From IMG/VR virus record IMGVR_UViG_3300037067_009972: a stretch of 64,000 bases of DNA. The stretch is one strand, 5' to 3'. The translations under genes were made by a program, and so were the position numbers. The stretch is from an uncultured virus (IMG/VR IMGVR_UViG_3300037067_009972) (taxonomy: Duplodnaviria > Heunggongvirae > Uroviricota > Caudoviricetes). Below are positions 1 through 64,000 of this stretch, piece after piece. The notes beneath the pieces are model-generated. The model had not been told where the DNA came from. It saw only the letters and a list, made by a program, of their open reading frames with translations, and did no database searches. The first letter of the stretch is position 1. Each line of letters begins with the position of its first letter.

Positions 1-2
1 CC

Positions 3-182
3 CAACAAGCACGTGCAGTATTACCAAACTCACTAAAAACCGAAATTGTAATGACTGCTAACTTTCGTGAATGGCGCCATTTCTTCAAACTGAGAACATC
101 CGAAAAAGCACACCCACAGATGCGAGAGCTTGCATTACAGGGTCTCACACAAATGCATAAAGAAGTACCGGAATTGTTTTAA
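3..182 (+). CDS. thyX: FAD-dependent thymidylate synthase, C-terminal part (truncated by window edge)
   Basis: Manual translation QQARAVLPNSLKTEIVMTANFREWRHFFKLRTSEKAHPQMRELA matches the ThyX C-terminal pattern (AR.vLP, N.R.w.hF..LR, AhpqmR). Not in the ORF track. Confidence 0.9.
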   Translation, partial: QQARAVLPNSLKTEIVMTANFREWRHFFKLRTSEKAHPQMRELALQGLTQMHKEVPELF

Positions 183-183
183 C

Positions 184-399
184 ATGATCACACACTTAGC
201 AACCTTTAATAAATCGATAGCCTGCAGGGCAAAAAATCCTAATTATGGCGGACAACCCGAATCAGCTAAAGTAATAGCTTTACGATTAGTTAATGAAGGT
301 GAAATGCTTGCTAATATGGACACATATACTCAAGTACTTGTTGTATTCCCAAGTTCAAGTCATTGGCTTGATTTAAATACTGTTAAACTCCAGCCTTAG
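184..399 (+). CDS. hypothetical protein
   Basis: ATG immediately after the thyX stop; 71 aa; ends in TAG. Confidence 0.55.
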   Translation: MITHLATFNKSIACRAKNPNYGGQPESAKVIALRLVNEGEMLANMDTYTQVLVVFPSSSHWLDLNTVKLQP

Positions 400-407
400 C
401 TGGAATT

Positions 408-491
408 GCATGAATGGCGTAATGGCAGCCGCGTAGGCTTGAGAAGTCTATGGGTGAAAGTCCCGTGAGGGTTCGAGTCCCTCTTCGTGCA
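408..491 (+). tRNA. tRNA-Leu(GAG)
   Basis: Acceptor GCATGAA/TTCGTGC, anticodon arm TAGGC-TTGAGAA-GTCTA, long variable arm, T-loop TTCGAGT; CCA not encoded. Confidence 0.92.
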
Positions 492-521
492 CTAATCTGA
501 AACTTATTTATAGGAGATACT

Positions 522-1043
522 ATGGAATATATTAAATATAGCCGCAGAATTGGCTGGTTTTTAAAAGAACAACTTGAGTATGGAGAGTTAATATTTGCAA
601 ATAATTTACCACTTGAAGAGATAACAACAGAAATTCTCAATTTAGACATCATACCAATACGTATAATTAACCCGCATCCTTGGGATGCTTTACAAAAAAT
701 TGGAGTAACGCAAGAGTTTTTAGGAACTATCATTAATGCAGCTAAATATGAATGTCCTTGGACAGAAAACAAATACATAGGAACGTTACCTATAGCTATA
801 GCAACTTTCAACAAAAAGAAATATCCTATGTTAAATGAATATCAACTAGATACCGACTGGCATAGAACTATGGATAAAGATGAACGGTTTGTTCCCGACG
901 CCGTAGAAAAATCTTTGCTTGGTCATGGATATACATTTGCTACATTGCCAAGTGACGGTGTGCGCACATTAACATTAGCTGCACTTAAAATGCCAAACGA
1001 GGACTATCTTATTTGCTTAACGTACATATGGCACAACAAATAA
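522..1043 (+). CDS. hypothetical protein
   Basis: 173 aa ORF with AGGAG RBS. Confidence 0.75.
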   Translation: MEYIKYSRRIGWFLKEQLEYGELIFANNLPLEEITTEILNLDIIPIRIINPHPWDALQKIGVTQEFLGTIINAAKYECPWTENKYIGTLPIAIATFNKKKYPMLNEYQLDTDWHRTMDKDERFVPDAVEKSLLGHGYTFATLPSDGVRTLTLAALKMPNEDYLICLTYIWHNK

Positions 1044-1498
1044 CAAAAGTCCTTGTAATCATAGACATGCAACCAGAGTTTTGCTATGCGGCTAAATCAA
1101 TTATTCCACAAGTTGTTAAGGCGATTGAAAAAGCTAAGAAGGAACAAAAAGAGATTTTATTAATCGAATATGCATACAAAGACTCATCTCACACTCGCAC
1201 ATACCGGGAAATTTTACAGACTGTATCCACCTATAAAAATAAAAAAGTAGTTTACAAATACAGCGATGACGGCTCAAAAGAAATAATGCAAATATTAGAA
1301 AAGCGCAAAGTTATTATAGATGTTTGCGGAGTTAATCTGGGGGCTTGTGTGCGTTCAACGGTGAAAGGTTTATTACGTAATACAAACATACAAAGAATAA
1401 ATATTCTTAAAAAAGCTGTCAACGACGAATGGGGTGTAACCTCAGAGTTACGTTGGTTTAAATACCCAAAACGAAAAAATCTAAAAATTGTGGAGTAA
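1028..1498 (+). CDS. isochorismatase/nicotinamidase-family cysteine hydrolase
   Basis: VLVIIDMQ catalytic Asp motif and CGVNLGACV catalytic Cys motif. Confidence 0.8.
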   Translation: MAQQITKVLVIIDMQPEFCYAAKSIIPQVVKAIEKAKKEQKEILLIEYAYKDSSHTRTYREILQTVSTYKNKKVVYKYSDDGSKEIMQILEKRKVIIDVCGVNLGACVRSTVKGLLRNTNIQRINILKKAVNDEWGVTSELRWFKYPKRKNLKIVE

Positions 1499-1500
1499 TT

Positions 1501-2196
1501 ATGTTAAAAATATTTCAAGTAGGTGGAAGCGTTCGAGACATGATTCTCGATACAAAATCAAAAGATATCGATTATGCAGTAGAAGCGAGTTCATGGGAAG
1601 AAATGCGTGAATATATTAATTCCAAAGGAAAAATCTTTTTAGAAACCCCACAGTATTTAACCATCCGTGCACATGTCGATAATCTAGGAGACGCGGATTT
1701 TGTATTATGCAGAAAAGACGGTAATTACTCCGACGGGAGACGCCCTGATTCAGTAGAGATCGGAACGCTCGAAGATGATCTCGCCCGTCGAGATTTTACG
1801 ATGAATGCGATTGCAATCGATATGAGTAATGGGTTAGTTATCGATCCTTACGATGGACGTAAAGATATCGAAGCTAAAGTAATTAGATGTGTAGGAAACC
1901 CATATGATCGTTTCAATGAAGACGCCCTACGTATGTTACGCGCAATACGCTTTGCTATTACAAAAAATATGGCTCTAGATATTCTAGTTGAAAATGCTTT
2001 ACATGACGATTCTTTGTTAGAGTTGCTTCAAAATAAAATTTCAGCAGATCGCAAAAAAGATGAGTTATTTAAAATGTTTAAATTTGATAGTTGGGAGTCG
2101 ATGTTAACATTGATTCGCTTTCCAGGGTTGTTTAATGTTTTATTTAAAAGGTCTTCACCCACTATATGGCTGGAACCAACACTAAAGGAGCGATAA
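1501..2196 (+). CDS. cca: class II tRNA nucleotidyltransferase (CCA-adding enzyme-like), compact
   Basis: VGGSVRD, DIDY, RRDFTMNA and EDALR motifs. Confidence 0.88.
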   Translation: MLKIFQVGGSVRDMILDTKSKDIDYAVEASSWEEMREYINSKGKIFLETPQYLTIRAHVDNLGDADFVLCRKDGNYSDGRRPDSVEIGTLEDDLARRDFTMNAIAIDMSNGLVIDPYDGRKDIEAKVIRCVGNPYDRFNEDALRMLRAIRFAITKNMALDILVENALHDDSLLELLQNKISADRKKDELFKMFKFDSWESMLTLIRFPGLFNVLFKRSSPTIWLEPTLKER

Positions 2197-2768
2197 TGAA
2201 AATCGGAATATTCGGCGGTAGTTTCGATCCGCCCCACATGGGACATTTTTGGGTTTGTCGCAATGCAATTGAAGGATACGTATTAGATAAACTTTTTATA
2301 GTTCCTAACACTGTATCACCATTTAAAAAAGAAAAAACTGTTGAAAAATATCATACTTGGTATATGACAGATATACTCGCGCATGAAGTAGGGGGTATAA
2401 TAGATGACCAAGAAATGTTACGACCAGAACCTTCATACACTTGGGATACTATTTTAAATTTTCGCGGACGGTTTCCAAATGACGATTTATATCTTATCGT
2501 GGGGCAAGATTGTCTAAATGAAATTACTGGCTGGTATAGAATTGATGACATACTTGCTACAATTGACAAAATAATAGTAATTCCACGTATAGGTGAAATA
2601 AACCATGTTAATGATTTACCAAGAGAAAAATTAAAAATTGCAAAGCCTAGTTTCGTACAAATAAGTTCAACGGAGTTGCGTTTAAGGTTAAAAAAGGGTA
2701 AAATAATAACAGGGTTAATACCTGATAAAGTATTAAATTATATCCATAATAATCATCTATATTTATAG
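2196..2768 (+). CDS. nadD: nicotinate/nicotinamide mononucleotide adenylyltransferase
   Basis: MKIGIFGGSFDPPHMGH (HxGH), SYT, G.D....i..W and ISST motifs; TAATG overlap with the cca stop. Confidence 0.9.
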   Translation: MKIGIFGGSFDPPHMGHFWVCRNAIEGYVLDKLFIVPNTVSPFKKEKTVEKYHTWYMTDILAHEVGGIIDDQEMLRPEPSYTWDTILNFRGRFPNDDLYLIVGQDCLNEITGWYRIDDILATIDKIIVIPRIGEINHVNDLPREKLKIAKPSFVQISSTELRLRLKKGKIITGLIPDKVLNYIHNNHLYL

Positions 2769-2840
2769 AGCCATCGTCCAACCGGTTTAGGACACGAGTC
2801 TTTGAAGCTCGCAATCTCCGTTCGATTCGGAGTGGCTCTG
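2767..2840 (+). tRNA. tRNA-Gln(TTG)
   Basis: Acceptor AGAGCCA/TGGCTCT, anticodon arm CGAGT-CTTTGAA-GCTCG, T-loop TTCGATT. Confidence 0.9.
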
Positions 2841-2967
2841 CTACTTAATCCGACGTAACTATCATTATAACCGGATGGCTTTCTCCATTTTTGCAGGTGC
2901 GTTGTAGTCGGCGGCTTTCTCGATGATAGAAGCGCGTGCTCAAGTTCCGATAACCTAAAATGGAAAT

Positions 2968-3040
2968 AGAGGTATAGCTCAATTGGTAGAGCGTCGGTCT
3001 CTGGAACCGAAGGTTAAAGGTTCGAAACCTTTTATCTCTG
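2968..3040 (+). tRNA. tRNA-Gln(CTG)
   Basis: Acceptor AGAGGTA/TATCTCT, D-arm GCTC/GAGC, anticodon arm TCGGT-CTCTGGA-ACCGA. Confidence 0.88.
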
Positions 3041-3109
3041 CTCCTTTACTAAAGTCCGTATAAAAAATAAATATCATACGTGTACTTCATTAGTTATAAA
3101 CTAGGAATC

Positions 3110-3187
3110 GCAAATGATCGTCTAATAAGCATAGGATATCGGTTTCATCACCGAAGATAAAAGCGGGCTCAGATCCCGCCATTTGCA
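3110..3187 (+). tRNA. atypical tRNA-like element (6-nt anticodon loop; identity unassignable)
   Basis: Perfect acceptor GCAAATG/CATTTGC and T-stem GCGGG/CCCGC, but T-loop CTCAGAT and anticodon arm TCGGT-TTCATC-ACCGA. Confidence 0.55.
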
Positions 3188-3196
3188 TCATGTTAA

Positions 3197-3405
3197 ATAT
3201 TGAATGCAGGTATAGACGGGCCAGAAATTTCCTGCAACTCGTGGTAAGCTGAAATACGGAGAATCAAAAGCACTCCGAAGAGTAGAGGACCATATGACGG
3301 CGCTGGTGGAATCGATATGTGAGATAATGGTGTAACATAGCGATGGGTCGGTTTTAGTATGAACAATCTCTTTTGTACGGTGACTCCGGAAATCCGTACC
3401 AATAT
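3197..3405 (+). ncRNA. putative multi-stem structured RNA of unknown class
   Basis: Intergenic, GC-richer than flanks; closing stem ATATTG/CAATAT and internal stems TGCAGG/CCTGCA, CGGAG/CTCCG, GAGAT/ATCTC, GTACGG/CCGTAC. Confidence 0.45.
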
Positions 3406-3425
3406 ATTTTTTAAGGATAAAAATT

Positions 3426-3638
3426 ATGATATTTCAAGTTGGTGATAAAGTAATTAGCACAAGAGGAAATGGTAAAGGAACAATATTACATCCAGCAGCT
3501 CCAGGTTTATGGCAAGTACAGTGGGAAAGTGGAAGTATTCTTACTATACGTGAAGTAGATATGATAAAGAAATCTAACTCGTTGCCTATAACTTATAATA
3601 TAAAGAAAGTAAAAAAACCAATACATAGTGTTGATTAA
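3426..3638 (+). CDS. small hypothetical protein (SH3/KOW-like FQVGDKV start)
   Basis: 70 aa, AAGGA RBS. Confidence 0.65.
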   Translation: MIFQVGDKVISTRGNGKGTILHPAAPGLWQVQWESGSILTIREVDMIKKSNSLPITYNIKKVKKPIHSVD

Positions 3639-3646
3639 ACATTACT

Positions 3647-3719
3647 GCCGGCTAGGCTGAAGTGGTTAAGCACCTCTCTTGTAAAGAGGATTAATACGGT
3701 TCGACTCCGTAAGTCGGCT
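3647..3719 (+). tRNA. tRNA-Thr(TGT)
   Basis: Acceptor GCCGGCT/AGTCGGC, anticodon arm CCTCT-CTTGTAA-AGAGG. Confidence 0.9.
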
Positions 3720-3724
3720 CAAAA

Positions 3725-3910
3725 TGGAATAAAAAGCCTATTGCATTAGTAGTAGATCATATTGATGGTGATTATCGTAATACCTTAGATAGTAATCTAC
3801 GATTAATCTGTCCTAATTGCGATGCTCAAACATCAACATATAAAGGAGCTAATCGTGGTAAGGGAAGATTTAAAAGAAGAACTCGCTATAGAAAAGGTAT
3901 GTCTTATTAG
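3725..3910 (+). pseudogene. 5'-truncated HNH endonuclease remnant
   Basis: Startless frame WNKKPIALVVDHIDGDYRNTLDSNLRLICPNCDAQTSTYKG, a typical HNH C-terminal half, directly after tRNA-Thr. Confidence 0.75.
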
Positions 3911-3957
3911 CTTGTCAAACCAACCTAAAATCTAAATCATAATATAGGAGTCTACTT

Positions 3958-4596
3958 GTGAAGCATCACAACCCCAACCCCCGTAATATAAAAACAATTA
4001 TAATTCCAGAAGTCAATATACACATGCCATTGCAAATATTTCAGAAGATGTTAGGTTACGCGCAAGCTTCTGAAGGGGAAATAAGCGGCTTTTGTAAAAC
4101 CGCTGTTACCAAGGTAGCTGGAGATTTTAATGTTGAAGTTACCGATATAAAAATATTTACACAAAACGTATCTGATAGCTTTACTAGACTTACAACAAAT
4201 GAACTTACTGCACATTTTATCGATTTGTATAGAGCCAAAGAAGATACAACTAAATGGAATTTATGGTGGCACAGTCATGCGGGAGGGATGGTATTTTTCT
4301 CAAGTATTGATGTACCAACAATCGAGCAAGTAAGTAAAAATGCGGCATTATTTTCTATTTGTATCAATAAACATGGAGAAGTCACAGCCCGCTATGACTA
4401 CAAAGGGAAATTTATAACTGAGGCCACAGTTAATATAGACTATCCTATAAACAAAAGAATTAAGGCTATTTGCGCAAAAGAAGTGGCCGAGAAAGTTACT
4501 TATAAACCATTTATATTCAGTAAATTAGAAAAAGGTCTAAAGTATGAGTGCAAAAATTATGTACACCCGACAAGAAGGAATACTGCCTCAAAATAA
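3958..4596 (+). CDS. JAB/MPN+ (JAMM) metallopeptidase
   Basis: Upstream Glu (EISGF) plus exact HxH-x7-S-x2-D motif HSHAGGMVFFSSID. Confidence 0.88.
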   Translation: MKHHNPNPRNIKTIIIPEVNIHMPLQIFQKMLGYAQASEGEISGFCKTAVTKVAGDFNVEVTDIKIFTQNVSDSFTRLTTNELTAHFIDLYRAKEDTTKWNLWWHSHAGGMVFFSSIDVPTIEQVSKNAALFSICINKHGEVTARYDYKGKFITEATVNIDYPINKRIKAICAKEVAEKVTYKPFIFSKLEKGLKYECKNYVHPTRRNTASK

Positions 4597-5230
4597 AATA
4601 GTAAACGGTGCTGTAACTATTATTGGTTCAGGAGCTATAGGAAGTTTTTCAAGTCTGACACTTGTAAAAATGGGTGTTAAGCATCTAGTCATTTACGATG
4701 AAGATGGTGTTACTAGTCATAATTTACCCAATCAATTTTTTAGGAAAAAAGATATAGGACAATTTAAAGTCACTGCATTAGCGGACATATTAAATGAATT
4801 TAGTGGCACCAAGATTACGGCTCATATACAACCTTACGTTAAACAACAATTAAAAGAAACAACAATTGTTGCAACAGATTCTATGAGTTCTAGACGTTCG
4901 GTATGGGAACAATTTAAACAACAGCCGCAGGCTAAAAATTTGATAGAGGCTAGAATGGGTGCTGAATTAGGATTGGTATATATTATTAAAAAGATAAATG
5001 GAAAAATACCGAAGAAGCTTTTTAACTTTTATGAATCTCGTTTATACAAAGACGAAGATGTGAAACCATTACCCTGTACAGCTAAAGCTATAATTTATAA
5101 CATATTAATGATTTCAAGTTTAATTTGTCGGGCATATAAAAGTATTATTATGAACGAAAAAATGCCTAATGAACTTATTTTTAATATGACTTCTATTGAT
5201 GAACGTTCTTATATGTGTACAACTATATGA
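4544..5230 (+). CDS. ThiF/E1-like ubiquitin-activating adenylyltransferase
   Basis: YTRQ, IIGSGAIGS, D.D.V...NL.NQ, ATDS...R and a lone candidate catalytic Cys (PLPCT). Confidence 0.9.
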   Translation: MSAKIMYTRQEGILPQNKIVNGAVTIIGSGAIGSFSSLTLVKMGVKHLVIYDEDGVTSHNLPNQFFRKKDIGQFKVTALADILNEFSGTKITAHIQPYVKQQLKETTIVATDSMSSRRSVWEQFKQQPQAKNLIEARMGAELGLVYIIKKINGKIPKKLFNFYESRLYKDEDVKPLPCTAKAIIYNILMISSLICRAYKSIIMNEKMPNELIFNMTSIDERSYMCTTI

Positions 5231-5643
5231 AAACAATCAAAATAAGTATAGACCTACATAACTTCTTTGTCTCCAGCACAAGAAGAGATAATTTTAATGC
5301 CTCTTTGTATCTAGTAGGCAAAAATGCTGCAGGAATTTATGTAGATAAAAAACCACTTAGGCGCACAGGTGGCTGTGAATATATGCCGTCTACAAGTACA
5401 AGTAATATAACTAGAGCCTATGTATCTCTATTAAAGCAAAAATTAACCCCGAATGTATTTGTACTTGTAGCACATAATACGCTATATAGGACAGAATGGG
5501 GCGAAGATTTTGGCTCTGCTATAGATGCATTTGGTAAAGAAGTTGTATTTATAACTTATGGCAGAGATTTTTTAAAAGCTGAAAGCGTTGCACGAGAGTT
5601 AAAAGTACAAGTTGTCAATTCAAATTACAAAATAACTAAATAA
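5227..5643 (+). CDS. hypothetical protein between E1 and Ubl
   Basis: 138 aa, ATGA overlap with E1; single Cys (GGCEY). Confidence 0.7.
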   Translation: MKTIKISIDLHNFFVSSTRRDNFNASLYLVGKNAAGIYVDKKPLRRTGGCEYMPSTSTSNITRAYVSLLKQKLTPNVFVLVAHNTLYRTEWGEDFGSAIDAFGKEVVFITYGRDFLKAESVARELKVQVVNSNYKITK

Positions 5644-5669
5644 CACACAATTCATATAAAGGTAACACA

Positions 5670-5891
5670 ATGGCAAAGGGTAAAATCAAGATACATTTCG
5701 GTCGGTTGGTCGATCAAATTCGTGTATCTAATGTTTCAGAAGGTACTACTTTATCAGATTTCTTAACAAAACGTGAAATTAAGTATGGTTCCGCAATTCG
5801 AGTAAATGGTAAAGTCATAAAAAAAGACTATGTCTTACGTAATGACGATATCATAACAGAAATCGACAATGTCGATGGTGGAAAGAATTAA
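5670..5891 (+). CDS. ubiquitin-like (ThiS/MoaD beta-grasp) protein with GG-KN tail
   Basis: 73 aa; GTTLSDFL, IRVNG, VLRNDDII; C-terminus VDGGKN. Confidence 0.85.
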   Translation: MAKGKIKIHFGRLVDQIRVSNVSEGTTLSDFLTKREIKYGSAIRVNGKVIKKDYVLRNDDIITEIDNVDGGKN

Positions 5892-5927
5892 TTAAGAAAA
5901 AATTAAGATGCACGTTTGTGCATCATC

Positions 5928-6000
5928 GCCGGCCTAGTTTATCTGGTAAAACATCGCACTCGTAACGCGAAGACGATCGGTTCAAATCCGATGGTCGGCT
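5928..6000 (+). tRNA. tRNA-Thr(CGT)
   Basis: Acceptor GCCGGCC/GGTCGGC, anticodon loop CTCGTAA, T-loop TTCAAAT. Confidence 0.88.
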
Positions 6001-6004
6001 CAAT

Positions 6005-6316
6005 ATGAAATTTATATTACCAAAACTAAACAAACCTTACAGAGTACTTCAAGATGTAGAGGTTGAATTATGGCACCTTGATCTTGCTAGCAATAAGAGA
6101 CTAAGTAAACAAGGAATGCTACCATATCGTGGGCATTTTATTATCACTGCAGGTTCCGTGATCAAACTTGTAAATTTCGACTACAAGAGAAATAAGATTA
6201 AAATACGCACTGTGTCATTAAGCGATAAACGTTATGAAAAATTATGCGGGTATGTATCAATGAATAAAAACCCTAACTGGTTAGACAATTTAGATGTAGA
6301 AGAAATTGCGGTATAA
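6005..6316 (+). CDS. hypothetical protein
   Basis: 103 aa ORF filling the gap between tRNA-Thr and tmRNA. Confidence 0.65.
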   Translation: MKFILPKLNKPYRVLQDVEVELWHLDLASNKRLSKQGMLPYRGHFIITAGSVIKLVNFDYKRNKIKIRTVSLSDKRYEKLCGYVSMNKNPNWLDNLDVEEIAV

Positions 6317-6381
6317 GATAATAGTAGAGGCAACTCTACTCAATTTGCTTTTAGTTAAATAATTTTGTATATTGGTATATT

Positions 6382-6744
6382 GGGCCTGAATTGGAATCGA
6401 TTGGGTACATGTGAGATAGTGATGCATGGCGTCAACCACGAAGACGTAAAATCGGTGGAAACTATAAATGCAAAAGAAGAAATCTCTAGCATGACTTTCG
6501 CGGATGCTTTGGCTATGGTTGAAGCTCCTATCGCTATTGCGGTCTAATCGCTGCGAAAGAGCTCGAGAGTTTGACCCGCAAACTCTGAGCGCGATAAAAG
6601 GGTGTAGGTGATATTCCGAATGATATCAAAGTTTTAAGTTTTGGTTACACGAAACTTAAGATGTTTTAAAAAACGTAACTAACCATGTGAAGGAGTTATT
6701 ATTTAACTTACGCAAGACGGGGTTTTCGAATACCCCCAGGTCCA
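6382..6744 (+). ncRNA. ssrA: tmRNA
   Basis: 5' GGGCCTG pairs with 3' CAGGTCC-A including the G3.U alanine determinant; GAC-GGGGT-TTTCGAAT-ACCCC T-arm; resume context ATAAAT-GCA at 6470; tag AKEEISSMTFADALAMVEAPIAIAV, stop at 6547. Confidence 0.92.
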
Positions 6745-6818
6745 CAAGGGAGGTTTCTTTTCATTATACGTTTCTACTTCCTCCGTTTAAAATGAAAAAA
6801 AGGAAAACGTATCAAGAC

Positions 6819-6907
6819 TGCGGAGTGATGACAATTGGCCGTCCGCCAGACTCATAACCTGGGCAAGCCTTCAAAAGCTTATGTTGGTTCGAATCCAACC
6901 TCCGCTA
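6819..6907 (+). tRNA. tRNA with CAT anticodon (Met-type), 1:72 mismatch, long variable arm
   Basis: Acceptor (T)GCGGAG/CTCCGC(T), loop CTCATAA, variable arm GCAAGCCTTCAAAAGCTTAT, T-arm GTTGG-TTCGAAT-CCAAC. Confidence 0.8.
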
Positions 6908-6924
6908 CTATGTCATAATCTTAT

Positions 6925-7047
6925 AAGGAGAAAGAAATGAAGAAACTCTAGGTTCTTTTTAACACCTCATAAACGACTAGTTTTACCCCGACAATAACCG
7001 CGACATAATGTCGCTATAATTGATTGAATAAAAACTAGGAGTTTAAA
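6925..7047 (+). promoter_or_regulatory. putative amber-readthrough leader peptide / translational attenuator
   Basis: AAGGAG RBS, then ATG AAG AAA CTC TAG GTT CTT TTT AAC ACC TCA TAA (6937-6972); CTAGTTTT (6977-6984) pairs with AAAACTAG (7031-7038), overlapping the SD of the 7048 gene. Confidence 0.55.
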
Positions 7048-7398
7048 ATGACACATGAGCAATATCTGCAACTAAAAAATGAGTTAAAACAATTAGCTCA
7101 AATTATCCACTATCGAAAATTAAATTTTCGTGCTTCAGTTTCACAATCCATGGGCGGTACAAAACAATTTTTCGACGAACCAAATTTCGTAAAAGAATAT
7201 GGTGAAAAGCATGGGTATAATCTATTGTTAGCTATTCATGAATACAGACATAAACACATAGTTATGTCTTTAATGCGTGGTAAAACACGTGAGCAAATTG
7301 AAAAACCAAAAAAAGGCAACGAACCCAACGAAGCGTACATCAAAAAACTTCTGGAGCAATATGCAGCAGTTGACGCGCCTGTATGTATTAGTGCGTAA
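7048..7398 (+). CDS. hypothetical basic helical protein upstream of the Pth2-like gene
   Basis: 116 aa, AGGAG RBS; RHKHIVMSLMRGK segment. Confidence 0.8.
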   Translation: MTHEQYLQLKNELKQLAQIIHYRKLNFRASVSQSMGGTKQFFDEPNFVKEYGEKHGYNLLLAIHEYRHKHIVMSLMRGKTREQIEKPKKGNEPNEAYIKKLLEQYAAVDAPVCISA

Positions 7399-7660
7399 GG
7401 ATCTCGGTCCTTCGTACGCTGGAGTTCAAGCAGGTCATGCAGTGGCACAACATATGCTTGAATTCCCCGACCTCTGGAGAAATCAGACTCTCGTGTATTT
7501 GTATGTAAACGATGAAGCAACATTATTGGCATGGAGAGACAAACTCATAATTCGTGGGGTGCCCTATGCAATTTTTCGAGAACCTGATATAATGAATCAA
7601 GCTACCGCGTTAGCTGTATTAAACGATGGTAGTTTGTTCAAAAAATTAAAACTTTTATAA
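7361..7660 (+). CDS. peptidyl-tRNA hydrolase, Pth2-like
   Basis: LYVLVRKDL...GVQAGHA and F.EPD....TALA motifs; GGAG RBS before ATG 7361. Confidence 0.82.
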   Translation: MQQLTRLYVLVRKDLGPSYAGVQAGHAVAQHMLEFPDLWRNQTLVYLYVNDEATLLAWRDKLIIRGVPYAIFREPDIMNQATALAVLNDGSLFKKLKLL

Positions 7661-7695
7661 CGTCAGCGATCACAATATTAATTCAAAGACGTTTT

Positions 7696-7770
7696 ATCCG
7701 TGTAGCCTAGTCCGGAATCAGGCAACGGTCTCTAAAACCGGTAACGTGGGTTCGAATCCCATCACGGGTA
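7696..7770 (+). tRNA. amber suppressor tRNA (anticodon CTA)
   Basis: Acceptor ATCCGTG/CACGGGT, D-stem GCCT/AGGC, anticodon arm CGGT-CTCTAAA-ACCG (CTA at 7732-7734), T-arm GTGGG-TTCGAAT-CCCAT. Confidence 0.88.
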
Positions 7771-7932
7771 CTTTCGCCCGGACGGCGCATTATGACCCTA
7801 GCGCCCTATAAATATGTGGGTCGATCATCCTGTCAAACATAAATTCGCCGAAAGGCAACGGAGCTGTATGACGGGATTTTCTTTATTACAGCTCCGCCAA
7901 GTTATCCACATTATTAACCTCAAGGAGGTTTA

Positions 7933-8595
7933 ATGGCATCACTCTTAAAAAAACTTGCTTCCCCGTTTTACGAGTTCTCAGACAAAACAGAAACTGGGCA
8001 AGAGCAAACCTCGGATGCACTGGCAACGCCCGAAATATTGGCAACGCCCGTGTCGAGAAGCAGTAAACCGTCCATAATAAAACAGCAGATAGACGAAGAG
8101 ACTAAACAGCAGATACTTGCAGAAGTTTCTAAGACTACTCCGCGTGCTCTCAATGATTTCTTAGCAGTATTGGAATCGATGAAAGATTTGTCTATGGACG
8201 ATCAAACAAGATTTAAAGCTGCTTTTGCGGCCTTAAAAGGAAATGTTGACACACTTTTGGCCGGGACGCAGAAACAAATTGAAGCGCTCGAAAACGCTGG
8301 TGCACAATTCGAAGCAGAAATCAAAAGTGCTCAAAGAGATATAGACTTAAAACGCAAACAAGCCGGGATGAAACAGGAACAAGCCGACCAACTAAGTCAA
8401 CAAATTGTTGATTTAAGAAATGAACAAAGTCAGATACTAATGAGTGCATCTCAAGAAGAACAGACTTTAAGTAACCAACAAGCGATCTTTACGGCTACAT
8501 TAGCTTCAGTTCGTGCGGAAATAAATGAGTTAGAAAGTCAAATTACGAATTACTTGGTAACTACTACATCAATCAAAACAAGGAAACGAACATGA
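7933..8595 (+). CDS. coiled-coil protein, first gene of the OmpA/ABC operon
   Basis: 220 aa, Q/E/A-rich heptads, AAGGAGG RBS. Confidence 0.8.
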   Translation: MASLLKKLASPFYEFSDKTETGQEQTSDALATPEILATPVSRSSKPSIIKQQIDEETKQQILAEVSKTTPRALNDFLAVLESMKDLSMDDQTRFKAAFAALKGNVDTLLAGTQKQIEALENAGAQFEAEIKSAQRDIDLKRKQAGMKQEQADQLSQQIVDLRNEQSQILMSASQEEQTLSNQQAIFTATLASVRAEINELESQITNYLVTTTSIKTRKRT

Positions 8596-9626
8596 CACCA
8601 ATCCCCGAAGAATATAATCCAAAATCCTTCTGGTCACGCCCCGAAGGTACTGCAGGGATGTTAGTAGCGGTTGTTGTAGGCATGCTGGCTATTTATGGAA
8701 TAGGATTAGCCATGCCGTTTATTGTCACTTTATTACAAAATATGTTAACAGCTAGTTTATTAGCCATCGCTATAATAGTTCTCGGGTATATTGTTCTCAA
8801 TAAGCAGACATGGCGTTTGTTCACGGGTATGTTTAAAATGATTATGAGAAGACTTACTAATAAGTTTGTCAGTGTTTTCCCCATCGATATTTTAAAAGAT
8901 TATGTTGATCGATTGGCTCATAAGAAAGAAGAGATATATTCGCAGATTAATAATCTTCGTGGGCAAATGGGCCAGTTGAAGGTGACAATCGACCGCAACG
9001 AATCAGAACGTCAACAAGCGATTAATATTGCAAAAGCCGCCAAAGAAAAGGGTAAACAAGGGGCCTTAGTATTAAATGCTCGAAGCGCCGGTCGTCTGCA
9101 GAAATCAAATATTACACTTCAGCAGCTGTACACCAAACTTGAAGGATTGATGCGCATGCTGAATAAGATGAAAGAAGTCACAGAGTTCATGTATGCAGAT
9201 ATCAAAGAAGACGTAAATGTGATGGAACGACAGTATAATGCCATTAATACTGCACATCGAGCTATGACTGCGGCTATGGCATTTATACGTGATTCGTCTG
9301 ATGACAAACAACTATATGATCAGGCTACAGAATATCTGCTCAATGATTATGGCCAAAAGCTTGGGGAAATAGATCAATTTATGGAAGTTGCGACTCCATT
9401 TATTGAAGGTGTTGATCTCCAAAATATGGCATTCGAGATTGATGCACTTAAAGGGCTCGAAGCTTGGGAACAAAAAGCAGATAAGCTTATACTTGGCGAT
9501 ACCAAAACATTGCTTATCGGCAATGAGGAATTGGCACCGTTGTTAGAATTCACAAAACCTGAAAAGGTAGCAGCCAGCAGTGGTACGTCGATAATTCCGA
9601 ATAAAAAATATCTCAAACGTAAATAA
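8592..9626 (+). CDS. membrane-anchored coiled-coil protein (2 TM; PspA-like architecture)
   Basis: Two N-terminal hydrophobic helices followed by a long helical region. Confidence 0.7.
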   Translation: MTPIPEEYNPKSFWSRPEGTAGMLVAVVVGMLAIYGIGLAMPFIVTLLQNMLTASLLAIAIIVLGYIVLNKQTWRLFTGMFKMIMRRLTNKFVSVFPIDILKDYVDRLAHKKEEIYSQINNLRGQMGQLKVTIDRNESERQQAINIAKAAKEKGKQGALVLNARSAGRLQKSNITLQQLYTKLEGLMRMLNKMKEVTEFMYADIKEDVNVMERQYNAINTAHRAMTAAMAFIRDSSDDKQLYDQATEYLLNDYGQKLGEIDQFMEVATPFIEGVDLQNMAFEIDALKGLEAWEQKADKLILGDTKTLLIGNEELAPLLEFTKPEKVAASSGTSIIPNKKYLKRK

Positions 9627-9637
9627 GGAGTCAAGAT

Positions 9638-11161
9638 ATGAAACCGTTAGGTAAATTAACACTTATCACTTTATTTGTAGGAATACTTTTCTACATTGTT
9701 ATCTTTAGCCCGTTTAAACAATATATATTTCCTGAAAAACCCACACCTACCCTTTCCGCGGATGTTGAAAAACTTGCAGATGCCGGAACCCCTGTATTGA
9801 ATGTAGCCCTCAATACTTGGATGGGCTGGGCCGGTGGACCGTACTATAATAACGGTATGATCGCTTCTAAAGAAAGTCGATACTTCAAAGAAGAAGGGCT
9901 ATTTGTAAACTTTATAGTAATGGATGACATACAGGCTTCTAGAGCTGCGTGGCGTAAGGGAGATATTGACCTACTCTGGATTACTACTGATTCTTACACA
10001 ACAGAGGTAAAATCTCTTGCGGAAGAACGACCAAAACAATTTATGCAGGTTGATTGGTCACGCGGTGGAGATGCAATAGTTGCAGTCGGTGAAGTAACCG
10101 GTGTAACAGATTTAGCGGGTCGTAAAGTAGCCTGCGCAATAGGCGCACCGAGTAATAGTTATCTATTAGCCGCCTGTGATGCTGCCGGGCAGAGTTATGC
10201 CGATATTCAAATTATATCAGTAGCAAATGGAATCGATGCTGCAACATCATTTAAATCTGGACAATGTGATGCAGCTGTCGTATGGGCACCTGATGATGCA
10301 GCCTGTGTAAAAGCGATAGAAGGTTCTAAAGTTATAAGCAGTACAAAAACAGCTACTAATATTATCGCAGATGGTTTTGTTGTAAAAGAAAATTATCTCA
10401 GTAAGCACAAAGACGCACTTATAAAATTTGCTAGAGGTTGGTTACGAGCTAACGCTGAAATAAATACCTCAGGTAAAAACTTAGATAAAGCTGCGGCTAT
10501 CATGGCAACTGGTTTCAATGTGCCACTAGATGACGCAAAATCTGGTATTCTTAATGCACGTTTAACGACATACGGCGATAATAGAAACTTCTTTAACATG
10601 GATGGTAATTTTAAAGGAATAAAAGGTGAGGATATATATGATAAGTTTTCCAAACTATACTCATCAATTAATCTAGCACCATCAGATAATCCGAGTTGGC
10701 GACAAATAAGTACTTCTGAAATTATCGGTTCTTTCCAATTAGCCGGAATAGCTAATATGGCAGAAGGTTCTGTAGAATTCAAACCTCCAACAGAAGCTGA
10801 AAAGACTGCGCCGGTATTTGCCGCTAAGAAAATTACGGTAAATTTCCCCACAGGAAGTTCTGTACTAACTGATGACGGAAAAGCAAAGATTCGCTACGCG
10901 CTAGGTGACGTGTCTAACATGTTCGCAGGTGCTCGTGTACGTGTAGAAGGCAACACCGATAATGTGGGTGGTACTATAATGAATCGTGCACTATCACAAC
11001 GTCGTGCGCAAGCTGTTGTCGACTTCTTGGTAACGCGCTATAGCTTTGATCCAAACCGATTTACAGTTATTGGTAATGGTATGGATAAACCTGTTGGTAC
11101 CAATGAAACAGAAAGCGGGCGCGCCACAAATCGTCGCACCGAGTTTCAGATTCTTCAGTAA
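9638..11161 (+). CDS. periplasmic substrate-binding protein (NMT1/SsuA-type) fused to a C-terminal OmpA peptidoglycan-binding domain
   Basis: DWSRGGDAIV and DLAGRKVA; C-terminal VEGNTDNVG, NRALSQRRAQAV, NRRTEF. Confidence 0.88.
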   Translation: MKPLGKLTLITLFVGILFYIVIFSPFKQYIFPEKPTPTLSADVEKLADAGTPVLNVALNTWMGWAGGPYYNNGMIASKESRYFKEEGLFVNFIVMDDIQASRAAWRKGDIDLLWITTDSYTTEVKSLAEERPKQFMQVDWSRGGDAIVAVGEVTGVTDLAGRKVACAIGAPSNSYLLAACDAAGQSYADIQIISVANGIDAATSFKSGQCDAAVVWAPDDAACVKAIEGSKVISSTKTATNIIADGFVVKENYLSKHKDALIKFARGWLRANAEINTSGKNLDKAAAIMATGFNVPLDDAKSGILNARLTTYGDNRNFFNMDGNFKGIKGEDIYDKFSKLYSSINLAPSDNPSWRQISTSEIIGSFQLAGIANMAEGSVEFKPPTEAEKTAPVFAAKKITVNFPTGSSVLTDDGKAKIRYALGDVSNMFAGARVRVEGNTDNVGGTIMNRALSQRRAQAVVDFLVTRYSFDPNRFTVIGNGMDKPVGTNETESGRATNRRTEFQILQ

Positions 11162-11215
11162 AGAGTTTAATAGGGGTAGGATAATCCTGCCCCTTTACCT
11201 TTAAAGGAGAATTAT

Positions 11216-12034
11216 ATGGATCTAAAAAAATTTGTAGCAATACGTTCAACACTGGATAAACAAACAAAAGCTGTAAGTTTTATCATCGGGACTATCGTAA
11301 TTCTTTTATTTTGGCAAATAGCTGTAATGTATAAATGGACACCAAAAGGTATATTACCGGCGCCATTATCTATTATCACATGTTTGCCAGAACTACATTT
11401 TAAGGATTACCTAATTCAGAATGTTTGGATATCTTTCTACCTCAACATGATTGGATTGTCCGAAGCAGTTATTTTTGCCATCCCAATTGGCCTGGCTATA
11501 GGACTGAATTCCTATCTAAAAGCAATCTTTGAACCCTATTTATCGGCATTACGTTTTGTACCACTGACAGCATTAGTTGGCTTATTTATAGTAGCCTTTG
11601 GAATCTACACTAACATGAAAGTGCAGTTTTTAGCTTTTGCAATATTCATCTATTTAGTTCCGGTTATTGTACAGAGAGTAGATGAAACAGCATCAGTGTT
11701 AGATCAAACAATGAAAACATTGGGCGCAAATCGTTGGCAACGTGTACTGTATTTATATTTGCCAGACGTACTTGCACGTGTATATACTGATATAAAAGTA
11801 TTGTCAGCAATCAGCTGGACATACATAGTAGTAGCCGAAATGGTGAATCTAAACGGAGGCGTAGGTGCTTTATCTTTCTTAGCCGCAAGGCAAGGAAGAA
11901 CAGATAAAGTATATGTCATTATTATAGTTATTGTCTTAGTTGGGTTATTAACGGATAAAATGTTTAATTTGTTAGATCCGATTATATTTCCGCATAAGTA
12001 TGCTATAAAAGGAGATAAAGATGGGACTACTTAA
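11216..12034 (+). CDS. ABC transporter permease (SsuC/TauC-like)
   Basis: Multiple TM helices; EAA-like loop TMKTLGANRWQ; SWTYIVVAE. Confidence 0.9.
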   Translation: MDLKKFVAIRSTLDKQTKAVSFIIGTIVILLFWQIAVMYKWTPKGILPAPLSIITCLPELHFKDYLIQNVWISFYLNMIGLSEAVIFAIPIGLAIGLNSYLKAIFEPYLSALRFVPLTALVGLFIVAFGIYTNMKVQFLAFAIFIYLVPVIVQRVDETASVLDQTMKTLGANRWQRVLYLYLPDVLARVYTDIKVLSAISWTYIVVAEMVNLNGGVGALSFLAARQGRTDKVYVIIIVIVLVGLLTDKMFNLLDPIIFPHKYAIKGDKDGTT

Positions 12035-12863
12035 TAAGACAAGCCTTCCTGCGCACACCAAAATGACTGGTGATCGAGTACAGTTTATTAATACAGGTCT
12101 ACCGGATGTTATCGAATTAAAAAACGTAACTCAAATCTATGATGGTAAACATAAGGTCATTGATAATCTAAATTTACTTATTGAAGATAAACCGGATCAA
12201 GGACAATTCGTAGTTATACTTGGTCAATCCGGTTGCGGTAAGTCTACACTATTACGATACATTTGCGGCCTGCAACAACCGACTTCCGGAGAAGTACTAA
12301 TCGATGGGCAACCTCTTAGACTTAATCAGCATCCCATTTCTATGGTCTTTCAGCAATATTCGAGTTTCCCATTTCTTACCGTTCTTGATAACGTCGAATT
12401 AGGGTTAAAACTTGAAGGTGTTAATAAAAAGATTAGAAAAGAACAGGCTATGGCGATGATTGAAAAGGTCGGCTTAAAAGGGCATGAAAACAAATATGCC
12501 CAATATCCTTTGTTATCCGGCGGTCAGCTACAACGAGTAGCTATAGCCCGCAGTCTAATTAAGAATCCCAGAATAGTTCTGATGGACGAACCTTTCGGTG
12601 CCTTAGATACTTATACGCGCCGTAAAATGCAATTGCAGTTAAAGGAACTTTGGAAAGAATTAAACTCTACAATTATTTTAGTTACGCATGACATCAATGA
12701 AGCCGTCTTTTTGGGTGACGATATTTTTGTTATGGGGGCTAATCCAGGGCGAATAATCGATTATATCCACGTGGATCTTCCGCTGGATCGCGATCCTTCA
12801 ATACGATACACCCCTAATTTTATTGGGATTGTTAAATATTTGGATCAAATACTCGAAAAATAA
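12021..12863 (+). CDS. ABC transporter ATP-binding protein (SsuB/TauB-like)
   Basis: Walker A GQSGCGKST, signature LSGGQ, Walker B LMDEPFGALD, H-loop VTHD. Confidence 0.95.
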   Translation: MGLLNKTSLPAHTKMTGDRVQFINTGLPDVIELKNVTQIYDGKHKVIDNLNLLIEDKPDQGQFVVILGQSGCGKSTLLRYICGLQQPTSGEVLIDGQPLRLNQHPISMVFQQYSSFPFLTVLDNVELGLKLEGVNKKIRKEQAMAMIEKVGLKGHENKYAQYPLLSGGQLQRVAIARSLIKNPRIVLMDEPFGALDTYTRRKMQLQLKELWKELNSTIILVTHDINEAVFLGDDIFVMGANPGRIIDYIHVDLPLDRDPSIRYTPNFIGIVKYLDQILEK

Positions 12864-12913
12864 AATATTCAGGGGCCGACGAGATGTCGGCCCTACATTT
12901 ATATGGAGTAACC

Positions 12914-13552
12914 ATGAAACATATTTTTATTTTTTTATCCTTATTATTTGTAATATTCACAGTCTCTTCCTCACAAGAATTTAATATAGGTGGAAGTGTA
13001 CAAACACAATCAGTTGTTAAGGGAATTCAACTTTGTAAAACCCCGGTATTCGGGGGATATTTAGAATATGTCTACGACAATACATCAATTTCAACCTGTG
13101 TCACCTCAGATTTCAGTGGAAACTATGCAGAAAATGTACTCATTATTAAATACACGTGTGCACCAGTATGGTCTGCAATTACAGATTATTACTACCCATA
13201 CTCATCAAATGGATTCAGTAATTTTTCCGGAAAAAATACAGGCTCACATTACATCGAAGTCTCTATCGGAGGAGATTACAAAGGGGTGGAAATTTTATTG
13301 TCGAGTAACATCTATAACGACAGTACCTTTTCGCCTTATGCACAATTATCATACAGCCTCATTGAAACCGATGGATTACTCGGATTTTTTACCGGTTTTG
13401 GATTCGGTAAAACGTTCTTCTACAACACAAATCTGGGAGGACCTCAAGCAGTGTATATCGGATTCAAATATAATCGTAAAAACCTCACTTTGACGTGGTA
13501 TGTTAATCCTTCTGCAGATCTAAATGGAATAATCGTTGCCTACAACCTTTAA
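12914..13552 (+). CDS. signal-peptide protein, putative outer-membrane beta-barrel
   Basis: N-terminal signal peptide, alternating aromatic/Gly strands, C-terminal IVAYNL. Confidence 0.6.
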   Translation: MKHIFIFLSLLFVIFTVSSSQEFNIGGSVQTQSVVKGIQLCKTPVFGGYLEYVYDNTSISTCVTSDFSGNYAENVLIIKYTCAPVWSAITDYYYPYSSNGFSNFSGKNTGSHYIEVSIGGDYKGVEILLSSNIYNDSTFSPYAQLSYSLIETDGLLGFFTGFGFGKTFFYNTNLGGPQAVYIGFKYNRKNLTLTWYVNPSADLNGIIVAYNL

Positions 13553-13571
13553 TTTTCGTATATTATATGAT

Positions 13572-13655
13572 CGGGATATGTGGGTAACTGGACATCCCAG
13601 CGGAACCATAATCCGCCGCAATTAAGCCTTGAGGGTTCAAATCCCTCTATCCCGA
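13572..13655 (+). tRNA. atypical tRNA with CAT anticodon, C33, long variable arm
   Basis: Acceptor CGGGATA/TATCCCG, anticodon arm GCGGA-ACCATAA-TCCGC, T-arm GAGGG-TTCAAAT-CCCTC. Confidence 0.72.
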
Positions 13656-13677
13656 CTTATTTACCTAAGGAGAATAT

Positions 13678-14307
13678 ATGTCAGTAATGAATAGTTTAGT
13701 AGTATTAAAATTAAATCGTTCTTGGTTACCAGTAGGATTTTCTACCATAGCTAAAGCCGTCGTAGATTTATGCGCTGACATCAATTGTTATGCCTTAGAT
13801 ATCGATTATCCCATAAAAAACGGAACTCCCGATTTTGATCATCCGATCAAAATGGAACCTGTAACTTGGGAACGATGGATTAGTTTACCCATACGTTCTT
13901 GGGACATACCTTTACATTCCCCCAGTGTTACAGTTAGAGCACCTACTGTATTAGTTGCTCGAAATTTTGACAGTATGCCTGTTATATCGTATAGTCGTTA
14001 CCCCACTATACATCAAATTTGTGAACGAGATGATTTTATAGATCAATATTCCGGCAAAAAATTGTCTTCAAAAGAAGTATCAGTTGATCATGTAATACCG
14101 GCTTCCAGGGGTGGTGGTAAAACATGGGAAAATTTAGTTGTTACCCATAAAGAAATAAATTACCGCAAAGGTAATAAACTTAATCATGAGATTGGGCTTA
14201 GACTTATAAAACAACCAAAGAAGCCATTACCCATGCCCTTAAGTTCTTTAATTCGTGAAATACATCATGTAGATTGGAGACATTTTGTATTGCATAAAAC
14301 TAGGTAA
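13678..14307 (+). CDS. HNH endonuclease (McrA-like)
   Basis: VLKLN..W.P, RD...QY, SVDHVIP.SRGG...WENLV....N..KGN. Confidence 0.88.
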   Translation: MSVMNSLVVLKLNRSWLPVGFSTIAKAVVDLCADINCYALDIDYPIKNGTPDFDHPIKMEPVTWERWISLPIRSWDIPLHSPSVTVRAPTVLVARNFDSMPVISYSRYPTIHQICERDDFIDQYSGKKLSSKEVSVDHVIPASRGGGKTWENLVVTHKEINYRKGNKLNHEIGLRLIKQPKKPLPMPLSSLIREIHHVDWRHFVLHKTR

Positions 14308-14330
14308 TATGATGTATCCACACATCATAT

Positions 14331-14416
14331 GGAAGATTGACAGAGTTGGTATTGTGCCAGATTGCTAATCTGAGGCTATGAGAAATCATACAGAGGTTCG
14401 AATCCTCTATCTTCCG
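14331..14416 (+). tRNA. tRNA-Ser(GCT)
   Basis: Acceptor GGAAGAT/ATCTTCC, G discriminator, loop TTGCTAA, long variable arm. Confidence 0.9.
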
Positions 14417-14453
14417 CGAAAGAAACTAAAATATTTATAATATAAAATAACTA

Positions 14454-16406
14454 ATGAGCAAAATACTCCTACAAAATTTATCTACTTATAGTGATATTTA
14501 TGATCTTGGGATAACACAAACAGAGGTTGGATTAATCGAAAACCTTTGGGATACCTATAATGGCGCCAACTTACTGTACGTATACGGTCCCGGGCCTAAA
14601 GATCAAGAATTTGTTTTAAAATTTAATAATTATGATCGAAGTATATTACTTCAAAAAACAGATCCAGCCGCAAAAAAATTTGGTTATAAATTATTTCGAT
14701 TATACAATGGTCGTTATTACATCAAATTCGCACCTACAGCGGTAGATCTTAAATATTTACATGAACTCGGAGATATAACAAGTAGAGACCAACAAGTGTT
14801 TTTGTTTTCTTCGTTAGAAGAATTACGAGATCACGTATTTTCTACAGATATAAACTTATTTTTAAATAACCAAGTACTTTCAATATCAAAAATTGAGACT
14901 ATATACTGGTTATGCAATGAGTTATCCCGATATAAGCCATCCCAGTTTTCAGATAGTAAATTTTACAAAAGCATGCCAAATTATGTATATCATATAATAG
15001 ATGTACTACAATTACCAAATGATATACGTATCGCTTTATATGCGTATCACACTGATAGTTACCGAGCTACTATAGGCAATAATATTGCCGTAAAAACATA
15101 CATAGTAACACCAGATAATCCTGCGTACAATTGGACTGACCCCGATCGTTATTTTAGTCACATAAATAACAAAACCGGACATGGAAAAGTTTATTATGTA
15201 GGACCCAATCCTTTATTTCCGTCTGAAGCCGCTTTGAGCAGATATGTTCGTGGGCATTCACAAGTAGTACTTGAAAACCAAACTCTGGAAACAATTGAAA
15301 AACGAGACGCCCGAAAACAAATAGAAGACGCCGCTATTCAAAAAGCGCAGACTGTTATACAAAAGAAACTTACAAATAAAACAGCCGAGCTAGAAAGCGG
15401 AGAAGAATTTTCTTTCAACGACGTGACTTTCCGTGCACATGAAATAGAGTATGAATCTCAAATCATTACAAGTAAAGCTGTTAAAGTAAGTAATATTATA
15501 AAGAATTTCTTAACAAACTTACAAGACGAGGCCTTTAATTTCGAATTGATTTTTGGACAATTTTGCAGAGAGTTGATTCGTGCGGCCGAAGCTGCGGGCG
15601 AAGCAAAAGCACAAATTGGCGCTGTAAAAATAGATATAGAAATTAAAAAAAAGAAAAACACTGTAAATGTTGATATGATTACTAATTACATTAATGGTTA
15701 TCGTATCAATAAGATTGAACTGCATGATGTCTTACTACGAGCATTGTGCTACAATAAAACGGAAGACTACGAGAATTATTTAGAAAGTGTAAGTAAATGT
15801 TCTCTTCGATATCATCGTTACATAGCATCTGGAATAGCCTTAAAGGTAAGAGACGATATTACAGGTGAGGATGCAGTAGAATTTAAAATTGGTCTAGATA
15901 GAGATAAGAATAGAAATTATATTTCGTTTGGCGATAAAATTCGTTATCCTGTTAAAGATACTAATAAACTCTTAAATTTAGTAGGTCAAATAGAAATGTC
16001 GCGCGTTATTAATGTGTTACTGAATCCAGATATTGTGGGAGTAACTGGTGCAGATGTACGACATATAATCGAGACTGGCCGTAAAGCTTTAATAGAAGAA
16101 CGTAATAAAGAAACACAGCTACTTTCACAAGCGATTCAGTTATTCAAATGTGAAAAAATCGAAGATGCGTTATTAGATAATGGAAGAGTTATAAGTGGTT
16201 ATACTGTAAATGGTAAACTACGTAATTATATTATTGAAACGTCATCTATACGAGTATTTGAGTACCCTAGTGGTAAATATCTTTGTATGGTTGATAAGGG
16301 CCAAAATGAACATGCTAACACCGCAAGATTAGTTAGTAGAATGTTTGCGTTGGCAAATGATTCTAAATTAACAAATGAGATTACGACTTTACAAAAAAAT
16401 GATTAA
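14454..16406 (+). CDS. large hypothetical protein translationally coupled to Ubl/E1
   Basis: 650 aa ORF overlapping the start of the Ubl gene; C-terminal YLCMVD...ALAND segment. Confidence 0.8.
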   Translation: MSKILLQNLSTYSDIYDLGITQTEVGLIENLWDTYNGANLLYVYGPGPKDQEFVLKFNNYDRSILLQKTDPAAKKFGYKLFRLYNGRYYIKFAPTAVDLKYLHELGDITSRDQQVFLFSSLEELRDHVFSTDINLFLNNQVLSISKIETIYWLCNELSRYKPSQFSDSKFYKSMPNYVYHIIDVLQLPNDIRIALYAYHTDSYRATIGNNIAVKTYIVTPDNPAYNWTDPDRYFSHINNKTGHGKVYYVGPNPLFPSEAALSRYVRGHSQVVLENQTLETIEKRDARKQIEDAAIQKAQTVIQKKLTNKTAELESGEEFSFNDVTFRAHEIEYESQIITSKAVKVSNIIKNFLTNLQDEAFNFELIFGQFCRELIRAAEAAGEAKAQIGAVKIDIEIKKKKNTVNVDMITNYINGYRINKIELHDVLLRALCYNKTEDYENYLESVSKCSLRYHRYIASGIALKVRDDITGEDAVEFKIGLDRDKNRNYISFGDKIRYPVKDTNKLLNLVGQIEMSRVINVLLNPDIVGVTGADVRHIIETGRKALIEERNKETQLLSQAIQLFKCEKIEDALLDNGRVISGYTVNGKLRNYIIETSSIRVFEYPSGKYLCMVDKGQNEHANTARLVSRMFALANDSKLTNEITTLQKND

Positions 16407-16608
16407 GTATCAAATAATAACTTCAAACGGGATGGATATCCGTGAAAAAGAGGATGAACTTGCGTTATCAGATATACAAGATTATGTCAAACGTCATCAT
16501 CCGTGGCTATATCTAGATGGACAAGATTCAAATGCCAAAAACATCACTATGGATCAACTGAAAAACGCACAATTAATCGTGCTTACACATAGTATTTTAG
16601 GCGGCTAA
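16399..16608 (+). CDS. ubiquitin-like protein with exposed C-terminal GG
   Basis: 69 aa, WLYLDG, ends IVLTHSILGG; TAATG overlap with the E1-like gene. Confidence 0.78.
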   Translation: MIKYQIITSNGMDIREKEDELALSDIQDYVKRHHPWLYLDGQDSNAKNITMDQLKNAQLIVLTHSILGG

Positions 16609-17210
16609 TGGCTTCTCGTAAAAAAGTAATGATAGCAGGAGCCGGCGGGATTAATTCATGGTTTGTAACATTAATCGCTGATTTAATTTCAAAAGAACAA
16701 ATACCGTTACTCTGGGAATTTACTATTTACGATGGAGATAGCGTTGAAAAGAAAAATTTGTTATATCAAAATTTTCAATTTGAAGATCAACTCGAAAATA
16801 AAGCTGAGATATTAGGTAAAAGATATGGACTTGGGTATAAACCTAAATATGTAAAAAATTCAAAAGAATTTGAGCCCTATGATGTTGTAGTTTGTGGTGT
16901 CGACAATCGGGAATTCCGGGCGATGTTGTTCGAGTACATGAGCGAACATCCTGAAAAGCTGTGGATCGATATGCGATCTGAGGGACGAGCGGTAGCAGTC
17001 TTCGCAAAAAACTCTAAAAATACTTTGGAAGAATTAAACAAAACTTTGCCAGAGGAAGATACAGGGTCGGGGAGCTGTCAATTGTCGTTCGAACTATCAG
17101 CCGGTATTGTCCAGCTAGGCAACCGTATAGCTGCAAATATCGGGGCTCAATATCTTCTTAATATTATCCGCGATGAAGCCAACCCGGCTGCATTCATAAG
17201 ACGATTTTAA
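16608..17210 (+). CDS. second ThiF/E1-like adenylyltransferase
   Basis: IAGAGGINS, DGDSVEKKNL.YQNF, NKAE, GVDN...R and GSCQ Cys. Confidence 0.88.
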   Translation: MASRKKVMIAGAGGINSWFVTLIADLISKEQIPLLWEFTIYDGDSVEKKNLLYQNFQFEDQLENKAEILGKRYGLGYKPKYVKNSKEFEPYDVVVCGVDNREFRAMLFEYMSEHPEKLWIDMRSEGRAVAVFAKNSKNTLEELNKTLPEEDTGSGSCQLSFELSAGIVQLGNRIAANIGAQYLLNIIRDEANPAAFIRRF

Positions 17211-17365
17211 GAACACGCACGCTTTACGTATTATGCACATTTCAAGTGATTATTGGGTTGCCGCCAATAGTGTCTAGTCGCTTATAACTTATGTTGGGCC
17301 GAGTTTTTTCGGCCTAACATATAAGTTGCTAAATACATAAAGCCTTTAAACAATAAGAGGAAAAA

Positions 17366-18022
17366 ATGGCAACTAAATATAAAATAAGTATACCGATTAT
17401 AATTGCACTTTTAGTAAGCATATTAACATTTTCAAGTACTACTGCGCCAAATATAGTCGATAAAGAGAGTACAACAGCTTTAAAAAATCCTTTAATCAGT
17501 GTATATTCTGAAAATATTCGAATACAACAGTGGAAACATTATTATACCTCTGTGGATAATTCATCACTAAATAATGTACATGGCAGGGAATTTTATACAT
17601 ACCCAATTGTACAAAGTTTACTAAAAAATGGTATACCAATGGAACGAGCAGAAATTTATGCTATGTTACCTGAAATTGAAAGTAAGTGGAACATTCGAGC
17701 TGTGTCTAACAAAGGTGCTATAGGTTTATGGCAAATTATGGGACCCACAGCAAGGCGTTTTCATTTTAAAGAAATAGATATGTATGATCCTGTTTTAGCA
17801 ACTAAATGCGCTACACAGTATTTAACATATTTAGACTCTCTATTCTCTGGAGATGTGGCAGCAGTTTTGTTTTCGTACAATGGTGGGGAAAGTGGTGTTA
17901 AGTCCTTAGCCAAGAAATATAAAACTGATAATGTGTGGATGATTGCTTTTTCAACTCAAGAAACACATGAATTTGCTCCTAAAGTTTTAGGGGCATGGTT
18001 GTGTAAGAAAGAACGTCAGTAA
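17366..18022 (+). CDS. lytic transglycosylase (SLT domain) with N-terminal signal/anchor
   Basis: IES, AVS.KGAIGLWQIM, SYNGG, ET..F..KV. Confidence 0.9.
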   Translation: MATKYKISIPIIIALLVSILTFSSTTAPNIVDKESTTALKNPLISVYSENIRIQQWKHYYTSVDNSSLNNVHGREFYTYPIVQSLLKNGIPMERAEIYAMLPEIESKWNIRAVSNKGAIGLWQIMGPTARRFHFKEIDMYDPVLATKCATQYLTYLDSLFSGDVAAVLFSYNGGESGVKSLAKKYKTDNVWMIAFSTQETHEFAPKVLGAWLCKKERQ

Positions 18023-18226
18023 TGGTTTGAAGAAATTCACCATGTAACTGATTATATTTCATTACATTAATTGTAAAATCTACCCACTGAAGATTGGAGA
18101 GTTCGTTTGTGCCTCCTTTTGAGGTGGGTATTTTATGATCGATACTTGCAATCTCTACAAAGCCCCTTGTTAAATAAAATAATATCACATTCACGTTTTA
18201 TACGAATATCTTTTTCTCGGTTTCAT
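17979..18226 (-). pseudogene. degenerate HNH endonuclease
   Basis: ASIDHKIPTSKGGTNELSNLQWV...N.MK; upstream part broken across frames (a GLCRDCK fragment lies in another frame). Confidence 0.6.
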
Positions 18227-18354
18227 TTTTGTTTCTCGATATATTTGTCAATAGCTCGACGGATAAGCGCCGATACGCTTAACCCAGCTCTTTTGGAAAT
18301 CTTAGAAAGAGCCACTATTTGTGGTTTTGTTAAATACATATCTATTCTTTTCAT
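18223..18354 (-). CDS. ribbon-helix-helix (CopG-like) DNA-binding protein
   Basis: MKRIDMYLT.......L...S...G.SVSALIRRAIDKY. Confidence 0.8.
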   Translation of the reverse strand: MKRIDMYLTKPQIVALSKISKRAGLSVSALIRRAIDKYIEKQK

Positions 18355-18421
18355 ATGTATAATATACACATATTTCTTATCAAAGTTAATGTGTAAGTAA
18401 TAATTAATAAGGATAATACGA

Positions 18422-19222
18422 ATGAACGCTTTATCCACGTACTTTAGAGACATCTCAAACTATGAGGTACTAAGCGCAGAAGTTCAATCAGAGCTTGTAT
18501 TGCGTGCCCAAAAAGGTGATAAGGGCGCGCAAAAACAACTCATAACATCCAATCTAAAATTTGTAATAACAATTGCCAGACAATACATAGGACAAGGAAT
18601 ACCTCTAGAAGATTTAGTATCTGAAGGTAACTTTGGCATTATTAAAGCAATTGAACGCTTCGATCCTAAACAAGGCACTAAATTTCTCACATATGCCTCG
18701 TGGTGGATACGTCAAGCCATACTCTACTCATTATCCGAACAAAACCGACAAGTACGATTGCCGGCAAATCGTGTTGGTATCTTACAACAATACAATAAAA
18801 CTATAATGCAGATGGAGCAGGATTTGAACAGAGAGGTTAGTTCAAATGAAGTGTTAACAGAAATGGGATTGGAATCTGGAGACTTAGTAAGACAATCGAG
18901 TGTAAGTTACCACACCGAGGTCGATGAAGGTACAATTCTCTTGGATTTATTACCAAATCCGGACGGTGAGTGCCCGGATGCTGCTTTACTTCGAGAATCA
19001 TTACAAGAAGAAATAAGGTATGTATTAGCATTAATTCCAAAACGTGAACGAGTAATATTAGAAATGTATTATGGATTTGATCGCCCGCGTTCATATACTT
19101 TGGAAGAAATTGGTGAACAATTAAAATTAACCAGAGAACGTATCCGACAGTTAAGAAATAAAGCTATTAAAGATTTACGGCGTTTAAATCGCAGACGAAA
19201 ATTGGAAAATTTAAAAGATTAA
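18422..19222 (+). CDS. RNA polymerase sigma factor, sigma70 family (RpoD/RpoS-like, no region 1.1)
   Basis: SNLKFVITIA, DLVSEGNFG, FLTYASWWIRQ, TLEEIG...LTRERIRQ. Confidence 0.95.
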   Translation: MNALSTYFRDISNYEVLSAEVQSELVLRAQKGDKGAQKQLITSNLKFVITIARQYIGQGIPLEDLVSEGNFGIIKAIERFDPKQGTKFLTYASWWIRQAILYSLSEQNRQVRLPANRVGILQQYNKTIMQMEQDLNREVSSNEVLTEMGLESGDLVRQSSVSYHTEVDEGTILLDLLPNPDGECPDAALLRESLQEEIRYVLALIPKRERVILEMYYGFDRPRSYTLEEIGEQLKLTRERIRQLRNKAIKDLRRLNRRRKLENLKD

Positions 19223-22200
19223 TGGTAAATCTAGTAAAAGAACCGGGCAAAGAATTTGACGATGCCCTTGCATTTTTAGGTCAGCTAAAAATTATGGGAG
19301 TTGATACAGAGACAACGGGTATTAACCCCATAAATAATAAAGTGTTACTAGTACAAATGGGTAATATGCACCAACAATATGTATTCGATGTTGCACGTCT
19401 AGGCAAAGAAATCCAGAAAATAAAACCGCTGTTAGAAGATTCCGCTATTATTAAAATATTACATAATGCAAAATTTGATTATAAATTTATCAAACAATCA
19501 TTGGGTATAGAAATTGATAATATATACGATTCAATGCTAGCAGAACAACTATTGCAAAAAGGTCGAAAACTTTCTGGGTTTAGTTTAGAAGCAGTATCAG
19601 AAAAATATGCTGGAGCAAAATTAGATAAAGATATCCGAAAAAGTTTTATAGGATTAGTATACGGAGAAAATTTTAGTGCAGCACAAATTGAATACGCTGC
19701 AGCTGACGTAAAACATCTTCATAAAATAATGGAAGAACAGCTTAGTTTAGTAAAACGTGATGGATTACTTAAAGTAACAGAAATTGAAATGGGGGTAATA
19801 CCTGCTACAGGTGATATGGAACTAAATGGTATGAAGATAGATAAAACTAAATGGTTAACTGCAGAAGCGCAAGCAAAAAAAGAACGGCAGGAAGCTCTAA
19901 AAAAGTTGGATTCTATACTTTCACCATTTTTAGAGGTCGATATGTTTGGAAAACCTCTCATCAATTACAATAGTCCAAAACAATTACTTAGTGTATTGAA
20001 AGTTGCTGTTGATTCTACATTAACAACGACACGTGAACCAGATATCAAAGATATCAATCATCCGATTATAGAGGCTTTGTTGTATTATCGAGGTATGGAA
20101 AAACGTGTAACAACTTACGGTGAATCATTTTTAAAAAATATAAATGAAATAACCGGACATATACATTCTGAGTTTAACCAACTAGAAACTGATACGGGTA
20201 GATATAGTAGTAGCAACCCTTGTAGAAGGGGGTTTAAATGGGAACATTAAAACAAAAGAATGTTAATTCGGTGAAACGCTCTAAGAGCCAACCCCGAGCT
20301 AAACTTAAGGAAAAAATAATAAAGTACTGGCACACGAGAAAAACTCTTTTTCAAATAGCGAAATTAGTTGGTTGTAGACAACCTACCGTTAAAAAGACTT
20401 TTCTAACCGCTTATGGAAAAACTTTCGTAAGAAATCGAAGTACTAATTTATATAGGTTATCGAAACTTGGAATAAAAAATCCTGTAAAAGGTAAGCGCTT
20501 TAATAAACATCCTAGTTGGAAAGGACATAGTCCAGATCTAAAAGGATATCTAACTACGGTAAAACCTATTTGGTGGACAGGCAAACAAAAGAAAAGAATT
20601 TTTGAACATCATATGGTTTATGCACAAACACATAAACTAACGTATATACCAAAAGGGTATGACGTCCATCATAAAGATGGTAATGGGTTTAACAATAAAC
20701 CAAAAAATTTAGAGATGATTAAACATTCTGATCATATGCATTTGCACCAACTTAAGAGACGTGTAACGACTAGTCGAAAGACGTAGAGCCAAGTGGCTCG
20801 AAACACATTCACTCCAGAACGGAGTATGATATAGTCTGCTCTATATGGCAACATATAGCTGGGGTAACCCGGGGATAGCCTAACAACCTATCTCGAACAC
20901 AAGGAATTTACAAAATATACCTGTAAAAGATACAGCAACATATCGTGAAGCATTTACAGCTTTCGATGATGATAGCGTACTAGTAGATGCTGACTATTCA
21001 AATATGGAACTCCGAATTCTCGCAGACTTGTCGCGCGAACCTAAATGGTTAGAGATCTTTGAAAAAGGTCTCGACATGCATTGTGAAATAGGAACCATGT
21101 TATTCGGGGTACCCATCCGATTAAAGGGTACAAATGGTCCAAATGACCCAGGAGAAAATACCCATTTACGTAAAATTGTAAAAAGTATAAACTTCGGTGT
21201 CGGTGGGTAAATTATGAAAACCATAGCCGACAATAAAACTGTCAAATTCGGTGAAACCCGTAAGGGCAATACCGAGCTAAGCCAATTACAGGAAAGTGTA
21301 GAGACTAGACGGCAGATAAAGAAAATATGTTTGAATTGTAACAAGCCTTTAGGACATCATAGATCTAAATTTTGTTGTTCATTGTGCAGAATTCAATATA
21401 AACGGAAAACAAAGTTACCCTTGCAAAACTGCGTTACCTGTAATAACCCTATAAAAAAAATAAATATGTAAACGCCAAATATTGTAGTAAAGTTTGTAAA
21501 AATCGCCACAATAGTTATAAATGGCGTGTCAAAAAGGGGTTAATCAAAAAGCCAGGAGTTGGTTCTGGACATGCGCAAGGGGTTGGCAAAAAGCATCATA
21601 CTTACAAAAATGGCCGAAAGCATTTTCGTAAAATTGCCTTAAAACATTATGAGCATAGATGTTATAACTGTGGCAAAACTAAGGTAAAATTAGATATACA
21701 TCATAAAGATTTTGATATTTCACAAAATAATAATAATCTAACTAATTTAATACCACTTTGTCGTGGATGCCATAAGAAAGTTCACTCTGGTAAAATTTCT
21801 TTAAAGGTATAGTCCAACCCCAAAGGCAACTTTGGGATAATTATATGGGATGGGAGCTCAGAAATTAGCGCGTGAAGTAAAAGTTTCATTTCCAGAAGCC
21901 CGACAACTTTTAAATAAGTATTGGACTTCTTTCCCCAAAGTTAAAAGTTTCTTCAATGATTATGTAACAGAATGTGTACGCAACAAATGTGTACGCTCTC
22001 CTTATGATAATCGTTTAAGATGGTTAGAAGGTTTTGACTTTGATTCACAAAAAGAATTAGCCCGTGTACGAAACATGACTATGAATTTCCCTATGCAATC
22101 CGGTAATGCAAGTATAACAAAACTAGCGCTTACAACATTGCGGCGGGAAATAAAAAAGCGGCAATTACCAACGCAAATAATATGTAATATTCATGATGAA

Positions 22201-22341
22201 ATACTTTGCAATAGTAAAAAAACTCATGCGATTGAAGTTGAACAACTATTACAGAAATGCATGCAAGATGCCGCTGAAACATATGTAAAAAATGTAAAAA
22301 TTAAAGTTGAGTCATCAATTGCGCCTTATTGGAAAAAATAA
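19222..22341 (+). CDS. polA: family A DNA polymerase (3'-5' exo + pol); exons 19222-20220, 20905-21204, 21844-22341 (~598 aa spliced)
   Basis: DTETTG and HNAKFD exo motifs; splicing restores TGRYSSSNP|NLQNIP, DYSNMELR, KSINFGVG|YGMG and IHDE. Confidence 0.92.
20221..20904 (+). mobile_element. group I intron 1 in polA
   Basis: 5' exon ends in U within P1 (AACCCT/GGGGTT); P7 halves GACTA and TAGTC; terminal G at 20904; removal restores the frame. Confidence 0.9.
20238..20786 (+). CDS. intron-encoded HNH homing endonuclease (start uncertain)
   Basis: FEHH.V, DVHHKDGNGFNNKPKNLE...H...H. Confidence 0.85.
   Translation: MGTLKQKNVNSVKRSKSQPRAKLKEKIIKYWHTRKTLFQIAKLVGCRQPTVKKTFLTAYGKTFVRNRSTNLYRLSKLGIKNPVKGKRFNKHPSWKGHSPDLKGYLTTVKPIWWTGKQKKRIFEHHMVYAQTHKLTYIPKGYDVHHKDGNGFNNKPKNLEMIKHSDHMHLHQLKRRVTTSRKT
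21205..21843 (+). mobile_element. group I intron 2 in polA (apparent terminal A)
   Basis: P1 GTCGGT/GCCGAC, P10 CCATA/TATGG, core AATTCGGTGAAACCC...CAATACCGAGCTAAG...GAGACTA...TAGTCC, P9 CCCAAAG-GCAA-CTTTGGG. Confidence 0.88.
21214..21812 (+). pseudogene. intron-encoded Zn-finger HNH endonuclease split by a frameshift at an A8 run
   Basis: Frame 1 (CxxC repeats) stops at 21471; the -1 frame continues KYVNAKYCSKVC...CYNC...LDIHHKD....NNNLTNLIPLCRGCHKKVH to TAG 21812. Confidence 0.75.
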
Positions 22342-22344
22342 ATA

Positions 22345-22737
22345 ATGAAAGATTATACTACCGTTAAAGATAGCGGTGAAAGACAAGAATTTTCAACAGG
22401 ATCAGTTCGAGATACTCGAACCGGTAAAGGTAGGTTCGACTTAGTACCAACACTACCGTTGCGACGTTTGGCAAAACATTATGAAAACGGTGCTATAAAA
22501 TACGGTGATCGCAACTGGGAAAAGGGGCAACCCCTTAGTCGTTACCTAGACAGTGCTTTTAGACACTTAATTTGTGTACTTGAAGGTCAAACAGACGAAG
22601 ATCATGTCAGTGCGGTTAGTTGGAATATGTTTGCTTATTTAACAACATTAGATAAAATTAATAAAGGACAATTACCCGCCGAACTCGATGATTTAGAACA
22701 TTGCGATCAAGAGTTTAATAAAGCTAATGAGAAGTAG
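22345..22737 (+). CDS. dATP/dGTP diphosphohydrolase-domain protein (DUF5664-like)
   Basis: KDSGER..F.TG.VRD...GK.RFDL.P, GAIKYGDRNWEKG, SA.RH, EDH..A..WN. Confidence 0.85.
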   Translation: MKDYTTVKDSGERQEFSTGSVRDTRTGKGRFDLVPTLPLRRLAKHYENGAIKYGDRNWEKGQPLSRYLDSAFRHLICVLEGQTDEDHVSAVSWNMFAYLTTLDKINKGQLPAELDDLEHCDQEFNKANEK

Positions 22738-22741
22738 AAAC

Positions 22742-22778
22742 AAAAAAGCCCGATGAGTTATCACCGGGCTTTTATTTT
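22742..22778. terminator. bidirectional intrinsic terminator between the convergent arms
   Basis: AAAAAAGCCCGATGA-GTTA-TCACCGGGCTTTTATTTT. Confidence 0.85.
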
Positions 22779-22791
22779 TACTATCTTGATA

Positions 22792-23460
22792 TTATGTAGT
22801 TCCACCTACAGCTAATGGCGCAATATTAGTGCAGCGAACTAATGCACTTTCCATCACGATATATTGCTGTCCTTGAATATTCATTTGATGATTTTGTATT
22901 AAACAATTCTCTGCATAAAAAGCTGCTACCCATTGGCCTTTACCATTATCTGCGCCTTCTTGATCACTATCTTGATATAATATTGCTAATCCAAAAGGTG
23001 AATTAAAGAAACTTGACGCTAAATTCAAATAAAATGCACCACCAGAAGTATCCTCACTACCAGTATATGCACCAAGTCCTGGAGAATCATTACCGGTAGG
23101 AACAGAAATACCATTTCTAGTAGTTACTGCTCCGAGTAAAGAATCGCCATTAAATACTACTCGATTAAGTTGCAACTGAGCAAAAGTACGTCCAGGTAAG
23201 ATATATGGTAATCGCGAACCAATTTCAAACAACTGTATAATATTCTTATTCTGTTGAATCGACACAGAATCACACATCCCAATAGGAATGAGTTCATCCA
23301 TTACTGCGTTTGCTTTTGCTGGTGGGCCTGCGGCCAATACTACTGACTCTGCAGAGATAAAATTATTTAATGCACCATCAACGTTTAGAAGATCTCTTTG
23401 TTGTGCATGTTGAATTCTAAACGTCCAATCTTTTACTGTGCTTTGCATTTCTTGTGCCAT
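22792..23460 (-). CDS. putative tail tube protein
   Basis: Directly downstream of the sheath gene; IG....S.QQ......FEIGS...Y..PG pattern. Confidence 0.7.
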   Translation of the reverse strand: MAQEMQSTVKDWTFRIQHAQQRDLLNVDGALNNFISAESVVLAAGPPAKANAVMDELIPIGMCDSVSIQQNKNIIQLFEIGSRLPYILPGRTFAQLQLNRVVFNGDSLLGAVTTRNGISVPTGNDSPGLGAYTGSEDTSGGAFYLNLASSFFNSPFGLAILYQDSDQEGADNGKGQWVAAFYAENCLIQNHQMNIQGQQYIVMESALVRCTNIAPLAVGGTT

Positions 23461-23474
23461 ATTATTTTATCTCC

Positions 23475-25112
23475 TTAGAATATCAAATCAATCTTAATGT
23501 AATTTACAGGATATGGAGGCAATATAGTAATACTTACTAATACTGTATCTTTACTAACAGTATCCTGTGCTACAGATACCACAGTAAACCCGTTTAAAAT
23601 ACCGTCCCGTACAAGAATTTCTCCCGCGCCCTTGATAGCAAATGAAATTGCATCGAGGGTTGATTTATTAATAACATATTTACCAATATACGGTTCCACT
23701 GTGTTACGTATAAATTTTGCTGTATAATCTACCGTTTTAGTAATACTAACTTCACGTTTTTCAATAGAACTCATGTCAGTAGAAAGTTGATGTCTACAAA
23801 CAATTGGAGATGAAGCTTTCGATTGTTTCAGAATATAGTTGCCACCTTGAGCCATTGTATTTAAATGGGTTTCAGTGAAATAATCTGTACTGTATTTAAC
23901 TGAATTGATGCCCGCTACTGCTAAGTTAGTTAACGGCTGCTGTGGAGTATTTCCTGCTATTTGCCCTGCTATAGAAGGTGCCAATGCTACTGACCCTGGA
24001 AGCGGCACATATGCATAAAAGTAAGGATCACCTGTTTCTTCCGCATGTGATTTTAAAGCTGTCCATAATGTTTCTGTAATTTGCTCACCAACACCAGTTG
24101 CAGGGCGTACTGTATAATTTCTGTATGTAACAACTTCGTTAGTGGCACTAAATGATGTTCGTTGATCTAAATAAGCGTAGGCTGTTTGACTAAACCCATT
24201 ATTATAAAGATCACTTATATACGAGGGTCTTAATGTAGAAATGTGGCGAAGTTCGCGCACAAAGGCTAAATCTGGAAAAGCGTAAACTACACGTTTTTCG
24301 CTAAGACCGGCAGCTGCAGTACTTACTGCTAAAGCTGTTGAGGATTTATCAACTCCCCATGGAATTTTAGGACAACTAATAACAACACGCTCTCGCTTTG
24401 CGGTTGATAACGACATTGCATTTGCGTGGGTCTTATAATTAGCTATAATCGCCGAATCATAAGTTATTGCTGCCAAAGCATATATCTCTACTGTTTCAAA
24501 ATCTGATAATGCCAAAGAATGGCTAGTTGCTGCAGAGGCAACACCAGAAACCGAACAAGATAAACTTGCATAGTCGTCTACAACAGTGCCGTACCCGTAT
24601 GTTGAAGCATTGCCATTACTTAACGCCTGGGATAACGCAAACCCAAGTGGATTCATAGATGAAACGCTGCCCAATTCATCGATAATTGTCTCTACAGAAT
24701 CATATACTTTAGGAGTTGCATAATCAGAACGCAATGCACGATATCCTACAAATATTGATGCTCCAGTCCAACCCGCATTTGCTGGAATTACAACTGTACC
24801 TGTTCCGAACGTAAGACCACTAGATATAATTAATCTTGAACCTACTGGATGTGTTTCTGTTCCAGTTTTTAACATAACGAAATCTACATAAACCGATGTA
24901 GTGTCTAAGGCCATGCCAGTTTCTAAACCACTTAATGTTAATGTTGTTTGACTACCATTAAATTGTGCGTAAGGACTAGCTAAACTTGAATCAACATCTA
25001 CCACATAATATGCTGGGCCGATTACCGCCGGTACCAGATCTGGTGCGATTAGTGTTGGAGAAACTGTCTTTTGTATTTGTTTTACCTCTACTTGAGGTGG
25101 ATTGTATGACAT
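23475..25112 (-). CDS. contractile tail sheath protein
   Basis: Y.PP.V.V N-terminus; RHQLSTD, EVSI...DY, YIGK, V....PYPVNYIKI C-terminus. Confidence 0.88.
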   Translation of the reverse strand: MSYNPPQVEVKQIQKTVSPTLIAPDLVPAVIGPAYYVVDVDSSLASPYAQFNGSQTTLTLSGLETGMALDTTSVYVDFVMLKTGTETHPVGSRLIISSGLTFGTGTVVIPANAGWTGASIFVGYRALRSDYATPKVYDSVETIIDELGSVSSMNPLGFALSQALSNGNASTYGYGTVVDDYASLSCSVSGVASAATSHSLALSDFETVEIYALAAITYDSAIIANYKTHANAMSLSTAKRERVVISCPKIPWGVDKSSTALAVSTAAAGLSEKRVVYAFPDLAFVRELRHISTLRPSYISDLYNNGFSQTAYAYLDQRTSFSATNEVVTYRNYTVRPATGVGEQITETLWTALKSHAEETGDPYFYAYVPLPGSVALAPSIAGQIAGNTPQQPLTNLAVAGINSVKYSTDYFTETHLNTMAQGGNYILKQSKASSPIVCRHQLSTDMSSIEKREVSITKTVDYTAKFIRNTVEPYIGKYVINKSTLDAISFAIKGAGEILVRDGILNGFTVVSVAQDTVSKDTVLVSITILPPYPVNYIKIDLIF

Positions 25113-25117
25113 AATAG

Positions 25118-25999
25118 TTAACTTTCTGGATTAATAATTGATCTTGGAAGATCGTATGATAACATTTTTGCACCCATATAAGGAGATGCTAATCCCCAGC
25201 CTAAAGCTGACGAGGTGCCCTTAATTATTTTTTTGTGGATTGGCGCGGAACTTCCATCCGGATTAGTTGCTGTCGCGCCCTCTAGTGCCCCCATTCCTAA
25301 ACCTGACCCTAATGCGGCCCCAACCAGTTTTCCTGGAAGTGACCTTTTATATCTAAAACCATCCTTTGTATGATGCATGGTTTCTTTCATTTCTCTACCC
25401 AGTACTTGCCCAACACGTGCGACCGGATTCTGACCAGTAATGCCTAAAGATTGCGCCGTTGACTTATCTGCTATAGCAGTAAAGTTTCTTGCCATATTAC
25501 CTATTGACCGGGTAACACCAGAACCTTGTGGTTCCATTATCTTTTGAACGGGAGATTTAGCCGTAATACTAAACATTGCACGATTTTTCGGACCCTGTAT
25601 TGTAGCCGCTGGAATCTCTTTTAGATGTTCTGCTGTTGCCCAATTCTTAGAGAGATATTTACCGACACCTTTTAATGCAAATGCGTTCGTATTGCTTGTG
25701 GATAATACTTTTAATTCATTGGCGAGACCTTTAATTCTTGCCATATCAACACCACCTTGGCCGAATCCAGCATAAGTTTTGCCGGCGAATCCGCCAAATA
25801 ATCCGCCCGTTGCAGCACCAACCATAAAACCTTTTGTCTTCTGACCTTCTTGCGCCGAACTTGCGCCGACCACACCACCCGTTAATGCGCCGACCCCCGC
25901 GCCGACCATTTTTGCAGTAGTGGCTTCGATAGGTTTTTTAGTCACATTTAATAAAGTCTGTGATGCACCAGAAAATAATTTTGTTAATAATGGATTCAT
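25118..25999 (-). CDS. Gly/Ala-rich basic virion-associated protein with glycine-zipper segments
   Basis: GAGVGALTGGVVG, GAATGGLFGGFAG, GAALGSGLGMG. Confidence 0.65.
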   Translation of the reverse strand: MNPLLTKLFSGASQTLLNVTKKPIEATTAKMVGAGVGALTGGVVGASSAQEGQKTKGFMVGAATGGLFGGFAGKTYAGFGQGGVDMARIKGLANELKVLSTSNTNAFALKGVGKYLSKNWATAEHLKEIPAATIQGPKNRAMFSITAKSPVQKIMEPQGSGVTRSIGNMARNFTAIADKSTAQSLGITGQNPVARVGQVLGREMKETMHHTKDGFRYKRSLPGKLVGAALGSGLGMGALEGATATNPDGSSAPIHKKIIKGTSSALGWGLASPYMGAKMLSYDLPRSIINPES

Positions 26000-26826
26000 G
26001 CTATTGTTATGTTATAAGTAATAGGTTCTATATGTCGTAGTATAGGATACAATTCATAAGGATAGCTGGTTAAATAAAATACTTTTTGCGTGCCATTCCC
26101 AGTACCCAGTGTTTCCGTTTTATCTGCCAAAGTAATTCCATCCAAATATTTTGCATACACCGTCAAACCAGACATAAGCGGATCAGTAAACGTTATTGTT
26201 AAACCTGATACACTATATGTTAAATAATCACCCGGATCGGCTACTCCAAGGATTGTTTGAAGATACGAGGTTCCGAAACCATCTGTATACACACGTAAAT
26301 CATAACTTGCTGCAACCGTAGAAACTGTTGCCTGTGCCGCATAATACACTGTTACTGGTACTGCGAAAACCCGCCCCACGTTATCTACACGTATAGGCTG
26401 CTCTTCTTCCATCTGTATATCAAGTAATTGATGAATATAGTTGTTTCGAAATTTATCTTTATACGCAACTAAATTGTTAAATAAAGCATCAGCTATTAAT
26501 TCTGCTTCCACACCATTAGGTGACAAACATTGATATGTTACAGAACCTACAACAATGTCAGATCGCACCTTACTTGCATTATCTACACCAAACCCCGGAT
26601 ATTTAAAACGTTGATCAATAGCAACACGCCCCCAACGTTTGGGTCTAGAAGCTAAAATAATTGCAGGATATTTTTCATTTGTGCCAGATATTGCTGAAAA
26701 TTTGTCTCCTATATAAATCTGGGTAAGTCTAGGATCCACATTCCATGTATATCGACTGGGCACATCCCGAAAAAAATGTTGCGCAAAAGAAAGAAATGTC
26801 CTTTTAATATTCAGAGATAAACTCAT
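25996..26826 (-). CDS. putative tail terminator/neck protein
   Basis: Position before the sheath; EKYPAII motif, beta-rich. Confidence 0.55.
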   Translation of the reverse strand: MSLSLNIKRTFLSFAQHFFRDVPSRYTWNVDPRLTQIYIGDKFSAISGTNEKYPAIILASRPKRWGRVAIDQRFKYPGFGVDNASKVRSDIVVGSVTYQCLSPNGVEAELIADALFNNLVAYKDKFRNNYIHQLLDIQMEEEQPIRVDNVGRVFAVPVTVYYAAQATVSTVAASYDLRVYTDGFGTSYLQTILGVADPGDYLTYSVSGLTITFTDPLMSGLTVYAKYLDGITLADKTETLGTGNGTQKVFYLTSYPYELYPILRHIEPITYNITIA

Positions 26827-26968
26827 CTAAGGTCTTCTCCTTCCCAAATAACAACTCATCCAGCGTTTTCTCGGTTGTTACGTCTTCCTCAGCCTGTTTT
26901 TTCATCTTTTGAACTAGTTCCATAACCGAGGTATCCAATTTAGGCTCTAACCGTATCTTAATATTCAT
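26804..26968 (-). CDS. small acidic hypothetical protein (start uncertain)
   Basis: Manual translation MNIKIRLEPKLDTSVMELVQKMKKQAEEDVTTEKTLDELLFG...; below the ORF-track cutoff. Confidence 0.4.
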   Translation of the reverse strand: MNIKIRLEPKLDTSVMELVQKMKKQAEEDVTTEKTLDELLFGKEKTLDEFISEY

Positions 26969-26997
26969 ATATTACGCATTATTCTACTTATTGTCAA
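26969..26997 (-). promoter_or_regulatory. sigma70-type promoter
   Basis: TTGACA-17 nt-TAATAT. Confidence 0.6.
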
Positions 26998-27187
26998 TAG
27001 GCACTAAAAGCAAATAAAAGTCCTTATTTATCAAATCCATCAAAGCTTTAACTTTGGGATTTTCTTCTTCGTATATATCCATTTCTAATCTCCATAGATG
27101 CTGAGATTTCATATATTTCAAACCAACCATATTTACTTTTATGGTTTTGTCTTGAACAACTTCGTCAAGTTTTTCCTCTGGTTCCAT
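26984..27187 (-). CDS. hypothetical protein
   Basis: 67 aa, AGGAG RBS. Confidence 0.6.
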   Translation of the reverse strand: MEPEEKLDEVVQDKTIKVNMVGLKYMKSQHLWRLEMDIYEEENPKVKALMDLINKDFYLLLVPIDNK

Positions 27188-29064
27188 AGTCCTACTCCTG
27201 CTCCGGTAGCGATATCTCCCACTACTCCTGCTGTTATTCCTTTACTTACATTCTTTTTAAATTCCTCTTTATTTGTAGAAGTCGCTGCTGTAATACCAGC
27301 CCCCATTACCGGACCTATTACCAAAGAAGGAAGAATATATTCTTTATTTATTTTTTTCAAATCTAACGCAGCGTATCTTGTCCAGTTAGTCATAGTATCC
27401 CCCAAAACTGGTATACTGTCTTCAGTGTTAAATTGGTAAGGATCATCTTTTGGTAAGCGTACCTCAGGTATCTTTGATATTGCTAAAGTTGCATCTGGTT
27501 TATCCATAATTTTTTTACGAATAACTTTATTAGCAACAGCTATTTTGGTTCTAGGCCATGATTCACTACGTATGTCTTTAAACACTGGAACTCTAAGTGC
27601 GCCCGATGGTAGTTTCTCTTGTGATATAACCCGTGCCACAAGACCTGTAAATTGTCGTGGATCGTTAAACATTTGTTCCCTCATTTGATCATTAAAACCG
27701 CTACCTACTCGTCCAATAACCTTATTGCTGCCTTTATGTGAATAAGTAAATCCGCCGGCTCCCCGCCCTTTATACTTTCCTTCCCCCGGAAATATATCCC
27801 GTATACGTACGTCATAATCGTTAAATATCTTAGCTTTAGTCGGAACTGGCTTATCTAAATTATAAATTACTACGCCTTCTTGAGATAAAGGATGTATACC
27901 GGCACTTACTTCTGATATTAGTTGTTGTTTATCATTTATATTTGTTGCTAATGGGGGCATCTTAAGCTCAGGCACCTCACGTGTAATAGCCTGTAAAATC
28001 TTTAATTTCTCTGCATAAGGTTTTTTGCTTACATCATGACCTTGATAGCGTACAACATCGAAAACAATATTGTCTATCGGAGCTGTTTTTTGAAGTTCTC
28101 TAGAACGCCAAACATTAGATAAAAGTCTAGAAGATGTGTCTCTGTTTGATAAGACCCTACCCGATGTAGTATCACGTGCAAATAATTCTCCCAATAATAC
28201 TGTACTACCACGCATCGATTCTGGAGTTTTTGTTTTATATAGTTCAGTCCTAAATGAATGTTCAATTAACTTGGAAGGACCTTTCTTACTTGGACGATAT
28301 GAATATACCTCAATAGGTTTACCTTTTCGTAGTAAGAAAGCATTCATTGCACCATCAACTTTTGGAGCCAAAATCTGTGCTGAGTTATTTACGTCTATTG
28401 TTTTAGGTGACACACTTTGAAACTTAGGTTTTGTTATATTTATTTCTGGGCGAGTTTTCTTTGACGGCGTAGTGTTGAAAAACAACCAATCGTCGCCACC
28501 CGTATGTACTAATGTATAATGTTCAGTATCACCGTTTGTTTTATAAACATTAAATGTTATATGATCTGCAGTACTCTTTGTTACTTCGACTTTATCCGAA
28601 CTAAACAAACTTACATTGCCCGCACCATACCCAGATGCGATGTTTCCTTCCCAAGTTGAGTAATCTACCGTATGGTCGGGTTGATGTACTGCCAACACTT
28701 TTTCTCCGGGAGAACTAGGTAAATTTCGTGTAGCCCAACTATGTGCTATCCCAGAACTAGGATCCACAAGACGAAGATCGAAATGGGTGCCAGCATGTTT
28801 TGCTTTATGTTTCTGAATATTAAAAGACCATAATTCAGCTGTTGTTAATTCACGTGGTTTCGTCTTAATAGAACGACTGGGTATTCCTAAGATTTCAGAC
28901 GCTATTTTAGCAAAACCTAGATAGTGTAACGAAGCAGTTTTGTGTTTAAAATATTCAACTTGTTGAAGACGGTGAAACGCCTCTTCTCTTGTTTTATAGG
29001 GACCACCCAAATTTTTTCCATGCTCAGATTTAACATGATATCCGGATTTATCTTGTGTGATCAT
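27139..29064 (-). CDS. ATP-dependent DNA ligase with LigD-type 3'-phosphoesterase domain and N/C-terminal extensions
   Basis: QKH.A...HFDLRL...SWA, LAV...DH...Y..WEG.I..GYGAG (PE domain); KVDG, GE, FDV, EGVV, VGSGF, LR.PVF (ligase). Confidence 0.9.
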   Translation of the reverse strand: MITQDKSGYHVKSEHGKNLGGPYKTREEAFHRLQQVEYFKHKTASLHYLGFAKIASEILGIPSRSIKTKPRELTTAELWSFNIQKHKAKHAGTHFDLRLVDPSSGIAHSWATRNLPSSPGEKVLAVHQPDHTVDYSTWEGNIASGYGAGNVSLFSSDKVEVTKSTADHITFNVYKTNGDTEHYTLVHTGGDDWLFFNTTPSKKTRPEINITKPKFQSVSPKTIDVNNSAQILAPKVDGAMNAFLLRKGKPIEVYSYRPSKKGPSKLIEHSFRTELYKTKTPESMRGSTVLLGELFARDTTSGRVLSNRDTSSRLLSNVWRSRELQKTAPIDNIVFDVVRYQGHDVSKKPYAEKLKILQAITREVPELKMPPLATNINDKQQLISEVSAGIHPLSQEGVVIYNLDKPVPTKAKIFNDYDVRIRDIFPGEGKYKGRGAGGFTYSHKGSNKVIGRVGSGFNDQMREQMFNDPRQFTGLVARVISQEKLPSGALRVPVFKDIRSESWPRTKIAVANKVIRKKIMDKPDATLAISKIPEVRLPKDDPYQFNTEDSIPVLGDTMTNWTRYAALDLKKINKEYILPSLVIGPVMGAGITAATSTNKEEFKKNVSKGITAGVVGDIATGAGVGLWNQRKNLTKLFKTKP

Positions 29065-30422
29065 AACTGATTTAAAAATTCCTGATTAAGTTTTTGCTTT
29101 TTGTCTGATAATGTCTTTAAATATTGATCCACAGATTTAGGACGTTCAGTAGTCTTAAAAAACAATCCAGTAGTCTTCTGCGGTAATAATGAATTATATC
29201 TATAAACATTTACTGTACGATCTTCTGGTTTAAGTGCTGAATGTGAACCAAACCGTACACTTCGACCAACAACCTGGTCAATTTTTGCTTCATTCCAATG
29301 AGGCTCTAATATATGAACAGAGCGAGTCTTCTTCAAATCTAAACCCTCACCGCCCGAACTAGATACTATTAACGAACGTATTTTTCCTTTATTATAATCA
29401 CTCACTAATTTTTTACGTTCAAGATCTTTCATTTTTCCAGTATAAATCGCATGTGGAACTTTAGCTGCAGTTAATAATTCAGACATTGGGTGTACACCAG
29501 CCGCTAAATAATTACTATATATCAAAGACTGTCCTGGTGTATCTCTTACAATTTTTGCAGCCGATAACAATTTTGGTGAATATCTTTTTACATCATCCTT
29601 GTAAAACTTTTCGCTCGTATTACTAATTTGACGTGTTGCGCTTAGAAAAGCATTAAGTTTGCTTACATCTTTATGCTCAACTGGTAATTGTTCTGCAATT
29701 CGTTTTCGTATAGTCGCAGGTAATTTTTTTTCCAATGCCGAATATACACCTGCCTGTGTTTTACTCATCTCTATGTCAACATTTGTATTTTTGACGATAG
29801 GGGTATTTGGATCATTTTTCGGTTTATAGGTATCAACATACGGTCTAACCTTTTCTCGAAATTCCGAAACATTCTTTATGTGTTTTTCATCGATCTTCCT
29901 AAACCCAAGATATTTTAATAAACCTGGATCCCAATATTGATGTTGAATATACTTAGCATTAAACTCTTTTTCTGACGTAGGCAGTACACGTTTACCAGCA
30001 GCAGTATTTACAAGAGGTGCAATTTCGTGTGGTTTATTTTGTATAGGTGTACCGGTCAACAACAGTACTTTATTTGCCTTACTTGTGGACATTTGAGCTG
30101 CTTGGCTTCTGGCGCTTTTGCTGGTTCTAATTCTATGTGCTTCGTCATATATAACAGCCTTTCCAGTAAGATCCGGTTTACGTTTAGTAAACGATTCGTA
30201 AGATCCCACATCAAAATCGGTTTTTGGCTTATACGATTTTAGTTCTTTTTTAAAGTTTTCACGTAACCCAGCCGGTGTTACAACTTCAGTACGATTACCG
30301 GTAGATTCTGCAGCCGCAATAGCTCCAATAGTTTTTCCCGAACCTAAACTCCAATTCAGTATTAACCCATGTTTTCCTTGTATTTTCTTCTTTAATTCTT
30401 CTTGATGTGGTAATAGATCCAT
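29061..30422 (-). CDS. SNF2-family helicase/ATPase
   Basis: LGSGKT, DEAH, LTGTPIQN, GGEGLDL, Q..GR..R. Confidence 0.92.
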   Translation of the reverse strand: MDLLPHQEELKKKIQGKHGLILNWSLGSGKTIGAIAAAESTGNRTEVVTPAGLRENFKKELKSYKPKTDFDVGSYESFTKRKPDLTGKAVIYDEAHRIRTSKSARSQAAQMSTSKANKVLLLTGTPIQNKPHEIAPLVNTAAGKRVLPTSEKEFNAKYIQHQYWDPGLLKYLGFRKIDEKHIKNVSEFREKVRPYVDTYKPKNDPNTPIVKNTNVDIEMSKTQAGVYSALEKKLPATIRKRIAEQLPVEHKDVSKLNAFLSATRQISNTSEKFYKDDVKRYSPKLLSAAKIVRDTPGQSLIYSNYLAAGVHPMSELLTAAKVPHAIYTGKMKDLERKKLVSDYNKGKIRSLIVSSSGGEGLDLKKTRSVHILEPHWNEAKIDQVVGRSVRFGSHSALKPEDRTVNVYRYNSLLPQKTTGLFFKTTERPKSVDQYLKTLSDKKQKLNQEFLNQL

Positions 30423-30428
30423 AGTATT

Positions 30429-30457
30429 ATATTACCAAAATTAGGCGATTAATGCAA
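30429..30457 (-). promoter_or_regulatory. sigma70-type promoter
   Basis: TTGCAT-17 nt-TAATAT upstream of the helicase. Confidence 0.5.
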
Positions 30458-31465
30458 GATGCTTCGCCAGTAACCTAATAAATCTTCTGCTATATTGTCC
30501 ATGGTTTTTAAAGGAATCCAACCAGTAAGCGTTTTAAATTTAGTGCAGTCTGGTATCTGAAGTGTTATATCTGTAGGGCGTATTCTACCCTGCACCACCT
30601 CAACTGAAAATAATTCTTTTGGAATAACACTTTTACCGATTAATATTTCTAAGGCTTCTCCCACAGTACAAGTAAAATCACCGCCTATGTTGTATATTTC
30701 ACCGGGTACACCTTTTGTTGCTATCAACCAATACGCACGTATTGCATCATCCAAATGAGCGTATGTGCGTACTGAATTCAAATTTCCTACATTTATAACA
30801 TATTTTGTAGCAACTGGAGCCGAATTATATAGTTTCTCGTTTTTCACTATTTGATATGCAAAGGCAGAAAGAGCAAACTGGCGCCCACGACGTTTGCCTT
30901 CATGCGAAAATAATCTCGTTGTAATTACTTTTAATCCATACGCCTGGTAATAATACTGGCCCATAAGATCTTGGCCAACCTTACTTATAGAATAAGGATT
31001 AGCTGCACGTATAGGATTTGTTTCCTTTATAGGGATTTCTTCTGGAAGTGGATTGCCATATACTTCACTTGAAGAACAGTTTATTATTACTGGATCAATA
31101 CCGAAATTTTCTTTGGCAATCTTTAATTCATCCAATAAATTTGTTGTGCCAATAACATTAGTAGACAATGTCGCTACCGGGCTAAAGAAACTTGCCATAG
31201 GATAAGATTGTGCTGCAAAATGGAATACTATATCTGGTTTACATTGCTTTATAATATTAGCAAGACTTCCTCTATCAAGTAAATCTACTTCAACAAATAT
31301 GACTTGCTCATTGTCATAAAGATGTATAATATTCCGATCATCGCTTCTCCACCTACGTGATGCATATATTTTTACATCGGGTACATTAGCTAATAAATAA
31401 TCGCACATGGTAGAACCAACCATACCCGTGACACCTGTTAATAATATATTCATACGGCTTTCCAT
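30449..31465 (-). CDS. gmd: GDP-mannose 4,6-dehydratase / GDP-4-keto-6-deoxymannose reductase family SDR
   Basis: TGVTGMVGS, HFAAQS, SSSEVYG, PYSISK, VGNLNSVR, RPTD. Confidence 0.82.
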   Translation of the reverse strand: MESRMNILLTGVTGMVGSTMCDYLLANVPDVKIYASRRWRSDDRNIIHLYDNEQVIFVEVDLLDRGSLANIIKQCKPDIVFHFAAQSYPMASFFSPVATLSTNVIGTTNLLDELKIAKENFGIDPVIINCSSSEVYGNPLPEEIPIKETNPIRAANPYSISKVGQDLMGQYYYQAYGLKVITTRLFSHEGKRRGRQFALSAFAYQIVKNEKLYNSAPVATKYVINVGNLNSVRTYAHLDDAIRAYWLIATKGVPGEIYNIGGDFTCTVGEALEILIGKSVIPKELFSVEVVQGRIRPTDITLQIPDCTKFKTLTGWIPLKTMDNIAEDLLGYWRSILH

Positions 31466-31986
31466 CCATTTGAACTTAACGAATCTGCATTGGCGTCACG
31501 TTCAGATAAAATGGGATTTTTTATAGGCCAGTAAACATCTAATAGCGGCTCATCCCAAGAAATCGTAAACTGTTTTGGGTTACCATAATAAGTGGTTTGC
31601 TTATAATAATATACCACATCATCTGTTAGAGCCAATATAGCATTACCGAACCCAGGGGGTATAAGAAGTTGTTTATGATCTTTTGCATTAATTATAAAAG
31701 CTTGCCATTGCATATAGGTGGTGCTATTTTCATTAAGGTCAACGATTACTTGATATACTTCTCCAGAAACAACTTGTATTAGTTTCCAAGTTTCCTTATC
31801 TCCATGAAAACCCCGAAGGACATCTTTACGTGAAGTTGAAAAACTATCCTGTATAAAAGGTGCCTTTATATCTAAACATTTATAGAGATTTTCATTAAAT
31901 GTCTCTACATAGTCGCCCCGAAAATCTCGGAAAAAAGGTATTTCTATTATTTTGGCTTTCTCAAATTTTGTTGATTGAATTTTCAT
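31450..31986 (-). CDS. rfbC: dTDP-4-dehydrorhamnose 3,5-epimerase family
   Basis: F.D.RG, QD..S.S...VLRGFH, IPPGFGN, ILSERD. Confidence 0.9.
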   Translation of the reverse strand: MKIQSTKFEKAKIIEIPFFRDFRGDYVETFNENLYKCLDIKAPFIQDSFSTSRKDVLRGFHGDKETWKLIQVVSGEVYQVIVDLNENSTTYMQWQAFIINAKDHKQLLIPPGFGNAILALTDDVVYYYKQTTYYGNPKQFTISWDEPLLDVYWPIKNPILSERDANADSLSSNGWKAV

Positions 31987-32869
31987 ATATGTCCTTTATT
32001 AATTTCACAATTTTTTCGGCGCTAGGTGGTAAGTTATCTTTTCCCGGACAAGCACCTGCTGTCTTTTCTTCGATGCCTAGTGCTCGCACATTTTTTCCTG
32101 ACTTTAACATTAATTCATAAGCTATTTGTTTAGCAATACCGTTTGGGTAATCATCATCAAGTACGAGACCTCCAAATTTAGAACGGGCCAATCTTTCGAT
32201 TTGCGAATCTGTTATCCTATTAGGAGTAATCCAAAATTGATGATAAATATCTACTTTAATTCCTAACTCATGCAATTTTTGTTTTACCTCACTCATTTCC
32301 ATTCGTGTAATAGAAAATGGAAATAATACAAAATCAGGTTCTCCATTACAAATAGTACTAACATACTCTCCAACAGTATCAAAACTCTTGCGATGTTCTG
32401 ATACATACATCGGGACATCGTTTTCCATAAAATTGTTATATACTTCAGTATATTCATTTGATGTCATGGGCGCAGCAATATTAACTCCAGGCATACGATA
32501 GTAAATTCCATGATGAGAAGAACCTGCCGTTGGACCTACCCCGCCTTCAGCGGCTAACGATCTTATAAATACCGGAACACCTCGGCCCCAAAGTTCTTTT
32601 GATTTCGCGGCATAGTTAGTAAAAAATATTGAGTTGAACCAGTTAAATCCCTGATAACGTATAATGAACATAGGTCGTTTTCCTACCAACGCAGCACCCA
32701 CAGCAAATCCACTGTTCATGATATCGCACATAGGTAGTTCAATAAGTTCGGGCATATCGGGAACAGTGCCATTTACCCAACCAACCGCAGTTAAATTCAT
32801 ACCCATGCACATAAAACCTTGTTCTATGTGTCTTTTAGTTATTGTTTTTATTTTTTCTCTTAATGTCAT
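31961..32869 (-). CDS. TPP-dependent E1 beta-like (transketolase C-terminal) subunit
   Basis: GFAVGAAL.G.RP, N.AAK, GPTAGSSH, PG....P, EHR. Confidence 0.85.
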   Translation of the reverse strand: MTLREKIKTITKRHIEQGFMCMGMNLTAVGWVNGTVPDMPELIELPMCDIMNSGFAVGAALVGKRPMFIIRYQGFNWFNSIFFTNYAAKSKELWGRGVPVFIRSLAAEGGVGPTAGSSHHGIYYRMPGVNIAAPMTSNEYTEVYNNFMENDVPMYVSEHRKSFDTVGEYVSTICNGEPDFVLFPFSITRMEMSEVKQKLHELGIKVDIYHQFWITPNRITDSQIERLARSKFGGLVLDDDYPNGIAKQIAYELMLKSGKNVRALGIEEKTAGACPGKDNLPPSAEKIVKLIKDIYENSINKI

Positions 32870-33386
32870 AATTTTTATAAAATAAGTATAATTTTTTACG
32901 TTCTAATTGAGAGGAGTCTCTTTTTAAATTATTTGCTCTCCAAGAAACTACCAATACGTTATCTTTAATATATCCTTTAGTGTTATCAATTCTGTCAATA
33001 GAAGGAGAGGTATCAGAGGCATGTTTATTTGATACCCTTATTGGTATTCCTAAAACTGGACAAATTTTTGGTATTTGTAAATCTTCTACTGTAAGATTAA
33101 AAAATAACTTTTTCTTTAAAGCTCTAGCTTTACAATCAGCTAATAAAAATCTCTCTGGGGCAGTTCTCCGAGCTAATCTTCTTTTTTTATTAATACTGTT
33201 TTTATATTTTTCTCTAAAAATACGTTCGTATTGTACACGCTTACCACGATTTTTAGAATACCATCGTCTCCATAGTTTATTTTTACAATTTAAACAAATA
33301 TGTAAACTTTTTCCGTGAAGTTTAGGAAATTCTTTTAAAGCTTTTTTCAATTTACATTTAACACACATTTTAGCTGTTCTTGCCAT
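32835..33386 (-). CDS. HNH-type homing endonuclease
   Basis: CxxC..CxxC; CPVLG, PSIDRIDNTKGY...NV...S..AN..K. Confidence 0.85.
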   Translation of the reverse strand: MARTAKMCVKCKLKKALKEFPKLHGKSLHICLNCKNKLWRRWYSKNRGKRVQYERIFREKYKNSINKKRRLARRTAPERFLLADCKARALKKKLFFNLTVEDLQIPKICPVLGIPIRVSNKHASDTSPSIDRIDNTKGYIKDNVLVVSWRANNLKRDSSQLERKKLYLFYKNYDIKRKNKNNN

Positions 33387-34186
33387 TTTTCCTCAACATA
33401 TTTTTTTGACTCTTCGTGCATTATTTCAGCTTCTATGCCTAAAGTTTTCATTTCTATTTCGTAACGATCACGTTTTATATAGTCATCAATTCCGCTCCCA
33501 GCGTGATAATATAATCTTTCTGTATGTATGTTTAATAGAAGAGGAAGTGTTGCATTTTTATCTAATATTTGTTTAATTTCAAGTGGATCGTCCTCCACAC
33601 TGATGGCTTTTAAACCGAACCCTTTGGCGACCTCTACAATATCCCAGCTTCTACGAATTTTCTTTTCAGTTAATACCGACAGGTTGTTATCTTCTACAAC
33701 AAACAATAGCGGGACCTGCTTGGTGGCGGCCCACCCCAACGAAGCAAGAACATAATCCTCTTCTGCTGCTGCATCCCCTAAAAACGTGATGCCAAATTTT
33801 TGTGATGCAAAAGTTGCTCCAACAGCGATAGGTACTTGTGTGCCAATAAAACCATCGTGCCCAAACATGTTTATACCGGGGCCTTGTATAGAAGGAGAAC
33901 CACCCATACCACGTGAGTTTCCGGTTTCTAGCCCCAACAATTCATCTATTAACGCTATTATATCACCACCAAAACTTAGGTATGTAGAATGTGCGCGATG
34001 CTGCGCAAATATCATAGGAGATTTACCACCATAAATAGTTGCTAATGTTGCAGGTATAAATTCTTGCCCTGCAGATAAATAGAAGAAGGATTTTATTTTT
34101 TTATCTTTCCCATATTTAAACACAGTGTCTTCAAAATTTCTGCATAGAGCTGCTTTTTTAAATACATCCAAGCGGAAGTTCGACAT
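33347..34186 (-). CDS. TPP-dependent E1 alpha-like subunit
   Basis: YLSAGQE, HR.H, GMGGS, GDAA...EDNN TPP-binding motif. Confidence 0.9.
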   Translation of the reverse strand: MSNFRLDVFKKAALCRNFEDTVFKYGKDKKIKSFFYLSAGQEFIPATLATIYGGKSPMIFAQHRAHSTYLSFGGDIIALIDELLGLETGNSRGMGGSPSIQGPGINMFGHDGFIGTQVPIAVGATFASQKFGITFLGDAAAEEDYVLASLGWAATKQVPLLFVVEDNNLSVLTEKKIRRSWDIVEVAKGFGLKAISVEDDPLEIKQILDKNATLPLLLNIHTERLYYHAGSGIDDYIKRDRYEIEMKTLGIEAEIMHEESKKYVEEKWQEQLKCVLNVN

Positions 34187-34664
34187 CTAAAATATCTCTC
34201 CAATCTTTAAAAGAATTTCTGTTAAGCACGTCTATAGAAAGTGAATGTTCCTGTCTTACTTTCTTTAGAATCTCTATATCATCGTCGATATATAAAGTTT
34301 TCTCGTACGGTTTAATTAAAGACGCCTTGTTTTGCGTCTTGTATACTATTATTTTTTGATAGGTAAATAATTGATAAATTTCATATAACTTCATAATCTC
34401 GATAGAAGGTTGCGCATCAATTGGTGTGTTTTCTAAACCTCCAATACTTGCGAACCCTAATTTCTTGTTTAATAAACTTAATATATTTAATACCTCTTTT
34501 ATACCTGGATGAAAAACTATATAGTCATCATTTACATCACGTACGGTGTCATTGATTAGTGTATATGGTTTAACTAAGCACTTTGCCCAAAATTGCGGGC
34601 GGCACCCTTCCCATATAGTATAATCTAAATCAAATATTATGGTATCGTATTGTAATAGTTTCAT
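34158..34664 (-). CDS. HAD-family phosphatase (MDP-1-like)
   Basis: IFDLDYTIW and YIDD motifs. Confidence 0.8.
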   Translation of the reverse strand: MKLLQYDTIIFDLDYTIWEGCRPQFWAKCLVKPYTLINDTVRDVNDDYIVFHPGIKEVLNILSLLNKKLGFASIGGLENTPIDAQPSIEIMKLYEIYQLFTYQKIIVYKTQNKASLIKPYEKTLYIDDDIEILKKVRQEHSLSIDVLNRNSFKDWRDILDVELPLGCI

Positions 34665-35320
34665 TTTTTCTCGATAATTAAAGCTACACCGTCATCTATC
34701 AAATCAAAATCATTTAGAAGTACACGTACTACTTTAACTTTAATAGTATCTCCGACTTTAGATATACTAAACTTTTTATCTCGTGTAACAATCCCTACGG
34801 GGCTAAGAATAACTATAATAGTCTCCTCGTGCAAAGCATTTAATAACTGACGAGTTAAAATCTGTACACTAAAAATATAATTAGCATACTCTTTACGTTC
34901 CCCTACAATGTAATCTATCCATAATTCATGATCCGTTTTAGATACACACTTATCCGCTGTTTCATATCGCATACCTTTACGTCCATAAGCATCTTCCATA
35001 CGCACTAAGTTTTCTTTGTTTCGTGGTGTTTCGATTTCTATAACATCCACACCATCACGTGCTTGCGCACAAGTACTATGAAATACACCTTCTCTTATCA
35101 TGATTTTCGAGTAAGTAGGCATTGGTATATCATTACTTAAAAATGATACTGTTCCTTGTCCTGTCAACATTATTAAACCAGTTTTTTTATCAGGGTGGCA
35201 ATGAAGAGATGTACGCTGACCATCATTAATATGTAGTAGCCATATACCGAGATAATCGTTTTCAAATATTAAATATTCATATCCCCAAGGTTTAGGGACA
35301 ATGTACTGTTTATAATCCAT
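34661..35320 (-). CDS. cupin protein (mannose-6-phosphate isomerase type II-like)
   Basis: KPWGYE, TSLHCH..K, FHS, DAYGR. Confidence 0.8.
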   Translation of the reverse strand: MDYKQYIVPKPWGYEYLIFENDYLGIWLLHINDGQRTSLHCHPDKKTGLIMLTGQGTVSFLSNDIPMPTYSKIMIREGVFHSTCAQARDGVDVIEIETPRNKENLVRMEDAYGRKGMRYETADKCVSKTDHELWIDYIVGERKEYANYIFSVQILTRQLLNALHEETIIVILSPVGIVTRDKKFSISKVGDTIKVKVVRVLLNDFDLIDDGVALIIEKK

Positions 35321-35858
35321 TTATATAGTATACTCTTAAGACTTCTTTCATCCAAGGACCCATGTGTTTATAGTGTGGAGATGAGATAATATTAGAATCT
35401 ACGATGTAAGGTGAATCTAAATAAATACCGCCGGCATTAATAATATCATCTTTAATACTGTAATATCCAGAGATAACTCGGCCCTTTACTATATTGGCTG
35501 ATATCAAAAGTTGTGCCCCATGGCAAATCGATGCAATGACACCATCTCTACAACTATAATTCCGAATGAACTCCAGTGCTTTTTTATCTTGTCGTAATTT
35601 CTCTAGTGCTTTTACTCCACCCGGTAAAACTAATAAGTCATAATCTACTATCTTTAAATCTACTATACCGATTGAAGCCTTAAATTTTGTTCCAAATAAT
35701 CCTACTATATTTCTATCCTGCGTATTATCTACGCCGGTTACTAAATCTGTAGCAAAATCTACAGTGAACTCCTCTTCTAGTAATCTATAATAAGGATAAA
35801 TAACTTCTTGATCCTGAAACCCACTCCATGTTATAATTACTGCCCGTTTTTTCTGCAT
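35310..35858 (-). CDS. DJ-1/PfpI family protein
   Basis: GFQDQE..YP, LPGG, SICHG. Confidence 0.9.
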   Translation of the reverse strand: MQKKRAVIITWSGFQDQEVIYPYYRLLEEEFTVDFATDLVTGVDNTQDRNIVGLFGTKFKASIGIVDLKIVDYDLLVLPGGVKALEKLRQDKKALEFIRNYSCRDGVIASICHGAQLLISANIVKGRVISGYYSIKDDIINAGGIYLDSPYIVDSNIISSPHYKHMGPWMKEVLRVYYINGL

Positions 35859-36277
35859 AGGTATTTTCCGTTATTAAAATTTTTAGTGCAAGTTCTAACT
35901 GACCGTGGCATATTAGTAGGGTACTTAGTAAAAAATTTCCCTGTTTTAGGAATGCCTTTAACTTTAGTTAAAAATACTAATGACACGGCATGTTGCCTTG
36001 AATCGTATGTTTTCCAATCGTAATATCCCGCAAATTGTATATCACAAATATGCAAACCACTCTCTGCTATATGTCGTCGAAGACATTTAATGATGTTTTC
36101 ATGCTTACGCAAACGACCGCCTATAAGAGTCCACTTTTGGTTATGTGGGATTTCTTTACGATACTGTAAAAATAATTCGCCTTCATCGTTGTACATGATG
36201 GCATCTATATTAAGTATCGGAACGGATTCACGAATCTTTTTATACAGTGTAGCAGAGAGATAGTTTGTATTACGCAT
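35837..36277 (-). CDS. NUDIX hydrolase (GDP-mannose mannosyl hydrolase-like)
   Basis: W...GGR....E......R...ESG NUDIX-like box. Confidence 0.75.
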   Translation of the reverse strand: MRNTNYLSATLYKKIRESVPILNIDAIMYNDEGELFLQYRKEIPHNQKWTLIGGRLRKHENIIKCLRRHIAESGLHICDIQFAGYYDWKTYDSRQHAVSLVFLTKVKGIPKTGKFFTKYPTNMPRSVRTCTKNFNNGKYLCRKNGQ

Positions 36278-37232
36278 TTAATTTATTTTCCACATACCAG
36301 TCCATTGTTTTCTTCATACCTACTTCCAATGAAGTAGGCGCGGTCCAACCTAAAATTTCTTTTGCTTTTTCTACATCTAACAGTCTATATGGCAACATTA
36401 CTGGTTTTGTCGTGTCATAAACAATTGCTGGAGTATACCCGCTTAATCTAGTAATAACTTCTACCAATTGTGCAATAGTTGTTTTCACTCCGGTGGCTAT
36501 ATTAATAGGGTCAGCGTTAGGATATTTTTCCACAGTTGTTAGCAAACCATCTATTAAGTCGTCTATATAAACATAATCGCGTACTTGGGTGCCATCTCCC
36601 CACACAATAAAGGGGTCTTCCCGACGAAAAGCTCTCATAATTAAATCCGGCACTACATGATTCTTTGCAGAATCAAATGCATCATTTGGTCCATAAAGTG
36701 CTGCAGTTCTAACCATACCGAACTTAGTTTTAGAAATAGTTTGATAATACATGCAAACCTGCTCAGTATAGCGTTTCATCCATCCTACTCCTCTATATAC
36801 TTTATGAGGAGTTCCATTAAAACATTCACTTTCTTTAATAGGATATTCAGCCTCTGGGTATGCAGTAGAACTTCCTACAAAACTAAACCGATCAACACCT
36901 TCCTCGCATGCTGCTTCTGCAAGATACATAAAGGGTATTAGGTTATTTGTGACCAAGGGCATTGGAGTTGCCGTTTGACCCTTTGCTCCACGTATATACG
37001 CTACACAATTAAAAACAATTTCTTGACCCTTAACCGCTTCTGCACAATCTGCTTTCTTCATAAAATCATATTTACGTACTTCTAGATTAGGGTGAACAAT
37101 ATCGTATGTATCTTGATTATGTATTGTCGTTAATACATGTGCACCCTCAGCTAACAATCTACGTACAGCGGCATGACCACTAATACCTCCGCCGCCTGCA
37201 ACCAACACTTTTTTATCGGTATAAAATCCCAT
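36270..37232 (-). CDS. NAD-dependent epimerase/reductase (GDP-L-fucose synthase-like)
   Basis: AGGGGISG, GWMK, YGP.D.F, HV.P, VWGDG...RD. Confidence 0.85.
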   Translation of the reverse strand: MGFYTDKKVLVAGGGGISGHAAVRRLLAEGAHVLTTIHNQDTYDIVHPNLEVRKYDFMKKADCAEAVKGQEIVFNCVAYIRGAKGQTATPMPLVTNNLIPFMYLAEAACEEGVDRFSFVGSSTAYPEAEYPIKESECFNGTPHKVYRGVGWMKRYTEQVCMYYQTISKTKFGMVRTAALYGPNDAFDSAKNHVVPDLIMRAFRREDPFIVWGDGTQVRDYVYIDDLIDGLLTTVEKYPNADPINIATGVKTTIAQLVEVITRLSGYTPAIVYDTTKPVMLPYRLLDVEKAKEILGWTAPTSLEVGMKKTMDWYVENKLNA

Positions 37233-37235
37233 TTT

Positions 37236-37934
37236 TTAGCTCCAAGGAATTAAGTTAAATCTCGATAACTCTAGTTCTGAAGGTGAACAATATAATATCC
37301 CGCGATATGTCTTGTCTTCACTTGACCAGGCATAATCCAGATTATCTGCTGTTACTTCATCTAAAGTTAAATTTGTTATTTCACCTGCAGCGACTCTCTC
37401 TTTAGTTATAATATCGCAGGATTCTTTTGTATTTGTATAATAATAAAAATACGGATAAACTTTATATAACGCTTCGGATAAAAGTTTCATATTCATACTT
37501 TGCCCATCATAAGTTAGATGGCCGAGACCGTTATCAAAATCATGGATTGCCAATACAACATTATCCATATCTTTTAGCGCTTCTAATTCTCTCAATATAA
37601 CCCACCGTTCGTTCAACGGTAAAGCCCCATCATAAAAATGTGCATCTAAATAAATAAATACACATATTTCATCTTTAATCAAATTTCGTAATGAGTATAA
37701 TACTTTAGCACTATCACCATGTATAACTTCAACATTTGTGTAAGGTTTTAATTTTTTACAAGCACTTTCATAATACTGGTCATTGACTTCTATTGTTATA
37801 ACTTTAGGAAAATTAGCAGATTGTACTGCTGCACCTACACCGTGGAATGTACCGGTTTCGATAAAAAGACTTATCGAATGATAATCCTTTAATTTGTTAA
37901 ATTCTTTTAATGCACCCGCATCGGACCAACTCAT
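37236..37934 (-). CDS. class I SAM-dependent methyltransferase-like protein
   Basis: FIETGT..G, TIE, GDS, YLDAH. Confidence 0.7.
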   Translation of the reverse strand: MSWSDAGALKEFNKLKDYHSISLFIETGTFHGVGAAVQSANFPKVITIEVNDQYYESACKKLKPYTNVEVIHGDSAKVLYSLRNLIKDEICVFIYLDAHFYDGALPLNERWVILRELEALKDMDNVVLAIHDFDNGLGHLTYDGQSMNMKLLSEALYKVYPYFYYYTNTKESCDIITKERVAAGEITNLTLDEVTADNLDYAWSSEDKTYRGILYCSPSELELSRFNLIPWS

Positions 37935-38920
37935 AGTTTCTCCGTAAAAATACTATAGCGTTTGTTCACAGTTTCCCGATTTCTCTTATCTTTATAAAAA
38001 CGATATACTTCTTCTAACCCCTCTTTAAATGATATACATGGGTAAAAGCCATATTTATTCATACGAGTTGTATCTAATAATCGTTTAATATCTCCATTCG
38101 GTTTCAATGTATCCCAAATTATCTCTGGTTTCTCGTCAGATATACTCACCAATGTAGTTACGAGATCTTTTATAGAAACTCCGGCACCACTTGCCAGATT
38201 AACCGGCTCAGTAACTTCATTCTTAACCATATGTATCATACCTGCGGCGCAATCCTTTGCATGTATAAAATCCCGGATAGGAGTTCCATCGCCCCAACAC
38301 ACCAGTGGATTCTCCCCATCTACTATGCGCCTAATTAAAGAGGGAACAACCATAGCATTCGCTGGATCATAGTTATCATAACGACCATAAACATTCGCCG
38401 GTCTAACTATTGATGTGCGATTCCAACCCCCTTGAATAGAGTATGCTTGTGCCTGTAATTCACCCATTCTTTTGGCCCAGCCAGGAAACCAATCGTGAGG
38501 TGATGGGAATGTTTTCCATACATCGTCTTCGGACATAACTTCTGCAGGTGCATACACACCAACAGAACTCGTATATAAATACCATTCAATATCTAAGGTG
38601 TTAGCAACATCCATCATATTGGTATTGCACAATAAATGAGACACAAACATATCGGCTGGACGTTCTTTAGCCATTTTCGGTGAACCCTTATTACCCATCA
38701 AATGGAAAACTATGTTCATAGAATCTATAGCTTTTACACAATTAGCCCGATCACGTAAATCCACCTGTAAAAATTCACATCCTTCCGTAGAACGTACTGG
38801 ATCATCTAATGATGCTATACGCACATATGCAGGATCTTCTTTTAATAAAAGTTCTACTAGTTCTTTACCAATTAACCCGGTACCGCCAGTTACAAGTATA
38901 CGCTTATCTTTTAAATTCAT
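37931..38920 (-). CDS. NAD-dependent epimerase/reductase (second fucose-synthase-like paralog)
   Basis: TGGTGLIG, GWAK, RPANVYG, WGDG...RDF. Confidence 0.85.
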   Translation of the reverse strand: MNLKDKRILVTGGTGLIGKELVELLLKEDPAYVRIASLDDPVRSTEGCEFLQVDLRDRANCVKAIDSMNIVFHLMGNKGSPKMAKERPADMFVSHLLCNTNMMDVANTLDIEWYLYTSSVGVYAPAEVMSEDDVWKTFPSPHDWFPGWAKRMGELQAQAYSIQGGWNRTSIVRPANVYGRYDNYDPANAMVVPSLIRRIVDGENPLVCWGDGTPIRDFIHAKDCAAGMIHMVKNEVTEPVNLASGAGVSIKDLVTTLVSISDEKPEIIWDTLKPNGDIKRLLDTTRMNKYGFYPCISFKEGLEEVYRFYKDKRNRETVNKRYSIFTEKL

Positions 38921-40275
38921 AACTTCATTTTCCTTTGCGGATTCATTTCATACGCCAAAGCTTGATATTTTCTTATAGTATCTATACTCAATGTTTGACT
39001 ATCCATAACTCCTGGATATTGTTTATCGTATACATCCCAATCCTTAGATAATATTTTTAACCCCCATTGCCCTTTTTCCGCGGATCGACGAATAGCAGTA
39101 CCTGGAAATGGAACTGCAATAGGAAACGTCGTCGAATAAATATTTAAACTTTGTGCAAACTTTATGGAGGTCATCATTGTTTCTTCGGTTTCGCCCGGTA
39201 GCCCTAGAATAAATGCTGCCGCACAATTAATCTCAGAATCTCTGGCAGCTGAAATTGTGTTACTTATTTGTTCATTTGTAAAAATTTTACCTACATTACG
39301 TCTAATCTTTTCAGTACCACTTTCAACGCCAAAAAACATAAAATAACATCCAGCATTTTTCATTAACTTAAAGATACCAGGATCTTTTATATCTACGCGC
39401 ATTTCCCCAGCCCATCGAATTTTTTTGTGTAACTGACGTTTAATCATTCCTTCACATAATGCGATGCTCCACTCAAACTCATTATTATCTACAAAAGTTT
39501 CATCAAAGAAATTAATCGAGTGGCATTTAAAATCCGCAACATTACGCTCAATCTCATTCAACACAGAATCAACAGAACGATGACGTCTAACTCGTCCAAA
39601 TTGGCGCCAACAAAAAGTACATGTTCCAAAACATCCACGACTAGTGGAAACCGGTAATTCCAAAGTCTTACCTACGCCTGTTCCTAATCCAGAATTGAAT
39701 CCATTATACATATTTAAATCAAACTCTTCCCAAGCAGGAAAGGGTAATAAATCTAAGTCTATTTGTTTTGGTAAACAATATATAGACTTAGTTCGACTGA
39801 CAATATTAGGTATTTTGTCAAAAGCTAAATTAGTTGTAAATAATTCTACTAAAGTGTTTTCGGCTTCTCCACACATAACGAAATCAAATGATTTAAATTC
39901 CTGTAAAGTTTCTTCTGGAATAGCCGTACCATGTGGGCCTCCTATGCAAATCAATGTTTCTGGTAACTTTTCTTTTATTAACTTTGCTATTTCTGCAGAC
40001 TTCTTTATAAGAGATGTCCAACCAGTAAATCCTACGACTCGTGGTTTACATTGTACAGCTGTTTCTACTATCTCTTCTATACAAATTGGTTTCGCAGAAA
40101 CATCTAAATACTTTGCAGATATACCATTCTTTTTTGCAACTGCTAATAAATAAGCTATACCAATATTTGGCAACAATGAATGATTATCTTTTATATTCAT
40201 CTCTTTAAAATGCTTTATGCGTTCTTCCATTAATGGGGAAGGATTGATGAATAATATATCAAGTTGCTGCGACAT
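38917..40275 (-). CDS. B12-binding radical SAM protein (class B methyltransferase-like)
   Basis: GGPH, GEAE, SRGC...C..C, FGVESG, FILGLPGET. Confidence 0.92.
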   Translation of the reverse strand: MSQQLDILFINPSPLMEERIKHFKEMNIKDNHSLLPNIGIAYLLAVAKKNGISAKYLDVSAKPICIEEIVETAVQCKPRVVGFTGWTSLIKKSAEIAKLIKEKLPETLICIGGPHGTAIPEETLQEFKSFDFVMCGEAENTLVELFTTNLAFDKIPNIVSRTKSIYCLPKQIDLDLLPFPAWEEFDLNMYNGFNSGLGTGVGKTLELPVSTSRGCFGTCTFCWRQFGRVRRHRSVDSVLNEIERNVADFKCHSINFFDETFVDNNEFEWSIALCEGMIKRQLHKKIRWAGEMRVDIKDPGIFKLMKNAGCYFMFFGVESGTEKIRRNVGKIFTNEQISNTISAARDSEINCAAAFILGLPGETEETMMTSIKFAQSLNIYSTTFPIAVPFPGTAIRRSAEKGQWGLKILSKDWDVYDKQYPGVMDSQTLSIDTIRKYQALAYEMNPQRKMKL

Positions 40276-41114
40276 TAGATAATAAATTCCTCAAAATGTT
40301 CATTTGAAAACCCCCAAGTTTCCGAATTAGTAGTAGAACCCGCATGCACTAAACATGCCCCCAAATCATTGACAGCACCTGATCCACCCCCACCTAAAAG
40401 ATGTGCTATATGCATTGTAGGTAAATCAAAATTTGCAGCCACTTTATACCCAGCTAATATTGCTTTTTTATTTAAATTGCTGTCCACGAAAAATCTGTAA
40501 CGGAACTTTTCTTCAAAGCCTCTTATAGTATACCAAACATCTTTATGCAATAATTGAAAATCACCGCAACAATCAATCAATGACCATACATCTCCGGTGC
40601 ATGCTCCGGAATAACCATGAGCGGGAAATTCTTTATAATGTTCTGCAAACCAAGACTGTAAAACTTCAGGACATATAGGATCGTAATTTTGTAATAATTT
40701 TATATCAAAATCACGTCTAGAAAATATTGTCACAGATGCTGGATCTTGAAAATATGGTTCTAGTAGATCTCGCTTTGGTATGATTGCATCTAGACTTGTA
40801 GATAAAATCCAATCTCCTGTACAACGGCGAATAGCCACATTATATGCTAAAATACTAATAGCGGGTATATTAGGATCATTATTAGTAAATCTACGTATTT
40901 GCTCTTGTGTTACTTTAACAACTTTAAGTTTACCCGTTTTATTGATACGATCTTTATATTGTGTAACTAAGTCTATTTCAGAGGGTGACCCCCAATCAAC
41001 ATATACTACTTCGTCTGCAGAGGCCAACATTGCGTTAATACTATAAATAAATCGTTGCGCTTGATCGCCCCGATAGTTATCATTACGAGCCGTGATCCCA
41101 ATTGAAAAACTCAT
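40275..41114 (-). CDS. GT-A fold (GT2-like) glycosyltransferase
   Basis: RNDNY, VDW.S, N.AIRR..G.WI....D, GDFQL. Confidence 0.7.
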   Translation of the reverse strand: MSFSIGITARNDNYRGDQAQRFIYSINAMLASADEVVYVDWGSPSEIDLVTQYKDRINKTGKLKVVKVTQEQIRRFTNNDPNIPAISILAYNVAIRRCTGDWILSTSLDAIIPKRDLLEPYFQDPASVTIFSRRDFDIKLLQNYDPICPEVLQSWFAEHYKEFPAHGYSGACTGDVWSLIDCCGDFQLLHKDVWYTIRGFEEKFRYRFFVDSNLNKKAILAGYKVAANFDLPTMHIAHLLGGGGSGAVNDLGACLVHAGSTTNSETWGFSNEHFEEFII

Positions 41115-41965
41115 AGTTTACCTTTCAGCGCCTCAAAAAAATCACGAACAAGTTTATCCCATGAAAACTTTTCTACTATTTGCCGATGTTCTTCAGGACT
41201 TACGGGATTAGGAGTTACTTTAAAAATATCTACTAATTGGGTTGTAATATCTTTATCTTTATAAATAGTAATTGCATGTTCACGATACCAATCATATGTA
41301 GGATCATCCGGAACCAAGGGGCGTGCGCCGCACATCAACCCCTCAATAGCCATTAATTCAAAACCTTCTATAAACCGTAATGCTGAAACATATTGTGTGC
41401 TGTTCAATATGTCTGCTAGATCTTCATCTTCCATATATGGTAAAAAGAAATAATGCTTTGGGTCCCACCCAAAATTTCCACCGGTTTGAAATAAAGAAAA
41501 ACCGGTTGTTTTGCATGCTTCAAATAGTTTATCAATACCCTCTGTTTCAGCAACATGGCCCGTAGCCATAACCTTGATGTTTCTTCGTCCTTTATTACTA
41601 TATTTAAATACAGCAGGGTCTGCGCCCCAAGGCATACCATAATACGGTATAACTTTATCAGTGTATTTACGAAGATCGTGAAAAGAAACCGCTAGCAACG
41701 CTTGCTCCCAGTATTTGGCATAATCTATTTCATGCGCACTTGCCGTAAAGTAACAATGTTGAATAATAACCTTTGGCTTTGGTTTCTCGCACATTTCTAC
41801 CTCTCCACCACCGACAACGTGTACTATCATAATATCGGCGCTTTCATAATCTGTCCACTCAACCCAACTTGGTGCATGAACATGCAGTGCATTAGAAATA
41901 CGTTTAAAAGCAATACCCCAATCAGGACAAGTGTATTCGAATATTTTAACTTTAGTCTTTTCCAT
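41111..41965 (-). CDS. GT-B fold (GT4-like) glycosyltransferase
   Basis: WGAD...F, EGFEL..IEGL.CG..P, FSW. Confidence 0.78.
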   Translation of the reverse strand: MEKTKVKIFEYTCPDWGIAFKRISNALHVHAPSWVEWTDYESADIMIVHVVGGGEVEMCEKPKPKVIIQHCYFTASAHEIDYAKYWEQALLAVSFHDLRKYTDKVIPYYGMPWGADPAVFKYSNKGRRNIKVMATGHVAETEGIDKLFEACKTTGFSLFQTGGNFGWDPKHYFFLPYMEDEDLADILNSTQYVSALRFIEGFELMAIEGLMCGARPLVPDDPTYDWYREHAITIYKDKDITTQLVDIFKVTPNPVSPEEHRQIVEKFSWDKLVRDFFEALKGKL

Positions 41966-41973
41966 AGTAGGAT

Positions 41974-42002
41974 AATATACGAAAAAATAAGGACAAAATC
42001 AA
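41974..42002 (-). promoter_or_regulatory. sigma70-type promoter of the glycosylation cluster
   Basis: TTGATT-17 nt-TATATT. Confidence 0.55.
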
Positions 42003-42005
42003 ATT

Positions 42006-42272
42006 TTAAAGGGTTTTAAACGTAAATTTTATGAGTTTATTACTCTTGACAAGATTACATTTTGGACAGGTAATTTGTAAATTCCCTATACCATTTTTGC
42101 GGAAAGGTGTGAGTTCACGGGCGAATTTAGATACGGGTATCTTGTGGTCAATATGAAAAGAATTATTATCGATCGGCTCCTTACATATTTCACAAGTAAG
42201 TATAACATATTTTTTAATGTTTTTTTCTTTAACTTGCGCAAGAACATAAGGTAATATTCTAGTACGGGCCAT
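42006..42272 (-). CDS. small HNH endonuclease
   Basis: CEIC, HIDHKIPVS, NLQITCPKCN..K. Confidence 0.8.
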   Translation of the reverse strand: MARTRILPYVLAQVKEKNIKKYVILTCEICKEPIDNNSFHIDHKIPVSKFARELTPFRKNGIGNLQITCPKCNLVKSNKLIKFTFKTL

Positions 42273-42338
42273 TATATATTCTGGTATAAGAGTTTATGTT
42301 TTAAGATGTTTCCATTAATTTTAATACAGGAGCCTATC

Positions 42339-42539
42339 ATGTCAAAGCACAAAACAAAGAAGTTTTCGAACTTCGAGGTAAAAGCTTTACAAACCTATAA
42401 GGTCGTGTCGGGAGTTATGCCGAACGATGATTCACTATTTGCTAATTTAAGCGATCCAAGATTAACAAGAGTTGATGGAGGAAGAAGGCGTCCAATATTT
42501 TATGACAATGGTTATAGTCCAACTTTCGAACCAAGATAA
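42339..42539 (+). CDS. small hypothetical protein, opposite strand to its neighbours
   Basis: AGGAG RBS, 66 aa. Confidence 0.5.
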   Translation: MSKHKTKKFSNFEVKALQTYKVVSGVMPNDDSLFANLSDPRLTRVDGGRRRPIFYDNGYSPTFEPR

Positions 42540-42575
42540 ATTTTGGGGGAGAAATCCCTCAAACTATTTTTTACC

Positions 42576-43358
42576 TTACCAAGATACTGGTACTGTATAC
42601 ACAATGTTATCTGTCTCAAACTGCCGCACATGAACTTGCTGTGCAATTAAAAATAATGCCTTGTTAGTAGATTTTACAGTTAATACGTCCCATCGTTTTC
42701 CAAACTTATCTATTATCACATCTCCAGATGAAATTATCGGAGTATTACTCATAGTTATTAAACCATCATTATCTTGCCAATCACCATATGTTGTTAATAT
42801 ATGACGAGGGGGATTATTATTCATTTGAGCTTTAAAAGGTTGTGGAGAATAATATCCACCTACATGTCTAGTATCATAACAAACGGGACATTTCGAATTA
42901 GTAGTTCTTTGTAATTCCTCATCAAAACAAACAGTACAATATGTACCATAGGTTTTCTTTTTCAATACCAAGAAATCTTGACCACTTAATTTTTTAAATA
43001 CTAACTCTCGATGTTTAATCACATAGCGTGCAACGTAGTCGCTCTGCACGTTTATTGCCATCGGGTTTGATCTAGTATATGCACCGGATATGTTGTGGGT
43101 TACTTGAATCATATATGTCCAAGTGTCATTTTTATTAGTCATCCCACTAATAGAATAATCATAGTAAGTATTGGAAATCTGCGGAGATATCCCAGAAGCG
43201 ATCAGAGTATAATCGGTTAATACTTCAGATTCTATCTCACCTTTATAAATATCAAGATGATAATCAGTTAAATCTTCGGTCGTAGATTGTAAATTCCATA
43301 TCAACGTTATAAAGGATGGTGAAATTTGTTGAACTTCTAATTTTAATATTTTTAACAT
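42576..43358 (-). CDS. putative neck/head-closure protein (FN3-like N-terminus, Cys motifs)
   Basis: CTVC...CPVCYDT...GGY; position in the structural module. Confidence 0.6.
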   Translation of the reverse strand: MLKILKLEVQQISPSFITLIWNLQSTTEDLTDYHLDIYKGEIESEVLTDYTLIASGISPQISNTYYDYSISGMTNKNDTWTYMIQVTHNISGAYTRSNPMAINVQSDYVARYVIKHRELVFKKLSGQDFLVLKKKTYGTYCTVCFDEELQRTTNSKCPVCYDTRHVGGYYSPQPFKAQMNNNPPRHILTTYGDWQDNDGLITMSNTPIISSGDVIIDKFGKRWDVLTVKSTNKALFLIAQQVHVRQFETDNIVYTVPVSW

Positions 43359-43834
43359 TAGTATACGTCAAAGGAAAATGGTGAAGAAAATCCGCCATAT
43401 GCTTGTCCTACATTATAACGCATTTTTGCGGCTGCGACGGCTGCTTCAAATTTTGGTCGCATTACATTATAATAATTAATATAGCGGCCCCACTTATCAT
43501 GATTAGATACTTGAACACCACCAGTGTCAGAATACGTGAGCATATTCCTTGCAGATATTATTCCTTTAATTGTTAAAAGTTCTAACACTGCTCCTAAACG
43601 AACAGTACTCCAAGCGATATAGCCGTCTTCTCCGGGATCTACCACCACATTAAGAATAGTCCACTTAGTAACGGGGGTAGTATCCATATTTATTGTATTT
43701 AAAGATCCTTTTATAAAATCCATTAATTCATCGTCGGTAGACTCAAATTCTTCATCTAACTCATTTAGCTGAGGTTGATCATTTAAATATTGTCTTAAAG
43801 ACATTGCTGCTTCTTCATATGTTGTAAAAGCCAT
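43358..43834 (-). CDS. putative head-tail adaptor
   Basis: LRQYLND.P.LN.L, YSD.GG.V; position. Confidence 0.55.
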   Translation of the reverse strand: MAFTTYEEAAMSLRQYLNDQPQLNELDEEFESTDDELMDFIKGSLNTINMDTTPVTKWTILNVVVDPGEDGYIAWSTVRLGAVLELLTIKGIISARNMLTYSDTGGVQVSNHDKWGRYINYYNVMRPKFEAAVAAAKMRYNVGQAYGGFSSPFSFDVY

Positions 43835-44208
43835 TAGTGCACCTGTGTAACATTCTGATCAGTAAATAATTTGCCATTTTCTAACTTATATTTTTCACCG
43901 TTATTTAAATTTACATGAACATCATAGTAATAAGTTTTGGCACTATCCATTAGAAGCGAATCTTCTGGTGTGACTGTAAATTGTAAACTCCACGAGCCGT
44001 CGGCATACCCCAGTATAACTCCGTTGTCGCTAGTCGCTATATTAATGTGAATCTGAAATAAAGCACTTTCGTCCGGATCAGTTAGTTCTGCTTTCACAGT
44101 CCAATACGCATCTGTTATTAATGCTTCGTCTGGAACTTGCGTTATATTTCTTATTAATTTATAAGTATCACCGATTGTAAAATCATCGATATATCTATAT
44201 AGTGGCAT
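43834..44208 (-). CDS. Ig-like (BppU-like) structural protein
   Basis: GDT...TVK...YYYDV...G pattern. Confidence 0.55.
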   Translation of the reverse strand: MPLYRYIDDFTIGDTYKLIRNITQVPDEALITDAYWTVKAELTDPDESALFQIHINIATSDNGVILGYADGSWSLQFTVTPEDSLLMDSAKTYYYDVHVNLNNGEKYKLENGKLFTDQNVTQVH

Positions 44209-44228
44209 AATAAATTCCTTTATCTATA

Positions 44229-46799
44229 TTACTGAAAAACTGGGAAACATGCAACCTTCTCTTCATTATAATCGATAGGTTTTTGCGCATAATTAAATAC
44301 CATAGCTTTTCCACTTATATGCTTATCGGGTACTTGTATATGAGCTTTACCCACTGTTGTTTTAAGAGTAATTAAAGATATCCTTGCAGCACCTATAATT
44401 TCTTTTGAAACCCACACATTTACAACTATACGTGTTTTACCTAGTTGTACTTGTTCTGATTGAATTTGGATTCTAGCAACACCATTATTTGCGACACTCG
44501 AGAAACATTGTATTCTAGCTGCCCCTAATACCGTTTGTTGAACAGCATGCACTAAACATGCAACACCATTCTGATTGTTTGTGGTTGTTACACTTATACG
44601 AACTTTACCCGAAAGTTCAGTTAATTCGGTATTTCTTATATTACCTACACCAAGTATCGCGATATTACGTATTCTAGTAACTCGAGTTACCCCTGTAACT
44701 ACACTTTCAATTATTTGTTGTATCCGGGATATACCCCCTATTACCCTTTCAGTTGTTTTTTGTATAGCCGCTATACCCAAATGTATCTTTAATGAAGTAC
44801 CTTCTTGTAGAACCAGAGAATACCCACCTATAGTCTTTAATGTGGTAACAGTTACTCGAGAATTACTTGTTACAGATTTAATTGTATTTATAGTAATCCT
44901 GGTTTTACCGGTAATTAGTTTGGTGTTACCAAATTGAATGCGGCCCACGCCGGTTATTGGCTTAACTGCTGTATTCGAAATACGTGTGACACCGCTACTA
45001 GTATTAAGTACAGTTTTTCTTATGCGTGCAATACCCGCGACTGTTCGTTGCATGCCGGCAGTGATTCTAGATATACCAGTAGAAGTTTTTACTAGTTCGA
45101 CACATATACGTGTTAAGCCGCTTTGACCTTGTATAGAAATATTAGTTACTCGTGCAATACCTACAACAGTCTTTGAGGGGGTTCCTGCCTGCTGACTTAA
45201 TGAGATATCACCAAAAAGTTCTCCGCCGAGAATTCCAGAAACGCAAACAGTGCTACCCATAAATGGATCATCAGGGGTGTCGTATGAAACAACGAATCCA
45301 GAAGCACCTATAGTAAATGCTTGTGTAATAGCCCCCATGGTTTCGCTAGTTGTTATACTAAGCGGATACAACGTTCTTGCAGGTGGAATACCGTTTAAGG
45401 CATCTACAACAGCAGGGAACCATACTGGTGCCATCTTTGTATATCCGGCAACACTTGGATGAACGCCGTCACCAGTGAAATCAGTTGTCTCATTCAAAGC
45501 CGAATAATTGTCTACCATAGTAATATAATTACCGGTTGCAACTTTTTCCGTTACCATGGCCGGCCATAAAGTATCCGCAGCTTCGATAATACTTAAAGTA
45601 CTCGCATTATACAAAGTACCAGGAACCATACGAATAATGTTACTTAAAATTATTTTAATATCCGGATTAAATGCCCAAATGTCGTTTATCAAGTCACTCA
45701 TTGCATCGCGTATACCAGATGCTGTCATAGTGCCACTTGCTGCATCATTGGTGCCCAGCATTAACAACACGATTCCAGGAGGATTTGCATTTAACGCGGT
45801 AGAAAGTATGCTATTCCAGATATGGGAAGAATTTGCTACAATTGTTGCTCCGCCATAACCTTCGTGCTCCCAATAAGCTTCTGGAAAATCAAAGCCTAGA
45901 TTGCCGTCGTTATGATTAAGCGTATTTCGCCCAACATAGTCAAACTCAAGTCCGGATACCGTGAGTAAATTATATAAGAAAGAACGATAACCACCCTCCC
46001 AATCAAGTTCAGTAATTGAATCACCGATCGGCATAATCTTTGTGTAAGGCGTTTGTATTCTAGCTGTACCAGTGGTTACTCTCGTAACAGTATTTAATAC
46101 AGAAGCACTGCCGCCAATAGTTTTATATGTACTCGATAACCCCCCTACAACTGTAATTGAAGGAAAAGTTTCATTCGACACTAAGCCGCTGATTGTTATA
46201 GTAGTACCGACGCCACCTGGGTAAGTTATATCGCTGGCGCCCGTTGCATCATTTATAGCCACATCATCAACGTAATAAGAATGAGCTTTGCCACTTCCCG
46301 TTCCGCCGATACGCAATCCATTAAATTTTGAAACAGTAATATTCGTGTTATCTGTTAAGGTTTCATTTCCTAAAATTAATTCATTTACAGTTGAGGCACC
46401 GTTACAATAAATTCGAAATTGTACCATTGTCCAAGTATTTAATGGTATTGTACCGGTCGTTGTTGCACGAAGAGTATTGTTTGTTAATAAATCTAGAGTA
46501 CCTGTGGAATTTAAGCGAATGGCCCAAAACGAACCAGAGACTAAGTACCCGCAAAAAATAGCAGTGGTGCCAGAGCTTGGATAACCCGTAATATACACAT
46601 AAGCCCGAATATAAACATCGTCCTTACTTAAAACAGTTTTACTTGAAAGTCTACTAACAGTATTTTCTGGTACATTAAAATATGAAGCATAAGTACCTCC
46701 ATGCACTTGAGTACTTGATATACTAACATTTAACCCAGACACATTCCAGTTAGTAAGTAAACTCCCATTCTCAAAATCTTCTGTTAATAATCGTGCCAT
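44229..46799 (-). CDS. fibre/appendage protein: lectin-like N-terminus, SGNH hydrolase, 14-aa repeats
   Basis: GDSIT, EGYGG, GTND and DGVHP SGNH blocks; C-terminal GxxRI repeats. Confidence 0.8.
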   Translation of the reverse strand: MARLLTEDFENGSLLTNWNVSGLNVSISSTQVHGGTYASYFNVPENTVSRLSSKTVLSKDDVYIRAYVYITGYPSSGTTAIFCGYLVSGSFWAIRLNSTGTLDLLTNNTLRATTTGTIPLNTWTMVQFRIYCNGASTVNELILGNETLTDNTNITVSKFNGLRIGGTGSGKAHSYYVDDVAINDATGASDITYPGGVGTTITISGLVSNETFPSITVVGGLSSTYKTIGGSASVLNTVTRVTTGTARIQTPYTKIMPIGDSITELDWEGGYRSFLYNLLTVSGLEFDYVGRNTLNHNDGNLGFDFPEAYWEHEGYGGATIVANSSHIWNSILSTALNANPPGIVLLMLGTNDAASGTMTASGIRDAMSDLINDIWAFNPDIKIILSNIIRMVPGTLYNASTLSIIEAADTLWPAMVTEKVATGNYITMVDNYSALNETTDFTGDGVHPSVAGYTKMAPVWFPAVVDALNGIPPARTLYPLSITTSETMGAITQAFTIGASGFVVSYDTPDDPFMGSTVCVSGILGGELFGDISLSQQAGTPSKTVVGIARVTNISIQGQSGLTRICVELVKTSTGISRITAGMQRTVAGIARIRKTVLNTSSGVTRISNTAVKPITGVGRIQFGNTKLITGKTRITINTIKSVTSNSRVTVTTLKTIGGYSLVLQEGTSLKIHLGIAAIQKTTERVIGGISRIQQIIESVVTGVTRVTRIRNIAILGVGNIRNTELTELSGKVRISVTTTNNQNGVACLVHAVQQTVLGAARIQCFSSVANNGVARIQIQSEQVQLGKTRIVVNVWVSKEIIGAARISLITLKTTVGKAHIQVPDKHISGKAMVFNYAQKPIDYNEEKVACFPVFQ

Positions 46800-46800
46800 T

Positions 46801-48399
46801 TTATAATTTTATTATCCCGGTATCCGGCCAAATAAAAGGTATTGCCGCTGTTCTAGAAGTCTTGTATGGTAAACCATCTATGTTATTTAAGGAGACAATT
46901 ATCGGAGAAGTAGTTGCATCACCTGTATCTTGGAATATAACAGCTTTATGTATCCAGTGTAATCCTGAAACAGTTATTGTTAAATCGTCACAAGTAAGTA
47001 TACGATTTGTATTAGTTTTATTTGTCAGAGCTTCTGATATTGTATGTACTACTCCAGTAGGGAAGTCCCCCAAGAACTGGTATGTCTCTATACGTGCATT
47101 CACATGTGTATAGCGAGTATCCAATAATGCTATTTTAAAAGTATCTTCTTGCCAATTAAATGTTCCACTCAAAATTAATTCTTTGGCTTTTGCTGTGAAT
47201 ACATTAGATAATGTATCCAACATATTTAATGCATTAGTCGTTGCTATTGCCAGAGGTTGTTGCGGAACAGTTCCATAAGTTAAAGCACCTATAGAAATTT
47301 CATATGCGAAGACACCGGCTAAACCTTCATTATGCGCATAAGTAACTATGTCTTCTATTTGTCTTTCACTTGTGTACGATATAAATTCATCATTTGCTAA
47401 ACCTGACGCATTGTTGGATAAATAAGATGCATGTGCAGAAGAATCCCACTGTGGCACTAAGCCGCTAGCTATCTTGTTTGTAATATTTAAATAAGAGTAA
47501 TTAGCAGTATAATGCACGTCAGAAGCTCTGGGAGTACCAGCAATAGCAGTATAAAAACGCTGCCTTGGGGCAATGCATCCCTCCGCTGTATTATCATATT
47601 GCGGAGTATTATACCAACGATACCCATAATAAGCCATTCCCACTAATAACTTATTTCTTGGCCAACCAGCCGCAGTCCATCTTTGTACACCTGTTTGTAT
47701 AGCAGTCATCGGAGAATCATATATATCGTTATCAGTCTCATTTACAATATCTCCCACACTATTATATATTGGGTTACAATGCCACATCTTTCCAAACCAA
47801 TAGCCTCCCAAATCATAAGTCATAATAAAAATATAGTCAAGCATAGATTCACATTTATACCAAATCTCGGGAGACCACCAATTTGCCGTTATTAATAAGG
47901 GTTTACCAGTTGAAGTATATGCAGACGTTCGCTGCTGTAATCGAGTATACAGGTCTGTAATAAACTGTATAAGTAATGTCTCATCTGCGGCATATATAGG
48001 TTCTATGTCTAAATCGATACCATCATAATCGTATGTGTCATAAATGTAAAGTAATTCATTTAAAAAGTCTTCATACCTATTAGCCATAGCTGTATACCAT
48101 TTAGTGTTAGAGAATGCACCACCTACAGAAAATAATACAGGTTTATTATGAGTAGTATGTATATAATAACTAAGAGGTTTTTTTACATCAGCTGCGACAT
48201 CTGCATTGCTATATTCAATATAACCGCTAGCTGTGATACTGTATACAAATGCCAATGCAAAATCGATACGAGAAAAATCAATATCTCGCAGCCACAATTT
48301 TGCGTAATTGGAAGTACATGGTGTATTGTCTGGAGGTAATAGTTGACCCCAAGTACCCATTTTTATATCCCATAAAGGTATGTACATTCCACATTTCAT
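46801..48399 (-). CDS. GH18 glycoside hydrolase fused to a C-terminal virion structural domain
   Basis: SVGG, DGIDLDIE, MTYD; C-terminal ~135 aa resembles 48396-48824. Confidence 0.85.
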   Translation of the reverse strand: MKCGMYIPLWDIKMGTWGQLLPPDNTPCTSNYAKLWLRDIDFSRIDFALAFVYSITASGYIEYSNADVAADVKKPLSYYIHTTHNKPVLFSVGGAFSNTKWYTAMANRYEDFLNELLYIYDTYDYDGIDLDIEPIYAADETLLIQFITDLYTRLQQRTSAYTSTGKPLLITANWWSPEIWYKCESMLDYIFIMTYDLGGYWFGKMWHCNPIYNSVGDIVNETDNDIYDSPMTAIQTGVQRWTAAGWPRNKLLVGMAYYGYRWYNTPQYDNTAEGCIAPRQRFYTAIAGTPRASDVHYTANYSYLNITNKIASGLVPQWDSSAHASYLSNNASGLANDEFISYTSERQIEDIVTYAHNEGLAGVFAYEISIGALTYGTVPQQPLAIATTNALNMLDTLSNVFTAKAKELILSGTFNWQEDTFKIALLDTRYTHVNARIETYQFLGDFPTGVVHTISEALTNKTNTNRILTCDDLTITVSGLHWIHKAVIFQDTGDATTSPIIVSLNNIDGLPYKTSRTAAIPFIWPDTGIIKL

Positions 48400-48824
48400 A
48401 GTTTAAAAATTTTATTTGTCCCGTTATCCCACTGTATAATAACATCACCGCCACTAGGTGTAAACGGTAATCCTGTTCCAGTATCAATATATGCTAATAA
48501 TAAATCTGTAATCCCAGAAACAGTTGTTCCACTTCCGCCACCATCTTTCCATATAATTAATGCTTCGACACTTAACCCACTTACAGATGTAAAAGTTAAA
48601 TCGGTTGCATCGGCTATCCCGCTGTATGAAGTTAAACCTGTTAAAGCAGTTGCAGTTCCTATTCTAGACACCGAAGATACTGTGTTAGTATTCATATATT
48701 GCTGTGTTGTAAGGTTTACAGTATATGTTCCTGTATCTACTAATGTTGCTTTTATTGAATCCGTTAACCAATGTACAGACCCTTCTAAAAAAGCCTGTCT
48801 ACCTTTATCATATAAAGCACTCAT
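48396..48824 (-). CDS. virion structural protein
   Basis: LYDKG....L.G...W..D.IKA.LVD, L.AYID, GLP.TP.GGD....W......IFKL. Confidence 0.7.
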   Translation of the reverse strand: MSALYDKGRQAFLEGSVHWLTDSIKATLVDTGTYTVNLTTQQYMNTNTVSSVSRIGTATALTGLTSYSGIADATDLTFTSVSGLSVEALIIWKDGGGSGTTVSGITDLLLAYIDTGTGLPFTPSGGDVIIQWDNGTNKIFKL

Positions 48825-48825
48825 G

Positions 48826-50061
48826 TTATCTCAATCTCCTAATTTTTATATAACTTGTTTTTTCATTTCTTCCACTAAATACTACATTTTTTCTTTTATT
48901 TGCAGCAATTATTTTTGCTGTTCCTTGAATAAACTTTTGCTGTATTCGTGTATCAGTTGTTACACGCCCATATCCGACAATATTTTTAATAGCGGTATTT
49001 TTAATATTGCTGATACCGCTTAAAGAGGTAATAACAACAACAGTAATAACCGCTTTACCAACAACAATTTTTTGTGTCTCAACTTTAACACGAGAATAAC
49101 CTGTTTGATTCCTTAGAGTATTGTTTTTTATACTACTAACAGCATTTTGCCCTTTTACCGCGTTGGTAAGAATTCTAGCGGTTCCAGTACAGATCTCAAT
49201 AGTACTAGCAGTAATAGTCGCTAAACCATTTACAGTTCTTAATGTAGTTGTTTGAATACTAGCATTACCAGACTGTGTTTGTAATGCAATAGCTTCTATA
49301 CGTGATTGACCATTAATCGCGAGAGTCACAACCTTAGTTATACAGGCGCTACCTAGTAACGAGTGTATTTGCGGCACATTAATACGTGCTAAACCATTAT
49401 GCACTTGTTGCGTAGTAGTTAAAATTCTGGTTTTACCGAATTGTAGTTGTTGGGTAGTTCCAGTTACAATAACAGATGAAACTCCTGCAATTGTTTGAAG
49501 TGTGGTTTGTTGTAATCGGGCTACACCTAAAACTGTTTTTAAACTAAATTGTGATATTCTAGAAAGACCTTCAACGAATTTAACATCTGTAGTAGCAATT
49601 CTAGTAATACCCTCGCTAAGTTTATTGTTACTTACTTGTATGCGAGATTTGCCGATAAGCGTTGACATTGCTACCTGCTTAATTCGACTTACCGCAGAAA
49701 TAGTATTTAAATGATTTTTCGTAATTCTTGTATTACCGGTCTGCGTCTTAACTGTTGTACCAGTAACAAGTATGTTTGCAGTACCATTAATAGAAGTAGT
49801 AGAAGTTCTTTGTATTCTAGTTAACCCAGAAATTGTCTTTATTGCGATTACTTGTAATCTAGATTTACCATCAAGTGTTTTGATAATCGATGTTTGAATT
49901 CTAGACGCACCAGAAATAGTTCTAGGCGTCAACACCTGCACCCTTGCAATACCTACAAGAGTCTTATCAACAGGAGTCAATATTCTAGCAATACCTATTT
50001 GTGTTCGGGTAGTAGTACCACTAGAACTACTTGTTCGATTACCAAAAAATAGTTTTAACAT
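48826..50061 (-). CDS. Thr-rich fibrous protein made of 14-aa repeats
   Basis: Tandem units such as VDKTLVGIARVQVL, TPRTISGASRIQTS, IIKTLDGKSRLQVI. Confidence 0.8.
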   Translation of the reverse strand: MLKLFFGNRTSSSSGTTTRTQIGIARILTPVDKTLVGIARVQVLTPRTISGASRIQTSIIKTLDGKSRLQVIAIKTISGLTRIQRTSTTSINGTANILVTGTTVKTQTGNTRITKNHLNTISAVSRIKQVAMSTLIGKSRIQVSNNKLSEGITRIATTDVKFVEGLSRISQFSLKTVLGVARLQQTTLQTIAGVSSVIVTGTTQQLQFGKTRILTTTQQVHNGLARINVPQIHSLLGSACITKVVTLAINGQSRIEAIALQTQSGNASIQTTTLRTVNGLATITASTIEICTGTARILTNAVKGQNAVSSIKNNTLRNQTGYSRVKVETQKIVVGKAVITVVVITSLSGISNIKNTAIKNIVGYGRVTTDTRIQQKFIQGTAKIIAANKRKNVVFSGRNEKTSYIKIRRLR

Positions 50062-50064
50062 TTA

Positions 50065-50382
50065 TTATGCAGAAGTTGTCGGAATCGATAATACAAAATC
50101 GAGCCATTCTTTTGGAGCTGTTTGATCTATGCCTACAATTGTAACAACATCGGCGTTCATTTCTGCGGCGGCCAAGGATACTAAAGCTAAAACAGTTCCA
50201 GATGGATTTACCACTGGGGTTGTTAAAAGATTAGTTAAACCTGCACCATCGAGATCTACTTTAAAATCTCCTGCAGCGATTGTCGGGTTTGCTTTAAATG
50301 CACCAGACCCATCAGCTATGGATAATGCAATACGAACTTTAAATTCCTCACCTTTTACAGGTGGATTATACGGTGCTGCCAT
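50065..50382 (-). CDS. small virion structural protein
   Basis: FKANPTIAAGDFKV, AAEMNAD; AGGAG RBS. Confidence 0.7.
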   Translation of the reverse strand: MAAPYNPPVKGEEFKVRIALSIADGSGAFKANPTIAAGDFKVDLDGAGLTNLLTTPVVNPSGTVLALVSLAAAEMNADVVTIVGIDQTAPKEWLDFVLSIPTTSA

Positions 50383-50383
50383 T

Positions 50384-51556
50384 TTATACTCCTATTAAAT
50401 ATGTTGGTGACTTACTTGGAATAGCGGCGGTCGCGTATAATAATATAAGTGTTACTGCGATACCACCGAAAACTGCCGCATACATCTCATCTGTACATGT
50501 TAAACAACTGTGTAGCCAGGTAAGCGGTTTTACCATAGAATTTACCAATGTTTCTGAACCCCAAGTGGCTCCGCCATCGGTACTTATTTTGCAATACAAA
50601 GCCATACTTGTATATGCAGTTTCACTTCCATCTGATTTACCAAAATAATAAACAATTATATTATTCGTACCGGTATCTAATTGTATAGCACATCCTCCTT
50701 GATCATCCACGGAATCTGTTATAACATTAGTTTTTTCTACAATACCCGCGGTTCCATTTATATCCCAACAGCGTAAATCAGCGTTAGCTGCATCAGAAGC
50801 AGACCATGCGGCCAATAACAAATGACCGTCGCTCGGACGAATAGTACCATCAAACTGAGAGCATACTACGTTTGAGGCTATTGCGGTCATAGAGGTTGCA
50901 ATAGATGCCTCACTCCAACTATTTGCAGAATTGTCAAATACTTTCAAAGATAACTCATTTGCAGAACGATCCCAATAAGCACAATCGATGTCTTGAGTAT
51001 CTGCATAATTTCCAGGGTATAATTTATAATAATCGCTAGTAGCTTCATTAACATCAGTTAATGCCGAAAACGATACACCGCTAGCCGAATAATAAAAACC
51101 TGTTTCCGTACCTCCATCTACATCAAAAGCAACATATATATTTCCGCCCCTAGCCTTAGTAACAGATAAACATGTATTTACAGCCACAACAATAGATGCG
51201 CCATCGAACACAGTTACTTCAGAACCTACAGTATCGTTCAAGGTATTAAATGTTATGTACTGCACATTATTAGAAACCGATTCAAGAAATGCTAGATGTA
51301 CAAGATTTCCTGTATCGCCCGGCGTCCATCTATCATACCACACAGCTAGTCCTGCTCCGGTTATTGTGCCTTTTATTAAAACAGGCGAAGTCCATGAAAT
51401 ACCTAGATTAGTAGATTTTTGCCAATACAAATCATTATTCTCTGAATGTATTAAAAAGTAATACCACGCGGAAGAAGTTTGTACTAAATGAACGGACTGA
51501 CCACAATTTCTTGCGCTTGCTATTGTCGATTGAATCAATGAATCTGCTCTTATCAT
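50384..51556 (-). CDS. BNR/Asp-box beta-propeller protein
   Basis: KSTNLGISW and STDGGATW Asp boxes; GAGG RBS. Confidence 0.7.
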   Translation of the reverse strand: MIRADSLIQSTIASARNCGQSVHLVQTSSAWYYFLIHSENNDLYWQKSTNLGISWTSPVLIKGTITGAGLAVWYDRWTPGDTGNLVHLAFLESVSNNVQYITFNTLNDTVGSEVTVFDGASIVVAVNTCLSVTKARGGNIYVAFDVDGGTETGFYYSASGVSFSALTDVNEATSDYYKLYPGNYADTQDIDCAYWDRSANELSLKVFDNSANSWSEASIATSMTAIASNVVCSQFDGTIRPSDGHLLLAAWSASDAANADLRCWDINGTAGIVEKTNVITDSVDDQGGCAIQLDTGTNNIIVYYFGKSDGSETAYTSMALYCKISTDGGATWGSETLVNSMVKPLTWLHSCLTCTDEMYAAVFGGIAVTLILLYATAAIPSKSPTYLIGV

Positions 51557-51631
51557 ATTACCCTCTAAATAAAAAATGCCCAATAGCAATAAATGCTCTT
51601 GGGCATAAAGACTGCGGCAGCATTGTATTGC

Positions 51632-52009
51632 TTATAAAATTATTATTCTTTTTACATTTTTACCGGACGAATCGTTTCCTTGCCATCCGATATGATACTT
51701 AATTTCGTGCCCCACTTCTTGTTCGTTCTGATTAAAACTTTGTAAATGTCTTCTAAAATAAATTAAACGACGATTAGTTATATCTTCATCACAGAGAGAA
51801 AAAGTCATCCCGTTTATTTGAAAGGCACCGTCACGTAAATCAACCAATACGGCATCTTTCTCGTTCTCTAATCCAAAGGCTATTAATTTCTCATGATCTA
51901 TATCATAATATGCTGAACGTCGTTGATCTTTTGTTGATATGTCTTCCTGTGTTTGTTTTAACGTAGTTCCATCTTCATAAATAGCTGTGAATAAGTAATC
52001 TAGTTCCAT
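51632..52009 (-). CDS. hypothetical protein
   Basis: 125 aa; RLIYFRR and IGWQ segments. Confidence 0.75.
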   Translation of the reverse strand: MELDYLFTAIYEDGTTLKQTQEDISTKDQRRSAYYDIDHEKLIAFGLENEKDAVLVDLRDGAFQINGMTFSLCDEDITNRRLIYFRRHLQSFNQNEQEVGHEIKYHIGWQGNDSSGKNVKRIIIL

Positions 52010-52025
52010 AATTATAAGTTACTAC

Positions 52026-52556
52026 TTAATTTTCGTCGTAAGACAATGTTAATGTAACAGATGCTGTGTCTCCGGCTGCTGCCGAAACTGTTGTTTGTAA
52101 TTGTGTAGTCAAATAATTAGTATAACATGGATTTGTAGTCATAGTCGCAGCTTTACCAGAGTCCGCTGGGCCAGTTGCACCAAACCAAACTGCTACACCC
52201 GAAGCAATAACTGTTGTTGCTGTCATATTATATGTTAAACCGGCATTAGTTGCTGCGGCGGGTGTAGTATATGCTAATCTATCGCCATCAGCAGTCATTG
52301 CGGGCGCTCCCATTAATGTGAGTCCCGTACCTAATGTACCAGCCGTGTGTGCCCATTTACCTGCCGATATCTGATTAAACGAACCGGAAAATTTACCGAA
52401 CTGCCATTTAGTAAATGAATTATTTCCAGCAGTAATCGGTGATGAAGAATATGCGGTAGAACTATCGTCGATATTTTTCCAATTTACTTCTGCGCGATCA
52501 AGTGTTTGGGTTTGACCGGCTCCATTCGACTCACCCCATTGAAAAGTTGCTGCCAT
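52026..52556 (-). CDS. virion structural protein
   Basis: A/T/G-rich 176 aa, AAGGAG RBS, ends YDEN. Confidence 0.75.
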   Translation of the reverse strand: MAATFQWGESNGAGQTQTLDRAEVNWKNIDDSSTAYSSSPITAGNNSFTKWQFGKFSGSFNQISAGKWAHTAGTLGTGLTLMGAPAMTADGDRLAYTTPAAATNAGLTYNMTATTVIASGVAVWFGATGPADSGKAATMTTNPCYTNYLTTQLQTTVSAAAGDTASVTLTLSYDEN

Positions 52557-52582
52557 AAAAGTATCTCCTTTGATAATATAAA

Positions 52583-52611
52583 ATTATACTCAAATTAATC
52601 AGTATAGTCAA
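52583..52611 (-). promoter_or_regulatory. sigma70-type promoter
   Basis: TTGACT-17 nt-TATAAT just after the capsid terminator. Confidence 0.75.
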
Positions 52612-52621
52612 GAGTTGAAAT

Positions 52622-52651
52622 AAAAAAGGGCCATCCGTAGATGACCCTTTT
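52622..52651 (-). terminator. intrinsic terminator after the major capsid gene
   Basis: Minus strand AAAAGGGTCATC-TACG-GATGGCCCTTTTTT. Confidence 0.85.
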
Positions 52652-52671
52652 AATATTAGATGTTGCTATGC

Positions 52672-53586
52672 TTACGCATTTGTCCAGGTGAGTTTTGCAA
52701 CAGACTTAGTATTTAGAATACCCATACCAAGTGTTTCATATGCGGACCATTTTATCAGGTTACGTTTTTTCTCAATCCAGAATTTAACATCATTAAGGAT
52801 GTAGAATTTACCTAAGAATTCCTGAGGTGCGAACGCATACATTGTACCTTCTGGTAACAAATCGCCCTTGACGGTTGTCACGAACTTTTTGCCCAAAATT
52901 GTTGCGTATTTAAAGCCGTTAATATATACTTCACTAGCAGCACCCGAACCAACGGTTGTTGCAGGAAGTGTTGCTAACTTATTATAGTCGGCCTGGTTCA
53001 TTAATACAACATCAACCACCAACGGGTTAAGACCAGTCGTTGCGTCTTCCATTTTGTTGAACAATTTGGTAAACATCGCTAGTTCCATAACACCAGATGT
53101 TGTGGTTGTATATGACACTGTTTTACCAGAAGATGTTACAGCTGCAGCTACTGCGGTCATAAATGCAGTATCTTCAATCTTCATAATTTCTTTTACTGCG
53201 TTTCTTTCAACAAGTTCTGTAATCGGCATTTCATATGCAAGTAATTCTTCTTCAGTCTTTTGGAACTCTTTGGAGCTAATCCCGAAGAAACTGATCTCCG
53301 CACGATCGCCTTCAACGTACTGGACGTCTGGTTGACCGCGTAAAGAAATCATCATTGCGCCTGCATCTGGTTCGATGTCGACAATTTTAACTAATTGATC
53401 ATGTAACACCGTACGTTGTAAATCAGCCTTTGTTACATATTGTGGATTAATAATTTTGCGAGAAAATGCATTCTCACGTAGCTTAGTACGAATGTACTGG
53501 CCAGTCTCTTGCGCCACCTTCTCTAGTTCGGTATCAAGGCGGTTAACGAATATTTCGTTCAATGCTTTTGTATTTACGTTTTCCAT
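52672..53586 (-). CDS. major capsid protein
   Basis: 304 aa, last gene of the head operon before a strong terminator; LRE..F.RKI, ED..F and E..G.GI.N patterns. Confidence 0.8.
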   Translation of the reverse strand: MENVNTKALNEIFVNRLDTELEKVAQETGQYIRTKLRENAFSRKIINPQYVTKADLQRTVLHDQLVKIVDIEPDAGAMMISLRGQPDVQYVEGDRAEISFFGISSKEFQKTEEELLAYEMPITELVERNAVKEIMKIEDTAFMTAVAAAVTSSGKTVSYTTTTSGVMELAMFTKLFNKMEDATTGLNPLVVDVVLMNQADYNKLATLPATTVGSGAASEVYINGFKYATILGKKFVTTVKGDLLPEGTMYAFAPQEFLGKFYILNDVKFWIEKKRNLIKWSAYETLGMGILNTKSVAKLTWTNA

Positions 53587-53597
53587 TGTCCTTGTCC

Positions 53598-54044
53598 TTA
53601 TAGAGTTTGAATATCGATGACATCTAATGTTTGTGTAAAGTAAACTGTTGAATAAGATGCTTTTACACAGACAGCAACGGGATGATTAGTTCCTATTGTA
53701 CCGTTAGTTAATTTGCCGCCGGCAGTTGTATAAAGAATATCACCGCGAGAGGGGCTTCCTGTAAATTGATCGGTTGTTGCAAAAATCTTACCGACAATAA
53801 CAGACACTTTCTTTGAGTTGACAACATCAGGGGTAAATTGTCCTAATGCGCCGCTTCGATAAGACTCATTCCAAATCGGCCATGCCAATGCTGTTTGCGT
53901 CGATGTTAGAATTGCGTTTCCACTGCTATCTAAGGTTACCCATGAACCGGTAACACCTGAAGACAACACTTGGCCGGCGCCTGTTACTGCGACGTCGAGT
54001 TCTTTACGAAGTACCATTGATAAATCGCTATATATCTTAAACAT
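53598..54044 (-). CDS. capsid decoration/cement protein
   Basis: 148 aa beta-rich gene before MCP; TDQF, GD.L....GKL. Confidence 0.6.
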   Translation of the reverse strand: MFKIYSDLSMVLRKELDVAVTGAGQVLSSGVTGSWVTLDSSGNAILTSTQTALAWPIWNESYRSGALGQFTPDVVNSKKVSVIVGKIFATTDQFTGSPSRGDILYTTAGGKLTNGTIGTNHPVAVCVKASYSTVYFTQTLDVIDIQTL

Positions 54045-54050
54045 TTATTG

Positions 54051-54377
54051 TTATTCTCCGTATAATAAATAGTATGTTAAATTGTCCATTGTACCTCCGG
54101 GAGCCGGGATATCTGCTAGCGAGCCTAATTTAAATGTTCCGCCTTTTATCAGATCCAACGCTTTGGTAGCCGTTTCTAACTCCTCTAGAGTCATTTGCTT
54201 GAACTCAGAAACTTTTTGCAAAACATCTTCTGCTTCAAATTCCTGAGTGGTCAACATCTTTCGAATCAATTCCTCTGCTTTTTCGTAACGTGCTAACTTT
54301 GAAATCGCTTCATTGCGCTCACGGTTTAGAGTTCGTAAAGTTGCCGCCGCTGTTTTAAGAAGTTCTTTGTCAACCAT
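54051..54377 (-). CDS. helical scaffold-like head protein
   Basis: Coiled-coil, KTA/KLA motifs. Confidence 0.65.
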   Translation of the reverse strand: MVDKELLKTAAATLRTLNRERNEAISKLARYEKAEELIRKMLTTQEFEAEDVLQKVSEFKQMTLEELETATKALDLIKGGTFKLGSLADIPAPGGTMDNLTYYLLYGE

Positions 54378-54565
54378 TAGATTATCTTTCCTTCTAAATG
54401 ATCCACTAAAACTGCTAATTCAGCAAGTTTGTCCAACAGAGTATCTTCTTCTGCGTATGCTTCTAATGCTTCTGCTAGCTTCTCTACTTCGTCATTCGGT
54501 GTAACAGCAATAGGTTGAGGACTAACCTCAGCTTGCTTGCGTATAAGTTCCTGCAAGTTGATCAT
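54377..54565 (-). CDS. small acidic scaffold-like head protein
   Basis: MINLQELIRKQAE...VEKLAE...LDKLAE; GAGG RBS. Confidence 0.65.
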   Translation of the reverse strand: MINLQELIRKQAEVSPQPIAVTPNDEVEKLAEALEAYAEEDTLLDKLAELAVLVDHLEGKII

Positions 54566-54905
54566 TGAGGTCCCTCTTGTATTGGTAATATCCGAATCCT
54601 GCTGCACCTAACCCAAGAGCTGCGGCTGATCCTAAAAGGGCTTTGTGTTTCTTGCCACTCATCAGATCCGCATTATCTAATCGTTGACCGTGAGGTGTAC
54701 TCTTTAGAATTTGCGTTGCCTGTGCATCCATACTTTTTCCTTTTGCAATAAGTCTTTCACCCTTTTGGACCAGTTTAGGTGCCTGTCTAGATTTACTAAT
54801 AAATCTAGTAGCATCTATCACATCGCCCAAAACATTTGCGGACTTCTGCATTTCGTCAAAAAAAGCATTGGTTACGATAGCTTCTTGTGTTTCGATTGGA
54901 AGCAT
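54528..54905 (-). CDS. head-associated protein with C-terminal hydrophobic segment
   Basis: AFFDEMQKSA; AAALGLGAAGFGYYQY. Confidence 0.65.
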   Translation of the reverse strand: MLPIETQEAIVTNAFFDEMQKSANVLGDVIDATRFISKSRQAPKLVQKGERLIAKGKSMDAQATQILKSTPHGQRLDNADLMSGKKHKALLGSAAALGLGAAGFGYYQYKRDLNDQLAGTYTQAS

Positions 54906-54907
54906 GA

Positions 54908-55204
54908 TTACTTTCCTGCTTTAACTTCATCAACAAAAGCACGGGCCATGATGCGACCAGCTTCGTCTAGTTCTGCAATTTTTTGTTGCTCTTCTTCGAC
55001 TTGTAAATCATGGTTGATCATTAACTCTGCTAGTTGAGCCACATCCTCATCGGTATGGTTGTTTGGAAACTGTTGATTCATAAGTTCTTGTGCTGCTGAT
55101 GCATACTTCTCAATAACACGTACACGTTCTTCAGCTAACTTAGTTTGCTCGTTCTTTTCTTCTGCTTCTTTTTGCATTTGAGTATAAACGTCTAGTATTC
55201 CCAT
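54908..55204 (-). CDS. scaffold-like head protein
   Basis: QQKIAELDEAGRIMARAF shared with the upstream gene; GGAG RBS. Confidence 0.7.
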   Translation of the reverse strand: MGILDVYTQMQKEAEEKNEQTKLAEERVRVIEKYASAAQELMNQQFPNNHTDEDVAQLAELMINHDLQVEEEQQKIAELDEAGRIMARAFVDEVKAGK

Positions 55205-55205
55205 T

Positions 55206-55751
55206 TTAGTTTTCTCCAAAGAATTTGCGATATACTGCGGAGATAACCTTTGCATCTGCATTTTTTGTTGCATCATAAGCGGTTGGATGTTCCTCAACGC
55301 CTATTTCAGGTGCTGTAGGTGCTGTTGGCTGACCATTGACTTGAATGTAACCTTCCGGTCCCTTCAAACGTTCGCCTGCTGTAAGTTGTGAAATAATCTG
55401 AACGGCTTTCATTGCATTTTCTAAGCGCTCTGGTTTCAAAGATACTTGTACAGGATTGATAGGTTCTTCTGCTTTTGTATCAACATAACCATGTGCACTT
55501 ACTGCTAACTTCGAAAGTTCATTGTGGAACGCACGTGCCATAATACGGCCCGCTTCATCCATTTCTGTTGCTATTTTTTGTTGCTCTTCAACAGATGCTT
55601 CAACTACCGGTGCTTCAACTACGGGCGCTGGTGCTGGTACTACTGGTGCTACCGCTGCTGGTGCTTCCGATACTTCTGCTGGAGCCGCTACTGCGTCCGC
55701 AGTCTTTTCTAAAGTTACGCGATTGATAATATCTTGTAGATCTATAGGCAT
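55206..55751 (-). CDS. scaffold-like head protein with Ala/Pro/Val linker
   Basis: LEKTA, QQKIATEMDEAGRIMARAF, LSKLA. Confidence 0.72.
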   Translation of the reverse strand: MPIDLQDIINRVTLEKTADAVAAPAEVSEAPAAVAPVVPAPAPVVEAPVVEASVEEQQKIATEMDEAGRIMARAFHNELSKLAVSAHGYVDTKAEEPINPVQVSLKPERLENAMKAVQIISQLTAGERLKGPEGYIQVNGQPTAPTAPEIGVEEHPTAYDATKNADAKVISAVYRKFFGEN

Positions 55752-55786
55752 AATAATATTTCTCCTGAGAAATAATTTGTTGTATC

Positions 55787-55815
55787 ATATTACTGAATTT
55801 TTCACTTAATGTCAA
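55787..55815 (-). promoter_or_regulatory. sigma70-type promoter
   Basis: TTGACA-17 nt-TAATAT upstream of the scaffold/capsid genes. Confidence 0.7.
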
Positions 55816-58684
55816 TAGGTTTGAAATCTATGACATCATTATAGAATAGTTCAAGTTTATTTGGCTCTAAACCTAAAATCAGACGATCTATTATATCTAT
55901 TTCGGCTGTCTTTGCCAGTTCAGTTCCTATTGGTTTCATCTTCATTAATTTATGCATTTGTCCCAGCGCAAAAGTTCCTGTTGCACCGGCTAAGAATGGA
56001 TGACGACGGATAAAGTCTCCAAACTCTGTTATCGGCTGTCCTTGTTGTAATTTTGCTTCTTGAGAACCAGCATAAACGTATGATGCTGGAACCGATACAA
56101 GCAATCGTTTCAAAAAGTGAGGTCTAACCACAGCCGCAGTCTTATTAAACATAAGTTCCTGAACTCCCACAGTACCGGCTGCTGCTGCGCCTAGTACGAT
56201 TGGAATAAGCCACGGTTTTGATAATAAAAATTTTTCAAATGCGCCACCTGTAGCAACAGACTTTTCACCAAGACCCACATTAGACATCAATGCGTTGTAA
56301 CCTATATACAACGCGCCCAACCCAAGCAACGGCACTAAAGGATTCTTTGTAGGATTATATACAGAATCTTCCGGTCGTTTCAAGGTTGGAGCATGAATAC
56401 CTGGATTTATAGTAATCGCTACCGGAGTAGATGAAGCTAACTCCGCACGCTTTACCAAAACACGTTTTATAACATGAGGAATAGTTAATGATATGCCTGG
56501 AGCCCAGTGCGCAATTTTCTGCGCTAGTTCATCATTAAAGTTATTATAATTTACATCGGCAGGGATTTCCGGATCTTCCTCTATATCCATCAATAAGCGA
56601 CCTTCTGCTTCAGCTGTTTTTGCTAAATCTTCTTTACCGCCCTTTGACAACACCATATATTGAAATTCCATTGGTGTCGGCATCATACGCATTCCCAACA
56701 TAGTAGAAAAGATTTCTGCAGAAGAATATTTATCAAGTACTTCTTTCAATTCTTCTTTGGGAATCGGTTGTTGCGATGCATAGATTAAACGTTTTGGATC
56801 GTTATCGACCGAAGCTATTGTGCCATCAATTATTTTATTAATGGCGGACTCTTTTATTCCAGATGCTTTTAGAAATTCTTGTGCTATAACAGCAGAAGGT
56901 ATTTCTGGTTGTACTGACGCTACTTTAGCTAAAACACTTGCAGTTCTATCTGCAGGTATGCGAACAAAACTTATGTCAAAAAATTTTAGATCCGTGTCAT
57001 TGATAGCATAAACCTTTCGCCCATCTGATAATGTAAGTCCCATTTGATTTCTTAAATGTTCACAATAGTTAGAAACCTTTTTACTTTTCTTACCACAAAT
57101 GCTACAGGTATCGTGCGGTACTTTGACGCCCATAGACACTGCAGGATAATCGCCTTTTTCTATGCGGCCTAAAACTTCTTTTGCACGTTGATTATCCAAC
57201 TCAAGTACTAACTCAACTCTATGCATGTCCGGATTAAACACGGCTATCTTAACTTGGCCGAAACTTTTTTCTGGATCTTTATTACAATTATGTACTACAC
57301 TATCTTCGATTAAATAAGAATGAGAATTTGTTTCTAAATTATAAACAGGTTCAGAGATTACTTTTTCATTTATAGTCTGAATTTTATTTAAAATATAATT
57401 TTTGTATATTCTATTAAACTTACGATGAACATTTACACGAATATTTTTTTTACGGCTGTATTTAACCAAGTTTTTTGAATACTGACTTTCTACAGCGACA
57501 CACCCCGAACCAGAAGATACATACTCTTTTCCACCCCCAACTGTAAAAATACATGAAGGAGTATCCCAATTAATTGTCGTCGGCATATTAAACATATTAA
57601 TTAAATCAGAGAGCATATAAAGCATCTGTTTAGAACATGAACGTATTCTTAACTGCCCGATATTTTTTCCAGTAGTGGGAATATGTCCATCTCCTGAAAT
57701 ATACGCCCCTAATATATAAAGTAGCGATTCTTGATCAAGGGCATATATTTTTTCAGTAAACCGTTTATTTTCTTTTTTACCTACAATATATTCCGATAAT
57801 TGTGCGTGTAATATTTTTGAAGTATTACTGATTAAAACACAATTTGTTTTGTCCACAATATATGTACGCGGGATGATTCCTACTTCAAGTAAACATTGTT
57901 TAACAGCCTCGATGTCTGCGACGTTATCTTTCGCAAACGTAAATTGTATTGATTTATTATTCGTTCCTAAACATCCCTCAGACGCCACCCACCCAATTAA
58001 TTTTGCGAATGCAGGAGGTAAGACAATCGTTCCAAATTGTTTTATAGGTGTTAATAAATAATCTCCCGCAACTAATTGTTCGGCTGATTTCCATACTGGG
58101 GAACCCATCTCTTTTTTACATTTCTTAAAATGGCATTTGAAATTACCCGTATTTCTTGAATAGCCGTGTTCACAATGAATTTCGTTTCTAGGAAAAACTA
58201 GTATAGGATGATCGGGAGTAACAGTTATAGTATTTAATTTTCCACGTAATTTTAATTCTAATACAGATCCTTTGTATTGCCTAGTGTATATTTTTTTAAC
58301 TTCTGTTATTTCCTGATTATCGGATAATACCTTATTACCTGCTGTAACTTCTTTAATGGGTAACCTTTTTCCGTTGTCCATATTTACTAAGGTAGTACCT
58401 ATAAAACAATGATGCTTATAGGCATGCCCAAGCTTTTCAAAAGTTTTATGATCCCGAGCCAGAGGCTCATCGGGGAAATAATCTCCGTTACGGTTTGCAC
58501 CCCAAAATTCGCCCGCACCCATAGCGTTAACAAGCACATAAGTCTTTTCTGCCTTCTTCTCAAGATTAGAAAGACGCGTTTTTAATTCCGCAGAATATTC
58601 CGCAGTTTTGATTAAGCTGTCAGACCAAAATTGAATATACGTGCCAGCATTATTATGTAAATCGAAACTTGTGAATTTGATCAT
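55802..58684 (-). CDS. putative prohead maturation protease containing an intein
   Basis: N.NGD.F, H|CNKD, VSMG.KV..D.CSICG, YCEH, FFDIS.V..PAD; position upstream of scaffold and MCP. Confidence 0.75.
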   Translation of the reverse strand: MIKFTSFDLHNNAGTYIQFWSDSLIKTAEYSAELKTRLSNLEKKAEKTYVLVNAMGAGEFWGANRNGDYFPDEPLARDHKTFEKLGHAYKHHCFIGTTLVNMDNGKRLPIKEVTAGNKVLSDNQEITEVKKIYTRQYKGSVLELKLRGKLNTITVTPDHPILVFPRNEIHCEHGYSRNTGNFKCHFKKCKKEMGSPVWKSAEQLVAGDYLLTPIKQFGTIVLPPAFAKLIGWVASEGCLGTNNKSIQFTFAKDNVADIEAVKQCLLEVGIIPRTYIVDKTNCVLISNTSKILHAQLSEYIVGKKENKRFTEKIYALDQESLLYILGAYISGDGHIPTTGKNIGQLRIRSCSKQMLYMLSDLINMFNMPTTINWDTPSCIFTVGGGKEYVSSGSGCVAVESQYSKNLVKYSRKKNIRVNVHRKFNRIYKNYILNKIQTINEKVISEPVYNLETNSHSYLIEDSVVHNCNKDPEKSFGQVKIAVFNPDMHRVELVLELDNQRAKEVLGRIEKGDYPAVSMGVKVPHDTCSICGKKSKKVSNYCEHLRNQMGLTLSDGRKVYAINDTDLKFFDISFVRIPADRTASVLAKVASVQPEIPSAVIAQEFLKASGIKESAINKIIDGTIASVDNDPKRLIYASQQPIPKEELKEVLDKYSSAEIFSTMLGMRMMPTPMEFQYMVLSKGGKEDLAKTAEAEGRLLMDIEEDPEIPADVNYNNFNDELAQKIAHWAPGISLTIPHVIKRVLVKRAELASSTPVAITINPGIHAPTLKRPEDSVYNPTKNPLVPLLGLGALYIGYNALMSNVGLGEKSVATGGAFEKFLLSKPWLIPIVLGAAAAGTVGVQELMFNKTAAVVRPHFLKRLLVSVPASYVYAGSQEAKLQQGQPITEFGDFIRRHPFLAGATGTFALGQMHKLMKMKPIGTELAKTAEIDIIDRLILGLEPNKLELFYNDVIDFKPIDIK
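57287..58408 (-). mobile_element. intein with LAGLIDADG homing endonuclease (374 aa)
   Basis: Starts CFIGTT; block B TPDHP; LIGWVASEG and LGAYISGDG; ends VYNLET...VVHN before a +1 Cys. Confidence 0.93.
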
Positions 58685-58700
58685 TATTTGCTCTGCTTTG

Positions 58701-59276
58701 TTACGATGAAAAATCTCCGAAGGTCATAAACGACGGAATCATTTTAGTAGGTGCTTCAGTTATACCACTAAGTACCGTGCCTAAGGCAGAAGCTGGTGCA
58801 TTCTTCTTTGCTTCCGCAGTTTGTTTTTGTATCTGTGTTAATTCATTCACCGATGCCGGCAATGGTCCGCCTGCCACGTGATCATATTGTAATGCTTGTC
58901 TTATATAAGCACCCGCAGTTAATGGATTAGTTGCTACTGTCGGAGAAAAATGCAGTAAAGCTTCAAAATACAATTTTGCACGATCTTTATTATCAGAGAG
59001 ATCTGGATGTAATTTTACCATCTCTTTAAATAGATCTTCTTTACGACTCTCTATTTGATTTTTTTCATAGAGCCCTACACCGATTTTTGCGCCGGCTGCA
59101 GCGACACCCATGCCAGCACTAACAGCCAACCCTGTTGCAAGATACCGCAAAAACGTATTAATATCTCCTCCAGCATTTTTTTCTAATTCTGTTTTAAATG
59201 CTGCAGCCTTAGCCATTGTGCTAGGTTTAATCTTTCCTTCTTTATACAATTGTACAAATTTTGATAGTGATGTCAT
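58701..59276 (-). CDS. head-module protein with hydrophobic segment
   Basis: AFKTELEKNA, GLAVSAGMGVAAAG; GAGG RBS. Confidence 0.7.
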   Translation of the reverse strand: MTSLSKFVQLYKEGKIKPSTMAKAAAFKTELEKNAGGDINTFLRYLATGLAVSAGMGVAAAGAKIGVGLYEKNQIESRKEDLFKEMVKLHPDLSDNKDRAKLYFEALLHFSPTVATNPLTAGAYIRQALQYDHVAGGPLPASVNELTQIQKQTAEAKKNAPASALGTVLSGITEAPTKMIPSFMTFGDFSS

Positions 59277-59277
59277 A

Positions 59278-60222
59278 TTATCCTCGATACCTCGCTGGTA
59301 TTTGATTAAGCGGGTTTTGTTCACGTTTAATACTTTCTTTGGCTATATATGGCAGTGCTAATGCTCCTGCACCCGCTCCTACTGCAAGGCCGGTACCGAA
59401 TACTGCGGGCTTACTAAGAATAGCTTTTACTGTGGCACCGATAGCACCACCCATTTTATATAAAGCCCATTCTTCTTCTAGTTGAGATAAGCGCTCTTGT
59501 ATTGTTTTAAATTCATTTGCTATTTTTACAAGTTTTAATGATTGTTGCACTAAAGGATGTTTACCATTTACCGGGTGTGTCAAAGTTTCTGCAGTTTTAT
59601 TTAATGAGCCGATTGGCATATTAGGAGTTAGTTCTGCTTCGATTGCTTTTAAAGTTTCTGTAAATATAGGATCTTCATTTACACTTAATGCATTAAAGAT
59701 ATCATTATATGGTGTTCCACCTAGAACAGCTTGTTTAATCATATCACGTAAACTAGCGGTTTCCTGTGAAAACAAATGTTGCCCCTCTAATAACAACCCA
59801 GTCAGATTAGCTTCTGCCGCTTTAAATCTCCAATAATTTTTTAGCTTTCCATCTTGTGATGCAGGTTGTTCTTCTTCGGCAACTTTTTCAAAAATTGGGG
59901 TAATCTCTGGTGTTTCATATCCAGGAGCATCGAAATAATCCGATGCATCATCAGATACTTCTGCTACTTTCGTAGTATGTAAATTGGATTGAATCACAAC
60001 AGGATCGGCGACATCATATTGTACATATCTATCTGCACTTTTGTTAACCAGATTAATATAAACATCTGTATTTGCAGCTTCTACAACCCTGGCTATTTGT
60101 TGATTATTCAAACCGTTATCAGAAGCAATCTTTGTGATCGACCCATTTAGTGACTTGCCGTCTCTTAAATAATCTGTTGCCGCTTGTTTGGCAAAGAGTT
60201 CCAATGTGTTAGTCGATATCAT
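59278..60222 (-). CDS. head-module protein with many KxA motifs and a C-terminal hydrophobic segment
   Basis: SITKIA...LN..QI.RVVE.AN; at least six KxA sites. Confidence 0.75.
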   Translation of the reverse strand: MISTNTLELFAKQAATDYLRDGKSLNGSITKIASDNGLNNQQIARVVEAANTDVYINLVNKSADRYVQYDVADPVVIQSNLHTTKVAEVSDDASDYFDAPGYETPEITPIFEKVAEEEQPASQDGKLKNYWRFKAAEANLTGLLLEGQHLFSQETASLRDMIKQAVLGGTPYNDIFNALSVNEDPIFTETLKAIEAELTPNMPIGSLNKTAETLTHPVNGKHPLVQQSLKLVKIANEFKTIQERLSQLEEEWALYKMGGAIGATVKAILSKPAVFGTGLAVGAGAGALALPYIAKESIKREQNPLNQIPARYRG

Positions 60223-60244
60223 GTGTAATTAATTCTCCTATGTA

Positions 60245-60273
60245 AATATATACAAATTATAACAATTAGTCAA
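60245..60273 (-). promoter_or_regulatory. sigma70-type promoter
   Basis: TTGACT-17 nt-TATATT. Confidence 0.65.
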
Positions 60274-60433
60274 GATCTCTAACGTTATAAATACTTTTAA
60301 GCTCATTCTTAAAAGACGCGAATTTCCGGTTTGCGTCAATACCCTTATGTAAACCACCGGGAGTTACACGTTTCATACCGATAGCCTGTGTTGCTCCCGG
60401 TTCTATTCTACTATTGTTTGCTTGCTTCGTCAT
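60266..60433 (-). CDS. small hypothetical protein
   Basis: MTKQANNS...SFKNELKSI. Confidence 0.5.
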   Translation of the reverse strand: MTKQANNSRIEPGATQAIGMKRVTPGGLHKGIDANRKFASFKNELKSIYNVRDLD

Positions 60434-60444
60434 AAAAATTTTTA

Positions 60445-62028
60445 TCAATTATTGAAATCAGTGGCACGGTAGTATAATTCTGCAGCCAGGTCTCCGTAAA
60501 GGAGGCTGTGGAAGGTATCATCTGCTGCAGATTTAATATATCTATACGTGTTCTTTTCTTCGTTGTATTCAATCGCAATAGCCAAGATATCTTTCGCATA
60601 ATATTGAAAGTCACTCCATTGCGGGAATATAATCTTCCGCTGTTTTATTTTAGTAAATAATTCAGTCATCACTGTATTGCGAGCTAACGTATAGGCATTT
60701 ATATGGCCATTAAACTGGCCCTTCATCTTTTGATTCGGAACATGCTGAAAAGCTATTAAACGATTCTTATCATGAAGTCTAGCACGAATCTCAGCATTTA
60801 CTGCTTCACCAAAGCCGGCATCAGCCCCAATTAATGTGCAGCCCCACTTATAGAACTGCTGTGGTATATAATCATGAAGATAAGCATAATCTGCTTCTTT
60901 GCCTTCATATTTATGTAGATAAAGTACTTCTGTAATTTCTCCCCGACGCTGTATAATAGTTTGAAGCGTCTTAGACATTTCACTATTTATCGGACCCCAA
61001 TCTATACCTAAAAAGTTTGGATAATTTAATGCATACTTATCAGGTTCTCGCCGCATAGGCCCGCCCGTACAACATGCTTTTATCTCGTCCTCTGTTACAG
61101 GCGCCACGCCTGCATCAAACGGTAAACCCAAATACTCGTTAAAAAATATTCCTCTGGACTTTGTCTGAAAAGGAATAAATACGTCAGTCTGCCAGTTCAC
61201 CCAAGGTGCATGCGCGAACATTAAAACACTAATACGAAAACCTTCAAACAAGTATTCGCCGGTTACAGTAGATTTTTCTGAATCTGGGTTAGTTCGAACC
61301 CATTGACCTTTACGCGCGTCTAGTTTACCGTGACAATACCGACAAGCTAAGCCCCAAGGTTGTATATTTTCTTCATCAAGATAATTATGCTTTCCGCAGT
61401 GGTCACATTTAGCTATCCATTCATTTCTTGTTGTTACCCGCCATCTATTGGCTAACGGACCAATAATATGCTTAGGTGTTCCAGCATATACAGAGTGTTT
61501 ATAATAAGATCGTGCCATAGTCTGTTCTATAACATCGATATTATCGTCCGGAATATCTTGGACTTCGTCTATTAAATTTGTATCCGCGGAAATACCACGA
61601 ATACGATCCGCCGTAGCCGATCCATATCTTAGATAGACTACTGAACCATTTAAGAAGCGTTTTTGAAACACGTTTTGAATGGTAGAACTGCTTACAAAAT
61701 ATTTTTTAAATATCGGGCTTTGTTCTATGACGGTATCGACCCTATCGTACGAGAATACACGTACTTGTTCGACGGTAGGAGAAACTGCCAAAATCTTAAA
61801 GCCACCTTTATGCTTATTACCCACATAAGGCATGATTGCACATTTTGCCAACATAAGATTAGCCAATGTAGTTGATTTAGCGACCTGACGAGATGTGTGT
61901 AAACATAGTTTCATGGGGTCAATGTCGTAGATCATCTTCATGTGTGGATAATCTTCCAAACTGAAGGGTTCGTTATTAAGATAAAAAAACTTTTGTACAA
62001 AGTCTGATAATTTAAATTGTAATGGCAT
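60445..62028 (-). CDS. terminase large subunit
   Basis: RQVAKST (Walker A-like), RIRGIS, DEVQD, GTP, CxxC pairs, GIDWG and DD..H nuclease motifs. Confidence 0.88.
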   Translation of the reverse strand: MPLQFKLSDFVQKFFYLNNEPFSLEDYPHMKMIYDIDPMKLCLHTSRQVAKSTTLANLMLAKCAIMPYVGNKHKGGFKILAVSPTVEQVRVFSYDRVDTVIEQSPIFKKYFVSSSTIQNVFQKRFLNGSVVYLRYGSATADRIRGISADTNLIDEVQDIPDDNIDVIEQTMARSYYKHSVYAGTPKHIIGPLANRWRVTTRNEWIAKCDHCGKHNYLDEENIQPWGLACRYCHGKLDARKGQWVRTNPDSEKSTVTGEYLFEGFRISVLMFAHAPWVNWQTDVFIPFQTKSRGIFFNEYLGLPFDAGVAPVTEDEIKACCTGGPMRREPDKYALNYPNFLGIDWGPINSEMSKTLQTIIQRRGEITEVLYLHKYEGKEADYAYLHDYIPQQFYKWGCTLIGADAGFGEAVNAEIRARLHDKNRLIAFQHVPNQKMKGQFNGHINAYTLARNTVMTELFTKIKQRKIIFPQWSDFQYYAKDILAIAIEYNEEKNTYRYIKSAADDTFHSLLYGDLAAELYYRATDFNN

Positions 62029-62037
62029 TAGGATTTT

Positions 62038-62304
62038 CTATTTCCAATTCATTTCTTCTTCGTATCTGGTATGTCGACGAGGTGTTTTAAGTTTACCTGT
62101 TCCTTGTATTTTAGATCCACGACGATCCACTTCAAACTCCGGACCTAACAATTCTTTTATCTCTCTATTTAATGCATTGTTTTGTCCAGTACGAAATAAT
62201 TTTGCTTGTGTGTATCTGCCCAATTTATTTGCCTTTATAAAAGCACGTTCTAATAGTTCAGAACTTAGCCCTATTTTCTCCATTACTTGTTCTGCTTTTG
62301 TCAT
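62038..62304 (-). CDS. hypothetical basic protein (TAG stop in frame with terminase)
   Basis: 88 aa; ATGA overlap with the upstream gene. Confidence 0.65.
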   Translation of the reverse strand: MTKAEQVMEKIGLSSELLERAFIKANKLGRYTQAKLFRTGQNNALNREIKELLGPEFEVDRRGSKIQGTGKLKTPRRHTRYEEEMNWK

Positions 62305-62639
62305 TTATCTCTCAATTCGTCTAATGTGCGCTGTTTAGAAGGACGAGTAATTTTTGCAACTTCCCCTTTAATTTTTTTAGGTTTAATTGTCGGGCCAAAT
62401 TTAATACCTTCTATATGAAAACGCGCACCACGTGTTGCATCTTTTGCAACTTTATCTTCAGCCGGATTCATATGATATTTCAATGCTTTATATGTATTTT
62501 CTAACAACTGTGCAGCCTCACGATGTGCACTAGTATTATGCTCTATATAAGGATCAAATAATTTTTCCAATGGACCCGCTGTTTCTAAAAATTTTTTACC
62601 AGCTTTTGTAGTAAAAACTTCTTTATTATATATTCTCAT
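62301..62639 (-). CDS. hypothetical basic protein
   Basis: 112 aa, AAGGA RBS. Confidence 0.65.
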   Translation of the reverse strand: MRIYNKEVFTTKAGKKFLETAGPLEKLFDPYIEHNTSAHREAAQLLENTYKALKYHMNPAEDKVAKDATRGARFHIEGIKFGPTIKPKKIKGEVAKITRPSKQRTLDELRDK

Positions 62640-62663
62640 TTGGTTTTCCTTTAATAACTTTTG

Positions 62664-63059
62664 TCATCCTGGTTGTTCCCCGGTAATAACTGGTGGTGCG
62701 TCCATGCGAGACTCACGTAGATCTCTCGCTGTGTTCTCAAGTACTTCTTTTCTCGTTTGGGTATTTTGACGTGTTAAATTAATGATCTTACCAGCTGCCT
62801 TTTTCATGGTTTCCAACTTAGACAAGAAATCTTCCATTATCTTTAATCCGGAATAGTACAGAGGATGCTCAGTTAAATGATCCATTGCTATTTCTTTTTG
62901 TACCTTTGGATTATCCGAGTGTTCCCGTTCTACTTTTATGCCCATTGCCAGTTGTTTAGGGTCAACCTGGTAAGGTTTTTTATGTGCTTTCGCGGACATA
63001 CCCTGATTGCCACCAGCTACCAATTCTTCAGCTAATTTATCGAATATATTTTGTGTCAT
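62664..63059 (-). CDS. DUF5661-like protein
   Basis: QL.MGIKVE.EH......EIAMDHL.E...YY..L pattern. Confidence 0.7.
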   Translation of the reverse strand: MTQNIFDKLAEELVAGGNQGMSAKAHKKPYQVDPKQLAMGIKVEREHSDNPKVQKEIAMDHLTEHPLYYSGLKIMEDFLSKLETMKKAAGKIINLTRQNTQTRKEVLENTARDLRESRMDAPPVITGEQPG

Positions 63060-63511
63060 ACGTTTGTTAAGCGTTTATCTAACTCATTCCGAAAGCTAAT
63101 CATCTGTTCATGTTTCTTTAGACCTCGTTGATCATACTTATGCATATCCTTTAACATCTGCTGGGGATTATGTAAGAAAGTTGGTGTTCTATGTAACGAC
63201 GTATATAAATCCTCGGCCATACCCTCATATATTTTATGCATTTTACCGGCCTTATTAACTGCCGCTCCAAGCAACTTATTACTGATAGCCGTTTTCTTCA
63301 TCGCTGGTTCAGATTCTTTTGTTTTTATATACTCACTGGCTACGCGAGCTGTCCTTCCATAATTACGATTACGTAATACGATCTGGGCATAACGTCTCCA
63401 TACCGCTTTTTGTTTATCAGCCGACATATTTCGTGTTAATGATTTAACAAAAGGATCACCCGACGCTATGGTATATTCTAAACTTGTATACTTATTTTCT
63501 TTTTTTAGCAT
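63056..63511 (-). CDS. hypothetical basic protein
   Basis: 151 aa; MKKTA motif. Confidence 0.65.
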   Translation of the reverse strand: MLKKENKYTSLEYTIASGDPFVKSLTRNMSADKQKAVWRRYAQIVLRNRNYGRTARVASEYIKTKESEPAMKKTAISNKLLGAAVNKAGKMHKIYEGMAEDLYTSLHRTPTFLHNPQQMLKDMHKYDQRGLKKHEQMISFRNELDKRLTNV

Positions 63512-63543
63512 TATGCTATTCCTAAAAATTGGTCAACACTTCT

Positions 63544-64000
63544 TTATTCCCGTACAGGAAGACGTTTAATTACTTTTGATATTTTTGTAGTACCCATTAA
63601 AGAACCAGATGACTGTTCAACAGATCCGCCATCTTTATGAGATGTGAATGCAAAAGGTCTTTTATCAAATTCTCTTTCTTCTGTAGGGGACGTAAATAAC
63701 TCTGCAATAGGCCGTGACGCCCTGATTAATTTTTTTGCCCCAGTTTTAAATAAGCGACGTTCTGCTTCTGCAACTGTAGCTTTATCAAGTGGAAATGTTT
63801 CTTTACGCTCCTGAAACCAACCTTTAAAGTCTTTCTTCGTCATACCTTTAGTACGATTTACTCCATACCAATCAGCTATGGATTCCAATTTCGTTTCCAT
63901 AGGTACATCTTCAGGATGTTTATGTAGAGCTCTCCAATGATGTGGATTACGCTCATAGTGATTACCCACTTCTTTTTTCCACTCCATAAAAACCTTGGAA
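63544..64000 (-). CDS. DUF5662-like protein, probably 5'-truncated by the window edge
   Basis: H...NPHH and E.IADW motifs; frame is open to the window end. Confidence 0.55.
   Translation of the reverse strand, partial: SKVFMEWKKEVGNHYERNPHHWRALHKHPEDVPMETKLESIADWYGVNRTKGMTKKDFKGWFQERKETFPLDKATVAEAERRLFKTGAKKLIRASRPIAELFTSPTEEREFDKRPFAFTSHKDGGSVEQSSGSLMGTTKISKVIKRLPVRE

Follow-up and report, generated by a model that had tools for sequence, protein, structure and literature searches.

A leader peptide with an in-frame amber codon as a probable translational switch for a Pth2-like gene module in phages

The window, as we call the whole 64,000-nucleotide stretch of virus DNA analysed here, carries at positions 6925-7047 what is quite probably a translational attenuator, which would tie expression of a 116-aa protein and a Pth2-like protein to UAG readthrough by a tRNA with a CUA anticodon, tRNA(CUA). 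Since a leader with an in-frame UAG stands ahead of the genes and the locus has its own tRNA(CUA), the two proteins are probably made only when this tRNA overrides the leader stop. The original prediction had read the region as a UAG-readthrough switch, and our sequence analysis supports that reading. The design of the leader, its conservation and its covariation were observed directly.

Results

A stop-gated leader ORF upstream of the 116-aa gene

The switch and the module that it would control, namely the helical 116-aa protein, the Pth2-fold protein and tRNA(CUA), consist of the following elements:

6925-6930, + strand: AAGGAG Shine-Dalgarno (SD) sequence of the leader uORF, 6 nt 5′ of the ATG at 6937
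6937-6951, + strand: uORF up to the gate codon, M-K-K-L-TAG, with its ATG at 6937
6949-6951, + strand: gate TAG (uORF codon 5), next base G
6952-6972, + strand: readthrough extension V-L-F-N-T-S with the terminal TAA at 6970-6972
6970-6984, + strand: 5′ arm of the SD-sequestering helix, including the uORF TAA (minimum-free-energy (MFE) and centroid folds)
7000-7014, + strand: inner hairpin with a 6-bp stem and a 3-nt loop, closing the loop of the large helix
7031-7045, + strand: 3′ arm of the helix; the SD of the 116-aa gene (AGGAG, 7037-7041) lies within it
7048-7398, + strand: 116-aa gene of an uncharacterised all-helical family (ORF; AlphaFold2 model with pLDDT 89)
7361-7660, + strand: Pth2-like hydrolase gene (99 aa), overlapping the 116-aa gene by 38 nt
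7696-7771, + strand: tRNA with anticodon CUA (amber suppressor), called by ARAGORN and by Rfam (tRNA, 54 bits; gathering score 29)

The strong ribosome-binding site and the mini-ORF M-K-K-L-TAG-V-L-F-N-T-S-TAA of the original prediction were both found in the sequence. The leader ORF has its own ribosome-binding site and lies 75 nt upstream of the regulated start. Its peptide, M-K-K-L-x-V-L-F-N-T-S, contains neither Pro-Pro nor a RAPP-like or other recognised arrest motif. The N-T-S-stop end is kept through synonymous changes in L132, the closest relative of the window. The clade of the window has lost the Pro-Pro motif and retained the TAG, the helix and the conserved N-T-S-stop end. Neither a slippery site nor an internal SD was seen in the window's leader sequence, and an Rfam search of the leader matched no family.

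The window was scanned for the pattern of a TAG-gated gene, which resulted in 19 matches. Among these the leader at 6937 was taken as genuine because of its full AAGGAG site and its intergenic position. The further matches that were checked, at 5339, 10638, 16306 and 24233, lie inside or antisense to long ORFs and were discarded. We also rejected the 88-aa ORF that precedes TerL as a TAG-gated candidate (TAG three codons before TerL, same frame), as ordinary coupling is the simpler explanation; the PHROG TerL profile is covered without the upstream 88-aa extension. Clustering of CTAG as a protein-binding motif was likewise dismissed, since CTAG is not rare in the window (141 sites).

Predicted pairing of the 116-aa gene's SD with the end of the leader ORF

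The pairing on which the switch would depend holds in the sequence: CTAGTTTT (6977-6984) is the exact reverse complement of AAAACTAG (7031-7038). The inner hairpin, proposed to shorten the loop, is present at 7000-7014 and appears in the fold as well. The AGGAG at 7037-7041 is located 6 nt before the ATG at 7048 of the 116-aa gene. In the MFE fold the helix is longer, as TAAAC (6970-6974) is paired with GTTTA (7041-7045), which places the terminal stop of the uORF itself within the helix. Three of the five SD bases of the 116-aa gene are paired in the fold, and the other two lie in a 2x2 internal loop. The fold of 6925-7065 has an energy of -29.6 kcal/mol compared with a shuffle mean of -16.7 (z -4.15), and none of 200 shuffles was as good. 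The arm duplex of the window, at -14.1 kcal/mol, ranked 0 in a swap test, i.e. no SD arm from unrelated leaders binds the 5′ arm as well. The SD partner in the window spans +4 to +8 from the TAA.

Besides the missing arrest motif, two features of the window count against the model. The first hairpin of the fold, at 6929-6960, covers the uORF's own SD and start. In addition, two weak promoter-like sites (6982-7009 and 7020-7049; 9/12 matches) lie inside the leader, so that transcripts without the 5′ arm are possible; promoter-like sites in the region show no excess over shuffles (8 versus 6.9). The + strand of 6925-7047 showed no terminator-like site. The terminator and antiterminator helices with a U-tract that characterize transcription attenuation are absent, and the helix engages the SD instead.

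The gate codon and the extension are conserved among relatives

If the leader is functional, relatives should share the uORF and its in-frame TAG, and most do. We collected 98 non-redundant related leaders and applied a strict test, which demands an SD, an ATG and TAG as the first stop of the mini-ORF. The strict uORF is present in 79 of the 98 leaders, and 17 of the 19 leaders that failed pass a relaxed test. A relaxed TAG...Pro-Pro motif occurs in 89/98 leaders compared with 117/3300 background windows. The 92 mini-ORFs in 19.5 kb of leaders comprise 83 that first stop at TAG, 5 at TAA and 4 at TGA, compared with 180, 249 and 176 in 826 kb of control DNA. TAG is the rarest stop of the long ORFs in leader-bearing loci (48/366). 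The design is common to hundreds of phages.

The UAG occupies codon 3 in 61 of the 79 leaders, and a purine directly follows 130 of the 133 in-frame TAGs of the relatives. A U at position +4 is reported to lower termination read-through (PMC5289835), and a purine after the TAG would be a context favouring suppression. Additional TAGs are found 54 times in frame versus 18 and 31 times out of frame, a moderate excess. The leader peptides of the relatives have a median length of 16 codons. Pro-Pro is contained in 73 of the 79 extensions, is terminal in 48, and is encoded by 14 different CCN CCN codon pairs. RGPP was detected in 12/79 and RAPP in 4/79 leaders; both are described as robust arrest sequences, shown experimentally (PMC12992588; PMC10951233). 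Across 12 independent leader pairs, differences at codon positions 1, 2 and 3 were in the ratio 9/10/34, and the reading frame beyond the TAG is evidently under selection at the peptide level.

Comparison of GenBank phages with the window by blastn revealed no close relatives, single-protein scans of IMG/VR for relatives gave no match, and two members of the 116-aa family used as tblastn queries had no match in GenBank phages. The TerL of the window found no match in five jumbo records, which indicates that the module sits in unrelated phage lineages. Module-related arrangements are also found in cultured phages, e.g. Bixzunavirus mycobacteriophages; the geometry of the mycobacteriophage leader differs.

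The helix is partner-specific across the family

A second expectation of the original prediction was a covarying helix that hides the SD in homologs as well, and this helix turned out to be conserved. The mean probability that the SD is paired to sequence around the terminal stop is 0.78, compared with 0.37 in shuffles (p 4e-12); the pairing probability exceeds 0.5 in 58 of 70 leaders and is below 0.5 in 12. When arms were swapped between family members, native pairs reached -14.8 kcal/mol and swapped pairs -8.3 kcal/mol (p 3e-12), and the native pair beat at least 95% of swapped partners in 46/65 leaders. By this measure the SD-hiding helix is partner-specific. Compensatory changes are present within the clade of the window, and in a consensus fold of three sequences, four of the five predicted inner-hairpin pairs are changed on both sides in one relative (L033).

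It had further been argued that a ribosome stopped at the UAG stays too far upstream to melt the helix, while one at the TAA covers the 5′ arm. The geometry of the family fits this footprint argument: the SD partner lies at least 16 nt beyond the first TAG in 61/62 leaders, and at most 15 nt from the terminal stop, again in 61/62.

The gate codon tracks the anticodon of the neighbouring tRNA

ARAGORN and Rfam agree with the original prediction that the unit ends with a CUA-anticodon tRNA. It has the cloverleaf and the anticodon complementary to a stop codon that are expected of a suppressor tRNA. Among 58 relatives with enough flanking sequence, 43 carry tRNA(CUA) at the same position. The 79 distinct tRNA(CUA) sequences are diverse, and no clear amino-acid identity emerged from them.

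We then compared gate codons with anticodons. A TAG-gated leader was found in 103 of 130 loci with only tRNA(CUA) nearby; of the remainder, 25 lack a TAG-gated Pro-Pro or Gly-Pro motif and two have only another stop type. All three loci with only tRNA(UCA) nearby are TGA-gated, and Lak phages combine tRNA(UUA) with TAA-gated leaders. The gate codon tracks the neighbouring anticodon (CUA/TAG, UCA/TGA, UUA/TAA), with the UCA and UUA cases representing at most two independent events.

The controlled genes encode a helical protein and a Pth2-like protein

The module is conserved, and the 116-aa family alone has 1,748 cluster representatives at E <= 1e-3. Searches of the 116-aa protein against Pfam, PHROG and NCBIfam gave no consistent match, and a PDB profile search returned only designed coiled coils at E of about 1. 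Its model had no Foldseek match at E <= 0.001, and the best VIA-align hits (Z 5.9) were generic helical hairpins. The ESM Atlas contained no usable match; a single sub-threshold structural hit belongs to a cluster with 15% release-factor-domain members.

A Pth2-like hydrolase had been proposed as the second gene, and its ORF is present. Pfam PF01981 scores the window's protein at 19.5 bits (E 0.0012), below the curated cut-off of 23, and its predicted structure agrees with the Pth2 fold. The model has a pLDDT of 94.5 and matches Pth2 structures in Foldseek with a TM of 0.72-0.79 and a probability of 1.00; the top 12 hits are all Pth2 (2zv3 chains, 1q7s, 1wn2, 1rlk, 1xty, 3erj; E 3e-7 to 1e-4). 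Across the family, PF01981 is matched by 32 of 62 members at E <= 0.01 (best 1.1e-8), and PDB profile matches to Pth2 reach E 2.8e-5. Columns Q23, H26, W39, E74, D76 and T82 are invariant in the family alignment. The overlap of the two genes, together with four natural fusions of the 116-aa family to a Pth2-like domain, suggests that the proteins may bind each other. A translation-rescue role of both is putative; the Pth2 fold and a neighbouring tmRNA point that way.

Two more RNA elements lie upstream of the unit:

6382-6747, + strand: phage tmRNA gene (Rfam RF00023, 93.7 bits, E 8e-36, full-length model; missed by ARAGORN)
6819-6906, + strand: tRNA-like element directly 5′ of the leader, with anticodon loop CAU and a long variable arm

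Neither had been noticed in the original prediction. In Rfam the tRNA-like element came closest to tRNA-Sec, whose gathering score of 47 it missed with 26.2 bits, and ARAGORN made no call. A tRNA directly precedes the leader in several relatives too.

A second, putative stop gate lies in the Pth2-like gene itself in some huge phages

In five huge-phage records (L119, L121, L122, L123, L124) a TAG is located at codon 3-4 of the Pth2-like gene itself. In L119, L121, L122 and L124 a start codon in frame (ATG, GTG or TTG) is next reached past the conserved N-terminus, and in L123 the Pth2-like gene is covered by no ORF of at least 50 aa. Similarly, in XacN1, Xoo-sp13 and CM1 reading from an upstream SD and ATG meets a TAG at codon 3-4, in the frame of the gene. 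The annotated ATG of this XacN1-type arrangement follows the TAG by 4-5 codons and shares its frame, so the protein could also arise from ribosomes that terminate and then re-initiate.

Discussion

A model of stop-gated translation

We propose that by default the SD of the 116-aa gene would be locked in the helix, whose 5′ arm starts at the uORF TAA. A ribosome released at the UAG (codon 5) would end about 20 nt short of this arm, leaving the genes off. Where tRNA(CUA) outcompetes RF1, the ribosome would reach the TAA, occupy the 5′ arm and free the SD, which would let a second ribosome start on the 116-aa gene. In most relatives the extension ends with Pro-Pro-stop or R-(G/A/S/D)-P-P, and arrest there would prolong the opening of the helix. 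With one, two or three TAGs in frame, the threshold would become sharper. What we infer from the sequences is that readthrough occurs, which way the control runs and what it is for. The purpose that we prefer would be feedback or quality control of amber suppression by a hydrolase complex acting on tRNA-linked esters.

A more far-reaching version, which we consider rather doubtful, holds that the suppressor tRNA in standard-code phages serves as a diffusible signal and not as a decoding aid. The tRNA, a stop-gated arrest leader and a two-part hydrolase would then form a closed circuit in which the leader peptide acts as a 'monitoring substrate': the stalled peptidyl-tRNA would be released by the very Pth2-like/116-aa complex that the leader controls. 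Such a circuit would hold amber suppression, or the rescue capacity needed, at a set point.

Alternative explanations

The quantity that is sensed might be RF1 activity or ribosome pausing at the UAG rather than the tRNA level, with the tRNA constant and the competition by RF1 varying, for instance because a phage or host response lowers RF1. Readthrough is set by the ratio of tRNA to RF1, so the preference for TAG as first stop, its context and the anticodon data fit either input, and an early UAG (codon 3 in 61/79 leaders here) may weaken termination. We nevertheless judge an RF1 input unlikely: the gate follows the adjacent anticodon even to TGA, which is read by RF2, no RF1 inhibitor was identified, and the tight linkage of tRNA and leader (43/58 loci) suggests the tRNA as the designed input. 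The leader could also be an ordinary arrest peptide, serving as a 'monitoring substrate' for the activity of the hydrolase pair, EF-P or prolyl-tRNA, in which the TAGs only restrict expression to infected cells that bear the tRNA. The RAPP-like or Pro-Pro-stop ends of 73/79 leaders speak for this possibility, a peptidyl-tRNA hydrolase is a plausible releaser, and known arrest peptides are described as being freed by the product under their control (PMC7897499, PMC12992588). As a sole explanation it seems quite improbable, because the clade of the window works without any Pro-Pro, no other feature is conserved as well as the TAG, and a change of anticodon comes with a change of gate codon. This reading would add to that of a suppression-gated switch and not replace it.

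Alternatively, uORF and helix might lack any regulatory role: the upstream tmRNA and tRNA genes would use the helix for processing or termination, and the four-codon TAG ORF would have arisen by chance. The leader does lie within a tRNA/tmRNA array, and short ORFs and 8-nt complements are common in DNA of 37% GC; the window has 141 CTAG sites. This explanation is largely refuted and retains very little probability: leaders contain mini-ORFs that stop first at TAG at about 20 times the density of control DNA (83/19.5 kb versus 180/826 kb), coding selection extends beyond the TAG, the helix is partner-specific in the swap test and involves the SD, the gate matches the anticodon, and the + strand of the leader lacks a terminator-like site. 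Hardly any weight falls on the idea that the phage reads TAG as sense throughout (code 15), which would turn the leader into a small gene in that code. Some Pth2-like relatives do come from huge phages, Lak among them, that are known for recoding (Borges preprint). However, the 64-kb window is 92% coding under code 11, 6 of its 81 ORFs end in TAG, TAG-as-sense lengthens ORFs less than TGA-as-sense does, and the TerL frames of four module-bearing jumbo records contain no internal stop. Judged on 64 kb of its genome, the phage of the window uses the standard code. XacN1 likewise follows the standard code according to its authors, who report no known target for its suppressor tRNAs (PMC5852040).

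Relation to known systems

One close likeness is to the arrest peptides ApdA, ApdP and ApcA, as well as SecM and MifM, in which a short uORF with a stall of the R-A/G-P-P type opens an SD-hiding helix. The phage leaders share with the attenuator class of SecM, MifM, ErmCL and RAPP a leader ORF with its own ribosome-binding site and an overlap of the leader-end ribosome with the 5′ arm of the helix; a recognised arrest motif is found in the wider family and not in the window's clade. They differ in that the arrest site is reached only after one to three in-frame stops have been read through, in that nonsense suppression, rather than protein export, would be the input, in their far shorter peptides, and in controlling a Pth2-fold protein and its partner, while the leader of the window has no arrest motif at all. 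In the trpL, hisL and pheL leaders a run of regulatory codons reports the supply of one charged tRNA by where the ribosome stands with respect to alternative helices. In the phage leader, by contrast, a stop codon takes the place of the regulatory codons and a phage suppressor that of the tRNA; the leader has no terminator, and its output would be exposure of the SD. The bar minigenes of lambda, ORFs of two to four codons with a strong SD, interact with peptidyl-tRNA hydrolase activity, but they are not known to be read through or to regulate the SD of a gene downstream. Synthetic amber-gated leaders used in genetic-code expansion make output suppressor-dependent by means of a UAG; these are man-made, and we found no description of a natural counterpart in the literature searched.

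In prfB, which encodes RF2, an early in-frame stop and a +1 frameshift inside the gene are described as sensing RF2 (cited in PMC5289835). Both systems link expression of a translation factor to the decoding of an early in-frame stop, whereas the phage uses a separate uORF, a suppressor tRNA and an SD helix. The 'code change module', comprising a suppressor tRNA, an aaRS and a release factor, is associated with genome-wide in-frame stops in late genes, and Borges et al. speculate that phages could sense suppressor tRNAs (10.1101/2021.08.26.457843). Here too a phage suppressor tRNA would serve as a timing or control device for expression, whereas the window's phage has the standard code; the words 'leader' and 'hydrolase' occur 0 times in that preprint. 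The Pth2-like protein has the predicted fold of archaeal and eukaryotic Pth2 (PF01981; 2zv3, 1q7s, 1xty, 3erj), with weak but consistent sequence similarity, but is shorter (99 aa) and always paired with or fused to a helical partner of unassigned fold family.

Implications

Within the literature searched, this would be the first natural leader-peptide switch with nonsense suppression as its input, and the stop-gated leader would bring a new input quantity to this classic regulator class. For synthetic biology that uses expanded genetic codes, the design may be ready to use as a part. Two protein families are tied to suppressor tRNAs, namely an unannotated one of about 1,700 clusters and a phage branch of Pth2. 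A tRNA that reads a stop codon but lacks a known target is found in many large phages of normal genetic code, and the leader and the early in-frame TAG of the XacN1-type gene offer concrete targets for such orphan suppressor tRNAs. The trigger of the phage 'code switch' has been called poorly understood (PMC10879173), and the stop-gated leader offers a testable handle on it. If the closed circuit of tRNA, leader and hydrolase were true, it would account for the suppressor tRNAs reported as 'orphan' from XacN1 and other cultured jumbo phages and would provide a plausible stepping stone to whole-genome stop-codon recoding.

The window leader and its surroundings

The window belongs to a phage, as it encodes a large terminase (TerL) at 60445-62028 (phrog_675, E 1e-56) and its ORFs are dense under code 11, with 92% covered. 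No close relatives were found among GenBank phages. DNA near-identical to window 6300-7900 occurs in three groundwater/landfill metagenome DNA runs, with sampled-word shares of 0.99, 0.93 and 0.56; the run with the highest share may be where the window comes from. The original prediction was of an amber-gated leader switch upstream of a 116-aa gene, and a check of the sequence located every leader element that it had described.

Features of the leader and its surroundings
6382-6747, +, tmRNA gene upstream of the leader (Rfam 93.7 bits; no ARAGORN call)
6819-6906, +, tRNA-like element, CAU anticodon, long variable arm (26 bits, best model tRNA-Sec, sub-threshold; no ARAGORN call)
6925-6930, +, Shine-Dalgarno (SD) sequence of the uORF, AAGGAG (read from the sequence)
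6937-6972, +, uORF: ATG 6937, M-K-K-L, TAG 6949-6951, V-L-F-N-T-S, TAA 6970-6972 (read from the sequence)
6977-6984 and 7031-7038, +, core arms of the SD-hiding helix, CTAGTTTT and AAAACTAG, exact complements
7000-7014, +, inner hairpin (read from the sequence)
7037-7041, +, SD of the 116-aa gene, AGGAG, 6 nt upstream of ATG 7048
7048-7398, +, 116-aa gene
7361-7660, +, Pth2-like gene
7696-7771, +, tRNA(CUA)
13572-13656, +, tRNA-Met call, 85 nt, CAU anticodon, long variable arm (weak, Rfam 24.9 bits)

In the predicted fold the helix is extended by pairing of TAAAC (6970-6974) with GTTTA (7041-7045), so that the terminal TAA of the uORF is itself paired. The leader fold has an energy of -29.6 kcal/mol (z -4.15), and none of 200 shuffles was equally stable. 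A further predicted hairpin (6929-6960, +) pairs the SD and start region of the uORF with the U-rich stretch right after the TAG; this putative structure, which would hide the uORF's own SD, counts as an unexplained point.

Several other features were noted. The type-II-like architecture of the two elements with a CAU anticodon (6819-6906 and 13572-13656) is unusual. The tag peptide of the tmRNA, read from its resume codon, ends in ...PIAIAV. Among the tRNA genes, 4544-5891 (+) encodes a ThiF-family E1-like protein (PF00899, E 5e-18) and, close by, a small ThiS-like protein (PF02597, E 1.6e-4); the two may form a ubiquitin-like or sulfur-transfer pair in the phage. An 88-aa ORF at 62038-62304 (-) stops at a TAG three codons before the start of TerL (-) and in the same frame, so readthrough of this TAG would fuse both. 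The TerL start lacks a clear SD, and TerL alone, without the 88-aa extension, already covers the entire profile.

A conserved module of two proteins and a suppressor tRNA

A word-indexed search yielded 14 homologues of the 116-aa protein, and a profile search 1,748 cluster representatives at E <= 1e-3 (996 at E <= 1e-10). An alignment-based scan for its loci gave 31 from IMG/VR and, out of 220 confirmed matches in JGI metagenomes, 80 from that source; species genomes contributed only four loci, all on contigs of metagenome-assembled genomes. The unit predicted downstream of the leader (116-aa ORF, overlapping Pth2-like ORF and tRNA(CUA)) is present in the window, and the same module recurs in relatives. 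Counting redundant rows too, the Pth2-like ORF comes next in 88 of 112, mostly with an overlap. Of the non-redundant loci, 58 extend 1,500 nt or more downstream; in 43 of these tRNA(CUA) is on the same strand and no more than 1,500 nt away, and in 51 it is present anywhere in the locus, with a median gap of 281 nt. With the Pth2-like protein as anchor, 342 IMG/VR relatives were found, and in most of 71 non-redundant loci the tRNA again stands directly behind its gene.

The Pth2 assignment rests on PF01981 matches in 32 of 62 family members, Pth2 chains in a PDB profile search (E 2.8e-5), and a confident model (pLDDT 94.5) that matches Pth2 structures at TM 0.72-0.79; the predicted hydrolase thus has a supported Pth2 fold. 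The model of the 116-aa protein is all-helical and confident (pLDDT 89), and sequence-profile and structure searches returned nothing informative for it. Since both domains are naturally fused in four of 11 long representatives among the top 150, the two proteins very probably act together.

No recoding was seen in the window, and TerL frames are open, without internal stops, in 4 of 5 module-bearing jumbo records. This argues that the module is mainly a feature of standard-code phages.

An in-frame TAG is conserved in the leaders

For 98 non-redundant loci we placed the homologue start by the family profile and examined the 220 nt before it. The strict test asked for an ATG mini-ORF with an SD in front, no longer than 12 codons and with TAG as its first stop; 79 of the 98 leaders pass it and 19 fail. 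The uORF is conserved in most homologous loci. Across all such mini-ORFs in the leaders (19.5 kb), the first stop was TAG in 83, TAA in 5 and TGA in 4, compared with 180, 249 and 176 in the rest of the loci (both strands, 826 kb). TAG is also the rarest stop of long ORFs in these loci (48/366). The first TAG occupies codon 3 in 61 of the 79 leaders, which contain one (32), two (40) or three (7) in-frame TAGs. Extra TAGs number 54 in frame versus 18 and 31 out of frame, an only moderate excess. The base after in-frame TAGs is G in 65 cases, A in 65, T in 2 and C in 1. +4U reduces termination read-through (PMC5289835), and the purine avoids this base.

Reading the TAG as sense, we found Pro-Pro at the peptide end in 48 of the 79 leaders and anywhere in 73. 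The commonest contexts were FKPP and RGPP (12 each), LKPP and YKPP (5 each), and IRPP, KIPP, RSPP, RDPP and RAPP (4 each). The Pro-Pro codon pairs have 14 different spellings, with CCUCC in only 21 of 48, which indicates selection for the peptide rather than for an anti-SD sequence. According to PMC12992588, RAPP and RGPP arrest ribosomes robustly, and EF-P brings no relief. A relaxed motif (TAG-purine, then in-frame Pro-Pro within 30 codons) occurs in 89 of 98 leaders versus 117 of 3300 background windows. The nine leaders without it include the window and its closest relatives, loci L033 and L034, whose peptides end N-T-S, N-D-T or D-T-S before the stop. Another locus of the window clade, L132, outside the 98, keeps N-T-S-stop via synonymous changes. 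Comparing related leaders in 12 independent pairs, we counted 9, 10 and 34 differences beyond the first TAG at codon positions 1, 2 and 3. Judged from this selection, the frame beyond the TAG is probably translated.

In one leader clade (loci L217, L238, L247 and L254, with related IMG/VR loci), I-R-G-P-D comes after two W-TAG repeats. That ending may resemble the R-A-G-P arrest end of SecM-type peptides.

The predicted SD-hiding helix is partner-specific

Across 70 leaders, the mean pairing probability of the main-gene SD with the region from -15 to +21 around the uORF's terminal stop was 0.78, versus 0.37 for shuffled sequences; it exceeded 0.5 in 58 leaders (Wilcoxon p 4e-12) and was weak in 12. 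As a control for generic SD/anti-SD complementarity, we swapped the arms between leaders. Native arm duplexes reached -14.8 kcal/mol versus -8.3 when swapped. In 46 of 65 leaders the native arms outperformed 95% or more of the unrelated partners (p 3e-12); those of the window outperformed every one. Within the window clade, L132 shows C-G in place of a U-A pair of the helix, and in a three-sequence consensus fold, a small sample, both partners differ in 8 of 21 pairs. The proposed covarying anti-SD helix is seen as partner-specific arms and, within the window clade, as paired changes. The SD partner lies at least 16 nt past the first TAG (window, 25 nt) and at most 15 nt from the terminal stop (window, +4), each in 61 of 62 leaders, which fits the ribosome-footprint geometry first proposed.

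The gate codon follows the suppressor anticodon

We call the in-frame stop of the uORF, proposed to be read through by the adjacent suppressor tRNA, the gate codon. In a clade that lacks SD sites, tRNA(UCA) stands behind the Pth2-like gene in three distinct loci, whose leaders have an in-frame TGA plus purine, then a G-P-D motif. In Lak megaphages tRNA(UUA) adjoins the module; in their leaders a G comes after the in-frame TAA, and an R-G-(S)-P motif is present. We tallied gates automatically over 174 non-redundant loci.

Gate codon by suppressor anticodon
CUA only, 130 loci: 103 TAG-gated, 25 no motif, 2 another stop type
UCA only, 3 loci: 3 TGA-gated

One of the two rows of another stop type is the window's own sequence, through a spurious match. 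By these comparisons the gate codon follows the tRNA anticodon, with the UCA and UUA cases representing two independent events at most.

The same target may also be gated in a second way. Five huge-phage records show a lone TAG inside the Pth2-like gene, at codon 3 or 4. The next in-frame ATG/GTG/TTG start lies beyond the conserved N-terminus in loci L119, L121, L122 and L124, and L123 has no ORF of at least 50 aa over the gene. Both devices occur together in L121 and L124 (GenBank LR745206 and LR756502). Here a Pro-Pro-stop leader, with TAG as its codon 3, lies about 150-250 nt before the Pth2-like gene, which has a second TAG at its own codon 4, and no 116-aa gene stands between the two.

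Three cultured phages, XacN1, Xoo-sp13 and CM1, carry the Pth2-like domain as a fusion with an N-terminal domain that by eye looks like an HD phosphohydrolase. At 7-25 codons before the gene there is an in-frame ATG with an SD, and TAG is codon 3 or 4 from this start. The annotated ATG comes after that TAG in frame, so re-initiation after termination is an alternative to readthrough in these genes. For XacN1, two tRNA(CUA) genes lacking an identifiable target have been reported (PMC5852040). Bixzunavirus mycobacteriophages have, in order, tRNA-Tyr, a leader M-F-TAG, a small gene, an annotated peptidyl-tRNA hydrolase and tRNA(CUA); this leader runs over the next start in another frame.

Proposed mechanism and purpose

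The best reading of these sequences is that the leader would act as a readthrough-activated translational attenuator. Release at UAG would leave the SD helix closed, and readthrough would bring the ribosome to the 5' arm, where in most relatives the arrest motif would keep it. Several points speak against an attenuator or are left unexplained by it. In the window leader, the peptide has no arrest motif, weak promoter-like sites lie inside, and the 6929-6960 hairpin would cover the uORF's SD; among relatives, they are the 19 leaders that fail the strict test, the 12 with weak SD pairing and the only moderate in-frame excess of extra TAGs. The input might instead be RF1 activity or the activity of the encoded hydrolase, rivals to suppression that are not separable by sequence.

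The original prediction knew of no described phage system of this kind, and full-text literature searches (main texts) likewise found no comparable leader. In the available passages of the Borges preprint, 'leader' and 'hydrolase' each occur 0 times and no such leader is described; they include a speculative sentence on sensing suppressor tRNAs. The accessible part of the theta-ribozyme paper describes none either.

As to purpose, we favour feedback or quality control tied to suppression. We base this on the Pth2 fold, on the tmRNA adjacent to the leader in the window, and on the tmRNA genes called by ARAGORN in 6 of the 98 non-redundant related loci.
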